Shown here one piece after another: positions 1-31,462 of a DNA stretch of 31,462 bases. The position numbers and the translations under genes were made by a program. The stretch is taken from the IMG/VR virus record IMGVR_UViG_3300029415_000135; one strand, given 5' to 3'. The notes below the pieces were generated by a model, which was not told where the DNA came from, searched no databases, and saw only the letters and a list, made by a program, of their open reading frames with translations. Source of the DNA: a virus (lineage: Duplodnaviria; Heunggongvirae; Uroviricota; Caudoviricetes). Within the stretch, counting starts at the first letter, position 1, and every line of letters begins with the position of its first letter.

Positions 1-219
1 TTACATCCACATAATTTGCTGCCCTGATGGCAACGGGTGCGGCCTTACGGCGTGGACTTCTCCCGGCTTCACGATGTATCTCTGTACCGACTCATAAGTG
101 ATGAACGTGGCGCTGCAATTCACGTTCTGACACTGGTGATAACGCTCTTTTGTCGTGTCAGTGATATAGCGACTTGTACGCGCATGTGCGGCATGCTGGC
201 ATAAAGGACAATGAAACAT
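1..219 (-). CDS. ogr: Ogr late-gene transcriptional activator (zinc finger), 72 aa
   Basis: ORF 1..282 contains, from the internal Met, a 72-aa product matching recalled P2 Ogr (MFHCPLCQHAAHARTSRYI...; Cys-x2-Cys ... Cys-x4-Cys). ATG at 217-219 preceded by GGAAGAGGTG SD; the upstream extension begins with TTG and is unsupported. Confidence 0.9.
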   Translation of the reverse strand: MFHCPLCQHAAHARTSRYITDTTKERYHQCQNVNCSATFITYESVQRYIVKPGEVHAVRPHPLPSGQQIMWM

Positions 220-300
220 CGCGAGCACCTCTTCCGGTTTTGTTGATGGTGCCATTTTAGTTAATTTATCCTTACAAAACAAACAGATAAATAAAACACA

Positions 301-1464
301 TCATTCTTCATCTTCTGTTTCGTACTCCACATCAGAAAGCCTGACCTCAAGCTCCAAGGACGTCGTGAAGCCGCTATTATTCAGAAAATGTGTCACCTTA
401 GTGATTGTCCAGTCCTGCTCGTCTATGACGCGCTTAAAGCCTGACACTTTGACCGGCGTTTCCGTGTAAATATCTGCACGACCGGTAGCCAGGCTGATGG
501 AGAACTCCGCAACGCCCCGTTGCAGCTTATCCCACTTCGCCTGAGCGGCGCGCATGGCCTGCGCTTTCGTGGCATATACCGTGGTCAGGGCAAAAACGTT
601 GTCAGCCTCACCGGCCATGTATTCACCTTCGCGCGCTTCCGGTACTTTTGGCGCTTTCTTCTGCGTGACCGGTTTCGCTTTCGGGTGCTCCAGTGCGCGC
701 AGGTGTTTCTCTTTCTTTTTGCGTTTCAGTTTTACCTTCTGCTTTTGCGGCTTCGGGTCTTTGGTGTGTAACCACTTTGCCGTTACGCCGGTGTAAGCTC
801 CACGGTCAGCAATCGCAAAATGATGACGGTCGCCGTCGCTGCGGGTGATGGTAATCTGCGGGATTTTTTTACCGCTGGCCGTCACCCCCTGCCCCGCTTT
901 GAGAAACAGCAGTTTTCCCATTTTTACCGACACCTCACCGCCGTTGCGTTCAGCAAGGCGGGTCAGGAATTTCGCATCAGACTCCTGCGACTGGTCGATG
1001 TGCGGAATTTTAATTCCGGCCAGTGACGGAGCGACACTGGCTTCCAGCCTGTTACGGGAGGCTATCGCTTCAACAATCGCACCGAGCGTGGTGTCATGCC
1101 AGGAGCCTTCCCGGCGGGAATTGAGCGTCCCGCGAAAATCTGCACTCCGGGCGCGGATGGTGACCACATCCGGTGCGCCCCGGTGTTCAACCTCATCAAC
1201 GGTAAATTTCCCTTTGCATACCAGGGCAAAACCTTTCCAGCCGATATACACCGTCAGGACAGCGCCACGAACCGGCAGCCCGACCTGCCCGTCGGCATCG
1301 TTCAGTTCAATATCAAGCTGGTCAGCCTCAAAGCCCCGGCTATCCATCAGGGTCATGCTCATCAGACGGTCGCTGATATTGCCGGTAATATCCCTGCTGT
1401 CGAGCATCAGCATGTAATCCGGCGTCAGCGTACTGCCTGCATCAAATGTCAGCGCATCCAGCAT
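301..1464 (-). CDS. D: tail protein D (late control/tail, gpD), 387 aa
   Basis: 387-aa ORF, same size and position as P2 gpD (between U and ogr); Lys-rich linker typical of gpD. Confidence 0.88.
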   Translation of the reverse strand: MLDALTFDAGSTLTPDYMLMLDSRDITGNISDRLMSMTLMDSRGFEADQLDIELNDADGQVGLPVRGAVLTVYIGWKGFALVCKGKFTVDEVEHRGAPDVVTIRARSADFRGTLNSRREGSWHDTTLGAIVEAIASRNRLEASVAPSLAGIKIPHIDQSQESDAKFLTRLAERNGGEVSVKMGKLLFLKAGQGVTASGKKIPQITITRSDGDRHHFAIADRGAYTGVTAKWLHTKDPKPQKQKVKLKRKKKEKHLRALEHPKAKPVTQKKAPKVPEAREGEYMAGEADNVFALTTVYATKAQAMRAAQAKWDKLQRGVAEFSISLATGRADIYTETPVKVSGFKRVIDEQDWTITKVTHFLNNSGFTTSLELEVRLSDVEYETEDEE

Positions 1465-1943
1465 TATCCCGCCCCCGTCATACCCGTGAATCTGGTCGCC
1501 ATACTGCCAGCCTTACCGATGAGCGATTCCGCCTGTTTACCGATATCACCATAAAGCGCGGCCAGTGATTCATCAACGCGGGTGAGCGACAGCGTAAAAT
1601 CAATTTTTCTGGGTGTGCCGTCTGCAAAGAAAATACTCCCTGTTTCACTCACCCTGCTGATGACATACATGCCGTAAATCATGCCGGTGCCATCCAGCAA
1701 CGGCCACGCCCGGCCTTCCTCTGCCATCAGCCTGAGCGTGGTCATCGTCAGCTTCCCGCCGGTCAGTTCGGGATAAAGCACGCCTGCAAGCGTAATGTTT
1801 TCCTCACCAACACCGAGAAACTGGTAGGCATCCCGTTTACCGATACGGGAATTTGACGGCCAGCGATAATCTGATTCACGCTGCATGGTCTGGTGTGGCA
1901 GCGTCTGGCGCATAAAAACAAACATACCTAACGCGAGCATCAT
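1464..1943 (-). CDS. U: tail protein U (gpU), 159 aa
   Basis: 159-aa ORF, size and synteny as P2 gpU; stop overlaps D start. Confidence 0.85.
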   Translation of the reverse strand: MMLALGMFVFMRQTLPHQTMQRESDYRWPSNSRIGKRDAYQFLGVGEENITLAGVLYPELTGGKLTMTTLRLMAEEGRAWPLLDGTGMIYGMYVISRVSETGSIFFADGTPRKIDFTLSLTRVDESLAALYGDIGKQAESLIGKAGSMATRFTGMTGAG

Positions 1944-1957
1944 TTTTCGTCACCTCC

Positions 1958-4405
1958 TTAACCGTCATGCATCATGCTGGCACGGGCGCGCGCACGTTTA
2001 TCCCGCTCGTATTTTTCGAGCGCATCCTGTAACTGGCGGTCAAGCTGTGTCCCCGGCGCAGTACCACCCGTCAGGCTGATGTGATATTCGTTTTTACTCT
2101 GGTCTACATAAGAGCGGCCAGCCGGTGCCGTGACCGGCTGATAAGCCTGGTAGCCTGCATAAGAGCTGGTCGCCGGAATATAACCACCGGTGCCATACGT
2201 GGCGGCATTAGTCCTTGCGGCGGTCTGGTCAAGTGTGTCTGACTCTTTGTTGATAACACCGAGTTTTTCCAGTACCCAGTCAATACCACTGCGCAGTTTG
2301 TTGAACGCATTAAGCGGCAGCATCAACGCGTCAGCCAGTGCCTGCCCGAACATGACGCCCGTGTCACGGCAACGGTTCAGGGTGTCCTGTGTGGCTTTAA
2401 CCGGGGCAATCAGGTTTTTAAACCACTGCCACGCGGCCTGTAACTTTTCACCCAGCCAGTCAAACACCGGTTTAAGTGGCGTGAACAGTTCCCCCACCGG
2501 CGCAAATGCCGCTTTCAGCCCTTCCACCACACCGCCAAAGAATGCGCTGACAGGCTCCCAGTATTTACGGATAAGCAACGCCCCGGCGACAATGGCGGCC
2601 ACCACGGCCACAACCGGCCAGCTAATCGCCCCGATGGCCGTCATAACAGCACTGCCAACCGTCGTGAAGATTGCCCCCATTGCGCCTGCTGCCGCGATGA
2701 TGGCATTGATGCCAGTGATAACCGGCCAGGCTACAAGACCAATGGCACCGATGATGCCAGTAAGCGCCAGCGCGCCACCGGCAATGATGCCAATGGTTGA
2801 CGCCAGTGATTTGTTTTTCTGGATCCAGCCGTCGAGTTTTAACACATACTTTGTGGCCGTCTGCGTGAGATTACGCAGTGCGCCTTCCTGCTGGTCAAAC
2901 AGGTCAGTCCCCACCGCCTCATAAGCGGACTGAAACTCCTTAAAGTCACCGCCGAGGTTGTCCTGCATGATATTTACCAGCTCTGCGGTCTTCCCGTCTG
3001 AGGCTTTAAACGCAGCGGTCAGTTTGTCCAGCTTTCCGGTTGAGGCGGCAGTCATCAACACAGCGGCGGCTGAGCTGGCCTCCTCCCCGAAAATGGTTTT
3101 CATGTATTCAGCCTGCTGGGCAGTACCGAGCCGGTTTTTCTCAAAACTGGCCTGCATTTCTTTCAGAATGGTAAATATTGGCCGGGTGTTTCCCTTGCTG
3201 TCTGAGGTTTTCACTCCAAGCTCTTTGAGTGCATCCCATGCTTTTCCCGTCGGTGCCTGCAGGCGGCTTAACACGGCACGGCTTCCCGTCCCCGCCATTG
3301 AGCCTGTGATTTTTGCATCATGCAGCGCCCCGACCATTGCGGCGGTTTCTTCAATGCTGACACCGGCATTTTTTGCCACAGGTGCGGCATAGGTCAGCGC
3401 ATCGCTCATGCCGTCAAAATCGGCGGCGGTTTTGTTCATCGTCATGGAGAGAACATCCCCGATATGAGCGACCTTATCGTTTGAAAGCTGAAAGGCGGAT
3501 TTCATCCCCATCAGCAGGGCGGCGTTTTCTTCCATCGTGCGGCGGTTCGCCAGCGCCATATTCAGCGTGACCGGCGTTGCCGCCTGAATGGCATCAACAT
3601 CCCCACCCGCTTTCGCGATGATTATCTGTGCACCGGCCGCATCATCCGCCGAGGCGGCGGTATTGTCGCCGAGCTGGCGCGCCTGTTTGCGTAGTACGGT
3701 CATTTCGGCGGAGTCTTTTGCCACTCCGAGCACGGCCTGCAATTCTGAGTTTTTCTGCGCAAACTCATAACCGGGCATCAGCAGCTTAACTCCGGCCATC
3801 GTTCCCGCCGCCGCAATCCCCACACCGGCAGCGCCCACCGAGGCCATATTTCCGGCCAGTTCCTTTCCGGCCTGATAACGCTGTTTGACTGCGTTAAGTT
3901 TTGCCTGTTGCGCACTGACACGCGCCAGCGCATCACGCTGACGGTTAAGCTGTGCGGTGGTTTCACTGATACGGTTTTTCAGTCCCTGCTCATCATGTGC
4001 AAGATTGCGGGTATTAATTCCCACAGCGGCCAGTTCCCGCTGCTGGCGTTTAACGGAATCCGTCAGGCGGTTATATTTCGCCTGTAAGTCCTCCGCCGCA
4101 CGCTTTGCGGATTCCAGCACTTTCGCCTGAGCACGGGTCGGACGTTCGGTGTTTTTAAACTGTGTGGCAAGGGCTTCGGCTTCCTGCCGTGCCTTTTCAA
4201 GTGCATGACCAGTCACGGCAAGCTGCGCACTGGTCTTGCGAAATCCCTCAATACGGGACGCCTGACCGTTCAGCTCGCGCAGTGATTTTTGTGTTTCCCG
4301 GATATCCCCCGACAGCGACTTGCTCGCTGTACGGATGGATTTAAACGGGCGGGATGCCTGGTCAACAGCCCTGAGCAATACCTGTAATTTTACATTGTTA
4401 CTCAT
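1958..4405 (-). CDS. T: tail tape measure protein (gpT), 815 aa
   Basis: 815-aa Ala/Gly-rich, coiled-coil-rich ORF with hydrophobic central segments; size identical to P2 gpT; ATG at 4403-4405 overlaps the end of E'. Confidence 0.9.
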   Translation of the reverse strand: MSNNVKLQVLLRAVDQASRPFKSIRTASKSLSGDIRETQKSLRELNGQASRIEGFRKTSAQLAVTGHALEKARQEAEALATQFKNTERPTRAQAKVLESAKRAAEDLQAKYNRLTDSVKRQQRELAAVGINTRNLAHDEQGLKNRISETTAQLNRQRDALARVSAQQAKLNAVKQRYQAGKELAGNMASVGAAGVGIAAAGTMAGVKLLMPGYEFAQKNSELQAVLGVAKDSAEMTVLRKQARQLGDNTAASADDAAGAQIIIAKAGGDVDAIQAATPVTLNMALANRRTMEENAALLMGMKSAFQLSNDKVAHIGDVLSMTMNKTAADFDGMSDALTYAAPVAKNAGVSIEETAAMVGALHDAKITGSMAGTGSRAVLSRLQAPTGKAWDALKELGVKTSDSKGNTRPIFTILKEMQASFEKNRLGTAQQAEYMKTIFGEEASSAAAVLMTAASTGKLDKLTAAFKASDGKTAELVNIMQDNLGGDFKEFQSAYEAVGTDLFDQQEGALRNLTQTATKYVLKLDGWIQKNKSLASTIGIIAGGALALTGIIGAIGLVAWPVITGINAIIAAAGAMGAIFTTVGSAVMTAIGAISWPVVAVVAAIVAGALLIRKYWEPVSAFFGGVVEGLKAAFAPVGELFTPLKPVFDWLGEKLQAAWQWFKNLIAPVKATQDTLNRCRDTGVMFGQALADALMLPLNAFNKLRSGIDWVLEKLGVINKESDTLDQTAARTNAATYGTGGYIPATSSYAGYQAYQPVTAPAGRSYVDQSKNEYHISLTGGTAPGTQLDRQLQDALEKYERDKRARARASMMHDG

Positions 4406-4825
4406 TCGTGTTTCCGCTTCGCCGGAGCGCCTTTTCGCGCCATGTGATGAGTTCGGTCAGGCTCATGGGATACAGTTCTGATGGCGGCCAGTGAAATATC
4501 ACAGCCACATCTGCCATCAGGTCATCGACCGAGAGATTTTTCGGAAACGTCACTGCACCGAGTTCGGCGACAAAAAACCGACCACCTTACCGGCCAGCGC
4601 CACAAGGTCAGGCAGTTCCAGCGCGGCGACTTCCTGCTCGGTCAGCATCGGTGCCGTCATGCGCGGCAGCACCTTAATCAGTGCATCGACTTCAGAGTTC
4701 GCGACCGCAGCCAGACTGACACCGCGCAGCGTCCCGGCATTGGGTTTCATCAGCGTGACCTGTTCGATAACCTGCTCACCACGCTTGACCGGATTGTCCA
4801 GGGTAATCACATTTTCTTTGTTCAT
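4398..4825 (-). CDS. E': tail assembly chaperone E+E' made by programmed -1 frameshift, 142 aa
   Basis: Slippery heptamer T-TTT-TTG (complement of 4571-4577) near the 3' end of E. Hand translation of the -1 frame from there runs 57 codons to TAA at 4398-4400, giving 85+57=142 aa, the size of P2 E+E'. Confidence 0.75.
4550..4825 (-). CDS. E: tail assembly chaperone E (gpE), 91 aa
   Basis: 91-aa ORF upstream of T, matching P2 gpE in size and position. Confidence 0.85.
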   Translation of the reverse strand: MNKENVITLDNPVKRGEQVIEQVTLMKPNAGTLRGVSLAAVANSEVDALIKVLPRMTAPMLTEQEVAALELPDLVALAGKVVGFLSPNSVQ

Positions 4826-4853
4826 GGTTTTCTCACTTATGAATCGGGGTTAA

Positions 4854-4874
4854 CCGGTCAGCCAGGCTGACCGG
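4854..4874 (-). other. perfect GC-rich hairpin in the FII-E intergenic region (possible attenuator or stability element)
   Basis: ccggtcagc-cag-gctgaccgg, a 9-bp perfect inverted repeat with a 3-nt loop, between the FII stop and the E start; no U tract follows. Confidence 0.4.
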
Positions 4875-4881
4875 ATGAAAA

Positions 4882-5400
4882 TCACAGGCCGATATTGCGG
4901 CGGTGTTGCTCCAGCCGGTCGACGCCGTTCACCTTCTCAATCATGTTGATGGTGTCGATTTCGACCAGCTCCTTACCGTCCATCGTCAGCCGGAAATAGG
5001 TGCAGACCACGGAGATTTTCGACTCGGTGTCTTCTCCCTGTTTGCCCTCGCCGGTGTCGATTTCTTTCTGACGTCCACGCATGACCACCTCGACGGCCAC
5101 CGTTTCGCCGGTATCGTCGCGCTGGTAAGAGCCTGCAAAACGAATCGGTACGGCATCCACACCGGTTGCGGCGTAAAGCTCCCAGATAACCGAATCCGGG
5201 AAGCCACCGAGCGACCACTCCATTGACAGCGCATCGTCATCAAGGCCGAGGTCTACCGGTGCGCTGCCGTTCATCCCCGCACCGCGATAGTTTTCGAGCT
5301 TACGGGTCAGTTTTGGCAGCGTGACGGACTTTGCAACGCCCTGATAGCTGTAGCCGTTCAGAAAGACGTTCATTAACTTGAGTTTGCGCGGCATTGCCAT
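4882..5400 (-). CDS. FII: tail tube protein (gpFII), 172 aa
   Basis: 172-aa ORF, size and synteny as P2 FII. Confidence 0.9.
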   Translation of the reverse strand: MAMPRKLKLMNVFLNGYSYQGVAKSVTLPKLTRKLENYRGAGMNGSAPVDLGLDDDALSMEWSLGGFPDSVIWELYAATGVDAVPIRFAGSYQRDDTGETVAVEVVMRGRQKEIDTGEGKQGEDTESKISVVCTYFRLTMDGKELVEIDTINMIEKVNGVDRLEQHRRNIGL

Positions 5401-5412
5401 CGGTCAGGCTCC

Positions 5413-6603
5413 TTAATTGCTGTTAACCGAAGTGACCAGATTTGCCAGGTATTTATCGGTAATACGCTGGCGCAGGGTCAGGTTTTCGAGAGGAGGCACC
5501 GGTGTATAGTCGTAGTCGATATACAGTTTTCCGGCCTTGAGGGTTTCCGCATCGTTGGATTCTTCGCTGAACCAGCAGGTCGCATCCACGATATAGCCGT
5601 TTGTTTTCAGCTCACGGAATTTGGCATTGATGCCGTCAACGATGTCGCGAATCAGCGTTGCGGTGATGGGCTTGTCCACCGCCCACATGTGCGCCTCAGC
5701 CATCGTGTCGGCCAGCACCTGCGCGGTGCGGGTGTAGTTTTCAAAGAGGAACAGCGGGTCATCAGAGCAGGTACGGTTACCCCAGAAGCGGAAACCGTCA
5801 CGACGAATCAGCGTTGTGACACCTGACTCGTTCAGCAGGTCAGCATCGGTGCCGGACTCCTGCAAATCCCAGAATACAGATGCGCTGATGCCGGTAACAC
5901 CGTTCACCCCGACGTTGGACAGCGTTTTATGCCAGCCCTGCTCCTGGTCGATTTTAGCGCGCAGCCCCAGCGCACGAGCGGTGGCATACGCGGTGGCGGT
6001 GGTACTGGTGACCGTATCCCATGCGAGGAAATCCGGCCAGATGACCATCAGCTCACGCTGGCTGAAATTCTGGCGGTAGGCTTTCACCTCGGAAATGGTT
6101 TTACAGCCCCATGCGCTGATATACCCGAAAGCGCGCAGCTTCTGACAGACTGATGCCAGTGCAACAGCCACCTCTTTGGTGTCCAGTCCCGGCACGCCGA
6201 GAATACGCGGTTTAACACCGGTAACAGACTCCGCCGCCAGCAGGGCTTTCAGTCCGGTGTACTGACCGTTTTCGTCGGTGGTGCCGATGATATTGGAAAC
6301 GGTCTGCGCGAGTTTTGTTTCCTCGTCGTCGCCGGTGCCGTCTTCCACACGCACGACAACGGTGACCGGTTTTGACTGGTCGGCGATAGCCTGCAACGAT
6401 GCCGCCAGCGTGCCTTTTTTACCGGCCTTTGCAATTGCACTCTGCACATTGGTAATCAGCACCGGTTTATTGAGGGGGAAGGTTTCCGCATCCGCATCGC
6501 TGGCCGTGCAGACCATGCCAACAATGGCAGTGGATACGGTGGAAATGACACGGGTGCCGTCGTTAATCTCCAGCACCTGCACGCCGTGATGATAGTCACT
6601 CAT
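5413..6603 (-). CDS. FI: contractile tail sheath protein (gpFI), 396 aa
   Basis: 396-aa ORF, size and synteny as P2 FI. Confidence 0.9.
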   Translation of the reverse strand: MSDYHHGVQVLEINDGTRVISTVSTAIVGMVCTASDADAETFPLNKPVLITNVQSAIAKAGKKGTLAASLQAIADQSKPVTVVVRVEDGTGDDEETKLAQTVSNIIGTTDENGQYTGLKALLAAESVTGVKPRILGVPGLDTKEVAVALASVCQKLRAFGYISAWGCKTISEVKAYRQNFSQRELMVIWPDFLAWDTVTSTTATAYATARALGLRAKIDQEQGWHKTLSNVGVNGVTGISASVFWDLQESGTDADLLNESGVTTLIRRDGFRFWGNRTCSDDPLFLFENYTRTAQVLADTMAEAHMWAVDKPITATLIRDIVDGINAKFRELKTNGYIVDATCWFSEESNDAETLKAGKLYIDYDYTPVPPLENLTLRQRITDKYLANLVTSVNSN

Positions 6604-6662
6604 CCGTTTAACTCCGTGGTTAATGGGTGAGTGATATTTTCAGTTGTGCCGGAGATGTCAGG

Positions 6663-7256
6663 CTATTTGTCCCGGTTGGCTAAGGGATGACACAATTTAT
6701 TCTTTGCCGCTGATGAGGGGAATTTTTTATAGAGCGTGGACAGGCCAATATCAAAAATCAGCGCCACGCGTTGACGTGATTCACCCGCAGCCAGCAACCG
6801 TCCTGCCTGTTCCCACTCACTCGCGGTGAGCTTCGGACGTCTGCCACCAATACGACCTTTAGCTCTGGCCGCTTCCAGTCCGGCGCGAGTCCGCTCGACA
6901 ATGAGTTCTCGTTCCATTTCAGCCAGGGCACCCATCACATGAAAGAAAAAACGCCCCATCGGCGTGCTGGTATCAATGGCATCCGTCAGGCTGCGAAAAT
7001 TAATGCCGCGTTCGCGCAGCTCCTCAACCAGAATGACCAGATGCCGCATACTACGCCCCAGCCGGTCCAGCTTCCAGACTACCAGTGTATCCCCCTCCGA
7101 TAATGTCCTGAGCAGTTTTTTCAGTCCCGGCCTGTCGGACTTCGTGCCGCTGATTTTGTCCTCAAAAATCAGCTCACATCCTGCACACTCCAGCGCGTTA
7201 CGCTGCAATTCCGTGTTCTGGTCATTTGTTGACACGCGTACATAGCCAATAAGCAT
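6663..7256 (-). CDS. serine-recombinase DNA invertase (Hin/Gin/Cin/Pin family), about 197 aa
   Basis: N-terminus MLIGYVRVSTNDQNTELQ carries the catalytic Ser of resolvase/invertase family proteins; C-terminal HTH region. ATG at 7254-7256 has GGGGG SD 6 nt upstream. Lies directly beside the invertible segment, as gin does in Mu. Confidence 0.88.
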   Translation of the reverse strand: MLIGYVRVSTNDQNTELQRNALECAGCELIFEDKISGTKSDRPGLKKLLRTLSEGDTLVVWKLDRLGRSMRHLVILVEELRERGINFRSLTDAIDTSTPMGRFFFHVMGALAEMERELIVERTRAGLEAARAKGRIGGRRPKLTASEWEQAGRLLAAGESRQRVALIFDIGLSTLYKKFPSSAAKNKLCHPLANRDK

Positions 7257-7311
7257 GAGCATCCCCCTGAATAAAAACCGGAGATGATGCCAGTTGCCCG
7301 TTATCTCTGCA

Positions 7312-7337
7312 TTTTCATAAACGTTGGTTTGGGAGAA
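7312..7337 (+). repeat. 26-bp hix/gix-like recombination site (outer end of invertible segment)
   Basis: TTTTCATAAACGTTGGTTTGGGAGAA; imperfect palindrome with half-sites resembling the TTATCnAAAACC Hin-family consensus; matches the site at 9187-9212 at 20/26 positions in inverted orientation. Confidence 0.75.
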
Positions 7338-7700
7338 GCGGCAAAACGGGATGTGGGTAACGGGCAAAACCAAATTCCTGATATGTCAGCGTGGGAGTGT
7401 GGGGGAGATACAACGACGGGATGGAGGCGAAGCCCGGATGGTTATATTGAACAATGGGGGCTAACTGAGGCCACAACAAATGAAGTTTTGATTAATTTTC
7501 CTATCCCATTTCCGACAGCCGTCATTTCTATTAATGAACATGACCAGGCTCCTGTGGCAGGGAAAATGTCAGTATGGCAATTCTATAAATTGACTAACTC
7601 AAATGTCATAGCAGAGAACCTGGGATCTCTTGATAAAGGAAATCCATCCTTCAATGTTCCAACTGTCGCTGGTTGCCGCTGGTTTGCTACAGGAAGATAA
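7338..7700 (+). CDS. alternative (currently silent) tail-fibre C-terminal segment, fused to H only after inversion
   Basis: In-frame ORF continuing from the crossover site (…GLGE-AAKRDVGNGQNQ…) with no start codon or SD of its own; stop at 7698-7700 directly before the tfa' start. Confidence 0.65.
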   Translation, partial: AAKRDVGNGQNQIPDMSAWECGGDTTTGWRRSPDGYIEQWGLTEATTNEVLINFPIPFPTAVISINEHDQAPVAGKMSVWQFYKLTNSNVIAENLGSLDKGNPSFNVPTVAGCRWFATGR

Positions 7701-7701
7701 A

Positions 7702-8142
7702 ATGAGTAAATATCTTTACGATGCTAAAACTAATATGTTTTACCCATTTACTCTGGAAAGTCAGTATAAGGAGTCTGGGTTATGGCCTCATAATGGAGTT
7801 GAAGTTGATGAGGATATATTTATTAAGTACCTGGCCCCACCTCCAGGGAAAGTGAGAGTTGCGGGTGATGATGGCTATCCTGCATGGGATGACGTACCGC
7901 CGCTAACTCATGAAGAACAACTGTCAGAAGCGGAACGAAAAAAACAGGCACTCATAAATCGAGTTAATGAATATATTAACAGTAAGCAGTGGCCAGGAAA
8001 GGCTGCTATTGGTCGTCTGAAAGGTGAGGAACTGGCGCAATATAATCTGTGGCTGGATTACCTGGACGCACTGGAAATGGTCGATACTTCCAGTGCTCCA
8101 GATATTGAATGGCCTACGCCTCCGGCAGTTCAGGCCAGATGA
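7702..8142 (+). CDS. alternative tail fibre assembly protein (Tfa/Mu U' type), 146 aa
   Basis: ATG at 7702 with AGGAAGA SD; C-terminus ...DTSSAPDIEWPTPP is characteristic of Tfa chaperones; 3' end overlaps the other tfa tail-to-tail. Confidence 0.75.
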   Translation: MSKYLYDAKTNMFYPFTLESQYKESGLWPHNGVEVDEDIFIKYLAPPPGKVRVAGDDGYPAWDDVPPLTHEEQLSEAERKKQALINRVNEYINSKQWPGKAAIGRLKGEELAQYNLWLDYLDALEMVDTSSAPDIEWPTPPAVQAR

Positions 8143-8719
8143 CATCTGGCGCGGTGCTGGTATCAGTTGCCGTCACCGCGTCAATGTAATCCAGCACAGC
8201 GTTAAGGCGGGTTGTTTCTGTCTGCGTCAGTTTACGTCCGGCCTGCAATTTCAGTTGAATCAGACTGATGGAAGCCATTGCAGCATCAATCAGTGACTGG
8301 CGCTGTGCTTCTGCCGCTTCTACTGCGGCGCTATGCTGTGCCTCAGTATCCGCCACCCATTTTTCACCATTCCATTTATCATATGGCGTTAACGGGGCGA
8401 TAGTGGTTGTATTTTCAGGGTAATCACCCAGAGCGGTGATTTCTTTTGATTCTCCTGTTTCGGTGCTATAGACCGTTTCACCGCGATGGTCTGGCACATA
8501 TTCCCATGAGTTTAAATCTGCCGAACGGCAGATTGCATAACCAGCTTTGTTTGAGCTCGGAGCATCTAAACAAGAACATGCCGGGATACCGACACCGACA
8601 GCAAGATATTCAGTTGATGTGGCAATATATTCCCGTGTTTCGCCATCATAATTATAAACGGTAACACTCCCCGCCTTTGTAGCAATAAGCTCACTATTTA
8701 ATACAACTTTATTCATCAT
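8114..8719 (-). CDS. tail fibre assembly protein (Tfa; P2 gpG / Mu U analogue), 201 aa
   Basis: C-terminal ...DTSTAPDVIWPELPE Tfa signature; start overlaps the H stop. Confidence 0.85.
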   Translation of the reverse strand: MMNKVVLNSELIATKAGSVTVYNYDGETREYIATSTEYLAVGVGIPACSCLDAPSSNKAGYAICRSADLNSWEYVPDHRGETVYSTETGESKEITALGDYPENTTTIAPLTPYDKWNGEKWVADTEAQHSAAVEAAEAQRQSLIDAAMASISLIQLKLQAGRKLTQTETTRLNAVLDYIDAVTATDTSTAPDVIWPELPEA

Positions 8720-10026
8720 GCTGCCCTTACAATGTAGTTAAACGCGATATTTCTTGGACGGTTTTCAGATGCAGTTACAACTCCAGGAGCAGCACTGGCA
8801 TCGAAGTCTATACCTTCAGCAATTTTGTCAGTGGCTGAAGTGTTTGTGACATAAGCACTTTGAACTCTTGATGCTACTTTAAGAGCACCAGCAGCGAAAG
8901 TAATCAAAGCACTGCTCGATCCAGGTCTGATATTAAATCCTCCAGTTATATTTCTTATTGCATCCCCTTGAGATGATAACAAATCTCGACCAGCATCCAC
9001 CCCGCGCCCATCATCCCAGCCGCGAATGAATTCACCGCGTAAATCAGGCAATTTATTTGTTGGATAAGCCTTTGCCAGTTCCGGGTATTCTTCTGCAGAA
9101 AAAGGCGCACCGTTGCATTTCAGCCAGCCTGTTGGCGGTGTGGCTGAAGGCCATGGAACAGGCACACCAACGGGCAGTGCAGAGCCTTCCCCCAAACCAA
9201 GGTATGCGAGAAGACCGGCAACATCCTTTCCACTCAAATGAGTCAGCGTCTCATCCAGTGGCTGCTTACCTGACAGCGCATTGTTAATGGTGGTACTGAA
9301 TTTCGGGTCATTGTTAATGGCTGCGGCAATTTCTTTCAGTGTGTCCAGCGTGGCTGGCGCACCGTTAATCAGAGCGGTAATAGCGGCCTGTACAAACGCA
9401 GTGGTCGCAATCCGCGTGGTGTTATTTCCTGCGGCAGGCGTCGGCGCTTTTGGTTCTCCGGTAAATGTCGGATTATGTTTCTGTGCATACTGGGTATGAG
9501 GATCCTGTGCGGCAATGTGGTTTCTCATCTGGTCATCCACATACAGCCTTAATTCCAGGACTTCATCATCCACGTATTTACGGGTCGCCAGTACCACCGA
9601 CGGGTCGATTTTCAGCGTAATAGCTTCGGTATTCGTGACAACCAGAATCATGCGGATAGTCTGGGTACGACCACTGCCTTCCTGCAACTGCGGTTTGTAC
9701 GTTTCCGGGCAGTTCGCCACCGCAATGAGTACGCCTTCATCATCATAAAGCCCAATCTCACGGATCCAGAATCCGCCCTCGTTCTCAGGGATGATTTGCT
9801 CCGCAATAATCTGGCTCTGGTTATTCGGGTCAACACTCAGAAGATTCAGCGGTGCAATGCGTTTCTGGTTAATCAGTTTTGTCTGTGCCGGGTCTGGTGT
9901 CGGCAAGACACCATTCGCATCACCAACGGCCATTTGCGTCAGATTCAGCTTACTGCCGAGCATCGTCGCGTTAGCCAGCCGTGCTGCGCCCTGATTAGTC
10001 AGAATGGCGTAGTATTTCACTGTCAT
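8716..10026 (-). CDS. H: tail fibre protein (gpH-like; constant N-terminal part plus invertible C-terminal part), 436 aa
   Basis: N-terminus (MTVKYYAILTNQGAARLANA…) matches recalled P2 H; the C-terminal part has a tail-collar-like motif (PTGWLKCNGAPFSAEEYPEL); the recombination site is embedded at codons LLAYLGLGE. Confidence 0.88.
   Translation of the reverse strand: MTVKYYAILTNQGAARLANATMLGSKLNLTQMAVGDANGVLPTPDPAQTKLINQKRIAPLNLLSVDPNNQSQIIAEQIIPENEGGFWIREIGLYDDEGVLIAVANCPETYKPQLQEGSGRTQTIRMILVVTNTEAITLKIDPSVVLATRKYVDDEVLELRLYVDDQMRNHIAAQDPHTQYAQKHNPTFTGEPKAPTPAAGNNTTRIATTAFVQAAITALINGAPATLDTLKEIAAAINNDPKFSTTINNALSGKQPLDETLTHLSGKDVAGLLAYLGLGEGSALPVGVPVPWPSATPPTGWLKCNGAPFSAEEYPELAKAYPTNKLPDLRGEFIRGWDDGRGVDAGRDLLSSQGDAIRNITGGFNIRPGSSSALITFAAGALKVASRVQSAYVTNTSATDKIAEGIDFDASAAPGVVTASENRPRNIAFNYIVRAA
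9187..9212 (-). repeat. 26-bp hix/gix-like recombination site inside the tail-fibre gene H (inverted copy)
   Basis: Minus strand reads TTCTCGCATACCTTGGTTTGGGGGAA. Both sites encode ...GLGE... in frame (H codons LLAYLGLGE; alternative segment IFINVGLGE), so inversion makes an in-frame fusion. Confidence 0.75.
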
Positions 10027-10634
10027 GCGTTTACTCTCAGGTTATCAATTAAATGAATGACCGAGGCCGGGAAATAATCCCCTCCGACAATAATGGCCTC
10101 CGGGGTGTAGGGATAAACCGTCAGGGCGTCGCCGTGATAGCATCCCGCACCGGCAAAAATGTTGCCGGTTGTACTTAAACTGATAGCCAGTCCCGTCAAA
10201 TGGCGGCTTGCAGGTTTTGCATCAGCAACGAGACGCTCCAGCTCCTGATACATTTCCTCGGTAATACCCTGCTCAAGCACGCCAACAACGATGCGGAACG
10301 TCCCCGGCTCCTCGTTGAGCTGCCACCACTCCCTCACCTCAATCAGATAGCCGAGCGGCTCCACCACACGGCGAATCGCACCAATAGTGCCCTTATGGCA
10401 GTGAATGAAATACGCATCGCGGATAACAGCGCGTTTGGTCGCTTCCGGCCATTTATCATCCCACCTGTCGACCGAAAATGACCACGCCAGCCACGGCAGC
10501 AGATTTGCCGGGCAGGTGTCCGGGTTCCACAGCTCACGAACACTGACCGGCGTTTTTTCAATTTCCGCACAGGCTTTTGCGGCGGCAACTTCAAGCGGTG
10601 ATGAGCCGGTCGGCAGCAGTCGCGAATCACTCAT
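10023..10634 (-). CDS. I: baseplate/tail protein I (gpI), 203 aa
   Basis: Synteny between J and H; N-terminus recalls P2 gpI; stop overlaps H start (ATGA). Confidence 0.8.
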   Translation of the reverse strand: MSDSRLLPTGSSPLEVAAAKACAEIEKTPVSVRELWNPDTCPANLLPWLAWSFSVDRWDDKWPEATKRAVIRDAYFIHCHKGTIGAIRRVVEPLGYLIEVREWWQLNEEPGTFRIVVGVLEQGITEEMYQELERLVADAKPASRHLTGLAISLSTTGNIFAGAGCYHGDALTVYPYTPEAIIVGGDYFPASVIHLIDNLRVNA

Positions 10635-11535
10635 CCGAGCCTCCGGTCACGACGCGGTATTCGGTACAGAAAGACGCCTGCGTGCTGTTAAGCACGATAT
10701 CGGCCAGCGGTGCAGCCAGTTCGACACGCTGCACGCCTTCCACATGCAAAGCGGCATAAATGGCAGACAGACGGATGTCACGCCCCAGCCGGTGCTGTGC
10801 CGTGATATACGCTTCCAGTTTTTTCACGGCAGCAGCGCGGATGGGTTCGCTTTCGGGACCAGGGTAAAGGTAAAGCGTGGCGTTTATCTGGTATTCAACG
10901 ATGGCGGCAGACTGCACGGTCACGCGGTCGGCCACCGGCCTGACATCCTCGCCATTAAGGGCGTTACGTACCACAGCCAGCAGGTCTTCGGATGCCACAC
11001 CGTTATTCTCACGTGACAGCACAGAGATGGTGACGCAGGCCGGAGACGGACTGGTGACAGAGATATCCGCGACACGCCCGTCAGCACTGCGACCATGATA
11101 CTGATAGGCTCCCACCGACCCGGCGACGCTTAAGCCCTCAAACGCCTGCTGAATACGCAGACGATAATCGGTGTCAGACTCCATCACTGCCGGTGTCGGC
11201 GGGATAGTCGAATCATCTGCCGGGGTGATAATCAGGCGCGTGGTGTTGTAATTGGCACCAATCACATCAAGGTCATTACCGGCGGCACAGGCCAGCATCA
11301 CCGCCCGTGCGGCCTCATTCACACGCTGACGCCAGATAAGCTCACGATAAGCATTTTCCTCCAGAAGTTTGACGAGAGGCTCGGATTCCAGCGTCAGGGT
11401 ACGGGCGACCGCCTCCTGCTGGTCTTCCGGGTAAAGGGAAATCAGTGTCGCCTTGCGTTCGGCAAGAATGGTTTCAAAGTCCAGCTCCTCGACCACATCC
11501 GGTGCGGGTAGCTGGTTCAGGTCGATAATCGGCAT
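10627..11535 (-). CDS. J: baseplate assembly protein J (gpJ), 302 aa
   Basis: 302 aa, same size and position as P2 J. Confidence 0.88.
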   Translation of the reverse strand: MPIIDLNQLPAPDVVEELDFETILAERKATLISLYPEDQQEAVARTLTLESEPLVKLLEENAYRELIWRQRVNEAARAVMLACAAGNDLDVIGANYNTTRLIITPADDSTIPPTPAVMESDTDYRLRIQQAFEGLSVAGSVGAYQYHGRSADGRVADISVTSPSPACVTISVLSRENNGVASEDLLAVVRNALNGEDVRPVADRVTVQSAAIVEYQINATLYLYPGPESEPIRAAAVKKLEAYITAQHRLGRDIRLSAIYAALHVEGVQRVELAAPLADIVLNSTQASFCTEYRVVTGGSDE

Positions 11536-11539
11536 GGTT

Positions 11540-11887
11540 TCAACTCACAGGGATGGTTAACGAAAGTGGCTGGCCGGTGTCGTTGTGCAGGCCGGTTAAC
11601 GTGACCGTCATTCGCCCGTCAAAACTGCGCGCCGTAGTGACGGATGACAGGGTGACGCGGGGTTCCCATTTCAGCACTGCCATGTAACAGGCGACTTTAA
11701 TCTGCAACTCAAGCGCCGGGGTCTGCGGCTGGTCAATCATTGACGCCAGCAACGAGCCGTAATCACGACGCATCACCCGTGAGCCGACCGGTGTGCGCAG
11801 GATATCGCCGATACTCTGGCTGATATGCTCAAGGTCAGTGACAGTCAGGCCATCACTGCGATTCATTCCGAGATAACGCGCTGTCAT
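11540..11887 (-). CDS. W: baseplate assembly protein W (gpW), 115 aa
   Basis: 115 aa, same size and position as P2 W. Confidence 0.88.
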   Translation of the reverse strand: MTARYLGMNRSDGLTVTDLEHISQSIGDILRTPVGSRVMRRDYGSLLASMIDQPQTPALELQIKVACYMAVLKWEPRVTLSSVTTARSFDGRMTVTLTGLHNDTGQPLSLTIPVS

Positions 11888-12519
11888 AGAGGTCCCCCTG
11901 TTGTGCCGCCACTGTCGCCGGGGTGTTTATGGGTATGCAGTACCTTACCGTTTGATGAGAGTTCACCGCCGGTGTGTTCAATGTTGCCGCGCATCGTCCC
12001 GCCCTTCTGCACTTCCAGCGTGCCGGTAATCAGCCTGTTGGTGCAGACCACCTCCGGTGTGTCCAGGGTGACGCGGGTTGATGCTTTCACCATGACCACC
12101 GGCACCGTGGCAGTAACAGAATCAGAAGCCGTCACGCTGGCCGTTTTAATTCCGCTTACCGTGAGTGCACTGGTTTCGGGTTCATACTCAATCACCGCCC
12201 CGTCAGGGAAACGGATATGCAGGGCATCCGCCGACGCAGACGGCGGAGGGTTATCACCGGAATAAATCCCCGGCAGAACGAACGCCGTGTCGAGTTCACC
12301 GCCCACGGCCAGAATCAGCACCTGTTCCCCCACGGAAGGTGCCCACCATGTGCGCGAACGCCCGGCGCGATGGGTCAGCCACTGAAGCCAGTCGGTGCAC
12401 ATGCCGCCGGTCTGCACACGGCAGCGACCGGCGTTAAGGTCGGTTTCGACGATAATGCCGGTGCGGATCATGTTGCGCAGTGCGCGCGCGAGTTCCTGAA
12501 TATTTGCGAGAGTGTTCAT
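11884..12519 (-). CDS. V: baseplate spike protein V (gpV), 211 aa
   Basis: 211 aa, same size and position as P2 V; overlaps W by ATGA. Confidence 0.88.
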   Translation of the reverse strand: MNTLANIQELARALRNMIRTGIIVETDLNAGRCRVQTGGMCTDWLQWLTHRAGRSRTWWAPSVGEQVLILAVGGELDTAFVLPGIYSGDNPPPSASADALHIRFPDGAVIEYEPETSALTVSGIKTASVTASDSVTATVPVVMVKASTRVTLDTPEVVCTNRLITGTLEVQKGGTMRGNIEHTGGELSSNGKVLHTHKHPGDSGGTTGGPL

Positions 12520-12585
12520 AACGGGAAGGATGCCGCCGGGTCATACCGGCGGCAATGTGACGATGAGGTGTCGGGAATGGCACAA

Positions 12586-13038
12586 CTAACGGTCGAGGTG
12601 AGCCAGGATAATCTCTTCAATCATCTGCACATCCTCACCGGTAAAGCCGAGCAGAGGACGCGCCGGATAATCAATTTTCTTACCGTCTTTCCGGTTTTCT
12701 TCCGACAGACCGAACTGATGCACACTGGCGATTTTCGGTGACTTCCCGCCGTAAAATTCCATTGATGCCTGTTCCGGGCTGGCGCGGATATGCAAAAAAC
12801 GACTGGTGATAAGTTTCGCAAACATTTTTCGCTTAACGCGACCGGTCTTTTTTCTGGCGCTCTGCTGCTGGCGTGGCGCGTAGGGGGTGCCGTCCGGGGC
12901 TTTCTGTGCCATCACACGATGCTGCTGACTCTGCCGCAGACGTTTCGCCAGTTCGGCACTCAGTCGCCGACGCCCTGATGGTGACAGCGACTCAATCAGT
13001 CCGGTCAGCCGGTCTTCAAAACGCTTAAACTCATTCAT
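12586..13038 (-). CDS. S: tail completion protein S (gpS), 150 aa
   Basis: 150 aa, size and synteny as P2 S. Confidence 0.85.
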   Translation of the reverse strand: MNEFKRFEDRLTGLIESLSPSGRRRLSAELAKRLRQSQQHRVMAQKAPDGTPYAPRQQQSARKKTGRVKRKMFAKLITSRFLHIRASPEQASMEFYGGKSPKIASVHQFGLSEENRKDGKKIDYPARPLLGFTGEDVQMIEEIILAHLDR

Positions 13039-13498
13039 CCCACTTACTCACCAGTTCACCATTGATATAAAGCTCCATCGGGCGGGTGACCGGCTCCGGC
13101 GGCGGTGGTTCCGGGATATTCTTCACATGCAGCGCGCCGTCAACCTCACTGACCAGCGTGCGCTCGGTCAGCATCAGGCTGATGCTGATATCAAAGCTGC
13201 TGTCATTGTTGATGTCCGCATAAAACGTGAAGCCCTTTTTCTGGCCTTCGTCGGTGGTCATGATGTCGGGCTGATTTTCCCGCAGCCACGCCAGCACCGG
13301 CACGATGAGCAGGTCAAAATCACCGGTAAAGTCGGTCACAATCACATTGAGCGTGTAACGCTTTTCGAATGACAGCGACGTCGCCAGTGTGGAGGCAATA
13401 CTCCCGTTATCCACGAATATCCGCAGCATCTCTGGACTGGTTTTCAGCACCGTGACGGCATCAGTCAGCGCCCTGCGCAGGCTGTCGGGTTTGAGCAT
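13031..13498 (-). CDS. R: tail completion protein R (gpR), 155 aa
   Basis: 155 aa, size and synteny as P2 R. Confidence 0.85.
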   Translation of the reverse strand: MLKPDSLRRALTDAVTVLKTSPEMLRIFVDNGSIASTLATSLSFEKRYTLNVIVTDFTGDFDLLIVPVLAWLRENQPDIMTTDEGQKKGFTFYADINNDSSFDISISLMLTERTLVSEVDGALHVKNIPEPPPPEPVTRPMELYINGELVSKWDE

Positions 13499-13751
13499 CG
13501 TTTTCGTCCTGACAGTGTTTAATCATTTTTACCTGGCTGGCACAGCGTGCCAGCGCGTTCTCAAGCTGCCGGATATCGGCACTTAAATCGCCGTTCGTCT
13601 CCGGGTCACTGCCCGGCATCGGGCAAAGACTCACTTTCGGGCAGGCGTTGGCGACAATCACTGGCGTCAGTGCAGGCGGGGCGCTGGTGCAACCGGCGCA
13701 CAGCATCAGGCAGGTCAGCACCGTACCAGCGGCGAAAATCTTCGTTTTCAT
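13461..13751 (-). CDS. lysC: LysC, outer-membrane lipoprotein (Rz1-like o-spanin), 96 aa, embedded out of frame in lysB
   Basis: Internal Met of ORF 13461..13868 gives a 96-aa product MKTKIFAAGTVLTCLMLCAGC… with signal peptide and lipobox (LCAGC); overlaps the lysB 3' end and the R start as in P2. Confidence 0.8.
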   Translation of the reverse strand: MKTKIFAAGTVLTCLMLCAGCTSAPPALTPVIVANACPKVSLCPMPGSDPETNGDLSADIRQLENALARCASQVKMIKHCQDENDAQTRQPAQGAD

Positions 13752-14031
13752 TGAGTAATCTCGTGATGGTTTTCTCGCGCTGTGCTTCACGCTTCGCGGC
13801 GTTCTCCAGTTCCTGACGCAGAGCCACCTGCGCCAGCTCGTTTTTGTCTGCCCTGGTGATGGCAACATGAAGCTGATTTTTCAGCATGGTGATGGTCGTC
13901 TGCTGTTCACTGGCGACGTTGTTCGCCCTGTCCAGCAAGGCGCGCAGGCTGGCGTTTTCATGCTTCGCCAGAAACAGACCGGCCACCGCCAGTGATAACA
14001 ACACAACCAGCACAATCATCAGCTTTGACAT
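13606..14031 (-). CDS. lysB: LysB (Rz-like i-spanin), 141 aa
   Basis: 141 aa with N-terminal TM helix and coiled-coil body; size and position as P2 LysB. Confidence 0.85.
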   Translation of the reverse strand: MSKLMIVLVVLLSLAVAGLFLAKHENASLRALLDRANNVASEQQTTITMLKNQLHVAITRADKNELAQVALRQELENAAKREAQREKTITRLLNENEDFRRWYGADLPDAVRRLHQRPACTDASDCRQRLPESESLPDAGQ

Positions 14032-14444
14032 GGTTCCCGCCCCTCAAAACGCTGACGACAGGCCGTGCGTATCAACCGGAAGAACACCGACGCCACGAGG
14101 TAAATCAGCGCGGTAAAAATCCACCCGGCAGCGACCAGCGAGATAAACGTCGCCACCATCACCACCAGAGCCGCCGCCCGTCTGCGCCACGGCACCGGCT
14201 GCAAAAACAGCGACGCGACAATCTTCACGGCCAGCGATTCCGGCGGCAGCTCCCGCCCGTAGCGTTCCAGCACATACTCAGTGGCATACACGCCGACACC
14301 ACCGGCAACCACACAGATAACCGTCGCCAGAATCGCCCAGGTGGCGACAAAACTGACGGCCACGCTCTGCGGGTAAATCAGGGACAGTGCCGGCATCAGC
14401 GCCAGCGACACGTTCAGCATCAGTGAAAGGGATAATTTCTTCAT
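14019..14444 (-). CDS. lysA: LysA membrane protein (lysis timing), 141 aa
   Basis: 141-aa multi-TM protein, size and position as P2 LysA. Confidence 0.85.
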   Translation of the reverse strand: MKKLSLSLMLNVSLALMPALSLIYPQSVAVSFVATWAILATVICVVAGGVGVYATEYVLERYGRELPPESLAVKIVASLFLQPVPWRRRAAALVVMVATFISLVAAGWIFTALIYLVASVFFRLIRTACRQRFEGREPCQS

Positions 14445-14458
14445 GGTGTTTACTCCGT

Positions 14459-14956
14459 TTAAGCCGGTACGCCGCCAGCGGTACGCCAGACGGTGACCAG
14501 TTTTTCCAGTGAATGCTCACGCTGACCGTAACCGGCTCCCGGCAGGGACGCCCAGATATTGCGACAGCGTGAAATGGCGCGCTCAATGCGTCCCGCCCGG
14601 ATGTCATCCAGTGCACCGCGTTCGCGGATCAACTGAATGGCGAGTCTGTCCTGTGACAACGGACTGAAATCCGGCAGGGCAAGCTGTTTGCGGTAGTGCG
14701 GCCAGAACAGGTAAAGCTGCTGATAGCGACCGGAGGCCGTGGATTTTTCACCGCGACGGTTAAACACCTTCGCCGGTCGGCCATGCGCGAACGGGTGGTC
14801 ACTGTAGTCGGTGAAAATTTCCGGCTTCCCGTCCAGTCCGGTGACTATCACGTCATAGCCCCGGTTTTTCGTCAGCGGATGATTCGCCGTCCCTTCGGAC
14901 ACGGCCAGCATGTCGAGAAAGGCAGCGATATTCTGATGCGTGTTAATTACCGGCAT
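14459..14956 (-). CDS. K: endolysin (gpK lysozyme), 165 aa
   Basis: 165 aa; matches P2 gpK in size and position. Confidence 0.88.
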   Translation of the reverse strand: MPVINTHQNIAAFLDMLAVSEGTANHPLTKNRGYDVIVTGLDGKPEIFTDYSDHPFAHGRPAKVFNRRGEKSTASGRYQQLYLFWPHYRKQLALPDFSPLSQDRLAIQLIRERGALDDIRAGRIERAISRCRNIWASLPGAGYGQREHSLEKLVTVWRTAGGVPA

Positions 14957-15237
14957 TACGGTTTCCCCCTGCCCTTAAAACGGCGCTGAATGGCAATCTC
15001 AATCACCTGATAACCGGCGATACCCAGCATGGAGCCGATGCCGCACACCGCAGGCAGTGACAGGTCAGGGAACTGCACCAGAACAACACCGGCAACCATC
15101 GAGACAAAACCACCGAGCAACATGCGCCCGATAAACAGACGCGGGGTGATGGGTTCACCACCGGCAAGCACCTTGCCGACAACAATCAGCACTCCAATCA
15201 TAAAAAGCGACAGGACGCTTTTTTCTTCTGCTGTCAT
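14956..15237 (-). CDS. Y: holin (gpY), 93 aa
   Basis: 93-aa protein with TM helices, directly upstream of the endolysin; size as P2 Y. Confidence 0.85.
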   Translation of the reverse strand: MTAEEKSVLSLFMIGVLIVVGKVLAGGEPITPRLFIGRMLLGGFVSMVAGVVLVQFPDLSLPAVCGIGSMLGIAGYQVIEIAIQRRFKGRGKP

Positions 15238-15240
15238 GCG

Positions 15241-15444
15241 TTACTCCCACAGATTGACAGTTTCAGCCACGGGCGCGGTCTGAACGTCGGGCAGTTCGAC
15301 GGCGGTGCCGTGCGGCAGCACCGCGCCCAGTTCAGCCAGTCCCGGATTTGCGGCGAGCACGGTCTCAACCACGCCCTCAGTGCGCCCGTAATACCGGACA
15401 CAAATGGCGTCGAGCGTGTCGCCCTGTAGCGCAAAGGTCTTCAT
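15241..15444 (-). CDS. X: tail protein X (LysM-like, gpX), 67 aa
   Basis: Internal Met of ORF 15241..15513 gives the 67-aa MKTFALQGDTLDAICVRYYG… product; ATG overlaps the L stop (ATGA). Confidence 0.85.
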   Translation of the reverse strand: MKTFALQGDTLDAICVRYYGRTEGVVETVLAANPGLAELGAVLPHGTAVELPDVQTAPVAETVNLWE

Positions 15445-15953
15445 CAGATTTGACTCACGATGCAGCGCGGCTTGTCCTGGATACGCGCCACTGCCCAGCG
15501 CATATCCCGCCACAGCTCATCAATGGTGCTGTCAATGCTGTCGGCCTTCTTGTCGCCTTTCGCACTGGCATCCACACCGCGATAACGTTCATAAAGCGAC
15601 GCGGTCGCCATCGCACACACGGCGCGCTCGTAGTAAAAAACTTTGATGCTTTCACCGTCGATGTCGTCCGCCGGGACGTCCGCCAGACGCGTAAAACCGG
15701 CGGCAATTTTCTGTTCGCGGTACTCGTACAGCTCCGCATTCGTCTCCGCCATGCCTGACTTGATGGCCTCACGCAGACGGGCGGGGGCGACGGTCTGCTC
15801 AAGGCGCATACGTTCCCGGACGCGCTTCGGGTCGATATCGGGAAAAAAGAACGTGTTTTTAATCACCGGCTCGTCGCCTGCCGGTTGCGGGATGACCACC
15901 GTACCCTCACCGGACACGGGAGCCTCCTTTCGCGGAATAATCAGCGTCATCAT
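15444..15953 (-). CDS. L: head completion/stabilisation protein (gpL), 169 aa
   Basis: 169 aa from MMTLIIPRKEAP…; size and position as P2 L; the longer ORF-track version is an upstream extension. Confidence 0.85.
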   Translation of the reverse strand: MMTLIIPRKEAPVSGEGTVVIPQPAGDEPVIKNTFFFPDIDPKRVRERMRLEQTVAPARLREAIKSGMAETNAELYEYREQKIAAGFTRLADVPADDIDGESIKVFYYERAVCAMATASLYERYRGVDASAKGDKKADSIDSTIDELWRDMRWAVARIQDKPRCIVSQI

Positions 15954-16052
15954 GACTACCTCTGAAAAGTCGGGCGGTGGACGCCGGTGCAGTGTCAGGT
16001 GATTCACCGTCACTGACCGGCGTGCCGCCCTGGCGCGGGGCGCATTCGGTTG

Positions 16053-16796
16053 TTAACTGGCTTTCTTTTTCGGGCGTCCACGTTTTGCCGGTGTCACGCT
16101 CCGGATCTTACGCGGGGCGCGGGTGGCCGCTTTGGGCTGCGGCTCCGGCTTCGGTTTCAGCTCCTGCTCCAGTCGTTCAATCTCTTTTTTGACGCCTGCC
16201 TGACAGTCGAGCTGTGTCGCACGTTGCAGGTGAGCCAGCGCACCGGCGGCATCACCACCGTCACGCAGAAACAGACCGGTGATTTTGTGCAGCTTTGCGC
16301 GCACTTCATCAGGCATGTCAGCCGTGGCGGTCAGTTCAAGGGTCTCCGTCAGCAGGCGGGTATCCACAGACTCACCGGCAGCGTGGGCACGCATGGCCGC
16401 AAGCGCTACCTCCTCGGTGAACATGTACGGCGGGGTACGGCGGTGTTTACCCGGCATGGTCAGACCGTACTTCAGGGCATAACGGGCAATCTCCAGCGCA
16501 CCGGCAATATCGCCGGTATCCAGACGCCACAGCATGACCGTCATCAGAATGTCATCCTGTGCACCTTTGCCCTGCTCCAGCACGCCGTTCACCCACGGCA
16601 ACCAGAACGGCAGCAGTTCGCGTTTTTTCGCGGCCTTCAGCTCTTTTGAATAAATCGCTTTCAGTGTGCGCTGGTCTGCGGCGAGCTTAACCAGCATCTG
16701 CTCATAGACAGTTGCATGTCGCAGCGGGGCGGCTTCCCGCTGCGCGGTCATCGCTGCCGAGACCCGCATCATGTGGCGCTGTGCGGGACTCGTCAT
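16053..16796 (-). CDS. M: terminase endonuclease (small) subunit (gpM), 247 aa
   Basis: 247 aa, size and synteny as P2 M. Confidence 0.88.
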   Translation of the reverse strand: MTSPAQRHMMRVSAAMTAQREAAPLRHATVYEQMLVKLAADQRTLKAIYSKELKAAKKRELLPFWLPWVNGVLEQGKGAQDDILMTVMLWRLDTGDIAGALEIARYALKYGLTMPGKHRRTPPYMFTEEVALAAMRAHAAGESVDTRLLTETLELTATADMPDEVRAKLHKITGLFLRDGGDAAGALAHLQRATQLDCQAGVKKEIERLEQELKPKPEPQPKAATRAPRKIRSVTPAKRGRPKKKAS

Positions 16797-16799
16797 CGG

Positions 16800-17873
16800 T
16801 TACGCTCCCGGCTCTGCGGTCGCTTTAGCCAGTGTGGAGAAATCACCGACCTTAATTTTTTCCACCAGACAACCGGCGGCGTAGTCTTCCACCACGTAAT
16901 CAATGTTCATTGACTCGTAGTTCTCCACGCGGTCGAGTTTCGGGTTTTCCTCAATCACGCGGCGATGGCTGTCATCCATGTAGTAGATGGACAGGTTTTC
17001 CAGCTTTGTGATGAGCATCGCATCCGCCGGGAAGTACGGGACGCGTACCGCCGGCAGGTTACCGATGCGTTTCTGGCTGATGATGACGTCAGCGGCCAGC
17101 ATTTCGCTGTTGTCCTGCTCCTTGTTGACGATGGGAAAATACTTGTCCGCCAGTAGCTGACGTCCCACAATCACCACAAGGTCAGGGTCTTCCTGATACC
17201 ACGGCTCAATCAGGTTGTTGGTCGCATCCATCACCAGTGCGTCAAGGCTGGCATAATCACCGCCCTTACCCACGCGGATAACCTCAGAGGTGGTGTGCCC
17301 TTCCTCGTCAGTGACCTTGCTCATCACGCGCGCCGGGGCTTCATTGCGGTATTTCTGCAGCCAGCCGACCGCCACATCCTGCAGCATCGGATTGCTGCTG
17401 CGGTCAGAGGTTTCGGCACGCCTCACGCCGTTAAAACCGGCCATGATTAAATCAAGGGACTGGCGTTTGATAATGGCGTTACGGACACGGAGCTGGAAAT
17501 CCTGATAACGCGCCCACAGGTCCAGCGTTTTGTAGCGGATATAAAAATCGAAGTTAATCTGGTCGCATTCGTACTTGTTTGACGCCAGCTTCGAGAAGTC
17601 CTTCGGCTGACGCTCGGTGCCACCGGCGGTGTCGGTGGTGCTGGCGATGGAGCCGGTGACACCGATGCCAATTTTTTCCCCTTTCATTTCGCTGACCGGC
17701 ACAATGTTGATGCGGGTCAGAAAGTCAGAGGACTCCTGCATGGTGTTCATCAGGGTCTGGGTGACCGACGGTTCAACGGTGAATTTTTTCGACACATCAC
17801 CGGCGTCGATGCCGTTCAGTTCGGCAACACGGGACAGGTAGGCATTAAATTTAAAGCGGGTTTCCTGGCGCAT
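16800..17873 (-). CDS. N: major capsid protein (gpN), 357 aa
   Basis: 357 aa, size and synteny as P2 N. Confidence 0.9.
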   Translation of the reverse strand: MRQETRFKFNAYLSRVAELNGIDAGDVSKKFTVEPSVTQTLMNTMQESSDFLTRINIVPVSEMKGEKIGIGVTGSIASTTDTAGGTERQPKDFSKLASNKYECDQINFDFYIRYKTLDLWARYQDFQLRVRNAIIKRQSLDLIMAGFNGVRRAETSDRSSNPMLQDVAVGWLQKYRNEAPARVMSKVTDEEGHTTSEVIRVGKGGDYASLDALVMDATNNLIEPWYQEDPDLVVIVGRQLLADKYFPIVNKEQDNSEMLAADVIISQKRIGNLPAVRVPYFPADAMLITKLENLSIYYMDDSHRRVIEENPKLDRVENYESMNIDYVVEDYAAGCLVEKIKVGDFSTLAKATAEPGA

Positions 17874-17931
17874 AGTTTTTCCTGAAATTAAGGGTTAATC
17901 GTGAAGGTTTTCCCGGACTGACTGACGCCGG

Positions 17932-18786
17932 TCAGCAGTTCGTCATCAGGGCGTCACCGCCACCACCGGTGGCCTTGCTGCGGCGCTGCTGGGTCAGACT
18001 TTCGGTGTGGTCGAGACTGTTTTTCAGGCGGGTGAATGCCTGGCTGGTTTCATCCGCCCTGTCAGTCACATCCTGCTTAAGTGCGGAAAAAGCGGTTTCC
18101 ATCTCAGCGAGGCGCTGCTCAGTGGCGCTCAGTTTTTCCTGCACATGTTCAGCAACAGCGGTCACCGCTTCATGCACGTCATTCAGACGGGCGTCATCGC
18201 TGGCCTGTTTGCGGCCAAAAATGGACTTCACCTTTTCGGTCAGGGCGGTGAACACGGTTTCAGGCAGGTCTTCAAATTCCAGCTCAACGGGCGTTGCCAC
18301 TGAAATCAGGTTTTCAGGGCTTAATTTGAAGCGGTTCAGGGGGTTGTGTTTTGCCGTGCGGCAGAATTCCAGGTATTCCGTGCCGAGGCTTGCCGGGTCA
18401 TCGGTGACGGCCAGACCCACCAGATAACATTTGCCGGTGTTGGCAAAGTTCGGCTGAATTTCCATTGAGGTGTAGACCTTCTGCGCGGCCTTGTTCATCG
18501 CGATAAGGTCATCGGTCGGGGTGATTTTCGCAAACAGCGCCCATTTGCCTTTCAGCGCCGAATCATCGTCAATCTTTTCGGCCTTCAGTTCGACCACATC
18601 GCCATAACGCTTAAAAATACCGTCAGGCAGGATGCCGCGCAGATGTTCCAGGTTAATGCGGCAACCATAGACTCGCGGGTCAAAGGTTTCGGCCATTTCC
18701 TGAATATCCTGCGCACTGATGACACGCCCGTCACAGGTGTCACCCTCAACGCCGATACGAAAGAATTTTGAGACTTTTTTTGCCAT
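17932..18786 (-). CDS. O: capsid scaffolding protein (gpO), 284 aa
   Basis: From the internal Met (MAKKVSKFF…) the ORF is 284 aa, the P2 O size; ATG at 18784-18786. Confidence 0.85.
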   Translation of the reverse strand: MAKKVSKFFRIGVEGDTCDGRVISAQDIQEMAETFDPRVYGCRINLEHLRGILPDGIFKRYGDVVELKAEKIDDDSALKGKWALFAKITPTDDLIAMNKAAQKVYTSMEIQPNFANTGKCYLVGLAVTDDPASLGTEYLEFCRTAKHNPLNRFKLSPENLISVATPVELEFEDLPETVFTALTEKVKSIFGRKQASDDARLNDVHEAVTAVAEHVQEKLSATEQRLAEMETAFSALKQDVTDRADETSQAFTRLKNSLDHTESLTQQRRSKATGGGGDALMTNC

Positions 18787-18959
18787 TGTCAGGAGTCCTG
18801 AATAGTGATTAGAGGAGTCACATGTCGGCATCAGTTTCCCGACGATGCGCATCCTCCGCCATCAGTCCCGGATGGCTTATCACTGACACAACAGCACCTT
18901 AGCGAATCGCGGGGCGCGACTCAGTAGCCTTGCCGTGTATTCATCACGGCGAGGTATTC
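18787..18959. promoter_or_regulatory. divergent late promoter region (PO leftward, PP rightward), presumed Ogr-dependent
   Basis: 173-bp intergenic region between the divergent O and P late operons; position equivalent to P2 PO/PP. Only imperfect TGT-N12-ACA-like dyads found (for example TGG-N12-ACA near 18866-18883), so individual elements are not resolved. Confidence 0.4.
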
Positions 18960-20732
18960 ATGACCATCACCACAGACACCACTCTTTTACACGACCCGCG
19001 TCGTCAGGCGGCGCTGCTGTACTGGCAGGGATTTTCCGTGCCGCAGATTGCCGCCATGTTGCAGATGAAACGCCCGACGGTGCAGAGCTGGAAACAGCGC
19101 GACGGCTGGGACAGCGTTGCCCCCATCAGCCGTGTCGAAATGAGTCTGGAAGCGCGGCTGACCCAGCTCATCATCAAACCGCAGAAAACCGGCGGTGACT
19201 TCAAGGAAATTGACCTGCTCGGACGCCAGATTGAACGACTGGCACGGGTCAACCGTTACAGTCAGACCGGCAACGAGGCAGACCTTAATCCGAACGTCGC
19301 TAACCGCAACAAAGGCGGGCGTCGCAAACCGAAAAAGAATTTTTTCAGTGACGAGGCCATCGAAAAGCTGGAGCAGATTTTCTTTGAGCAGTCTTTCGAA
19401 TATCAGTTGCACTGGTATCGCGCCGGGCTTGAGCACCGCATCCGCGATATCCTGAAATCCCGCCAGATTGGCGCGACGTTTTATTTTTCCCGCGAGGCGC
19501 TGCTGCGCGCCCTGAAAACCGGTCATAACCAGATTTTTCTGTCGGCCAGTAAAACGCAGGCGTATGTGTTCCGCGAATACATCATCGCCTTTGCCCGTCT
19601 GGTTGACGTTGACCTGACCGGTGACCCGATTGTCCTGGGCAATAACGGCGCAAAACTGATTTTTCTCGGCACCAACTCCAACACCGCACAGAGCCATAAC
19701 GGCGACCTGTACGTCGACGAGATTTTCTGGATCCCGAATTTTCAGGTACTGCGTAAGGTGGCATCAGGTATGGCCTCACAGAGTCACCTGCGCTCGACCT
19801 ATTTCTCCACCCCGTCCACGCTGGCGCACGACGCCTACCCGTTCTGGTCGGGTGAACTGTTTAACCGGGGACGCGCCAGCGCCGCCGAACGCGTGGAAAT
19901 CGACGTCAGTCATAACGCCCTTGCCGGTGGGCTTCTCTGTGCGGACGGCCAGTGGCGGCAGATTGTCACCATTGAGGACGCCCTGAAAGGCGGCTGCACA
20001 TTGTTCGACATTGAGCAGCTTAAACGCGAAAACAGCGCCGACGATTTTAAAAACCTGTTCATGTGTGAATTTGTTGACGACAAGGCATCGGTGTTCCCGT
20101 TCGAGGAGTTGCAACGCTGCATGGTCGACACGCTGGAAGAATGGGAAGACTATGCGCCGTTTGCCGCAAATCCGTTCGGCTCACGTCCGGTATGGATTGG
20201 TTACGACCCGTCACACCGTGGCGACAGCGCCGGATGCGTGGTACTGGCACCGCCGGTGGTGGCCGGTGGCAAATTCAGAATACTTGAGCGTCACCAGTGG
20301 AAAGGCATGGACTTTGCCACCCAGGCGGAATCCATCCGCAAACTCACCGAAAAATACAACGTCGAATACATCGGCATTGATGCCACCGGCCTCGGTGTCG
20401 GCGTGTTCCAGCTCGTGCGCTCGTTCTATCCCGCCGCGCGCGATATCCGCTACACGCCGGAAATGAAAACCGCAATGGTGCTCAAGGCAAAAGACGTTAT
20501 CCGCCGTGGCTGTCTGGAATATGACGTCAGCGCCACCGACATCACCAGCTCGTTTATGGCTATCCGCAAGACCATGACCAGCAGCGGACGCAGTGCCACC
20601 TATGAGGCCAGCCGCAGCGAGGAAGCCAGCCACGCCGACCTCGCCTGGGCGACCATGCACGCCCTGTTAAATGAGCCACTCACCGCCGGTATCAGCACCC
20701 CGCTGACATCCACCATTCTGGAGTTTTACTGA
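18960..20732 (+). CDS. P: terminase large (ATPase) subunit (gpP), 590 aa
   Basis: From ATG 18960 (MTITTDTTLLHDPRRQ…, GAGG SD) the ORF is 590 aa, the P2 P size; the ORF-track start at 18930 is a TTG extension. Confidence 0.9.
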   Translation: MTITTDTTLLHDPRRQAALLYWQGFSVPQIAAMLQMKRPTVQSWKQRDGWDSVAPISRVEMSLEARLTQLIIKPQKTGGDFKEIDLLGRQIERLARVNRYSQTGNEADLNPNVANRNKGGRRKPKKNFFSDEAIEKLEQIFFEQSFEYQLHWYRAGLEHRIRDILKSRQIGATFYFSREALLRALKTGHNQIFLSASKTQAYVFREYIIAFARLVDVDLTGDPIVLGNNGAKLIFLGTNSNTAQSHNGDLYVDEIFWIPNFQVLRKVASGMASQSHLRSTYFSTPSTLAHDAYPFWSGELFNRGRASAAERVEIDVSHNALAGGLLCADGQWRQIVTIEDALKGGCTLFDIEQLKRENSADDFKNLFMCEFVDDKASVFPFEELQRCMVDTLEEWEDYAPFAANPFGSRPVWIGYDPSHRGDSAGCVVLAPPVVAGGKFRILERHQWKGMDFATQAESIRKLTEKYNVEYIGIDATGLGVGVFQLVRSFYPAARDIRYTPEMKTAMVLKAKDVIRRGCLEYDVSATDITSSFMAIRKTMTSSGRSATYEASRSEEASHADLAWATMHALLNEPLTAGISTPLTSTILEFY

Positions 20733-21766
20733 TGAGCAAGAAAAAAGGGAAAACACCGCAACCTGCGGCAAAAAAAATGACCGCCAGCGCCCCGAAAATG
20801 GAGGCATTCACCTTTGGTGAGCCGGTGCCGGTACTCGACCGGCGTGACATTCTGGATTACGTCGAGTGCATCAGTAACGGCAGATGGTATGAGCCACCGG
20901 TCAGCTTTACCGGTCTGGCGAAAAGCCTGCGTGCTGCCGTGCATCACAGCTCACCGATTTACGTCAAACGTAATATTCTGGCTTCAACGTTTATCCCGCA
21001 CCCGTGGCTTTCCCAGCAGGATTTCAGCCGTTTTGTGCTGGATTTTCTGGTGTTCGGTAATGCGTTTCTGGAAAAGCGTTACAGCACCACCGGTAAGGTT
21101 ATCAGGCTGGAAACCTCGCCGGCAAAATATACCCGCCGTGGCGTGGAGGAGGATGTTTACTGGTGGGTGCCGTCCTTCAACGAGCCGACAGCCTTCGCGC
21201 CCGGCTCCGTGTTTCACCTGCTGGAGCCGGATATTAATCAGGAGCTGTACGGTCTGCCGGAATATCTCAGCGCCCTTAATTCTGCCTGGCTGAATGAGTC
21301 GGCCACGCTGTTCCGCCGCAAGTATTACGAAAATGGCGCACATGCCGGATACATCATGTACGTCACTGATGCCGTGCAGGATCGCAACGATATCGAAATG
21401 CTACGCGAAAACATGGTTAAGTCAAAAGGCCGCAATAACTTTAAAAATCTGTTTCTCTATGCCCCACAGGGGAAAGCCGACGGCATTAAAATTATCCCCC
21501 TCAGTGAAGTGGCGACGAAGGACGATTTTTTTAATATCAAAAAAGCCAGCGCCGCTGACCTGCTGGACGCGCACCGCATCCCCTTTCAGTTGATGGGTGG
21601 CAAGCCGGAGAACGTCGGGTCGCTGGGTGATATAGAGAAAGTGGCAAAGGTCTTTGTCCGCAATGAGCTTATCCCGTTACAGGACAGGATCCGCGAGATA
21701 AACGGCTGGCTCGGTCAGGAGGTCATCCGCTTTAAAAACTACTCACTGGACACTGACAACGGCTGA
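20732..21766 (+). CDS. Q: portal (capsid) protein (gpQ), 344 aa
   Basis: 344 aa, size and synteny as P2 Q; overlaps the P stop. Confidence 0.9.
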   Translation: MSKKKGKTPQPAAKKMTASAPKMEAFTFGEPVPVLDRRDILDYVECISNGRWYEPPVSFTGLAKSLRAAVHHSSPIYVKRNILASTFIPHPWLSQQDFSRFVLDFLVFGNAFLEKRYSTTGKVIRLETSPAKYTRRGVEEDVYWWVPSFNEPTAFAPGSVFHLLEPDINQELYGLPEYLSALNSAWLNESATLFRRKYYENGAHAGYIMYVTDAVQDRNDIEMLRENMVKSKGRNNFKNLFLYAPQGKADGIKIIPLSEVATKDDFFNIKKASAADLLDAHRIPFQLMGGKPENVGSLGDIEKVAKVFVRNELIPLQDRIREINGWLGQEVIRFKNYSLDTDNG

Positions 21767-21771
21767 ACATC

Positions 21772-21793
21772 GCCGCCTGTGGGCGGCTTTTTT
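21772..21793 (+). terminator. rho-independent terminator of the P-Q operon
   Basis: GCCGCC-TGTG-GGCGGC stem-loop followed by TTTTTT, 6 nt after the Q stop. Confidence 0.7.
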
Positions 21794-21935
21794 ACACCCC
21801 GCCATCACGCCCTCACACGCTCACCACCGCACAAAACAGCCCGCATACACACCAACGCCCCGGCGAACAATCTAAACGCCATCACAACGCGCTCAGACGC
21901 TGAAAAAATAAAATCAGCACCACCGCCAGCGCGCA

Positions 21936-21954
21936 GTGCTTTCCCCGCCTCGCC
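21936..21954. other. cos site (19-nt cohesive-end sequence of P2-type phages)
   Basis: GTGCTTTCCCCGCCTCGCC is the reverse complement of the recalled P2 cohesive end GGCGAGGCGGGGAAAGCAC; located next to Q as in P2. Confidence 0.8.
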
Positions 21955-22407
21955 TGCCCGCTTTATAGGTCGGGTTTAATGCAGTTGCGTGACCATTTTG
22001 GATCCGCGCCAGCTCTGGCCGCTCACGGCCAGAGCGTGCAAGGCTGACTCATGCAAAACCATGCACCTTATGCATTCATGGTTAAATAACGATAACTCTG
22101 ACTCAAATTATTGGTTTGTGTTGGTTTTATTTTGGTTAAGAGATGCGCATTGCACCAATAATACTGGATAGCAGCTTAATAATCAGCGCTGTTAACAACA
22201 GGATATTTGAAGTCATTACCATGGCATTGACCAAGTTACTAAATCTCGGTGTTAATCAGGGATTGTCAGCGTCATATGTAACATCTCACGATATCCACAT
22301 CAACAGCCTGTAGTTTGGCGGCTGATGGCACTTTGGGAGGCTTTCACTTTCACTCTATCTAATGTTACTATCGCGCCCATTACTAGGAAAATTACTTAAT
22401 CATAACA

Positions 22408-24030
22408 ATGGGTAGTGATATGCAAATTCAAAGAGGCGTAATTTGGCATACATACACAACACAATCGCCAGAATATCAAGATGCCGAGAAATTTAGTTCA
22501 GACTTGATAAATACAGGGTTGTTTCTTGCAATACTAACGCCACACAACACATTCAAATATTTATCAAAAAACACACCATCCTCAACAAAAATAAGCATGA
22601 GATATGAAAACAACGAAAATGCTGTTACTGTTGAGGGCGGTGATAAGATTCATGCGTCAGGTGTTTGCGCCCTAACTGCTACGGCTTTTTCCCAGTGTAT
22701 AAACATTAGACTCTCTGAAAGAAAGCTTTTTCACACACCAGGTAATAATTATTACGAAAACATAATATGTTGTCAAAAGCCAATCCTAGTAAAAAATAAC
22801 GATGTGGAATTTTTTATTCATCCAATTATTCGTCTCTATAAAAATGGGATAGCACATGTTACCTTTGTTGACACTGAGGAACGCAATGTTGATTTGAATG
22901 ATTTCATAAAAAACATTTTAAACCTACCTTTAAAACTAAACAGTTCGATTACTACCAGCATAGAGTTCGCCAAGAGTTCGTTACTGCTAGACTATTCAGG
23001 AATGCCACTACTTAGTAGACTGATAGCGAAGTGTAGTATTAAAAAGAGTTTAAAACTATTGAACGACAACTCTGAAGATCTAGAGGTTGGTGAATTTAAG
23101 GTTACAGGTAGATATATTGATTACACAAATTTAATGCAAATTCAGCATAATTTAAGTGACATCGCCAGATATGTGATTGCTATAATATTTGACAAAACAA
23201 AAAAAAGAACAATTAAAGATTATCTTTTAGGCAGAAATCTTTCTGAGTTTTATAACTTCTGGCAAGGTAAGCCAAGCGTCTATATCTTCGAGCACGATAA
23301 TCAAAAAAACAATGCCACTGACAATTTTCAGAGTAATAAGTCGTTAGTTTATTCATTGCTGGGCAAAAATCACCTATTAACAAACATAAAGCACACCAAG
23401 AAAATCATTGATCATCGTGCCTTTGATGATTTCAATTTTTTTTCTGAACAGTCTTTAGCACTGACTATACTTACATGTAAAGTTAAAAAAGAATTTTTTA
23501 CCGGGACATATACAGAAGAAAATCTGATGTGGGACAATCAGGTTAAGAGTGATCTTAGAGATTTCATTTCCTTTTCATATGATTCAACAATAGAAAAAAT
23601 TGGAAATGAAAAAAGCCATCTTGGCCTTGCCAAAATACAAGAAGACATCCTTTTATTTGAAGAGTGGCTTAGGATTTTCTCAAGGAAGTATGGAGAGATA
23701 CAAGACTTCACATTTAATACATTAAATTCAATCGATATAAAAAGGGCTCGTCAAAGCGTCATTGAATTGATAAAGTCAAGAATCCAAGTGCTAAAATTAA
23801 TTGATACCGACTTAAATGACAAAAGTAATAAGAAGATAACAATGGCCTTTGGTTTAATTGCATCGACATCATTATCCCCAATTTTAGTAAAGCCATTATT
23901 TGAAACACTAAACCTGTCACTTTTAATTAAGAAATCTGGACTCAAAAGCTATGAAGATGCAATTTACTTTGCCACATCCATGGTTTTGGTTTGGTTAATA
24001 ATAAAGCTATTAAACTTCAGGAGAAAATAG
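22408..24030 (+). CDS. hypothetical protein, 540 aa, AT-rich accessory gene at the P2 old/tin position; candidate anti-phage/abortive-infection protein
   Basis: Long intact ORF in a markedly AT-rich block, opposite in strand to the early operon, between cos and A. No Walker A or other motif recognised; two hydrophobic C-terminal segments (ITMAFGLIASTSLSPILV, AIYFATSMVLVWLIIKLL). Confidence 0.8.
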   Translation: MGSDMQIQRGVIWHTYTTQSPEYQDAEKFSSDLINTGLFLAILTPHNTFKYLSKNTPSSTKISMRYENNENAVTVEGGDKIHASGVCALTATAFSQCINIRLSERKLFHTPGNNYYENIICCQKPILVKNNDVEFFIHPIIRLYKNGIAHVTFVDTEERNVDLNDFIKNILNLPLKLNSSITTSIEFAKSSLLLDYSGMPLLSRLIAKCSIKKSLKLLNDNSEDLEVGEFKVTGRYIDYTNLMQIQHNLSDIARYVIAIIFDKTKKRTIKDYLLGRNLSEFYNFWQGKPSVYIFEHDNQKNNATDNFQSNKSLVYSLLGKNHLLTNIKHTKKIIDHRAFDDFNFFSEQSLALTILTCKVKKEFFTGTYTEENLMWDNQVKSDLRDFISFSYDSTIEKIGNEKSHLGLAKIQEDILLFEEWLRIFSRKYGEIQDFTFNTLNSIDIKRARQSVIELIKSRIQVLKLIDTDLNDKSNKKITMAFGLIASTSLSPILVKPLFETLNLSLLIKKSGLKSYEDAIYFATSMVLVWLIIKLLNFRRK

Positions 24031-24183
24031 ACAATGTAATACCTAAATGCCAATACTAATGTAATTACAAAAATCTTGGCTTAAAGTATTAGGATCGTAA
24101 CTTCAACCATAGCTAACGCCTCGCTGGGCGAGTTGTTCAACCCCGCCAGCACTGAAAGCAAGTTTCAGCACCGGCGGCGTTTC

Positions 24184-24420
24184 CTATGGTCGACGTGGCG
24201 GCAGTATTATCGGACCTCTCGCCGGTGTGAAGGCCTCAACTTTCTGATTGCTTATATCATGCAGCCGCCCGTAATTATCCCTGACGATTTCAGCACACCC
24301 GACCAGTTCGGCGGGTGTCAGATTCTCATTGACCATTATTTGTTGCAGTCGATGCACAATACCCATCAGTTTTATGCTGTTGTTCTTATGCTGCGGAATT
24401 TCACGGTGTAGTCTGTGCAT
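24184..24420 (-). CDS. hypothetical protein, 78 aa (distal early-operon ORF)
   Basis: ATG immediately follows the stop of the upstream 101-aa ORF, with GGTGGAGA SD; overlapped by a less convincing TTG-initiated plus-strand ORF. Confidence 0.5.
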   Translation of the reverse strand: MHRLHREIPQHKNNSIKLMGIVHRLQQIMVNENLTPAELVGCAEIVRDNYGRLHDISNQKVEAFTPARGPIILPPRRP

Positions 24421-24726
24421 TTACCAGTCTCCACCTTCAACGTGTAACTTGTCTGAAATGAGCGCCGCTAACTCATGATTTGCTGATGAATTTCTTCCGC
24501 TATGCGTATCCCCCAGAACCAACGCGAAGCCATCGCCACCCACCGTGTAATACTTAGCTTCCGGGAAGTGTTCCCGCACCTCCTGACGCAGCTTTTCTAG
24601 CGCGGTAGAAAGACGATAAAATCGAGATGCCGCAGTCGGCATAACATCAGATAGCAAGTCACGCGCCGTGGTAATGCCTTCGCTATCTTTAATAACTTGT
24701 TTTATTTCTTCGGTGTACATGGTCAT
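24421..24726 (-). CDS. hypothetical protein, 101 aa (occupies the P2 orf91 position downstream of A)
   Basis: ORF directly abutting the A stop, same strand. Confidence 0.6.
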   Translation of the reverse strand: MTMYTEEIKQVIKDSEGITTARDLLSDVMPTAASRFYRLSTALEKLRQEVREHFPEAKYYTVGGDGFALVLGDTHSGRNSSANHELAALISDKLHVEGGDW

Positions 24727-27018
24727 TCAATCAATCTCCATTATTGAAACATTGGAATATCCCGGCCACTCATCAGCGACCGCATAACTGAATTTTTTCT
24801 CGCCATATGTCACCGTTGCGCCCCGCGCCAGTACATCCAGTTCCCACCGCTCCGGCGTGATACCGTGTTGTGCTAGGTCAAACCGGATGCGTGATATCTG
24901 GTCACGCTGCGATTTAGTCAGTCGCGCTGAAGGTGCTAATTCATCCGGCTTCAACGGTGATCGGTTTCTTTGTTGCCTGTTTTGAGGTTTAGCCCCTGCT
25001 TTTAGCGCGCCCCTGAGCACCTTCACGGCGTCCGGGTCATTCCAGTCGATCACCCCAGCATCAATGAGATTTATCACCGCTGCGGCTTGCTCAGACGGTG
25101 TGGGCGTCATATCCGTGTCGCTTCCGTTGGCCGGTAACCCACAGTTATTGACAGGACTCCGAGGCGCGGCGATGCCGCTTTTTAAAGTCAAAGGCTCAAC
25201 GACCGGCACTTTCGGAACAATGCGCCAGTCCGTCGTTCTGGTGATATGAATATGACGCGCGCCGAGATGCGGCGCGTAAATGCCGACCACTCTCTCGACT
25301 TCTTCCTCGTACTCGTTAACTTCATCCGACGGACTACGGGCGACCCTGACAGTCTGACAATCGCGCGGGACATTTGCCCCACCCTGCGCGCTGATATACA
25401 ACGCAAAATCACCACTGTCTGCGGCGGCGCGTGCAGCCTCGACGCGCTCGTCAAACTCATCAGCAATGCTGACGCCGCGCGGCAATTTGCGTAGTTCACG
25501 GTAAGCCCCCATTGTCGGCAGGCCAACCGTTTTAAATTGCGGGATGCGCCACGTTGACGCCCATGCGGTAACAGCCGCTGCAGTGTCTTTCAGCGGCCTG
25601 CCGGTGTCGTTATCGAGCTGACCATCCAGTGCATAGCCGTCGATGTTTTTTGAAATGTATTTCGCGATATATCCCGCAGCACCGCCCCGGTTAAGGTGTT
25701 TTGCCTGAAAACGGTTTCGCGCGGCTCCTCTTTCGTCGCCATCCTCTTTGAGCGCATAGCGACGCATGATTTCGATAATCTGGTTACGCTGGCGTGAATT
25801 ACAAAAAAGCATCATATGCCAGTGCGGCGTTCCGTCGTGGTGTGGCTCGACGACACGCAAACCGTAGACCTGTAAATCATTATCCTTGAATGCCGTGCGC
25901 ATCAGGCTCCAGATACGGCAGAGATAACGCTGCGCATCCTTTGGATTAAATGCCTCATCATTCCAGCCGTGATTTAGCTGGACGGTTTTACTTTCGCCTT
26001 TTCCGACCTGACGTGTCGGGTGATACTTTGACGGCGCGGTCAGAGTGATAAACATCCCCACATCACCCTCTGCGGCGGCGTAACGCTCAATACCGGCGAT
26101 GGTGTTCATCAGCTCCATCCGGCGAATTTCAGGATTAGAAATACTGCCCATCACCTTACTGATAAGGTCGATGCGCTCGCCGGTTTCCCTGTTTTCGAGG
26201 TCACACGATTTAAGAAATTCCAGATTTGCCTGGCGGCGTGCACGCACATCACGAATGGCATGTTTACTGGCATAAGGAGAACGGTCTTTATTGACCTCCC
26301 CGACAGCAATCAGTAACGCCTCATGCCAGCGCATACGCTGGCCTTTAAGCTGATGAGTCCACCACTCATCGTTAAACAGACGGGCAATGGCAGAATATGC
26401 CTGCCTCGTGGTCATCTGTCCTTTACGGTATTTTTTCCAGTAGAGAGGGGAAATATTGAAAGCACGTGCAGCGCCAGCAACATGACCATACAGATGCGCC
26501 TGCGCCTCATCTGTAAACAGCGATTCTTTCTCGCCATGTGCATCAACCCATGCATCGCAGAGTTCCTCATACATCATGAAAAGCTGCGATGAGATACGGG
26601 CGGCAAACTTTTTCAGCTCCTTGTCATTCATCCCCGGCAGACGCGCATAATGGTCACGCTCTGCCAAAAACAGCAACGACGCGTCGGTGTTCATTTCATG
26701 GCGCTGATTCACGCGCTCAATACGCGGCCATAAACGGCGCTGAAAAGTGGATGTGAGGAAATAAAACCCGTGCACCGGGCTTTTATTGCGCCGGATGTAG
26801 TCATAGCGTGAAGTAAACAGCGAGCGCAAAAAGTAAGGCAGGCGATTAATCGTGGATAAAACACCTTGCACCTGACGCATCTCGTCACGTGTAAGGGGTC
26901 TTTCGCGCCCGACGGCCTCGCGTGGCGCGTTCCATGCATAAGCACCGGTAAACGTCTCACCGGTGCCTGCGGCAAATGCTGACGGAGGGACAAAACGCCC
27001 GGAGGCTTTAACGGCCAT
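24727..27018 (-). CDS. A: replication initiation endonuclease (gpA, rolling-circle), about 763 aa
   Basis: Start taken at the Met of MAVKASGRFVPP… by analogy with recalled P2 gpA; strong similarity throughout, including the HWHMMLF motif region. The ORF track extends 14 codons upstream. Confidence 0.88.
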   Translation of the reverse strand: MAVKASGRFVPPSAFAAGTGETFTGAYAWNAPREAVGRERPLTRDEMRQVQGVLSTINRLPYFLRSLFTSRYDYIRRNKSPVHGFYFLTSTFQRRLWPRIERVNQRHEMNTDASLLFLAERDHYARLPGMNDKELKKFAARISSQLFMMYEELCDAWVDAHGEKESLFTDEAQAHLYGHVAGAARAFNISPLYWKKYRKGQMTTRQAYSAIARLFNDEWWTHQLKGQRMRWHEALLIAVGEVNKDRSPYASKHAIRDVRARRQANLEFLKSCDLENRETGERIDLISKVMGSISNPEIRRMELMNTIAGIERYAAAEGDVGMFITLTAPSKYHPTRQVGKGESKTVQLNHGWNDEAFNPKDAQRYLCRIWSLMRTAFKDNDLQVYGLRVVEPHHDGTPHWHMMLFCNSRQRNQIIEIMRRYALKEDGDERGAARNRFQAKHLNRGGAAGYIAKYISKNIDGYALDGQLDNDTGRPLKDTAAAVTAWASTWRIPQFKTVGLPTMGAYRELRKLPRGVSIADEFDERVEAARAAADSGDFALYISAQGGANVPRDCQTVRVARSPSDEVNEYEEEVERVVGIYAPHLGARHIHITRTTDWRIVPKVPVVEPLTLKSGIAAPRSPVNNCGLPANGSDTDMTPTPSEQAAAVINLIDAGVIDWNDPDAVKVLRGALKAGAKPQNRQQRNRSPLKPDELAPSARLTKSQRDQISRIRFDLAQHGITPERWELDVLARGATVTYGEKKFSYAVADEWPGYSNVSIMEID

Positions 27019-27283
27019 ATGAGCCAAAAGCCTCTGAACAACGCTTGCTGAGTTGCTCAACCTGCGCGTTTAAATCAGCAAAAGACTTTGCGCTTCCGGT
27101 CAGAATATCGTGATGCATCAGGCCGGAAACAAGCTGGCTTAATTTCGGGTAATAACCAACCACCGCCAGCCATTCCTGACCGGCGTTTTTACCGCTTTCA
27201 GCTCTCTTTTTCTCGTGGAGAATAAACTGAAAGCTGTCACTGGTAACGACATAACGTTCGCCAATTTCAATACGAATACTCAT
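27008..27283 (-). CDS. hypothetical early protein, 91 aa (P2 orf83 position)
   Basis: ORF coupled to the upstream gene by ATGA overlap; end overlaps the A start. Confidence 0.6.
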   Translation of the reverse strand: MSIRIEIGERYVVTSDSFQFILHEKKRAESGKNAGQEWLAVVGYYPKLSQLVSGLMHHDILTGSAKSFADLNAQVEQLSKRCSEAFGSYGR

Positions 27284-27504
27284 GCCGTTCTCCGGTAATG
27301 TTTGTTTTTTGCTTCAAAGACTGACTGGCAGGAAACACAACGCGTGGCTGACGGATAAGCCGCACGACGGGCAGCAGGTATTGGCGCGTCACACTCTTCG
27401 CAAACCAGCGCAGAAACACCGCAATGCTTTACCCTTGCCGCGTTAATCTGGCGCTCCAGTAATTCAGCCTGTTGTTCCTGAATAAAATCTACGTTGTCCG
27501 GCAT
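27280..27504 (-). CDS. TraR/DksA-family zinc-finger protein, 74 aa (P2 orf82-like)
   Basis: C-terminal C4 zinc finger (CEECDAPIP … CVSCQ) typical of phage TraR/DksA-like proteins. Confidence 0.75.
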   Translation of the reverse strand: MPDNVDFIQEQQAELLERQINAARVKHCGVSALVCEECDAPIPAARRAAYPSATRCVSCQSVFEAKNKHYRRTA

Positions 27505-27809
27505 TACCAGCTCCTTTTGTCGTTAAGTTTTTTAAATTCATCAGCGCAATAGCTGGCAATTTCTGTCGTTAATTTCGTCAGTTCATCCACGGAGGAGATT
27601 TGCTTGTGAAATACAGCGCGTTTAACAAGTAAATTGACCACATCAGACAGGAGATTTAATTCGTTCTGATAAATCGCGATAACAGACTCAGTTATTTCGC
27701 GTTTTTCTTTATCAAGACCAAGTTGAATAAGAGATAAATCGCCATTTTTCATAACGGCGATTTTTAAGGCGTTATTCAGTAATACAACTGAACGAGAACA
27801 GGACATCAA
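27504..27809 (-). CDS. hypothetical early protein, 101 aa, AT-rich
   Basis: ORF within the early operon; lower GC than its neighbours; ATGA-coupled to the upstream ORF. Confidence 0.55.
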
Positions 27810-28030
27810 AGCACCTCCCCGCGAGACAATCCGATATTGTGAAATTTTTCCGACTCCTGACTGAGCAGCTCGACTATCTCCACGCGGGATAACTCCGCCT
27901 TTGTGATGTGGCGAATCATGGCGTCAAGATGAGAAGAAAAGCGCGTCGCTGCGTCGGCCTGTGCTTCGGTTCTGGCCTGTTGCAGCAGTAATGCGTATTT
28001 ACCGCACTGATTTTCAGAAACTGTATGCAT
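27806..28030 (-). CDS. hypothetical early protein, about 74 aa
   Basis: ATG at 28028-28030 preceded by GGAGAAAG SD; the ORF-track start further upstream is unsupported. Confidence 0.55.
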
Positions 28031-28093
28031 GACTTTCTCCAGGCAAAAAGAAGCCCCGCACAATTAAGTGCGTTAAAAACTCTGGTTAATTAC

Positions 28094-28594
28094 TTAATGC
28101 AGATATTGCTCTGGTTTTACCGACGTCAGAATTGTCGGTGCATACTCAAACAGGCTGAATAATTCACGTAATGCACGGAATAAAGCATCACGCCAGTAAC
28201 ATGATTCTTCATTAATTCGCCAGTATGGCTGGTTGAATTCTTTTTCAGTCAATCCGGCATGCATAAATAAAGTACGACGCTGACTGACTGTTAAAAAACT
28301 AATATATGCATACTCACTTGCGCCAACCTGACGGCGTTTTGAGAATGCCCCACGCAATTCATCAATTGCACATACCAGTCGTTCACGTTCGACATCATTC
28401 ATTTCTTCAAAACGCATCGTTGCGTGACGCTGTTTTAACTGCGCATGGAAGCAAACCGTTAGCCGTTCGCGTTCCATCATCTGATTATAATAATCGCATG
28501 TCTCCTGCCAGCGAGGGACGGCAAGATGCTTACCAATTATCCGGCGCATAGCTGCTGGCTGTTTTTCGACGAGATTAAGCGTCATCACTGTCAT
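28094..28594 (-). CDS. B: replication protein B (gpB), 166 aa
   Basis: 166 aa, size and position as P2 B (between cox and A). Confidence 0.8.
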   Translation of the reverse strand: MTVMTLNLVEKQPAAMRRIIGKHLAVPRWQETCDYYNQMMERERLTVCFHAQLKQRHATMRFEEMNDVERERLVCAIDELRGAFSKRRQVGASEYAYISFLTVSQRRTLFMHAGLTEKEFNQPYWRINEESCYWRDALFRALRELFSLFEYAPTILTSVKPEQYLH

Positions 28595-28827
28595 TTCCAG
28601 ACCCTCCGGCTTTTCAGAAAGGTCAGAGCCTTTTTTAACGGACTCTGTTTTTTGGTACGGATAATGATTCCCTTGCGCCCCTTCCCGTGGGTGATGGTGA
28701 AGTCAATCGCCCTGGGGCTTTCGTTACGCAATAACTGAGCAATACAACGAGGCTCGTTCATCCTTTCCACCTTAAGCCGCACGGCCATGTCTTGATTTGC
28801 TGTAACTAATGCGATTTTTCCAGTCAT
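28591..28827 (-). CDS. hypothetical small protein, about 78 aa (P2 orf78 position); start uncertain
   Basis: ORF ending in an ATGA overlap with the B start; several candidate Met starts (28851, 28827, 28788); overlaps the cox 3' end. Confidence 0.45.
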   Translation of the reverse strand: MTGKIALVTANQDMAVRLKVERMNEPRCIAQLLRNESPRAIDFTITHGKGRKGIIIRTKKQSPLKKALTFLKSRRVWK

Positions 28828-29128
28828 GCCATTCTGTCGGAGCTTCATCAACTAGCTGGGCTGCGTACTTGTCCCACTCACGACGATTAATCCATAACTC
28901 AGCATGACCGCCCGGCTTTAATGGGTCCGTCATATAAAAGGCTGGTAACTTGCCTGCTTTCGCCATTTCAGCAACAGCACGAGGCGTCTTACCGATGTAA
29001 AGAGCAAAACCCTCTTTCGAGAGCAAATCCGACGGTGCGGCTGCAAGTTTGATGTCACATTTTTTACTTTTTGTGAGATCAGATACTTTTTCTCCAACAT
29101 CGTTATTCATTTCTGATCCAATACTCAT
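28772..29128 (-). CDS. cox: Cox-like excisionase/early transcriptional regulator, about 118 aa
   Basis: First gene of the early operon, divergent from C; region …GKLPAFYMTDP… resembles recalled P2 Cox (…GKLPVIDMTDP…). ATG at 29126-29128 with GAGGAT SD; ORF-track start is TTG. Confidence 0.7.
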   Translation of the reverse strand: MSIGSEMNNDVGEKVSDLTKSKKCDIKLAAAPSDLLSKEGFALYIGKTPRAVAEMAKAGKLPAFYMTDPLKPGGHAELWINRREWDKYAAQLVDEAPTEWHDWKNRISYSKSRHGRAA

Positions 29129-29232
29129 TTTGATATCCTCAACTTTGGTGCCATTCAATCAGAGCTATTTGAAGCCGCTCTGCGTTGTTCTGGCGTGTCG
29201 CATACAACATAAATTACGAGATACGACAATTC
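29129..29232. promoter_or_regulatory. immunity switch region: divergent early (Pe) and repressor (Pc) promoters with C/Cox operators
   Basis: 104-bp intergenic region between divergent cox and C genes; arrangement as in P2; individual operators not resolved. Confidence 0.5.
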
Positions 29233-29544
29233 ATGTCAAATACACAAATCACATCTCAAGCAGAGAAACTCGCACTTATTCGGGAATCAGAAAGAATGAC
29301 AAGGAAGCAAGTAGCTGAATTAACTGGAATTAACTACAACACCTATGCTGGATATGAGCAGGGAAAAGTAAAGATGTCTTTTGACGCAGGTATGAAATTT
29401 TTCAAGCCAGAAAGATTTCGCAAGTACCGTGACTGGTTCATGTTTGATGAAACTGATCCCGCTGGCGGACAAATAGCCCCGGCGCTCGCGCACATTGGGC
29501 AAGACTCAACAACCTTGCACCACTCAGACCAAAAGACTGGCTGA
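29233..29544 (+). CDS. C: immunity repressor C, 103 aa
   Basis: From ATG 29233: MSNTQITSQAEKLALIRESE… with HTH region and C-terminus …GQIAPALAHIGQDSTTLHHSDQKTG, very close to recalled P2 C (…GQIAPALAHFGQNETTSPHSGQKTG). Confidence 0.85.
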   Translation: MSNTQITSQAEKLALIRESERMTRKQVAELTGINYNTYAGYEQGKVKMSFDAGMKFFKPERFRKYRDWFMFDETDPAGGQIAPALAHIGQDSTTLHHSDQKTG

Positions 29545-29637
29545 CGATTTATTCAGCATATGTGTGCAGTAAATGTACGAAAGAAAATTGCATTAATTTT
29601 CAAGTAGTAGAAGTAAACAGCGTCATCGGAGGGCTTT

Positions 29638-30633
29638 ATGTCTATTAAAAAGCTCGATGATGGTCGTTATGAAGTGGACGTCAGACCGCAGGGTGCAGAT
29701 GGAAAACGTATCAGGCGGAAATTTAAAACTAAAGGTGAAGCTCAAGCATTCGAACGTCATGTCCTGGTTAACTACCACAACAAAGAGTGGTTGGAGAAGC
29801 CGGCCGACCGCCGAACTCTTACAGAGTTGTTAGGCAGATGGTGGATATATCACGGAAAATCACATGAGCGTGGAGATATTGAACGAGGGCGTTTGACGAC
29901 AATAATCGCCAAATTTGCCGAGATGGGAGTGTCCAGGGCGGACCAGCTAACAAAGAAAACGATAACTGATTATCGCGTTGTAATGATGAACGATGGCCTA
30001 AAACCAGCCAGCGTAAATCGGCATCTGGCAATAATGAGCGGGATGTTCACCAAGTTAATTGACGCCGGTGAATATCACTCTCACAACCCGTTCCGTGAGG
30101 TTAAGCGGTTACGTGAAGCTGTTACGGAAATGGCTTTTTTGTCCAGTGAAGAGATTACGCGGCTGTTATCCATGCTTGATGGTGATGAGTTAAATGCAAC
30201 TCTGGTCTGCCTTTCTACTGGTGGACGCTGGAGTGAAGTGTCTAATTTGAAAGCTGAACACATCATTAACCAGATGGTTACGTTTATGAAAACTAAAAAC
30301 GGAAAGCGCAGGACAATTCCCGTTTCGCAGGACCTGATTAAACGGATCAAGACCAAAAATTCAGGCAGGCTTTTTAATGCCAGTTACTACAAAGTGCGCA
30401 ACGCTCTCAGGGAAGTAAAACCCGATTTACCTGACGGACAGGCAGTGCATGTTTTGAGGCATACATTTGCCACACATTTTATAATGAATGGAGGTAACAT
30501 AATCACATTGCAGCGCATCCTGGGTCATTCTAACATTCAGCAAACTATGACCTACGCACACTTTGCACCGGATTTCTTACAAGATGCTGTGACTCTTAAC
30601 CCGGTGTCAGGAATGTCCATAATGCGTCCATAA
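29638..30633 (+). CDS. int: tyrosine integrase (P2 Int family), 331 aa
   Basis: N-terminus MSIKKLDDGRYEVDVRPQG… resembles P2 Int; C-terminal catalytic region with …HVLRHTFATHF… and …LGHSNIQQTMTYAH… (R, H-x-x-R, Y); GGAGGG SD. Confidence 0.88.
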   Translation: MSIKKLDDGRYEVDVRPQGADGKRIRRKFKTKGEAQAFERHVLVNYHNKEWLEKPADRRTLTELLGRWWIYHGKSHERGDIERGRLTTIIAKFAEMGVSRADQLTKKTITDYRVVMMNDGLKPASVNRHLAIMSGMFTKLIDAGEYHSHNPFREVKRLREAVTEMAFLSSEEITRLLSMLDGDELNATLVCLSTGGRWSEVSNLKAEHIINQMVTFMKTKNGKRRTIPVSQDLIKRIKTKNSGRLFNASYYKVRNALREVKPDLPDGQAVHVLRHTFATHFIMNGGNIITLQRILGHSNIQQTMTYAHFAPDFLQDAVTLNPVSGMSIMRP

Positions 30634-30664
30634 ACCAGAGTTAACTAGAGCCAATTGAAGCGAT

Positions 30665-31462
30665 ATGAGTAATTTAACTAATTGTAATACAACAGAAAAT
30701 ACCGCTGCGGCGGGGGCTACCAAGTCAGTTATTGGTCGCATTCACTCCTTTGAATCCTGTGGAACCGTAGACGGCCCGGGTATTCGCTTTATCACCTTTT
30801 TCCAGGGCTGCCTGATGCGCTGCCTGTATTGTCATAACCGCGACACCTGGGATACGCATGGCGGTAAAGAAGTTACCGTTGAAGATTTAATGAAAGAGGT
30901 GGTGACCTATCGCCACTTTATGAACGCTTCCGGCGGCGGCGTTACCGCATCCGGCGGTGAGGCAATCCTACAAGCTGAGTTTGTTCGTGACTGGTTCCGC
31001 GCCTGCAAAAAAGAAGGCATTCATACCTGTCTGGACACCAACGGTTTTGTTCGTCGTTACGATCCGGTGATTGATGAACTGCTGGAAGTAACCGACCTGG
31101 TAATGCTCGATCTCAAACAGATGAACGACGAGATCCACCAAAATCTGGTTGGAGTTTCCAACCACCGCACGCTGGAGTTCGCCAAATATCTGGCGAACAA
31201 AAATGTGAAGGTGTGGATCCGCTACGTTGTTGTCCCAGGCTGGTCTGACGATGACGATTCAGCGCATCGCCTCGGTGAATTTACCCGTGATATGGGCAAC
31301 GTTGAGAAAATCGAACTCCTCCCCTACCACGAGCTGGGCAAACACAAATGGGTGGCAATGGGTGAAGAGTACAAACTCGACGGTGTTAAACCACCTAAGA
31401 AAGAGACCATGGAACGCGTGAAAGGCATTCTTGAGCAGTACGGTCATAAGGTAATGTTCTAA
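30665..31462 (+). CDS. pflA: pyruvate formate-lyase 1 activating enzyme (radical SAM), host gene; ORF as drawn is 265 aa
   Basis: From [19 protein letters not shown]… the translation matches recalled E. coli PflA, including the CxxxCxxC radical-SAM motif (CLMRCLYC). The codon at the recalled initiator position (30722-30724) is AAG; first in-frame ATG is at 30665. Confidence 0.85.

What the first reader, a model, noticed from the sequence alone, without database searches (positions are those of the whole stretch)
6663..9212. Invertible tail-fibre switch with serine invertase in a P2-type tail module, both crossover sites identifiable
Canonical P2 has H-G followed by Z/fun before FI. Here that position holds a Hin/Gin-family invertase and an ~1.9 kb segment bounded by inverted 26-bp hix/gix-like sites (7312-7337; 9187-9212). 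One site lies inside H at codons LLAYLGLGE; the other precedes a promoterless ORF that is in frame with it (…VGLGE-AAKRD…). Inversion would swap the H C-terminal tip and its partner Tfa chaperone, switching host range. The alternative tip is unusually short, at about 120 codons.
Basis: partly seen in the sequence, partly recalled or inferred. Interest (0 to 1): 0.6.

Follow-up and report, generated by a model that had tools for sequence, protein, structure and literature searches.

The report
Invertible tail-fibre switch in P2-like prophage
This is an ordinary, already well-documented phage device: a Pin/Gin/Cin-type DNA invertase flips a 1.9-kb segment so that a P2-like prophage can put either of two receptor-binding tips (each with its own assembly chaperone) on its tail fibre.

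Summary
Two 26-bp sites in inverted orientation (7312-7337 and 9187-9212) flank a 1,877-bp segment. It sits between tail-fibre gene H and a 197-aa serine invertase, in a P2-type tail module, where canonical P2 carries fun(Z).

A matrix built only from annotated Mu gix and P1 cix sites scores these two sites 21.0 and 22.6 bits. The next best in the window scores 10.0, and the best of 200 shuffles 19.0.

The invertase is 86% identical to PinE of e14, 79% to Cin and 76% to Gin. It keeps Ser9, the Fis-contact residues, and an enhancer-like stretch with two Fis-like cores in the Hin geometry.

In-silico inversion gives an in-frame 400-aa H. That exact protein exists in public E. coli genomes.

Three pairs of near-identical E. 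coli prophages, one pair within a single assembly, differ only by inversion of this segment, with breakpoints inside the sites.

The alternative tip (120 residues after GLGE) is not unusually short, since e14 StfP has 108. The "promoterless ORF" has its own ATG.

The arrangement is already known from e14, Fels-2 and EPEC P2-like prophages, and from a survey of the P2 Z/fun hotspot. Interest is low.

The parts
6663..7256 (-). Serine DNA invertase (197 aa, Pin/Cin/Gin family; catalytic Ser9)
   Evidence: Pfam Resolvase 3e-52 and HTH_7 1e-12. PDB Gin 3UJ3 at E 6.6e-95. 86% aa identity to PinE, 79% to Cin, 76% to Gin.
7167..7238 (-). Enhancer-like stretch inside the invertase 5' coding region (gene nt 19-90), with Fis-like 15-bp cores at 7220-7234 and 7172-7186
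   Evidence: It aligns without gaps to the annotated P1 Cin enhancer, 57/72 identical, against 67% identity for the rest of the gene. The cores sit in the same register in pinE, cin and gin. There are 47 bp between the core centres, and the nearer core lies about 97 bp from the centre of site L. Synonymous-codon identity is raised in codons 1-12 and 25-36. Fis binding was not tested.
7312..7337 (.). Crossover site L (invertase-proximal), core dinucleotide 7324-7325
   Evidence: I1. PWM score 21.0 bits. The identical site bounds the inversion in L001/L002, L006/L007 and L015/L016.
7326..7700 (+). Silent alternative H C-terminal tip (Sv'-like, gp53-like C-terminal domain); as a free-standing ORF it starts at ATG 7284
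   Evidence: Pfam Gp53-like_C 3.3e-12. It matches the C-terminal ends of PHROG tail-fibre families. Weak PDB matches to R1/R2 pyocin fibres and AP22 gp53. It is in frame with H after inversion.
7702..8142 (+). Silent alternative tail-fibre assembly chaperone (Tfa', 146 aa)
   Evidence: Pfam Caudo_TAP 6.8e-35. Its C-terminal half is 69% identical to e14 TfaP.
8114..8719 (-). Currently expressed tail-fibre assembly chaperone (Tfa, 201 aa; P2 G equivalent)
   Evidence: Pfam Caudo_TAP 8.5e-33. 90.5% identical to e14 TfaE. Its start overlaps the H stop codon (ATGA).
8716..9198 (-). Currently expressed variable C-terminal tip of H (collar-domain type)
   Evidence: Pfam Collar 7.1e-15. PDB short tail fibre 9CUY at 5.3e-28 and T4 gp37/gp12. 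60% identical to e14 StfE.
9187..9212 (.). Crossover site R inside H (codons LLAYLGLGE), core dinucleotide 9199-9200
   Evidence: I1. PWM score 22.6 bits. The homologous site bounds the natural inversions.
9199..10026 (-). Constant N-terminal part of tail-fibre protein H
   Evidence: Pfam Phage_tail_fib 2.6e-62. The same constant part is fused to either tip in E. coli W and B-766.

Best explanation
This is a Pin/Cin/Gin-type flip-flop host-range switch sitting in the Z/fun hotspot of a P2-like prophage.

The late V-operon transcript reads through H, so only the tip and chaperone lying downstream of the constant part of H are made. In the present orientation that is the collar-type tip (8716-9198) and the TfaE-like chaperone.

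The invertase (7256..6663) binds as dimers to the two 26-bp sites. Together with Fis bound to the enhancer in its own 5' coding region, it cuts at the TT/AA core dinucleotides (7324-7325 and 9199-9200) and rotates the 1,877-bp segment. This fuses H codons 1-277 in frame to the gp53-like tip (giving a 400-aa H') and brings the second chaperone into the operon.

A lysogen population therefore releases two kinds of virion with different receptor specificity.

Shown here: the anatomy, family membership by sequence, the in-frame product, and natural inversion in close relatives.

Inferred: Fis dependence, the transcription logic, and the different receptor specificity of the two tips.
For: Anatomy and domains.

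Sites: they match gix/cix with an independent matrix, far above shuffles, and only two exist.

Invertase: 76-86% identical to Gin, Cin and PinE. The catalytic block (YVRVS, WKLDRLGRS) is identical. The residues that PMC3798978 gives as specific to Fis/enhancer-dependent invertases are kept (Hin K47, K/R48, K/R51 correspond to K46, K47, R50; Hin Q151, R154, L155 correspond to Q150, R153, L154).

Enhancer-like stretch: two Fis-like cores with 47 bp between their centres, about 97 bp from site L. PMC3798978 reports 47 bp and about 100 bp for hin.

Product: in-silico inversion gives a 400-aa in-frame H'. That exact sequence is in the public protein collection on 19 contigs, annotated as E. coli phage tail protein.

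Natural isomers: E. coli W versus B-766, the MS 198-1 66.8-kb record versus its chromosome (flanks 100% identical), and ABW_A19 versus UTME-13. Each pair differs only by inversion of the segment, with breakpoints inside the 26-bp sites.

Frequency: among complete E. coli genomes, 42 match the window orientation and 26 the inverted isomer at 80% coverage or more.

Experiments by others: inversion in EPEC P2-like prophages was shown by sequencing and PCR (PMC4272514). Inversion of the homologous e14 P segment by PinE/PinQ was shown in PMC12529663.
Against: - No read-level or experimental data exist for this very element. The window is one metagenome contig (ERZ1745402 NODE_280) in one orientation.
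- The reciprocal 174-aa ORF expected in the inverted isomer of this exact prophage is not in the protein collection.
- Site R carries one change in its inner half-site (TTCCCCCAAACC instead of TTCTCCCAAACC in the relatives that demonstrably flip). The same base occurs in Mu gixR.
- The consensus scan found no convincing sigma-70 promoter for the invertase.
- The receptors of the two tips are unknown.
Confidence: 0.88

Rival explanations
1. The switch in this particular prophage is a frozen relic. The parts are recognisable but the segment no longer inverts, because of the changed base in site R, weak invertase expression, or the non-canonical AAACG in site L.
For: Only one orientation of this exact element is on record. 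There is one substitution in the inner half-site of R relative to flipping relatives. No promoter-like site lies upstream of the invertase.
Against: Site L is identical to the one in all three natural isomer pairs. The changed base in R is synonymous in H, and the same base occurs at that position in the functional Mu gixR. The invertase ORF is intact with all conserved blocks. Other Pin-family invertases in the host can act in trans (PMC12529663).
Confidence: 0.06
2. The main selected function lies in the lysogen, not the virion. In the present orientation the 138-aa ORF 7284-7700 (invertase-proximal start plus gp53-like domain) would be made as a free protein. Like e14 StfE2, it would block adsorption of other phages, making the inversion a defence toggle.
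For: The ORF has the same build as e14 StfE2: an N-terminus ...IFINVGLGE from the invertase-proximal side fused to a gp53-like C-terminal domain. PMC12529663 reports that StfE2 reduces T2 adsorption. RefSeq annotates the homologues as free-standing CDS.
Against: The prophage looks complete, so a virion function is the simpler reading. No promoter-like site lies upstream of 7284. The gp53-like tip here shows no significant BLASTP similarity to e14 StfP. The StfE2 effect was shown with plasmid overexpression in a cryptic prophage.
Confidence: 0.05
3. The inverted repeat is a chance or recombination-scar feature of mosaic tail-fibre genes, and the invertase is unrelated cargo of the Z/fun hotspot.
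For: The repeat is only 78% complementary, and similar-sized inverted repeats occur nearby by chance. The hotspot carries varied cargo (bioRxiv 10.1101/2024.10.15.618418).
Against: The PWM scores are far above shuffles, and these are the only two sites in 31 kb. The breakpoints of three natural inversions fall exactly in them. The frame is preserved.
Confidence: 0.01

Closest known systems
e14 P segment with PinE (E. coli K-12 cryptic prophage)
   Same: Same gene order: stf constant part, tip, tfa, then inverted tfa' and tip', then the invertase with its 5' end next to the site. The invertase is 86% identical. TfaE is 90.5% identical, StfE 60%, and the TfaP C-terminal half 69%. The GLGE crossover motif and the inner repeat TTGGTTTGGGAGAAG are the same. 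The convergent tfa genes overlap by 29 nt in both.
   Different: Here the cassette sits in an apparently complete P2-type myovirus tail module fused to a P2-family H, not in a defective lambdoid element. The gp53-like tip is a distant relative of StfP, not a close one. The segment is 1,877 bp against 1,797 bp.
P1 C segment/Cin and Mu G segment/Gin
   Same: The logic is the same: a constant Sc part plus invertible Sv-U / U'-Sv'. The sites are 26 bp, and site R resembles cixR (AAACC AA GGTAT). The enhancer lies in the 5' coding region of the invertase. Protein identity is 76-79%.
   Different: The variable parts are far shorter here (156 and 120 residues, against about 320-530). In P1 the 3' end of cin abuts the segment; here, as in Mu, Hin and e14, the 5' end does. 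The tail-fibre proteins are unrelated outside the chaperone family.
Invertible tail-fibre loci of P2-like prophages (Fels-2 Fin in Salmonella LT2/LT7; two P2-like prophages of EPEC E2348/69; phage 'P2' of O157:H43 T22; pro483)
   Same: The phage family, the position between G and FI, and the annotated DNA invertase are all the same. Inversion was demonstrated or inferred (PMC7953296; PMC4272514). The bioRxiv survey notes invertases with inverted neighbours in the Z/fun hotspot.
   Different: This window has its own combination of tips. The expressed tip differs from E. coli W over about window 8396-9185. One EPEC prophage has three sites (a shufflon); this one has two.
Hin/hix flagellar phase switch (Salmonella)
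   Same: It belongs to the same invertase subfamily. The Fis-contact residues are conserved. The enhancer geometry (47 bp between Fis cores, about 100 bp from the near site) is the same.
   Different: Hin flips a promoter, whereas this system swaps coding C-termini.

Membership tests
Fis/enhancer-dependent DNA invertase systems (Hin/Gin/Cin/Pin) | Small serine recombinase: N-terminal catalytic domain with the nucleophilic Ser9/10, and a C-terminal helix-turn-helix | tested here: met
   Pfam Resolvase plus HTH_7. MLIGYVRVS(9)T and WKLDRLGRS are identical to Gin, Cin and PinE. Gin structure 3UJ3 at E 6.6e-95.
Fis/enhancer-dependent DNA invertase systems (Hin/Gin/Cin/Pin) | Two 26-bp sites in inverted orientation, each made of two imperfect 12-bp half-sites around a 2-bp core that is identical in both sites | tested here: met
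   Sites at 7312-7337 and 9187-9212, both with core TT/AA. PWM from Mu and P1 sites gives 21.0 and 22.6 bits, against a maximum of 19.0 in shuffles.
Fis/enhancer-dependent DNA invertase systems (Hin/Gin/Cin/Pin) | Recombinational enhancer with two Fis sites at fixed spacing, in cis, within the invertase 5' coding region | tested here: inconclusive
   The sequence aligns to the annotated P1 Cin enhancer (57/72). Two Fis-like cores have 47 bp between their centres and lie about 97 bp from site L. Synonymous conservation is raised at both cores. Fis binding and enhancer activity cannot be tested with these tools.
Fis/enhancer-dependent DNA invertase systems (Hin/Gin/Cin/Pin) | Residues specific to Fis/enhancer-dependent invertases (Hin K47, K/R48, K/R51; Q151, R154, L155) | tested here: met
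   K46, K47, R50 and Q150, R153, L154 are present, read by me from the alignment with Gin and Cin. The residue list is from PMC3798978.
Fis/enhancer-dependent DNA invertase systems (Hin/Gin/Cin/Pin) | The segment actually inverts | tested here: inconclusive
   Met for near-identical relatives: three isomer pairs with breakpoints in the sites. The exact predicted H' protein exists. For this very element only one orientation is on record.
Invertible tail-fibre cassettes (Mu G / P1 C / e14 P type) | A constant N-terminal fibre part outside the segment, and two alternative C-terminal tips, each followed by its own Tfa chaperone, in opposite orientations inside it, both in frame at the crossover | tested here: met
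   Homology to e14 stfE/tfaE/tfaP.
P2-like (Peduoviridae) tail module | Gene order V-W-J-I-H-G ... FI-FII-E/E'-T-U-D with P2-family proteins | tested here: met
   Pfam Tail_P2_I and the sheath domains. P2_Phage_GpR, Phage_tail_S, Phage_base_V, GPW_gp25, Baseplate_J and Phage_tube on the identical contig. 97.6% nucleotide identity to P2 from the pF promoter through FI-FII-E-T.

The most novel reading that the evidence does not exclude
In the present orientation the small ORF 7284-7700 is expressed in the lysogen. It consists of an invertase-proximal start codon, the GLGE crossover motif, and a gp53-like lectin-type domain. It would act like e14 StfE2 as a secreted or surface protein that blocks adsorption of unrelated phages. 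The same inversion would then toggle both virion host range and a host defence phenotype in an intact, inducible P2-like prophage.
Probability: 0.07. Interest if true: 0.5.

Novelty: already known. Interest (0 to 1): 0.12.

Why it matters
It matters little beyond correct annotation.

The switch means that a lysogen of this prophage should release two virion types, so host-range predictions from a single assembly show only half of the picture.

Assemblies and annotation pipelines mishandle such loci:
- RefSeq calls the intact H of E. coli W two partial pseudogenes.
- RefSeq calls the silent tips free-standing genes.
- One assembly carries both orientations in separate records.

The only route to something new is the StfE2-like reading of the small ORF, which is speculative.

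Tried and rejected
- **Third crossover site (shufflon, as in one EPEC P2-like prophage).** A core-pattern search, a consensus scan and a PWM scan of the whole window found only two sites.
- **Promoter for the invertase or for ORF 7284-7700.** The consensus scan found nothing in 7257-7340 on either strand. The overall count equals the shuffle expectation.
- **A weak hairpin at 7295-7276 on the minus strand.** It has 3 G-C pairs and an 8-nt loop, and is not convincing as a terminator.
- **Rfam and tRNA scans of the window.** Neither gave any hits.
- **NCBIfam.** There is no specific model for the invertase, tips or chaperones. Only sub-threshold matches to other serine recombinases appeared.
- **Contigs encoding the exact recombinant H' (P0002).** I therefore could not check whether any of its 19 contigs carries this window's own expressed tip in the silent position.
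- **Johnson's 2015 review (PMC4384473).** It is not held.
- **Treating B-766 as the same strain as E. coli W.** I dropped this because the left flank has 7 mismatches in 2.4 kb. The MS 198-1 pair is the clean same-assembly case.
Full report
**1. What is in the sequence**

On the minus strand the window carries a P2-type tail module. The genes, in order, are:
- I (10634..10023, Pfam Tail_P2_I);
- H (10026..8716, 436 aa, Phage_tail_fib N-terminal domain plus Collar);
- a Tfa chaperone (8719..8114, Caudo_TAP);
- after a gap that holds plus-strand genes, a 197-aa protein with Resolvase and HTH_7 domains (7256..6663);
- the sheath gene FI (6603..5413).

Two plus-strand ORFs lie in the gap. ORF 7284-7700 has a gp53-like C-terminal domain, and 7702-8142 is a second Caudo_TAP chaperone.

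The 236-aa ORF that the ORF lister starts at 7373 is an upstream extension. The invertase begins at ATG 7256 (MLIGYVRVST...), as in Gin, Cin and PinE.

The annotated P2 reference confirms that canonical P2 has H, G, a terminator, fun(Z) on the other strand, the pF promoter and FI at this place. P2 homology (97.6%) resumes at window 6683, inside the pF activator-binding site.

**2. The sites**

The repeat finder gives arms 7312-7338 and 9186-9212. Read as 26-bp sites they are:
- L: TTTTCATAAACG-TT-GGTTTGGGAGAA;
- R (reverse complement): TTCTCGCATACC-TT-GGTTTGGGGGAA.

The repeat alone is unremarkable, at 78% complementarity with several chance repeats of similar size nearby. I therefore built a half-site matrix only from the annotated Mu G-segment boundaries and P1 cixL/cixR and scanned the window. 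The two sites score 22.6 and 21.0 bits, and the third best 26-mer scores 10.0. The maxima of 200 shuffles average 11.0 and peak at 19.0.

There is no third site, so this is a simple two-state switch, not a shufflon.

**3. Frame and products**

Site R lies in H at ...LLAYLGLGE. Site L lies in ...IFINVGLGE-AAKRD.

Inverting 7324..9200 in silico joins H codons 1-277 to the gp53-like tip and gives a 400-aa open frame.

That exact 400-aa sequence is in the public protein collection on 19 contigs, named phage tail protein of E. coli. The longest is a 5,062,632-bp record, the same length as the B-766 chromosome. It equals the H' translated from B-766.

The present 436-aa H occurs only on a few metagenome contigs. 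One of them, ERZ1745402 NODE_280, is 100% identical to the window over 9 kb.

The reciprocal 174-aa ORF expected in the inverted isomer of this very prophage is not on record.

**4. Does it flip in nature?**

Searching complete E. coli genomes with the window orientation and with my inverted isomer found 42 and 26 genomes respectively with at least 80% coverage.

Three pairs were compared base by base.

| Pair | Flanks | Middle segment |
|---|---|---|
| E. coli W vs B-766 | collinear, 99.7-100% | 1,844 bp inverted, 99.95% |
| MS 198-1: 66.8-kb circular record vs chromosome of the same assembly | 100% over 2,439 and 2,513 bp | 1,900 bp inverted, one mismatch |
| ABW_A19 vs UTME-13 | collinear, 99.7-100% | 1,879 bp inverted, 99.8% |

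In each pair the collinear and inverted alignments overlap only within the 26-bp sites, on the core dinucleotide and the inner half-site. The differing outer half-sites stay with the flanks. That is what exchange at the core predicts.

**5. The recombinase and its control elements**

The invertase is 86% identical to PinE of e14, 79% to Cin and 76% to Gin. It matches the Gin crystal structures at E about 1e-94.

PMC3798978 lists residues conserved only in Fis/enhancer-dependent invertases: Hin K47, K/R48 and K/R51 on helix B, and Q151, R154 and L155 on DBD helix 1. The window protein has K46, K47, R50 and Q150, R153, L154. I read these from the alignment, with numbering one lower than in Hin.

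The P1 record annotates the Cin enhancer at cin nt 19-90. The window aligns to it without gaps at 57/72, against 67% identity for the rest of the gene.

Two Fis-like 15-bp cores occur in the same register in the window, pinE, cin and gin:
- TGTCAACAAATGACC, gene nt 23-37, window 7234..7220;
- GTGCAGGATGTGAGC, gene nt 71-85, window 7186..7172.

There are 47 bp between their centres, and the nearer core is about 97 bp from the centre of site L. PMC3798978 gives 47 bp and about 100 bp for hin.

Across eight invertase genes, identity of synonymous codons is highest in codons 1-12 (0.68) and 25-36 (0.58), against 0.30-0.46 elsewhere. This fits an overlapping DNA constraint, although the sequences are not independent.

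Fis binding itself was not and cannot be tested here.

**6. The tips**

The expressed tip (156 residues after GLGE) matches phage short or long tail-fibre collar regions: 9CUY at 5e-28, and T4 gp37 and gp12. It is 60% identical to e14 StfE.

The silent tip (120 residues after GLGE) is a gp53-like C-terminal domain. It has weak matches to R1/R2 pyocin fibres and AP22 gp53. It aligns end to end with the C-terminal ends of PHROG tail-fibre families.

It is not unusually short. The e14 StfP tip has 108 residues after GLGE. Both tips here are much shorter than those of Mu (about 320-335 aa) and P1 (about 520-535 aa).

G+C falls to 0.39-0.45 in both tips, against 0.55-0.59 in the P2 backbone. The expressed tip differs from that of E. 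coli W over about 8396-9185. Both observations fit cassette mosaicism.

**7. Comparison with what is known**

The whole cassette is homologous to the e14 P segment. The inner repeat reported for e14, TTGGTTTGGGAGAAGG, is the same sequence (PMC12529663).

Invertible tail-fibre loci in P2-like prophages are published:
- Two in EPEC E2348/69 were shown to coexist in both orientations by sequencing and PCR (PMC4272514).
- Fels-2 fin was described in LT2/LT7 (PMC7953296).
- A 2024 survey states that a DNA invertase with inverted neighbours is often seen in the P2 Z/fun hotspot (bioRxiv 10.1101/2024.10.15.618418).

Deposited phages with the same layout include 'Escherichia phage P2' from O157:H43 T22, pro483 and Salmonella phage MET_P1_103_31.

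**8. Verdict**

The mechanism is the classical Fis/enhancer-dependent serine-invertase flip-flop that swaps the tail-fibre tip and its chaperone. Confidence is 0.88.

The remaining probability goes mostly to two readings: that this copy is frozen, and that the small ORF 7284-7700 has an StfE2-like role in the lysogen (PMC12529663).

The kind is already known, and this is one more instance with its own pair of tips. Interest is 0.12.

Noticed in passing
window 22408-24030 (+): A 540-aa ORF lies between the portal gene Q (20732-21766) and the replication gene A (24727-27060). This is the P2 old/tin cargo hotspot next to cos. It has no Pfam, PADLOC or NCBIfam hit. Its only match is a full-length one to PHROG 24946 of unknown function. 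It is a candidate uncharacterised cargo or defence gene.
   Followed up: partly
window 6663-6700: The last 13 or so codons of the invertase (…KNKLCHPLANRDK; 197 aa against 184 in PinE) run into the conserved P2 pF late-promoter region. P2 homology starts at 6683, inside the annotated activator-binding site. The cassette therefore abuts the FI promoter with no spacer, and the invertase tail looks like read-through into promoter DNA.
   Followed up: partly
L006 (NZ_CP146689.1) and L007 (NZ_CP146687.1), E. coli MS 198-1: The same assembly holds the prophage twice with the segment in opposite orientations: once in the chromosome and once in a 66,790-bp circular 'plasmid'. That length is about twice a P2-like genome. 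It may be an excised phage dimer or an assembly product of a mixed-orientation culture.
   Followed up: no
L001 3807-5090 (E. coli W, NC_017635.1): RefSeq annotates H as two partial pseudogene pieces, yet the region translates as one uninterrupted 427-aa ORF. The silent tips are elsewhere annotated as free-standing 'gp53-like domain-containing protein' or 'phage tail protein' genes. These look like annotation artefacts of invertible loci.
   Followed up: yes
window 8114-8142, and 8052-8069 / 8178-8195: The two convergent Tfa genes overlap tail to tail by 29 nt, as tfaP and tfaE do in e14. Inverted repeat I4 is simply the conserved C-terminal LDY(L/I)DA motif of both chaperones read on opposite strands.
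   Followed up: yes
L008 2425-2450 (phage 'P2' of O157:H43 T22, KC618326): In this relative the invertase-proximal site has the H-side outer half-site (TTCTCGCATACC) instead of TTTTCATAAACG. Its invertase CDS is annotated shorter, at 495 nt. This may be the trace of an earlier rearrangement or a damaged switch.
   Followed up: no
window 30665-31462 (+): A radical-SAM / 4Fe-4S protein gene lies just beyond the integrase (29638-30633). It is presumably the host gene next to the attachment site.
   Followed up: no

What the first reader, a model, noticed from the sequence alone, without database searches (positions are those of the whole stretch)
22408..24030. Uncharacterised AT-rich 540-aa gene in the old/tin accessory slot between cos and gene A
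P2 carries its anti-phage cargo (old, tin) between the A gene region and cos, a slot known to vary between P2-like prophages. Here it holds one long intact ORF, transcribed opposite to the early operon, in a block far more AT-rich than the phage backbone, which points to recent horizontal acquisition. I cannot match the protein to Old (no Walker A motif) or to any family I recognise. It has a large soluble N-terminal region and two hydrophobic, possibly membrane-spanning, C-terminal segments, an architecture seen in several single-gene abortive-infection effectors. It is the strongest candidate here for an undescribed defence gene.
Basis: partly seen in the sequence, partly recalled or inferred. 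Interest (0 to 1): 0.85.

Follow-up and report, generated by a model that had tools for sequence, protein, structure and literature searches.

The report
Unnamed membrane protein in P2 defence slot
A P2-like prophage carries, in the slot where phage P2 keeps its anti-phage genes, one intact AT-rich gene for a membrane-anchored protein from a widespread family that nobody has named or tested, and it is a credible but unproven candidate for a new single-gene phage-defence protein.

Summary
An intact 540-codon ORF (22408-24030, +; likelier start 22420) with GC 0.33 lies between cos (21936-21954) and gene A of a GC 0.55 P2-like prophage, laid out like P2 old/tin.

It matches nothing in Pfam, PADLOC, NCBIfam or PDB sequences, only an unannotated PHROG. 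A 49%-identical paralogue is listed, untested, as "System #84" in Rousset et al. 2022.

- **Close family:** Enterobacterales only. All 22 loci with readable flanks sit in the same Q-A slot as a single gene. dN/dS is 0.13.
- **Wider family:** a profile search finds 228 clusters of ~540-aa relatives in diverse bacteria. In 7 of 8 sampled, the gene lies beside known or candidate defence genes or toxin-antitoxin (TA) modules (CBASS, HEC-03, Lamassu-type).

Best reading, inferred rather than shown: a self-contained sensor plus membrane-permeabilising abortive-infection protein. An A8 tract inside the gene is a recurrent frameshift site.

The parts
21936..21954 (.). cos cohesive-end 19-mer (gtgctttccccgcctcgcc)
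   Evidence: Identical to the reverse complement of P2 cosR, NC_001895 33575-33593.
22080..22407 (+). Left part of the variable cargo block: leader and putative promoter region. Candidate -35 TTCACT at 22343-22348, 14-nt spacer to the TG (17 nt to the -10 hexamer), extended -10 TGtTACTAT at 22363-22371.
   Evidence: DNA similarity to other P2-like phages stops at about 21990-22080. The TAATGTTACTATCG stretch is conserved with the 68%-identical Enterobacter allele. The promoter is read by eye at 8 of 12 matches, below the scanner's threshold, so it is inferred only.
22408..24030 (+). Cargo ORF, 540 aa (probable true start ATG 22420, giving 536 aa). Member of an unnamed family (phrog_24946).
   Evidence: dN/dS is 0.13 against the Enterobacter allele.
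22408..23247 (+). N-terminal α/β region (aa 1-280), the putative cytoplasmic sensor part
23199..23206 (+). A8 homopolymer inside GACAAAACAAAAAAAAGA (codons D262-R267), a recurrent frameshift site at the boundary of the two halves
   Evidence: A 5-nt deletion (23192-23196) in IMG/VR copy L024, and A8 to A7 at the homologous tract in allele-2 copies L028 and L029. Each splits the gene into ORFs of about 275 and about 280-293 aa. Many 247-275-aa members appear in the protein clusters.
23248..24027 (+). C-terminal module (aa 281-540), the best-conserved half. Motifs: W285-x-G-K-P289...Q299, R337/D341, G429-E430, F481-G482, P496.
   Evidence: Conservation over 61 diverse members. Many profile hits cover only profile positions about 270-535.
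23731..23907 (+). Long helix aa 442-500 (the stalk) that continues into hydrophobic segment 1 (aa 478-497, nt 23839-23898)
   Evidence: Secondary structure of both AlphaFold models, the hydrophobicity scan and the C-terminal alignment.
23959..24018 (+). Hydrophobic segment 2 (aa 518-537), a strong transmembrane helix followed by the basic tail FRRK
   Evidence: Kyte-Doolittle 1.86 here and 1.7-3.3 in relatives. The tail carries 0.36 K/R per residue, the loop 0.11.
24112..24182 (.). Conserved 71-bp non-coding segment, the likely right-hand boundary or anchor of the hotspot
   Evidence: 94% identical to an unannotated stretch near the cos end of phage 186 (NC_001317 30343-30413) and to other P2-like phages.

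Best explanation
The ORF is the sole cargo of the gpQ-gpA (old/tin) defence hotspot of a P2-like prophage. It most likely encodes a self-contained, inner-membrane-inserted anti-phage protein of the abortive-infection type.

Proposed working (inferred). The cytoplasmic N-terminal α/β region (aa 1-280) and the conserved α/β-helical core (aa 281-440) sense a cue of infection by another phage. The signal passes down the ~59-residue stalk helix into the C-terminal hairpin, which is an amphipathic TM1 carrying the invariant F-G...P motif, then TM2, then a basic cytoplasmic tail. Oligomers of this hairpin open or form an ion-conducting pore, in the manner of CorA-type channels. The pore collapses membrane potential and stops the infection before progeny are made, which protects the lysogen's clonemates and the resident prophage.

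Shown: position, integrity, selection, family breadth, defence-island neighbourhoods of relatives, and predicted architecture. Inferred: defence activity, pore formation, oligomeric state and trigger.

My estimates are about 0.65 for 'is an anti-phage or inter-MGE conflict gene' and about 0.4 for the whole statement including the membrane-permeabilising mechanism.
For: (1) Location. The gene lies between cos and gene A and is transcribed from the cos side towards A, exactly like old/tin in P2. This locus is an experimentally supported reservoir of anti-phage systems (PMC9122126).

(2) Consistency. All 22 enterobacterial loci with readable flanks carry the gene in this slot and orientation as a single gene. 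Their backbones have diverged (portal identity 68-100%, gpA 35-99%).

(3) It is a real gene. dN/dS is 0.13. There are 24 full-length clusters at 33-99% identity and 228 profile hits at E<=1e-3, nearly all 510-570 aa.

(4) Guilt by association outside Enterobacterales, 7 of 8 sampled loci:
- HEC-03A/B plus HicA (L011).
- PDC-S45-like protease (L009).
- ICE cargo with PDC-M05A (L010).
- PIN, DUF4238, PDC-S34/S44-like genes and TA pairs (L014).
- ParE, PIN and antitoxin modules (L015).
- LmuB_C, MC3 and CTD7 (L032).
- A complete CBASS with SAVED-Cap4, HORMA and an AAA protein (L033).

(5) Sporadic, rare distribution typical of defence cargo: 1 and 12 of 5426 complete E. coli genomes for the two alleles.

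(7) Precedent, from my own knowledge and as stated in PMC9122126: membrane proteins act as suicide effectors in CBASS, retron, Pycsar, RexAB and type III CRISPR-CorA systems.
Against: - No experiment exists, and there is no homology to any validated defence protein.
- TM1 is only weakly hydrophobic in this protein, and the paralogue is listed with 1 TM in Table S5B (Phobius per the Methods). The C-terminus could therefore be a simple anchor.
- About a quarter of P2 hotspot loci carry non-defence cargo such as partition systems or toxins (PMC9122126).
- Only 3 of the 8 additional P2 systems tested in that study (besides old and tin) gave a phenotype, so position alone is a modest prior.
- Frameshifted copies are common, which could mean decay rather than regulation.
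Confidence: 0.4

Rival explanations
1. Superinfection-exclusion protein. It is anchored in the inner membrane of the lysogen and blocks DNA injection or an early membrane-associated step of incoming phages without killing the cell. The C-terminal hairpin serves only as an anchor.
For: The gene is prophage-encoded, has lysogen-type placement like old/tin, and has a membrane anchor with a large cytoplasmic domain. TM1 is weak and the paralogue is recorded with a single TM, which fits an anchor rather than a pore.
Against: Known Sie proteins are small and phage-lineage-specific (own knowledge). This family is about 540 aa and spreads across non-phage chromosomal islands and an ICE in Geobacter, Cellvibrio, Cyanobium and Terriglobia. 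The best-conserved residues include the F-G...P motif inside TM1, which is unexpected for a passive anchor.
Confidence: 0.15
2. Non-defence lysogenic-conversion cargo ('moron'): a CorA-like ion or solute channel, or a membrane stress sensor, that changes host physiology to the benefit of the lysogen.
For: There is a weak fold resemblance to CorA/Mrs2 cytosolic domains plus a CorA-like C-terminal layout. The P2 hotspot also carries non-defence cargo (PMC9122126). An Ion_trans_2 channel gene sits elsewhere in a related prophage remnant.
Against: There is no GMN motif, no Pfam CorA hit and no profile similarity. The rare, patchy distribution and the defence or TA neighbourhoods in 7 of 8 distant loci are atypical of transporters.
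Confidence: 0.12
3. A weapon or addiction factor serving the mobile element rather than the host. Examples are a toxic membrane protein that stabilises the prophage, interferes with P4-type satellites or competing P2-like phages only, or modulates lysis timing.
For: The gene sits next to cos, where P2-P4 conflict genes lie (PMC9122126). TA modules are frequent neighbours of relatives. The recurrent frameshifts suggest that expression is costly.
Against: No conserved antitoxin-like partner is seen in the contexts examined (flanks only). The family also occurs outside phages and satellites. This reading overlaps with defence, because activity against relatives would still count as inter-viral defence.
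Confidence: 0.08
4. A decaying or non-functional ORF that survives by chance in AT-rich junk DNA.
For: Split copies are frequent. No promoter reaches the scanner's threshold upstream.
Against: A 540-codon open frame in 33% GC DNA is very unlikely by chance. dN/dS is 0.13. Full-length conservation reaches 33% identity in the close family and about 15-25% across 228 clusters. AlphaFold confidence from co-variation is pLDDT 93.
Confidence: 0.02

Closest known systems
P2 hotspot 'System #84' of Rousset et al. 2022 (Cell Host Microbe, PMC9122126, Table S5B)
   Same: It is homologous (the P0017/L012 allele, 49% identical, same length). It occupies the same gpQ-gpA slot as a single gene, has no Pfam domain, has a C-terminal TM, and was seen 43 times in E. 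coli P2-like prophages.
   Different: It is a different allele group, and the window's allele is rarer (1 versus 12 of 5426 complete genomes). That entry is only a catalogue line. It was not cloned, named or analysed, and it is absent from the paper's tested systems (Table S2).
P2 old / tin (lysogenic-conversion exclusion genes)
   Same: Same locus, same orientation relative to cos and gene A, and presumably the same lysogen-expressed logic.
   Different: There is no sequence or domain relationship. Old is an ABC-ATPase plus TOPRIM nuclease. This protein has no Walker A, no nuclease motif and is membrane-inserted.
CorA / Mrs2 / ZntB (MIT superfamily) divalent-cation channels, including CorA-type effectors of type III CRISPR systems
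Single-protein or effector membrane Abi proteins (such as RexB, the Gop of gop-beta-cII, TM effectors of CBASS/Pycsar/retrons, AbiZ)
   Same: Prophage or defence-island cargo with TM helices that are presumed to collapse the membrane on infection (PMC9122126; own knowledge).
   Different: There is no detectable homology to any of them (PADLOC). Here the sensor and the membrane part are fused in one 540-aa chain with a fold not found in the PDB.

Membership tests
P2-like gpQ-gpA (old/tin) hotspot cargo | Lies between portal gene Q and replication gene A, next to cos, in a P2-like (pro)phage | tested here: met
   Q at 20732-21766, cos at 21936-21954, ORF at 22408-24030, A at 24727-27060. The same holds in 22 of 22 related loci.
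P2-like gpQ-gpA (old/tin) hotspot cargo | Variable content bounded by conserved backbone sequence | tested here: met
   Phage similarity ends at about 21990-22080 and resumes at 24112-24182. GC is 0.33 against 0.55.
Rousset 2022 System #84 / phrog_24946 family | Full-length sequence homology | tested here: met
   phrog_24946 matches 1-540 of 540 at E=0. The System #84 sequence shares the WHTYT and WQGKP motifs and equals the P0017 cluster at 49% identity.
OLD family nucleases (P2 Old, Gabija GajA, PARIS AriA class) | ABC-ATPase Walker A motif plus TOPRIM domain | tested here: not met
   No G/AxxxxGK[ST] motif. No Pfam or PADLOC hit.
Any known or candidate defence system in PADLOC-DB v2.0.0 (includes Rst_, PD-, PDC-, HEC- models) | HMM match to a system component | tested here: not met
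   The window protein gets 0 families at E<=1. Of 61 diverse relatives, 1 has a chance-level hit at E 0.006.
CorA / MIT superfamily | G-M-N signature at the periplasmic end of TM1 | tested here: not met
   TM1 reads ITMAFGLIASTSLSPILVKP. The family consensus is LTI-FG-x-A-x-P-x-L-A-x(5)-P-[LI]-W, with no GMN.
CorA / MIT superfamily | Sequence or profile similarity (Pfam PF01544, or hhalign to TmCorA) | tested here: not met
   Pfam gives 0 hits for 61 members. The PDB profile search finds no CorA at E<=10. hhalign probability is 0.3%, although the template was a single sequence, so this test is weak.
CorA / MIT superfamily | Cytoplasmic α/β domain plus helices with the CorA fold | tested here: inconclusive
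CorA / MIT superfamily | Long stalk helix continuous with TM1, two C-terminal TM helices, basic C-terminal tail, N-in/C-in topology | tested here: met
   Helix 442-500, the hydrophobic segments, and K/R density of 0.22 before TM1, 0.11 in the loop and 0.36 in the tail. These are predictions, not experiments.
CorA / MIT superfamily | Homopentameric funnel that conducts divalent cations | not testable with these tools
   No multimer prediction or functional assay was available.
Abortive-infection defence (functional class) | Reduces phage yield at the cost of the infected cell | not testable with these tools
   This needs plaque, ECOI and growth-curve assays.

The most novel reading that the evidence does not exclude
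The gene is the enterobacterial, phage-borne branch of a large bacterial family that has never been named. The family has at least 228 clusters at 50% identity, in Proteobacteria, Desulfobacterota, Cyanobacteria, Acidobacteriota and others. Its members would be stand-alone 'sensor-channel' immune proteins. In each, a new cytoplasmic fold would detect infection directly and gate a CorA-like but GMN-less membrane pore within the same polypeptide. Expression would be toggled by slip-strand frameshifting at an internal poly-A tract placed exactly between the sensor half and the pore half.
Probability: 0.25. Interest if true: 0.75.

Novelty: new variant of a known kind. Interest (0 to 1): 0.6.

Why it matters
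If the gene does defend, it would add a widespread single-gene immune family that current annotation tools cannot see. Pfam, NCBIfam, PADLOC v2 and the PDB all give nothing.

Sensing and membrane killing would be fused in one protein of a largely new fold, which makes it a compact system for studying how a phage cue is turned into membrane permeabilisation.

It would also give a name and a function to a catalogued but ignored entry of the P2 hotspot census (System #84). The distant resemblance to CorA could link ion-channel architecture to immunity outside type III CRISPR.

The internal poly-A frameshift site would be a testable case of phase-variable control of a costly prophage defence gene. 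If the gene does not defend, it is simply one more hypothetical hotspot gene.

Tried and rejected
**Family and sequence searches**
- Pfam, PADLOC and NCBIfam on the protein gave nothing except a chance 'sunset' hit at E 0.12. The same three libraries on 61 diverse relatives gave nothing meaningful.
- PDB sequence searches with the protein and with the family profile gave nothing.
- tblastn against 50,697 phage records found no match. The gene is therefore absent from sequenced phage isolates, although it is present in prophages and in IMG/VR.

**Structure searches**
- The AFDB library was not available, so no comparison with predicted structures was possible.
- hhalign of the family against TmCorA was negative. 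The TmCorA sequence was verified against 3jcf.

**Other scans**
- Rfam on the whole window gave 0 matches, so there is no retron-like or other known RNA beside the gene.
- The second homologous-protein run, with the broad alignment, returned only the same 24 clusters.
- The search for related loci on genome contigs failed with the broad alignment because no stretch was conserved enough. With the close alignment it found no relative in GTDB species representatives.

**Literature**
- The family's motifs and accessions do not appear in the DefensePredictor supplements.
- Brenes & Laub 2025 is not held.
- The 2024 iLund4u and 2026 P2/P4 preprints report no test of this gene.
- A 'CorA-like' plus defence text search gave nothing relevant.

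**Ideas rejected**
- Old- or Tin-like: no motifs.
- A two-gene system: no conserved partner. The small ORFs between cos and the gene differ from locus to locus.
- A chance ORF: ruled out by selection and conservation.
Full report

Yes. The ORF listing gives one long ORF, 22408..24030 on the + strand, 540 aa with an ATG start. Only short overlapping ORFs appear on other frames. GC in 500-nt windows falls from 0.53-0.57 upstream to 0.35, 0.31 and 0.33 across the ORF, then rises to 0.50-0.58 in gene A. The ORF itself is 0.330 GC.

The phage frame is P2-like. Terminase is at 18930-20732 and portal Q at 20732-21766, both on +. A terminator follows at 21772-21787. The P2 cohesive-end 19-mer sits at 21936-21954 and is identical to the reverse complement of P2 cosR. 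After the ORF come two small early-operon ORFs of 78 and 101 aa (phrog_11386 and phrog_27273, both of unknown function) and gene A at 24727-27060 on the - strand.

In P2 itself, tin and old lie between Orf91/A and cos, and they are transcribed from a start about 150 nt inside cos towards A. The window's ORF has the same placement and polarity.

The variable block can be delimited. DNA similarity to other P2-like phages stops at about 21990-22080. It resumes at a 71-bp non-coding segment, 24112-24182, which is 94% identical to a stretch near the cos end of phage 186. The cargo is therefore about 2 kb with a single gene.

The start codon is probably 22420 rather than 22408. Most homologues begin MQI/MKI/MRI, PGAP uses that ATG in the only complete E. 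coli genome carrying the gene, and allele 2 has AAGGA upstream of the equivalent ATG.

**2. What is it related to?**

Nothing that has a name. Pfam, PADLOC v2.0.0 and NCBIfam give no hit. PHROGs gives a full-length match to phrog_24946, which has no known function. PDB sequences give nothing. There is no Walker A motif.

The DNA occurs in 1 of 5426 complete E. coli genomes, strain 1217KP, in the same prophage context and annotated as hypothetical. It occurs in no sequenced phage isolate.

The 5.8-billion-protein search found 24 clusters, all from Enterobacterales: Escherichia, Enterobacter, Lelliottia, Klebsiella, Cronobacter, Serratia and Pantoea. They are 33-99% identical and all but two (a 507-aa and a 312-aa cluster) are 534-540 aa long. 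A second E. coli allele group (P0017, 49% identical) is present in 12 of 5426 complete genomes.

That allele is listed in Rousset et al. 2022, Table S5B, as P2-hotspot System #84. The entry has no Pfam domain, 43 occurrences and '1 TM'. It is not among the systems they cloned (Table S2). I found no test of it in the DefensePredictor supplements or in two later hotspot papers. The family is catalogued but uncharacterised.

**3. Context of the close family**

I examined loci from the look-up of encoding contigs (L002-L008, L012, L013) and from IMG/VR (L017-L030), using tblastn with the window's Q, P and A proteins. Every locus with readable flanks (22 of 22) has the gene just downstream of Q on the same strand and convergent with A. 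Backbone divergence is wide, with portal identity 68-100% and gpA 35-99%.

No partner gene is conserved. The small ORFs between cos and the gene differ between loci, and in Pantoea the gene starts 78 nt after Q.

All alleles keep GC at 0.32-0.35, even in Serratia and Pantoea. Nei-Gojobori dN/dS against the 68%-identical Enterobacter allele is 0.13, with dS 1.7 and so near saturation. This is a selected gene that travels as hotspot cargo.

**4. The wider family**

A profile of the 23 close sequences, searched against 1.84 billion cluster representatives, found 228 proteins at E<=1e-3 and 140 at E<=1e-10. Nearly all are 510-570 aa and match end to end.

A search seeded with a central distant member (P0081) gave 120 clusters. 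Named sources include Geobacter, Cellvibrio, Cyanobium, Syntrophus, Desulfomonilaceae, Terriglobia, Longimicrobium and Desulfosediminicola. All are 'hypothetical' with no Pfam domain.

I looked at eight genomic contexts.

| Locus | Source | Neighbourhood |
|---|---|---|
| L011 | metagenome-assembled chromosome | HEC-03A/B immediately upstream (E 2e-64 and 3e-199), an RNA ligase, HicA downstream |
| L031 | related lineage | Same chromosomal site beside the suf operon, but the family member is alone, so this is a variable island |
| L009 | Geobacter | A PDC-S45-like trypsin protease 98 nt upstream, with transposase remnants nearby |
| L010 | Cellvibrio | Cargo end of an ICE, next to PDC-M05A |
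| L014 | Cyanobium | Between a PIN_12/PIN_8 protein and a DUF4238 protein (a domain validated as defence by Rousset et al.), with MNT/HEPN-type and Phd/PIN pairs nearby |
| L015 | Terriglobia | Embedded among ParE/Phd, PIN and antitoxin genes |
| L032 | metagenome contig | Beside LmuB_C, MC3 and CTD7 conflict-system genes |
| L033 | metagenome contig | 20 nt downstream of an HTH-M78/DUF3368 pair and adjacent to a complete CBASS (SMODS, SAVED-Cap4, HORMA, AAA) |

Seven of the eight loci are defence or TA neighbourhoods. This is a small and not strictly random sample, but it points one way.

**5. Anatomy of the protein**

With only the close family as alignment, AlphaFold2 gave pLDDT 72.6. With 61 diverse relatives it gave pLDDT 93.1 and pTM 0.89, with no segment below 50.

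- aa 1-280 form α/β units with long antiparallel strands.
- aa 285-362 form a small β/α unit that carries the best-conserved motifs: W285-x-G-K-P289, the invariant Q299, R337 and D341.
- Helices then follow at 370-400, 404-424 and 429-439, with G429-E430 nearly invariant.
- A helix at 442-500 runs straight into the first hydrophobic segment (aa 478-497). That segment carries F481-G482 and the invariant P496.
- A 17-20-residue loop follows, then a strongly hydrophobic helix (aa 518-537) and the basic tail FRRK.

Both hydrophobic segments recur across the 61 relatives. K/R density is 0.22 per residue before TM1, 0.11 in the loop and 0.36 in the tail. By the positive-inside rule this fits an N-in/C-in hairpin. 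TM1 often contains an acidic residue and is only marginally hydrophobic, which suits a pore-lining or re-entrant helix better than a plain anchor. That last point is inference.

**6. Fold comparison**

The layout is that of the CorA/MIT superfamily: an α/β domain, a helical bundle, a very long stalk helix continuous with TM1, a loop, TM2 and a basic tail. Membership fails on the defining points that could be tested. There is no GMN motif, no Pfam or PDB profile hit, and hhalign against TmCorA gives 0.3% probability. I therefore say 'works perhaps like', not 'is a', CorA. The AFDB comparison that might settle this was unavailable.

**7. Mechanism: best guess and rivals**

The location, the single-gene nature, the company kept by relatives and the sensor-stalk-hairpin architecture together favour a self-contained defence protein that permeabilises or depolarises the inner membrane when its cytoplasmic part senses infection. 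This is the abortive-infection logic. Membrane effectors of this logic are known in CBASS, Pycsar, retrons, RexAB, gop-beta-cII and type III CRISPR-CorA (PMC9122126; own knowledge).

I give about 0.65 to a conflict or defence role and about 0.4 to the full mechanism. The rivals are:

- A non-lethal superinfection-exclusion protein, 0.15.
- A non-defence channel or 'moron', 0.12.
- An element-serving toxin or competition factor, 0.08.
- A dead ORF, 0.02, contradicted by selection and conservation.

None of these can be separated without experiments. The decisive ones are listed under next steps.

**8. A feature not in the finding**

Inside the ORF, at codons D262-R267, lies GACAAAACAAAAAAAAGA with an A8 run at 23199-23206. 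This is exactly where the N-terminal region meets the conserved C-terminal module.

One IMG/VR copy of this allele (L024) has a 5-nt deletion there. Two copies of allele 2 (L028 and L029) have A8 changed to A7 at the homologous tract. Each change splits the gene into ORFs of about 275 and about 280-293 aa. The protein clusters also contain many members of 247-275 aa, one of them on 23 contigs.

This could be slip-strand phase variation of a costly gene, recurrent inactivation, or, for the 1-nt cases only, homopolymer sequencing error. The window's copy is intact.

**9. Expression signals**

These signals are weak evidence. The consensus scanner finds no site at 9 of 12 or better just upstream on the + strand.

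By eye, TTCACT (22343-22348), then 14 nt to the TG (17 nt to the -10 hexamer), then the extended -10 TGtTACTAT (22363-22371) form an 8-of-12 promoter. Its -10 block is conserved in the 68%-identical Enterobacter allele while the flanks are not. It would give a leader of about 40 nt, similar to the leader of P2 old. There is no Rfam RNA in the window.

**10. Verdict**

The gene is a well-founded but untested candidate for a new single-gene defence family. It has a confidently predicted structure with no close match in the PDB, and at best a distant, non-member resemblance to CorA channels.

It is not wholly 'undescribed', because a paralogue is a line in a 2022 supplementary table. It is also one of many unknown cargos in this hotspot, which tempers the score. 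Interest is 0.6, and the novelty rating is new variant of a known kind.

Noticed in passing
window 23191-23207 (A8 at 23199-23206): A poly-A/ACAAA-repeat tract inside the cargo ORF, at the junction of its two halves, is a recurrent frameshift site. L024 has a 5-nt deletion there, and L028 and L029 have A8 changed to A7 at the homologous tract of allele 2. Many half-length proteins also appear in the clusters. This may be phase variation, decay, or in part sequencing error.
   Followed up: partly
window 24112-24182: A 71-bp non-coding segment is 94% identical to an unannotated stretch near the cos end of phage 186 and of several Yersinia and Klebsiella P2-like phages. It is probably the conserved right-hand anchor of the hotspot, or the end of the early-operon transcript.
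   Followed up: partly
window 6663-8719: A serine invertase (Resolvase plus HTH_7, 6663-7373, - strand) lies beside two oppositely oriented tail-fibre assembly genes (7630-8142 + and 8114-8719 -) in a lower-GC patch (0.42). This looks like a Gin/Cin-type invertible host-range segment.
   Followed up: partly
window 30665-31462: A radical-SAM/4Fe-4S protein gene lies just after the integrase (29638-30633) and reaches the end of the window. It is presumably host flank rather than phage.
   Followed up: no
window 24184-24726 (- strand): Two small ORFs of 78 and 101 aa (phrog_11386 and phrog_27273, both of unknown function) sit between the cargo and gene A, at the position of P2 Orf91 but unrelated in annotation. 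They travel with this allele in E. coli and IMG/VR copies.
   Followed up: partly
L002-L004, 3189-4505: In Enterobacter, the family member sits in a degraded P2-like prophage that also carries a 438-aa Ion_trans_2 (potassium-channel-type) gene between tail genes S and V/D. This is a second unexplained membrane cargo.
   Followed up: no
L005-L007 (Serratia), about 7720-10189: The family member lies in a P2 remnant (a portal fragment, with gpA-like fragments by tblastn) inserted among chromosomal genes. It is followed by two unannotated genes (239-243 and 257 aa) and a PhoH-like ATPase. The two unannotated genes have no PADLOC hit.
   Followed up: partly
L011 versus L031: Two related genomes carry a family member at the same site beside the Rrf2-suf operon. 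One also has HEC-03A/B, an RNA ligase and HicA there, and the other has only the family member. This is a chromosomal variable island.
   Followed up: partly
L032 6083-6997; L033 8664-9377: In some distant lineages an unannotated gene abuts the family member: a 304-aa gene ending 4 nt upstream in L032, and a 237-aa gene 17 nt downstream in L033. These could be lineage-specific partners. Neither has a Pfam hit.
   Followed up: partly
E. coli complete genomes: One of the 13 allele-2 copies in complete E. coli genomes lies on a plasmid rather than the chromosome, and one genome has two copies.
   Followed up: no

Follow-up and report, generated by a model that had tools for sequence, protein, structure and literature searches.

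A P2-like (Peduovirus) temperate prophage was found integrated within codons 1–5 of the host gene pflA, and we consider it probable that the phage keeps this gene functional by supplying a replacement 5′-end, from which a leader-bearing PflA is translated starting at a phage-encoded ATG at position 30665. The prophage makes up almost the whole of the window, by which we mean the complete 31,462-nucleotide stretch of DNA that was analysed. The product of pflA is the activating enzyme of pyruvate formate-lyase, which is central to mixed-acid fermentation. In the mechanism that we propose, codons 1–5 of pflA would form the attB of the phage, with recombination within GTCAGTTATTGGT, such that the native promoter, ribosome-binding site and ATG would stay at attL, approximately 30 kb away, and the remainder of pflA would be fused to the phage arm downstream of the integrase gene. 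This arm would provide a weak Shine-Dalgarno (SD) sequence, the ATG (30665) and 19 more codons in the pflA frame. The PflA of the lysogen would have Lys in place of Met1 and 19 extra N-terminal residues, probably disordered, and would be a functional enzyme that is transcribed from the prophage. In Salmonella, the element would have decayed and the phage-derived leader would have become the normal 5′-end of pflA.

Analysis of the ORF map revealed the P2 gene order (ogr, D-U-T-E tail, capsid/terminase, A, cox / C-int), in agreement with the ogrK, D and tail annotations of matching genomes. The left end of the window lies in ogr; D, U, T, E and the tail, baseplate, lysis and capsid genes come after it on the minus strand, followed by the terminase and portal genes on the plus strand, a cargo region and the replication gene A (24727–27060, minus strand). 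To the right of these is a P2-type switch region encoding a Cox-family excision and transcription regulator (28772–29158, minus strand; Pfam PF10743 Phage_Cox, E=1.9e-29). A C-type immunity repressor (29233–29544, plus strand) showed HTH_3/HTH_31 matches and is named helix-turn-helix, C protein or immunity repressor in the matching phage records. The last phage gene encodes a tyrosine integrase (29638–30633, plus strand; PF24624 Int_N, E=2.8e-22; PF00589 Phage_integrase, E=1.3e-18) and ends with a TAA at 30631–30633. The int-C-cox region had 94–99.5% DNA identity to Peduovirus records (94–99% for the integrase region itself), and the late region was likewise 94–99.5% identical to Peduovirus genomes. 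The region encoding the catalytic domain of the recombinase adjoins attP, with 31 bp between the stop codon and the leader and 90 bp between the stop codon and the core.

An alignment of attP, attB, attL and attR located a 13-bp identity between attP and attB, GTCAGTTATTGGT (30724–30736), which contains the crossover and lies within an imperfect core of approximately 30720–30742. The attB of a prophage-free genome read ...cgcaATGTCAGTTATTGGTCGCATTCAC (in a longer read, ...caccgcaATGTCAGTTATTGGTCGCATTCACTCC). The attP of the free phages S164 and vB_YpM_46, found directly after the integrase gene, read ...accaAGTCAGTTATTGGTgaCATTttttga (in a longer read, ...gcgggggctaccaAGTCAGTTATTGGTgaCATTttttgatatc) and carried the codon AAG (...ggggctaccaAGTCAGTTATTGGTgaCATT). 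The attL site was sought within the window, which begins in ogr, and was absent from it; it lies just outside the window and was recovered from strain 2013C-4830, where it read ...cgcaATGTCAGTTATTGGTGACATTTTTTGA (in a longer read, ...caccgcaATGTCAGTTATTGGTGACATTTTTTGATATC, then the ogr terminator). The window itself represents attR, and the junction segment of strain 2013C-4830 corresponding to 30500–30900 of the window was 100% identical to it. Strain 101EVA gave the best left-end match and had a near-identical late region, but it was rejected as a source of the left junction as it carries a different P2-like prophage at yegQ. The hybrid sites were exact recombinants, attL consisting of the host left arm and the phage right arm and attR of the phage left arm and the host right arm. 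Phage homology ended at 30742 and host homology began at approximately 30721. As the window has the phage base (A) to the left of the 13-bp block and host bases (CG) to its right, the crossover lies inside the block, within codons 1–5 of pflA.

These alignments bore out the original prediction, made from the letters of the window, that the prophage–host junction lies inside the 5′-end of pflA and that the partner att site would be found at the other prophage end, outside the window. The native upstream region and start codon had also been predicted to be displaced, and both were found at attL of strain 2013C-4830: the native pflA ATG, its SD and the whole pflB-pflA intergenic region are kept there, where they encode only MSVIGDIF*. 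According to the older pfl/act literature, this intergenic region contains the native pflA promoter. The comparison with a prophage-free pflB-pflA region that the prediction had called for located the att core and revealed an ATG at the position of the AAG. The K-12-like pflB-pflA region at this spot, ...caccgcaATGTCAGTTATTGGTCGC, differs accordingly, which confirms the T-to-A change in the start codon; being derived from the phage arm, the AAG belongs to attP. The leader ORF of the free phage is a mini-ORF of 27 codons, ending just past the core. Two direct repeats, GTCCATAA, at 30613–30620 and 30626–30633 (plus strand) are putative arm-type Int sites on the P arm. The other attP arm of the free phages carries related GTCCACA / GACCACA repeats, which, together with the GTCCATAA repeats, resemble P2-type Int arm sites.

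A spacer of 31 bp (30634–30664, plus strand) separates the integrase gene from the leader and contains an in-frame TGA (30656–30658) and a weak purine-rich SD-like GAAG (30657–30660). The ATG at 30665 is thus the first possible start, and it is the only canonical in-frame start after this TGA; no further Met occurs in this frame until codon 51 of the fusion, within the radical-SAM cysteine motif. The phage-encoded leader (30665–30724, plus strand), which is present in the free-phage attP, comprises this ATG and 19 codons in the pflA frame. Its last codon, AAG (30722–30724), stands in place of the native pflA ATG and is directly followed by TCA GTT ATT GGT CGC. Host pflA, encoding the pyruvate formate-lyase activating enzyme (NCBIfam NF008356 equivalog; PDB 3C8F), continues from codon 2 to its stop (30725–31462, plus strand). 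The coordinates given in the original prediction (TAA, 31 bp, ATG, AAG and a GGGGG run at 30712–30716, 5 nt upstream of the AAG) were all found to be correct when read from the sequence. The resulting chimeric ORF (30665–31462, plus strand) encodes 265 amino acids, compared to 246 in the prophage-free genome, and is annotated as pflA in RefSeq (WP_000067977.1). Residues 21–265 were the same as in the E. coli PflA chain of the crystal structure 3C8F, and the CX3CX2C motif was intact (CLMRCLYC). The NF008356 PflA equivalog scored 523.5 bits against a cut-off of 375, its match being restricted to residues 21–265 with the leader outside the profile. The AlphaFold model predicted the leader to be disordered, with a pLDDT <50 for residues 1–18, and the fold to begin with the first strand from residue 24.

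The same integrase-leader-pflA junction was found in 405 of the 5426 complete E. coli genomes when a 401-nt query (window 30500–30900, covering the 3′-end of the integrase gene, the leader and the 5′-end of pflA) was required to match over at least 80% of its length; in the other genomes, homology began only at approximately 30721. An E. albertii genome had the identical arrangement. The exact 265-amino-acid protein was present on at least 1000 contigs, and a near-identical leader was fused to Klebsiella PflA on 336 contigs. No decay of pflA was seen in lysogens, in which, besides the contigs with the exact protein, PGAP called the gene intact. The AAG, which had first been taken for a possible mutation or miscall, was instead revealed to be a regular feature of attP in most lineages.

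The arrangement extended beyond Escherichia. Integrases with 76–80% identity to that of the window were found in Scandinavium (three species), Pseudescherichia vulneris and Rahnella ecdela, and in each the integrase stop was followed by approximately 31 bp, ATG AGT AAT/C TTA... and then pflA. A Citrobacter portucalensis contig encoded an intact cox-C-int region, then MSNLTHCKDKENTAITAPVK-AVIGR. More Rahnella-type and E. coli-type copies of the junction were identified in IMG/VR, where 80 relatives of the integrase were found; most of the predicted prophage contigs end exactly at the integrase stop codon and only 10 had downstream sequence. Protein searches added leader variants; a search with a short query returned mostly fragments and served for variants only. 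The distance from the ATG to pflA GGTCGCAT was equal in every case, so the leader is always 60 nt. It begins MSNL or MTNL, and 9–14 of its 19 codons differ between lineages. Over seven diverged lineages, no stop codon was present in the pflA frame, whereas the other two sense frames contained 21 and 24. By shuffling, the chance of an open frame was 0.13–0.27 per lineage; as the lineages are related, these probabilities cannot simply be multiplied.

The peptide itself was weakly conserved, with only MSNL-x-x-C and a composition rich in Thr, Asn, Glu and Ala persisting. Codon-position and synonymous/nonsynonymous analysis of the leader revealed no purifying selection at the peptide level: nonsynonymous changes dominate, and the variable columns numbered 9, 14 and 15 by codon position. 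This poor amino acid conservation indicates that the constraint is on the ATG being present, the frame open and the length fixed and not on a specific peptide function, as would be expected of a disordered linker. At the DNA level, the first approximately 25 nt of the leader were conserved and no indels were found in intact phages, in which the fixed length of 60 nt could also reflect attP spacing. Natural PflAs with unrelated N-terminal extensions of 16–20 amino acids were found in Providencia (P0127) and in P0132/L097, where pflA is directly after pflB and no phage is present, which argues that the N-terminus of PflA tolerates additions.

Further evidence came from decayed copies of the element. 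The leader was intact, with no indel and no stop, in three or four remnants in which the integrase sequence was decayed, namely Salmonella L094, L098, L101 and, as a probable fourth, L095. When the 260 nt upstream of the leader were aligned with intact relatives there were 5–23 gap runs per remnant (approximate counts, since the sequences are only 60–66% identical), whereas there were none in the 60-nt leader. The Salmonella L094 contig has the order pflB, a terminator, sopD2 (minus strand), approximately 290 bp of the 3′-end of the integrase gene with stops and indels, the leader and pflA, and its leader-pflA fusion reads ATG AGT AAC TTA ... AAA AAG CCG GTT ATT GGT CGC. The sopD2 fragments scored 210 and 166 bits against the SopD2 equivalog and 79 and 88 bits against SopD. 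In L098, focA, pflB and a terminator were followed by approximately 190 bp of the 3′-end of a Rahnella-type integrase gene, with indels, and then by leader-pflA; in L101, a heavily decayed integrase fragment was followed by AAGGAAT ATG GGT AAT TTA ... (MGNLIGCIATEEIATATTVK). As the integrase is dead in these remnants and the leader is intact, attP function and recombination are not the constraint there, which points to selection on the reading frame, that is, on a coding function.

Two Salmonella forms of 265 amino acids, with the leaders MSNLTNCITNES... and MSNLTDCITNES..., were each present on at least 1000 contigs under the name 'MULTISPECIES ... [Salmonella]'. Judged from these contig counts and from the genomic context in one frameshift-rich, poor assembly (L094), the leader-bearing form is the mainstream Salmonella PflA. 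Salmonella has a working pyruvate formate-lyase and carries out a formate-producing mixed-acid fermentation; with the leader form mainstream in this genus, the leader-bearing PflA would be an active enzyme. We infer that the product is also active in E. coli lysogens. Probably, a relative of the prophage integrated at the same site in Salmonella and carried sopD2 as cargo; the phage origin of sopD2 is suggested by its position between pflB and the integrase remnant (integrase fragment and leader).

The original prediction had offered two outcomes for the gene, an N-terminal extension from the ATG at 30665 or the loss of normal initiation, and it is the extension that agrees with a leader open and in frame across genera and surviving in remnants, including the mainstream Salmonella PflA. 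A simple knockout, in which integration removes the promoter and start codon of pflA and the upstream in-frame ATG is a coincidence picked up by annotation pipelines, is therefore unlikely, even though the native ATG is gone from the gene, the SD before the ATG at 30665 is weak and a frame of 19 codons could be open by chance in any single sequence, given the shuffling values. A passage of a review also lists a P2-like prophage, ECA29, as disrupting pflA in Pectobacterium atrosepticum (PMC13492144). Against a knockout, the frame was open in seven of seven diverged lineages, compared to the many stops in the alternative frames; the leader was intact in the three or four independent remnants beside decayed integrase sequence, had become the mainstream form in Salmonella, and preceded a pflA that showed no decay in lysogens, as judged by the exact protein on its many contigs.

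It is a shade less probable still that translation initiates where the native start would be, with the AAG or another non-canonical codon close by as start codon, the GGGGG run at 30712–30716 as SD and a near-native PflA as the product. This run lies at a short distance upstream of the AAG, and G-rich or GAGG-like motifs occupy the same place in Scandinavium and Rahnella; furthermore, the codon at the native position is ATG in Rahnella-type elements and GTG in L098, which would allow a second start in those lineages. However, the G-run, which had been put forward as an SD at the right distance, was absent from the leaders of Salmonella (GCTGATAAAAAG), Citrobacter (GCACCTGTAAAG), L095 and L101, and the upstream ATG and open frame were kept in all of them. 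As the run is not conserved, it provides no evidence for initiation at the AAG, a codon that is a very poor initiator in E. coli. The native SD of the prophage-free gene is also poorly spaced, its GGAG being 10 nt from the ATG. On balance, translation of the chimeric gene presumably starts at the ATG at 30665, for which the only SD-like sequence is the GAAG.

A very improbable explanation is that the 60-nt block is conserved only as attP DNA, for its spacing and its IHF and Int sites, or for a hydrophobic antisense ORF of 44 amino acids (30741–30607, minus strand), with the open sense frame as a by-product. The strict length of the block in intact phages, free of indels, and the conservation of its first part as DNA agree with a role in attP, and one antisense frame was stop-free across the leader in all lineages; but the block was also free of indels and stops in remnants that have no working integrase. 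The antisense stretch had no conserved start (there was none in Rahnella L011 or in L101) and its ends were variable, and where an antisense ATG is present it is the complement of the conserved GGT CGC AT of pflA. The antisense ORF was judged to be a mirror artefact. The remaining explanation, an incorrect base call or assembly at 30723 (A) in a gene that really starts with its normal ATG, had nothing in its favour beyond the start of PflA expected in the original prediction and can be dismissed, as the same base was found in the 405 complete genomes, in E. albertii and in approximately 20 independently sequenced free phage genomes.

With a phage-encoded 5′-end as the preferred reading, transcription of pflA in the lysogen would likely come from read-through of the lysogenic C-int operon. 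In P2, C is the first gene of this operon and is co-transcribed with int from the lysogenic promoter Pc. Both C and int point towards pflA in the window, and a search for a plus-strand terminator between 28900 and 30900 found none; as none separates int from the leader, read-through into pflA is possible. If Pc is the source, expression of pflA would be constitutive in the lysogen and would drop on induction. A consensus scan identified a promoter-like sequence, TTAACC-16-CATAAT, in the 3′-end of the integrase gene (30596–30623, plus strand), which is a weak candidate and may contribute additionally; the scan found two sites where 3.0 were expected, which is no better than chance. Similar -10-like hexamers were present in Citrobacter, Scandinavium and Rahnella, whereas Salmonella lacked them, and promoter scans that covered the window and the remnants of Salmonella and L098 revealed nothing above chance and nothing shared.

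These results allow a wider scenario, which we put forward tentatively and at rather less than even odds. A lineage of Peduovirus may carry a dedicated surrogate 5′-end, made up of a start codon and a disordered 20-codon leader, and may thereby be able to use the highly conserved first codons of pflA as attB in many genera of Enterobacterales without loss of pyruvate formate-lyase activation. This would bring pflA under prophage control through the lysogenic C-int transcript, with expression falling once Cox turns the phage to lytic growth. The prophage of this kind in Salmonella may have delivered sopD2 and then decayed, leaving its leader as the permanent N-terminus of PflA together with a control region. 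The regulation of pflA in lysogens and in Salmonella may accordingly depart from what the K-12 model describes and may be linked to the switch of the prophage, and a concrete origin is suggested for the Salmonella sopD2 locus, namely cargo of a P2-like prophage at this att site. A phage-derived 5′-end and phage-encoded N-terminus of pflA would occur in approximately 7% of complete E. coli genomes, in many Klebsiella and apparently in Salmonella as a genus. For annotation, the 265-amino-acid gene model is probably right, and the AAG should be neither 'corrected' nor taken as the sign of a pseudogene.

In the literature searched, which had the older P2 att-site papers outside its scope, there was no description of P2-like integration at E. 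coli pflA or of a phage origin for the N-terminus of Salmonella PflA; the sole related match was the note on ECA29 in the review cited above (PMC13492144). The extended ORF was already annotated in RefSeq. What appears to be new is the exchange of a 5′ coding end for an unrelated surrogate, giving a chimeric host enzyme that would be mainstream in Salmonella.

The int-attP module has the same organisation as that of P2, with the cox / C-int order, attP directly after it, arm-type direct repeats on both arms and late genes 94–99% identical to Peduovirus records. It differs in that the integrase has another specificity, with codons 1–5 of pflA as its attB, P2 itself being located at another locus. 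The Salmonella element has a parallel in SopE-phi, a P2-like Salmonella phage that carries a type III effector as cargo near the prophage end, as sopD2 is located between pflB and the integrase remnant. SopE-phi, however, is intact and integrates at ssrA, whereas the sopD2 element is a remnant whose phage origin is suggested by the integrase fragment and leader. Prophage insertion can also disrupt genes, comK and hlb being examples of the active-lysogeny type. At pflA, the target ORF was neither startless nor truncated, as a continuous ORF of 265 amino acids with an ATG was present in the lysogen and was conserved across lineages and remnants.

Phage 21, e14 (at icd) and the phages that use tRNA genes integrate at the 3′-end of their target and carry a near-identical copy of the end that they displace. 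The logic is that proposed for pflA: attB lies in a conserved gene, which the phage arm makes whole and functional again. Those phages duplicate the 3′-end, whereas the pflA element exchanges the 5′-end for an unrelated surrogate comprising a new start, a leader and an upstream control region. In known examples, either a 3′-end is restored or a promoter alone is replaced, so the pflA element would show how a phage can insert at the 5′ coding end of a conserved gene and yet spare that gene. ECA29 of P. atrosepticum is likewise a P2-family prophage with pflA as its integration target; it is compared here by its description in a review, where it is presented as a gene disruption (PMC13492144, its reference 82).

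The closest parallel at a 5′-end is HK022 at torS (Carey et al. 2019, eLife 8:e49081; PMC6814406). In both cases a temperate coliphage is integrated at the 5′ side of a host gene with its integrase gene towards the target, and the prophage separates the gene from its native promoter, the intergenic region and ATG of pflA being found at attL. For torS, expression then comes from phage sequence; the insertion is common among wild E. coli strains and has an effect on anaerobic metabolism (PMC6814406). The pflA element would resemble it in these respects. The phage promoter of HK022 was mapped experimentally, whereas that at pflA is a candidate. HK022 inserts before the coding sequence of torS, whose start codon and protein stay unchanged, whereas at pflA the crossover is within codons 1–5, the start codon is replaced and a phage-encoded N-terminus would be gained.

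The fate of the native 5′-end of pflA could be read at the left attachment junction, attL, which lies outside the window and was taken from strain 2013C-4830, whose prophage has a junction identical to that of the window. At this attL (locus L006, approximately 35,040–35,065) the native pflA promoter, Shine-Dalgarno sequence and ATG, once integration has occurred, drive only an eight-codon open reading frame, MSVIGDIF*, which continues into the ogr terminator. The prophage of strain 2013C-4830 (L001/L006) is itself degraded, IS3 and IS2 having inserted into it, with cox frameshifted and the A, tape-measure and D genes truncated. As this prophage is degraded yet its junction is identical to that of the window, in E. 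coli, too, the pflA site stays occupied for longer than the phage remains viable. In Salmonella enterica (LR134190.1; L094, 1456–3000), sopD2 is flanked by pflB and by a decayed fragment of the window's integrase family, directly upstream of the leader-pflA reading frame. This position suggests that a P2-like prophage once integrated at the attachment site used by the prophage of the window, and that the sopD2 locus is what remains of it.

A 44-amino acid hydrophobic ORF on the minus strand (30,607–30,741) overlaps the leader and the 3′-end of the integrase gene. Its frame contains zero stop codons across the leader in all of the diverged lineages in which the leader is open in the pflA frame, and no conserved start was found for it among the lineages compared. 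The antisense ORF was judged to be a mirror artefact.

An integrase with 70% identity to that of the window (IMG/VR 3300021966_000302, approximately 2490–2700; L090) immediately precedes the start of a gene other than pflA. This downstream gene, for which the first 28 residues of the product were read, is a candidate pyrE. In this possible sister lineage, too, the integration target may be the 5′ side of a conserved gene.

A plus-strand ORF of 540 amino acids (22,408–24,030), flanked by the portal gene and by replication gene A, occupies the old/tin cargo hot spot of P2. It had no Pfam or PADLOC match at E ≤ 1e-3 and is an orphan cargo gene with a possible role in anti-phage defence.

The late region (ogr, D, U and T) of the strain 101EVA prophage is 99.7% identical to the window, whereas that prophage is located at yegQ with an integration module unlike the window's, which shows that P2-like phages exchange int-att modules in a mosaic fashion. 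A serine recombinase/invertase gene (6663–7373, minus strand; PF00239, 5e-52, plus HTH_7) is adjoined by a tail-fibre C-terminal fragment (7284–7700, plus strand) and a tail-fibre assembly gene (7630–8142, plus strand). These run in the direction opposite to that of the main tail-fibre genes, and the region (6663–8142) looks like an invertible host-range segment of the Gin/Cin type.
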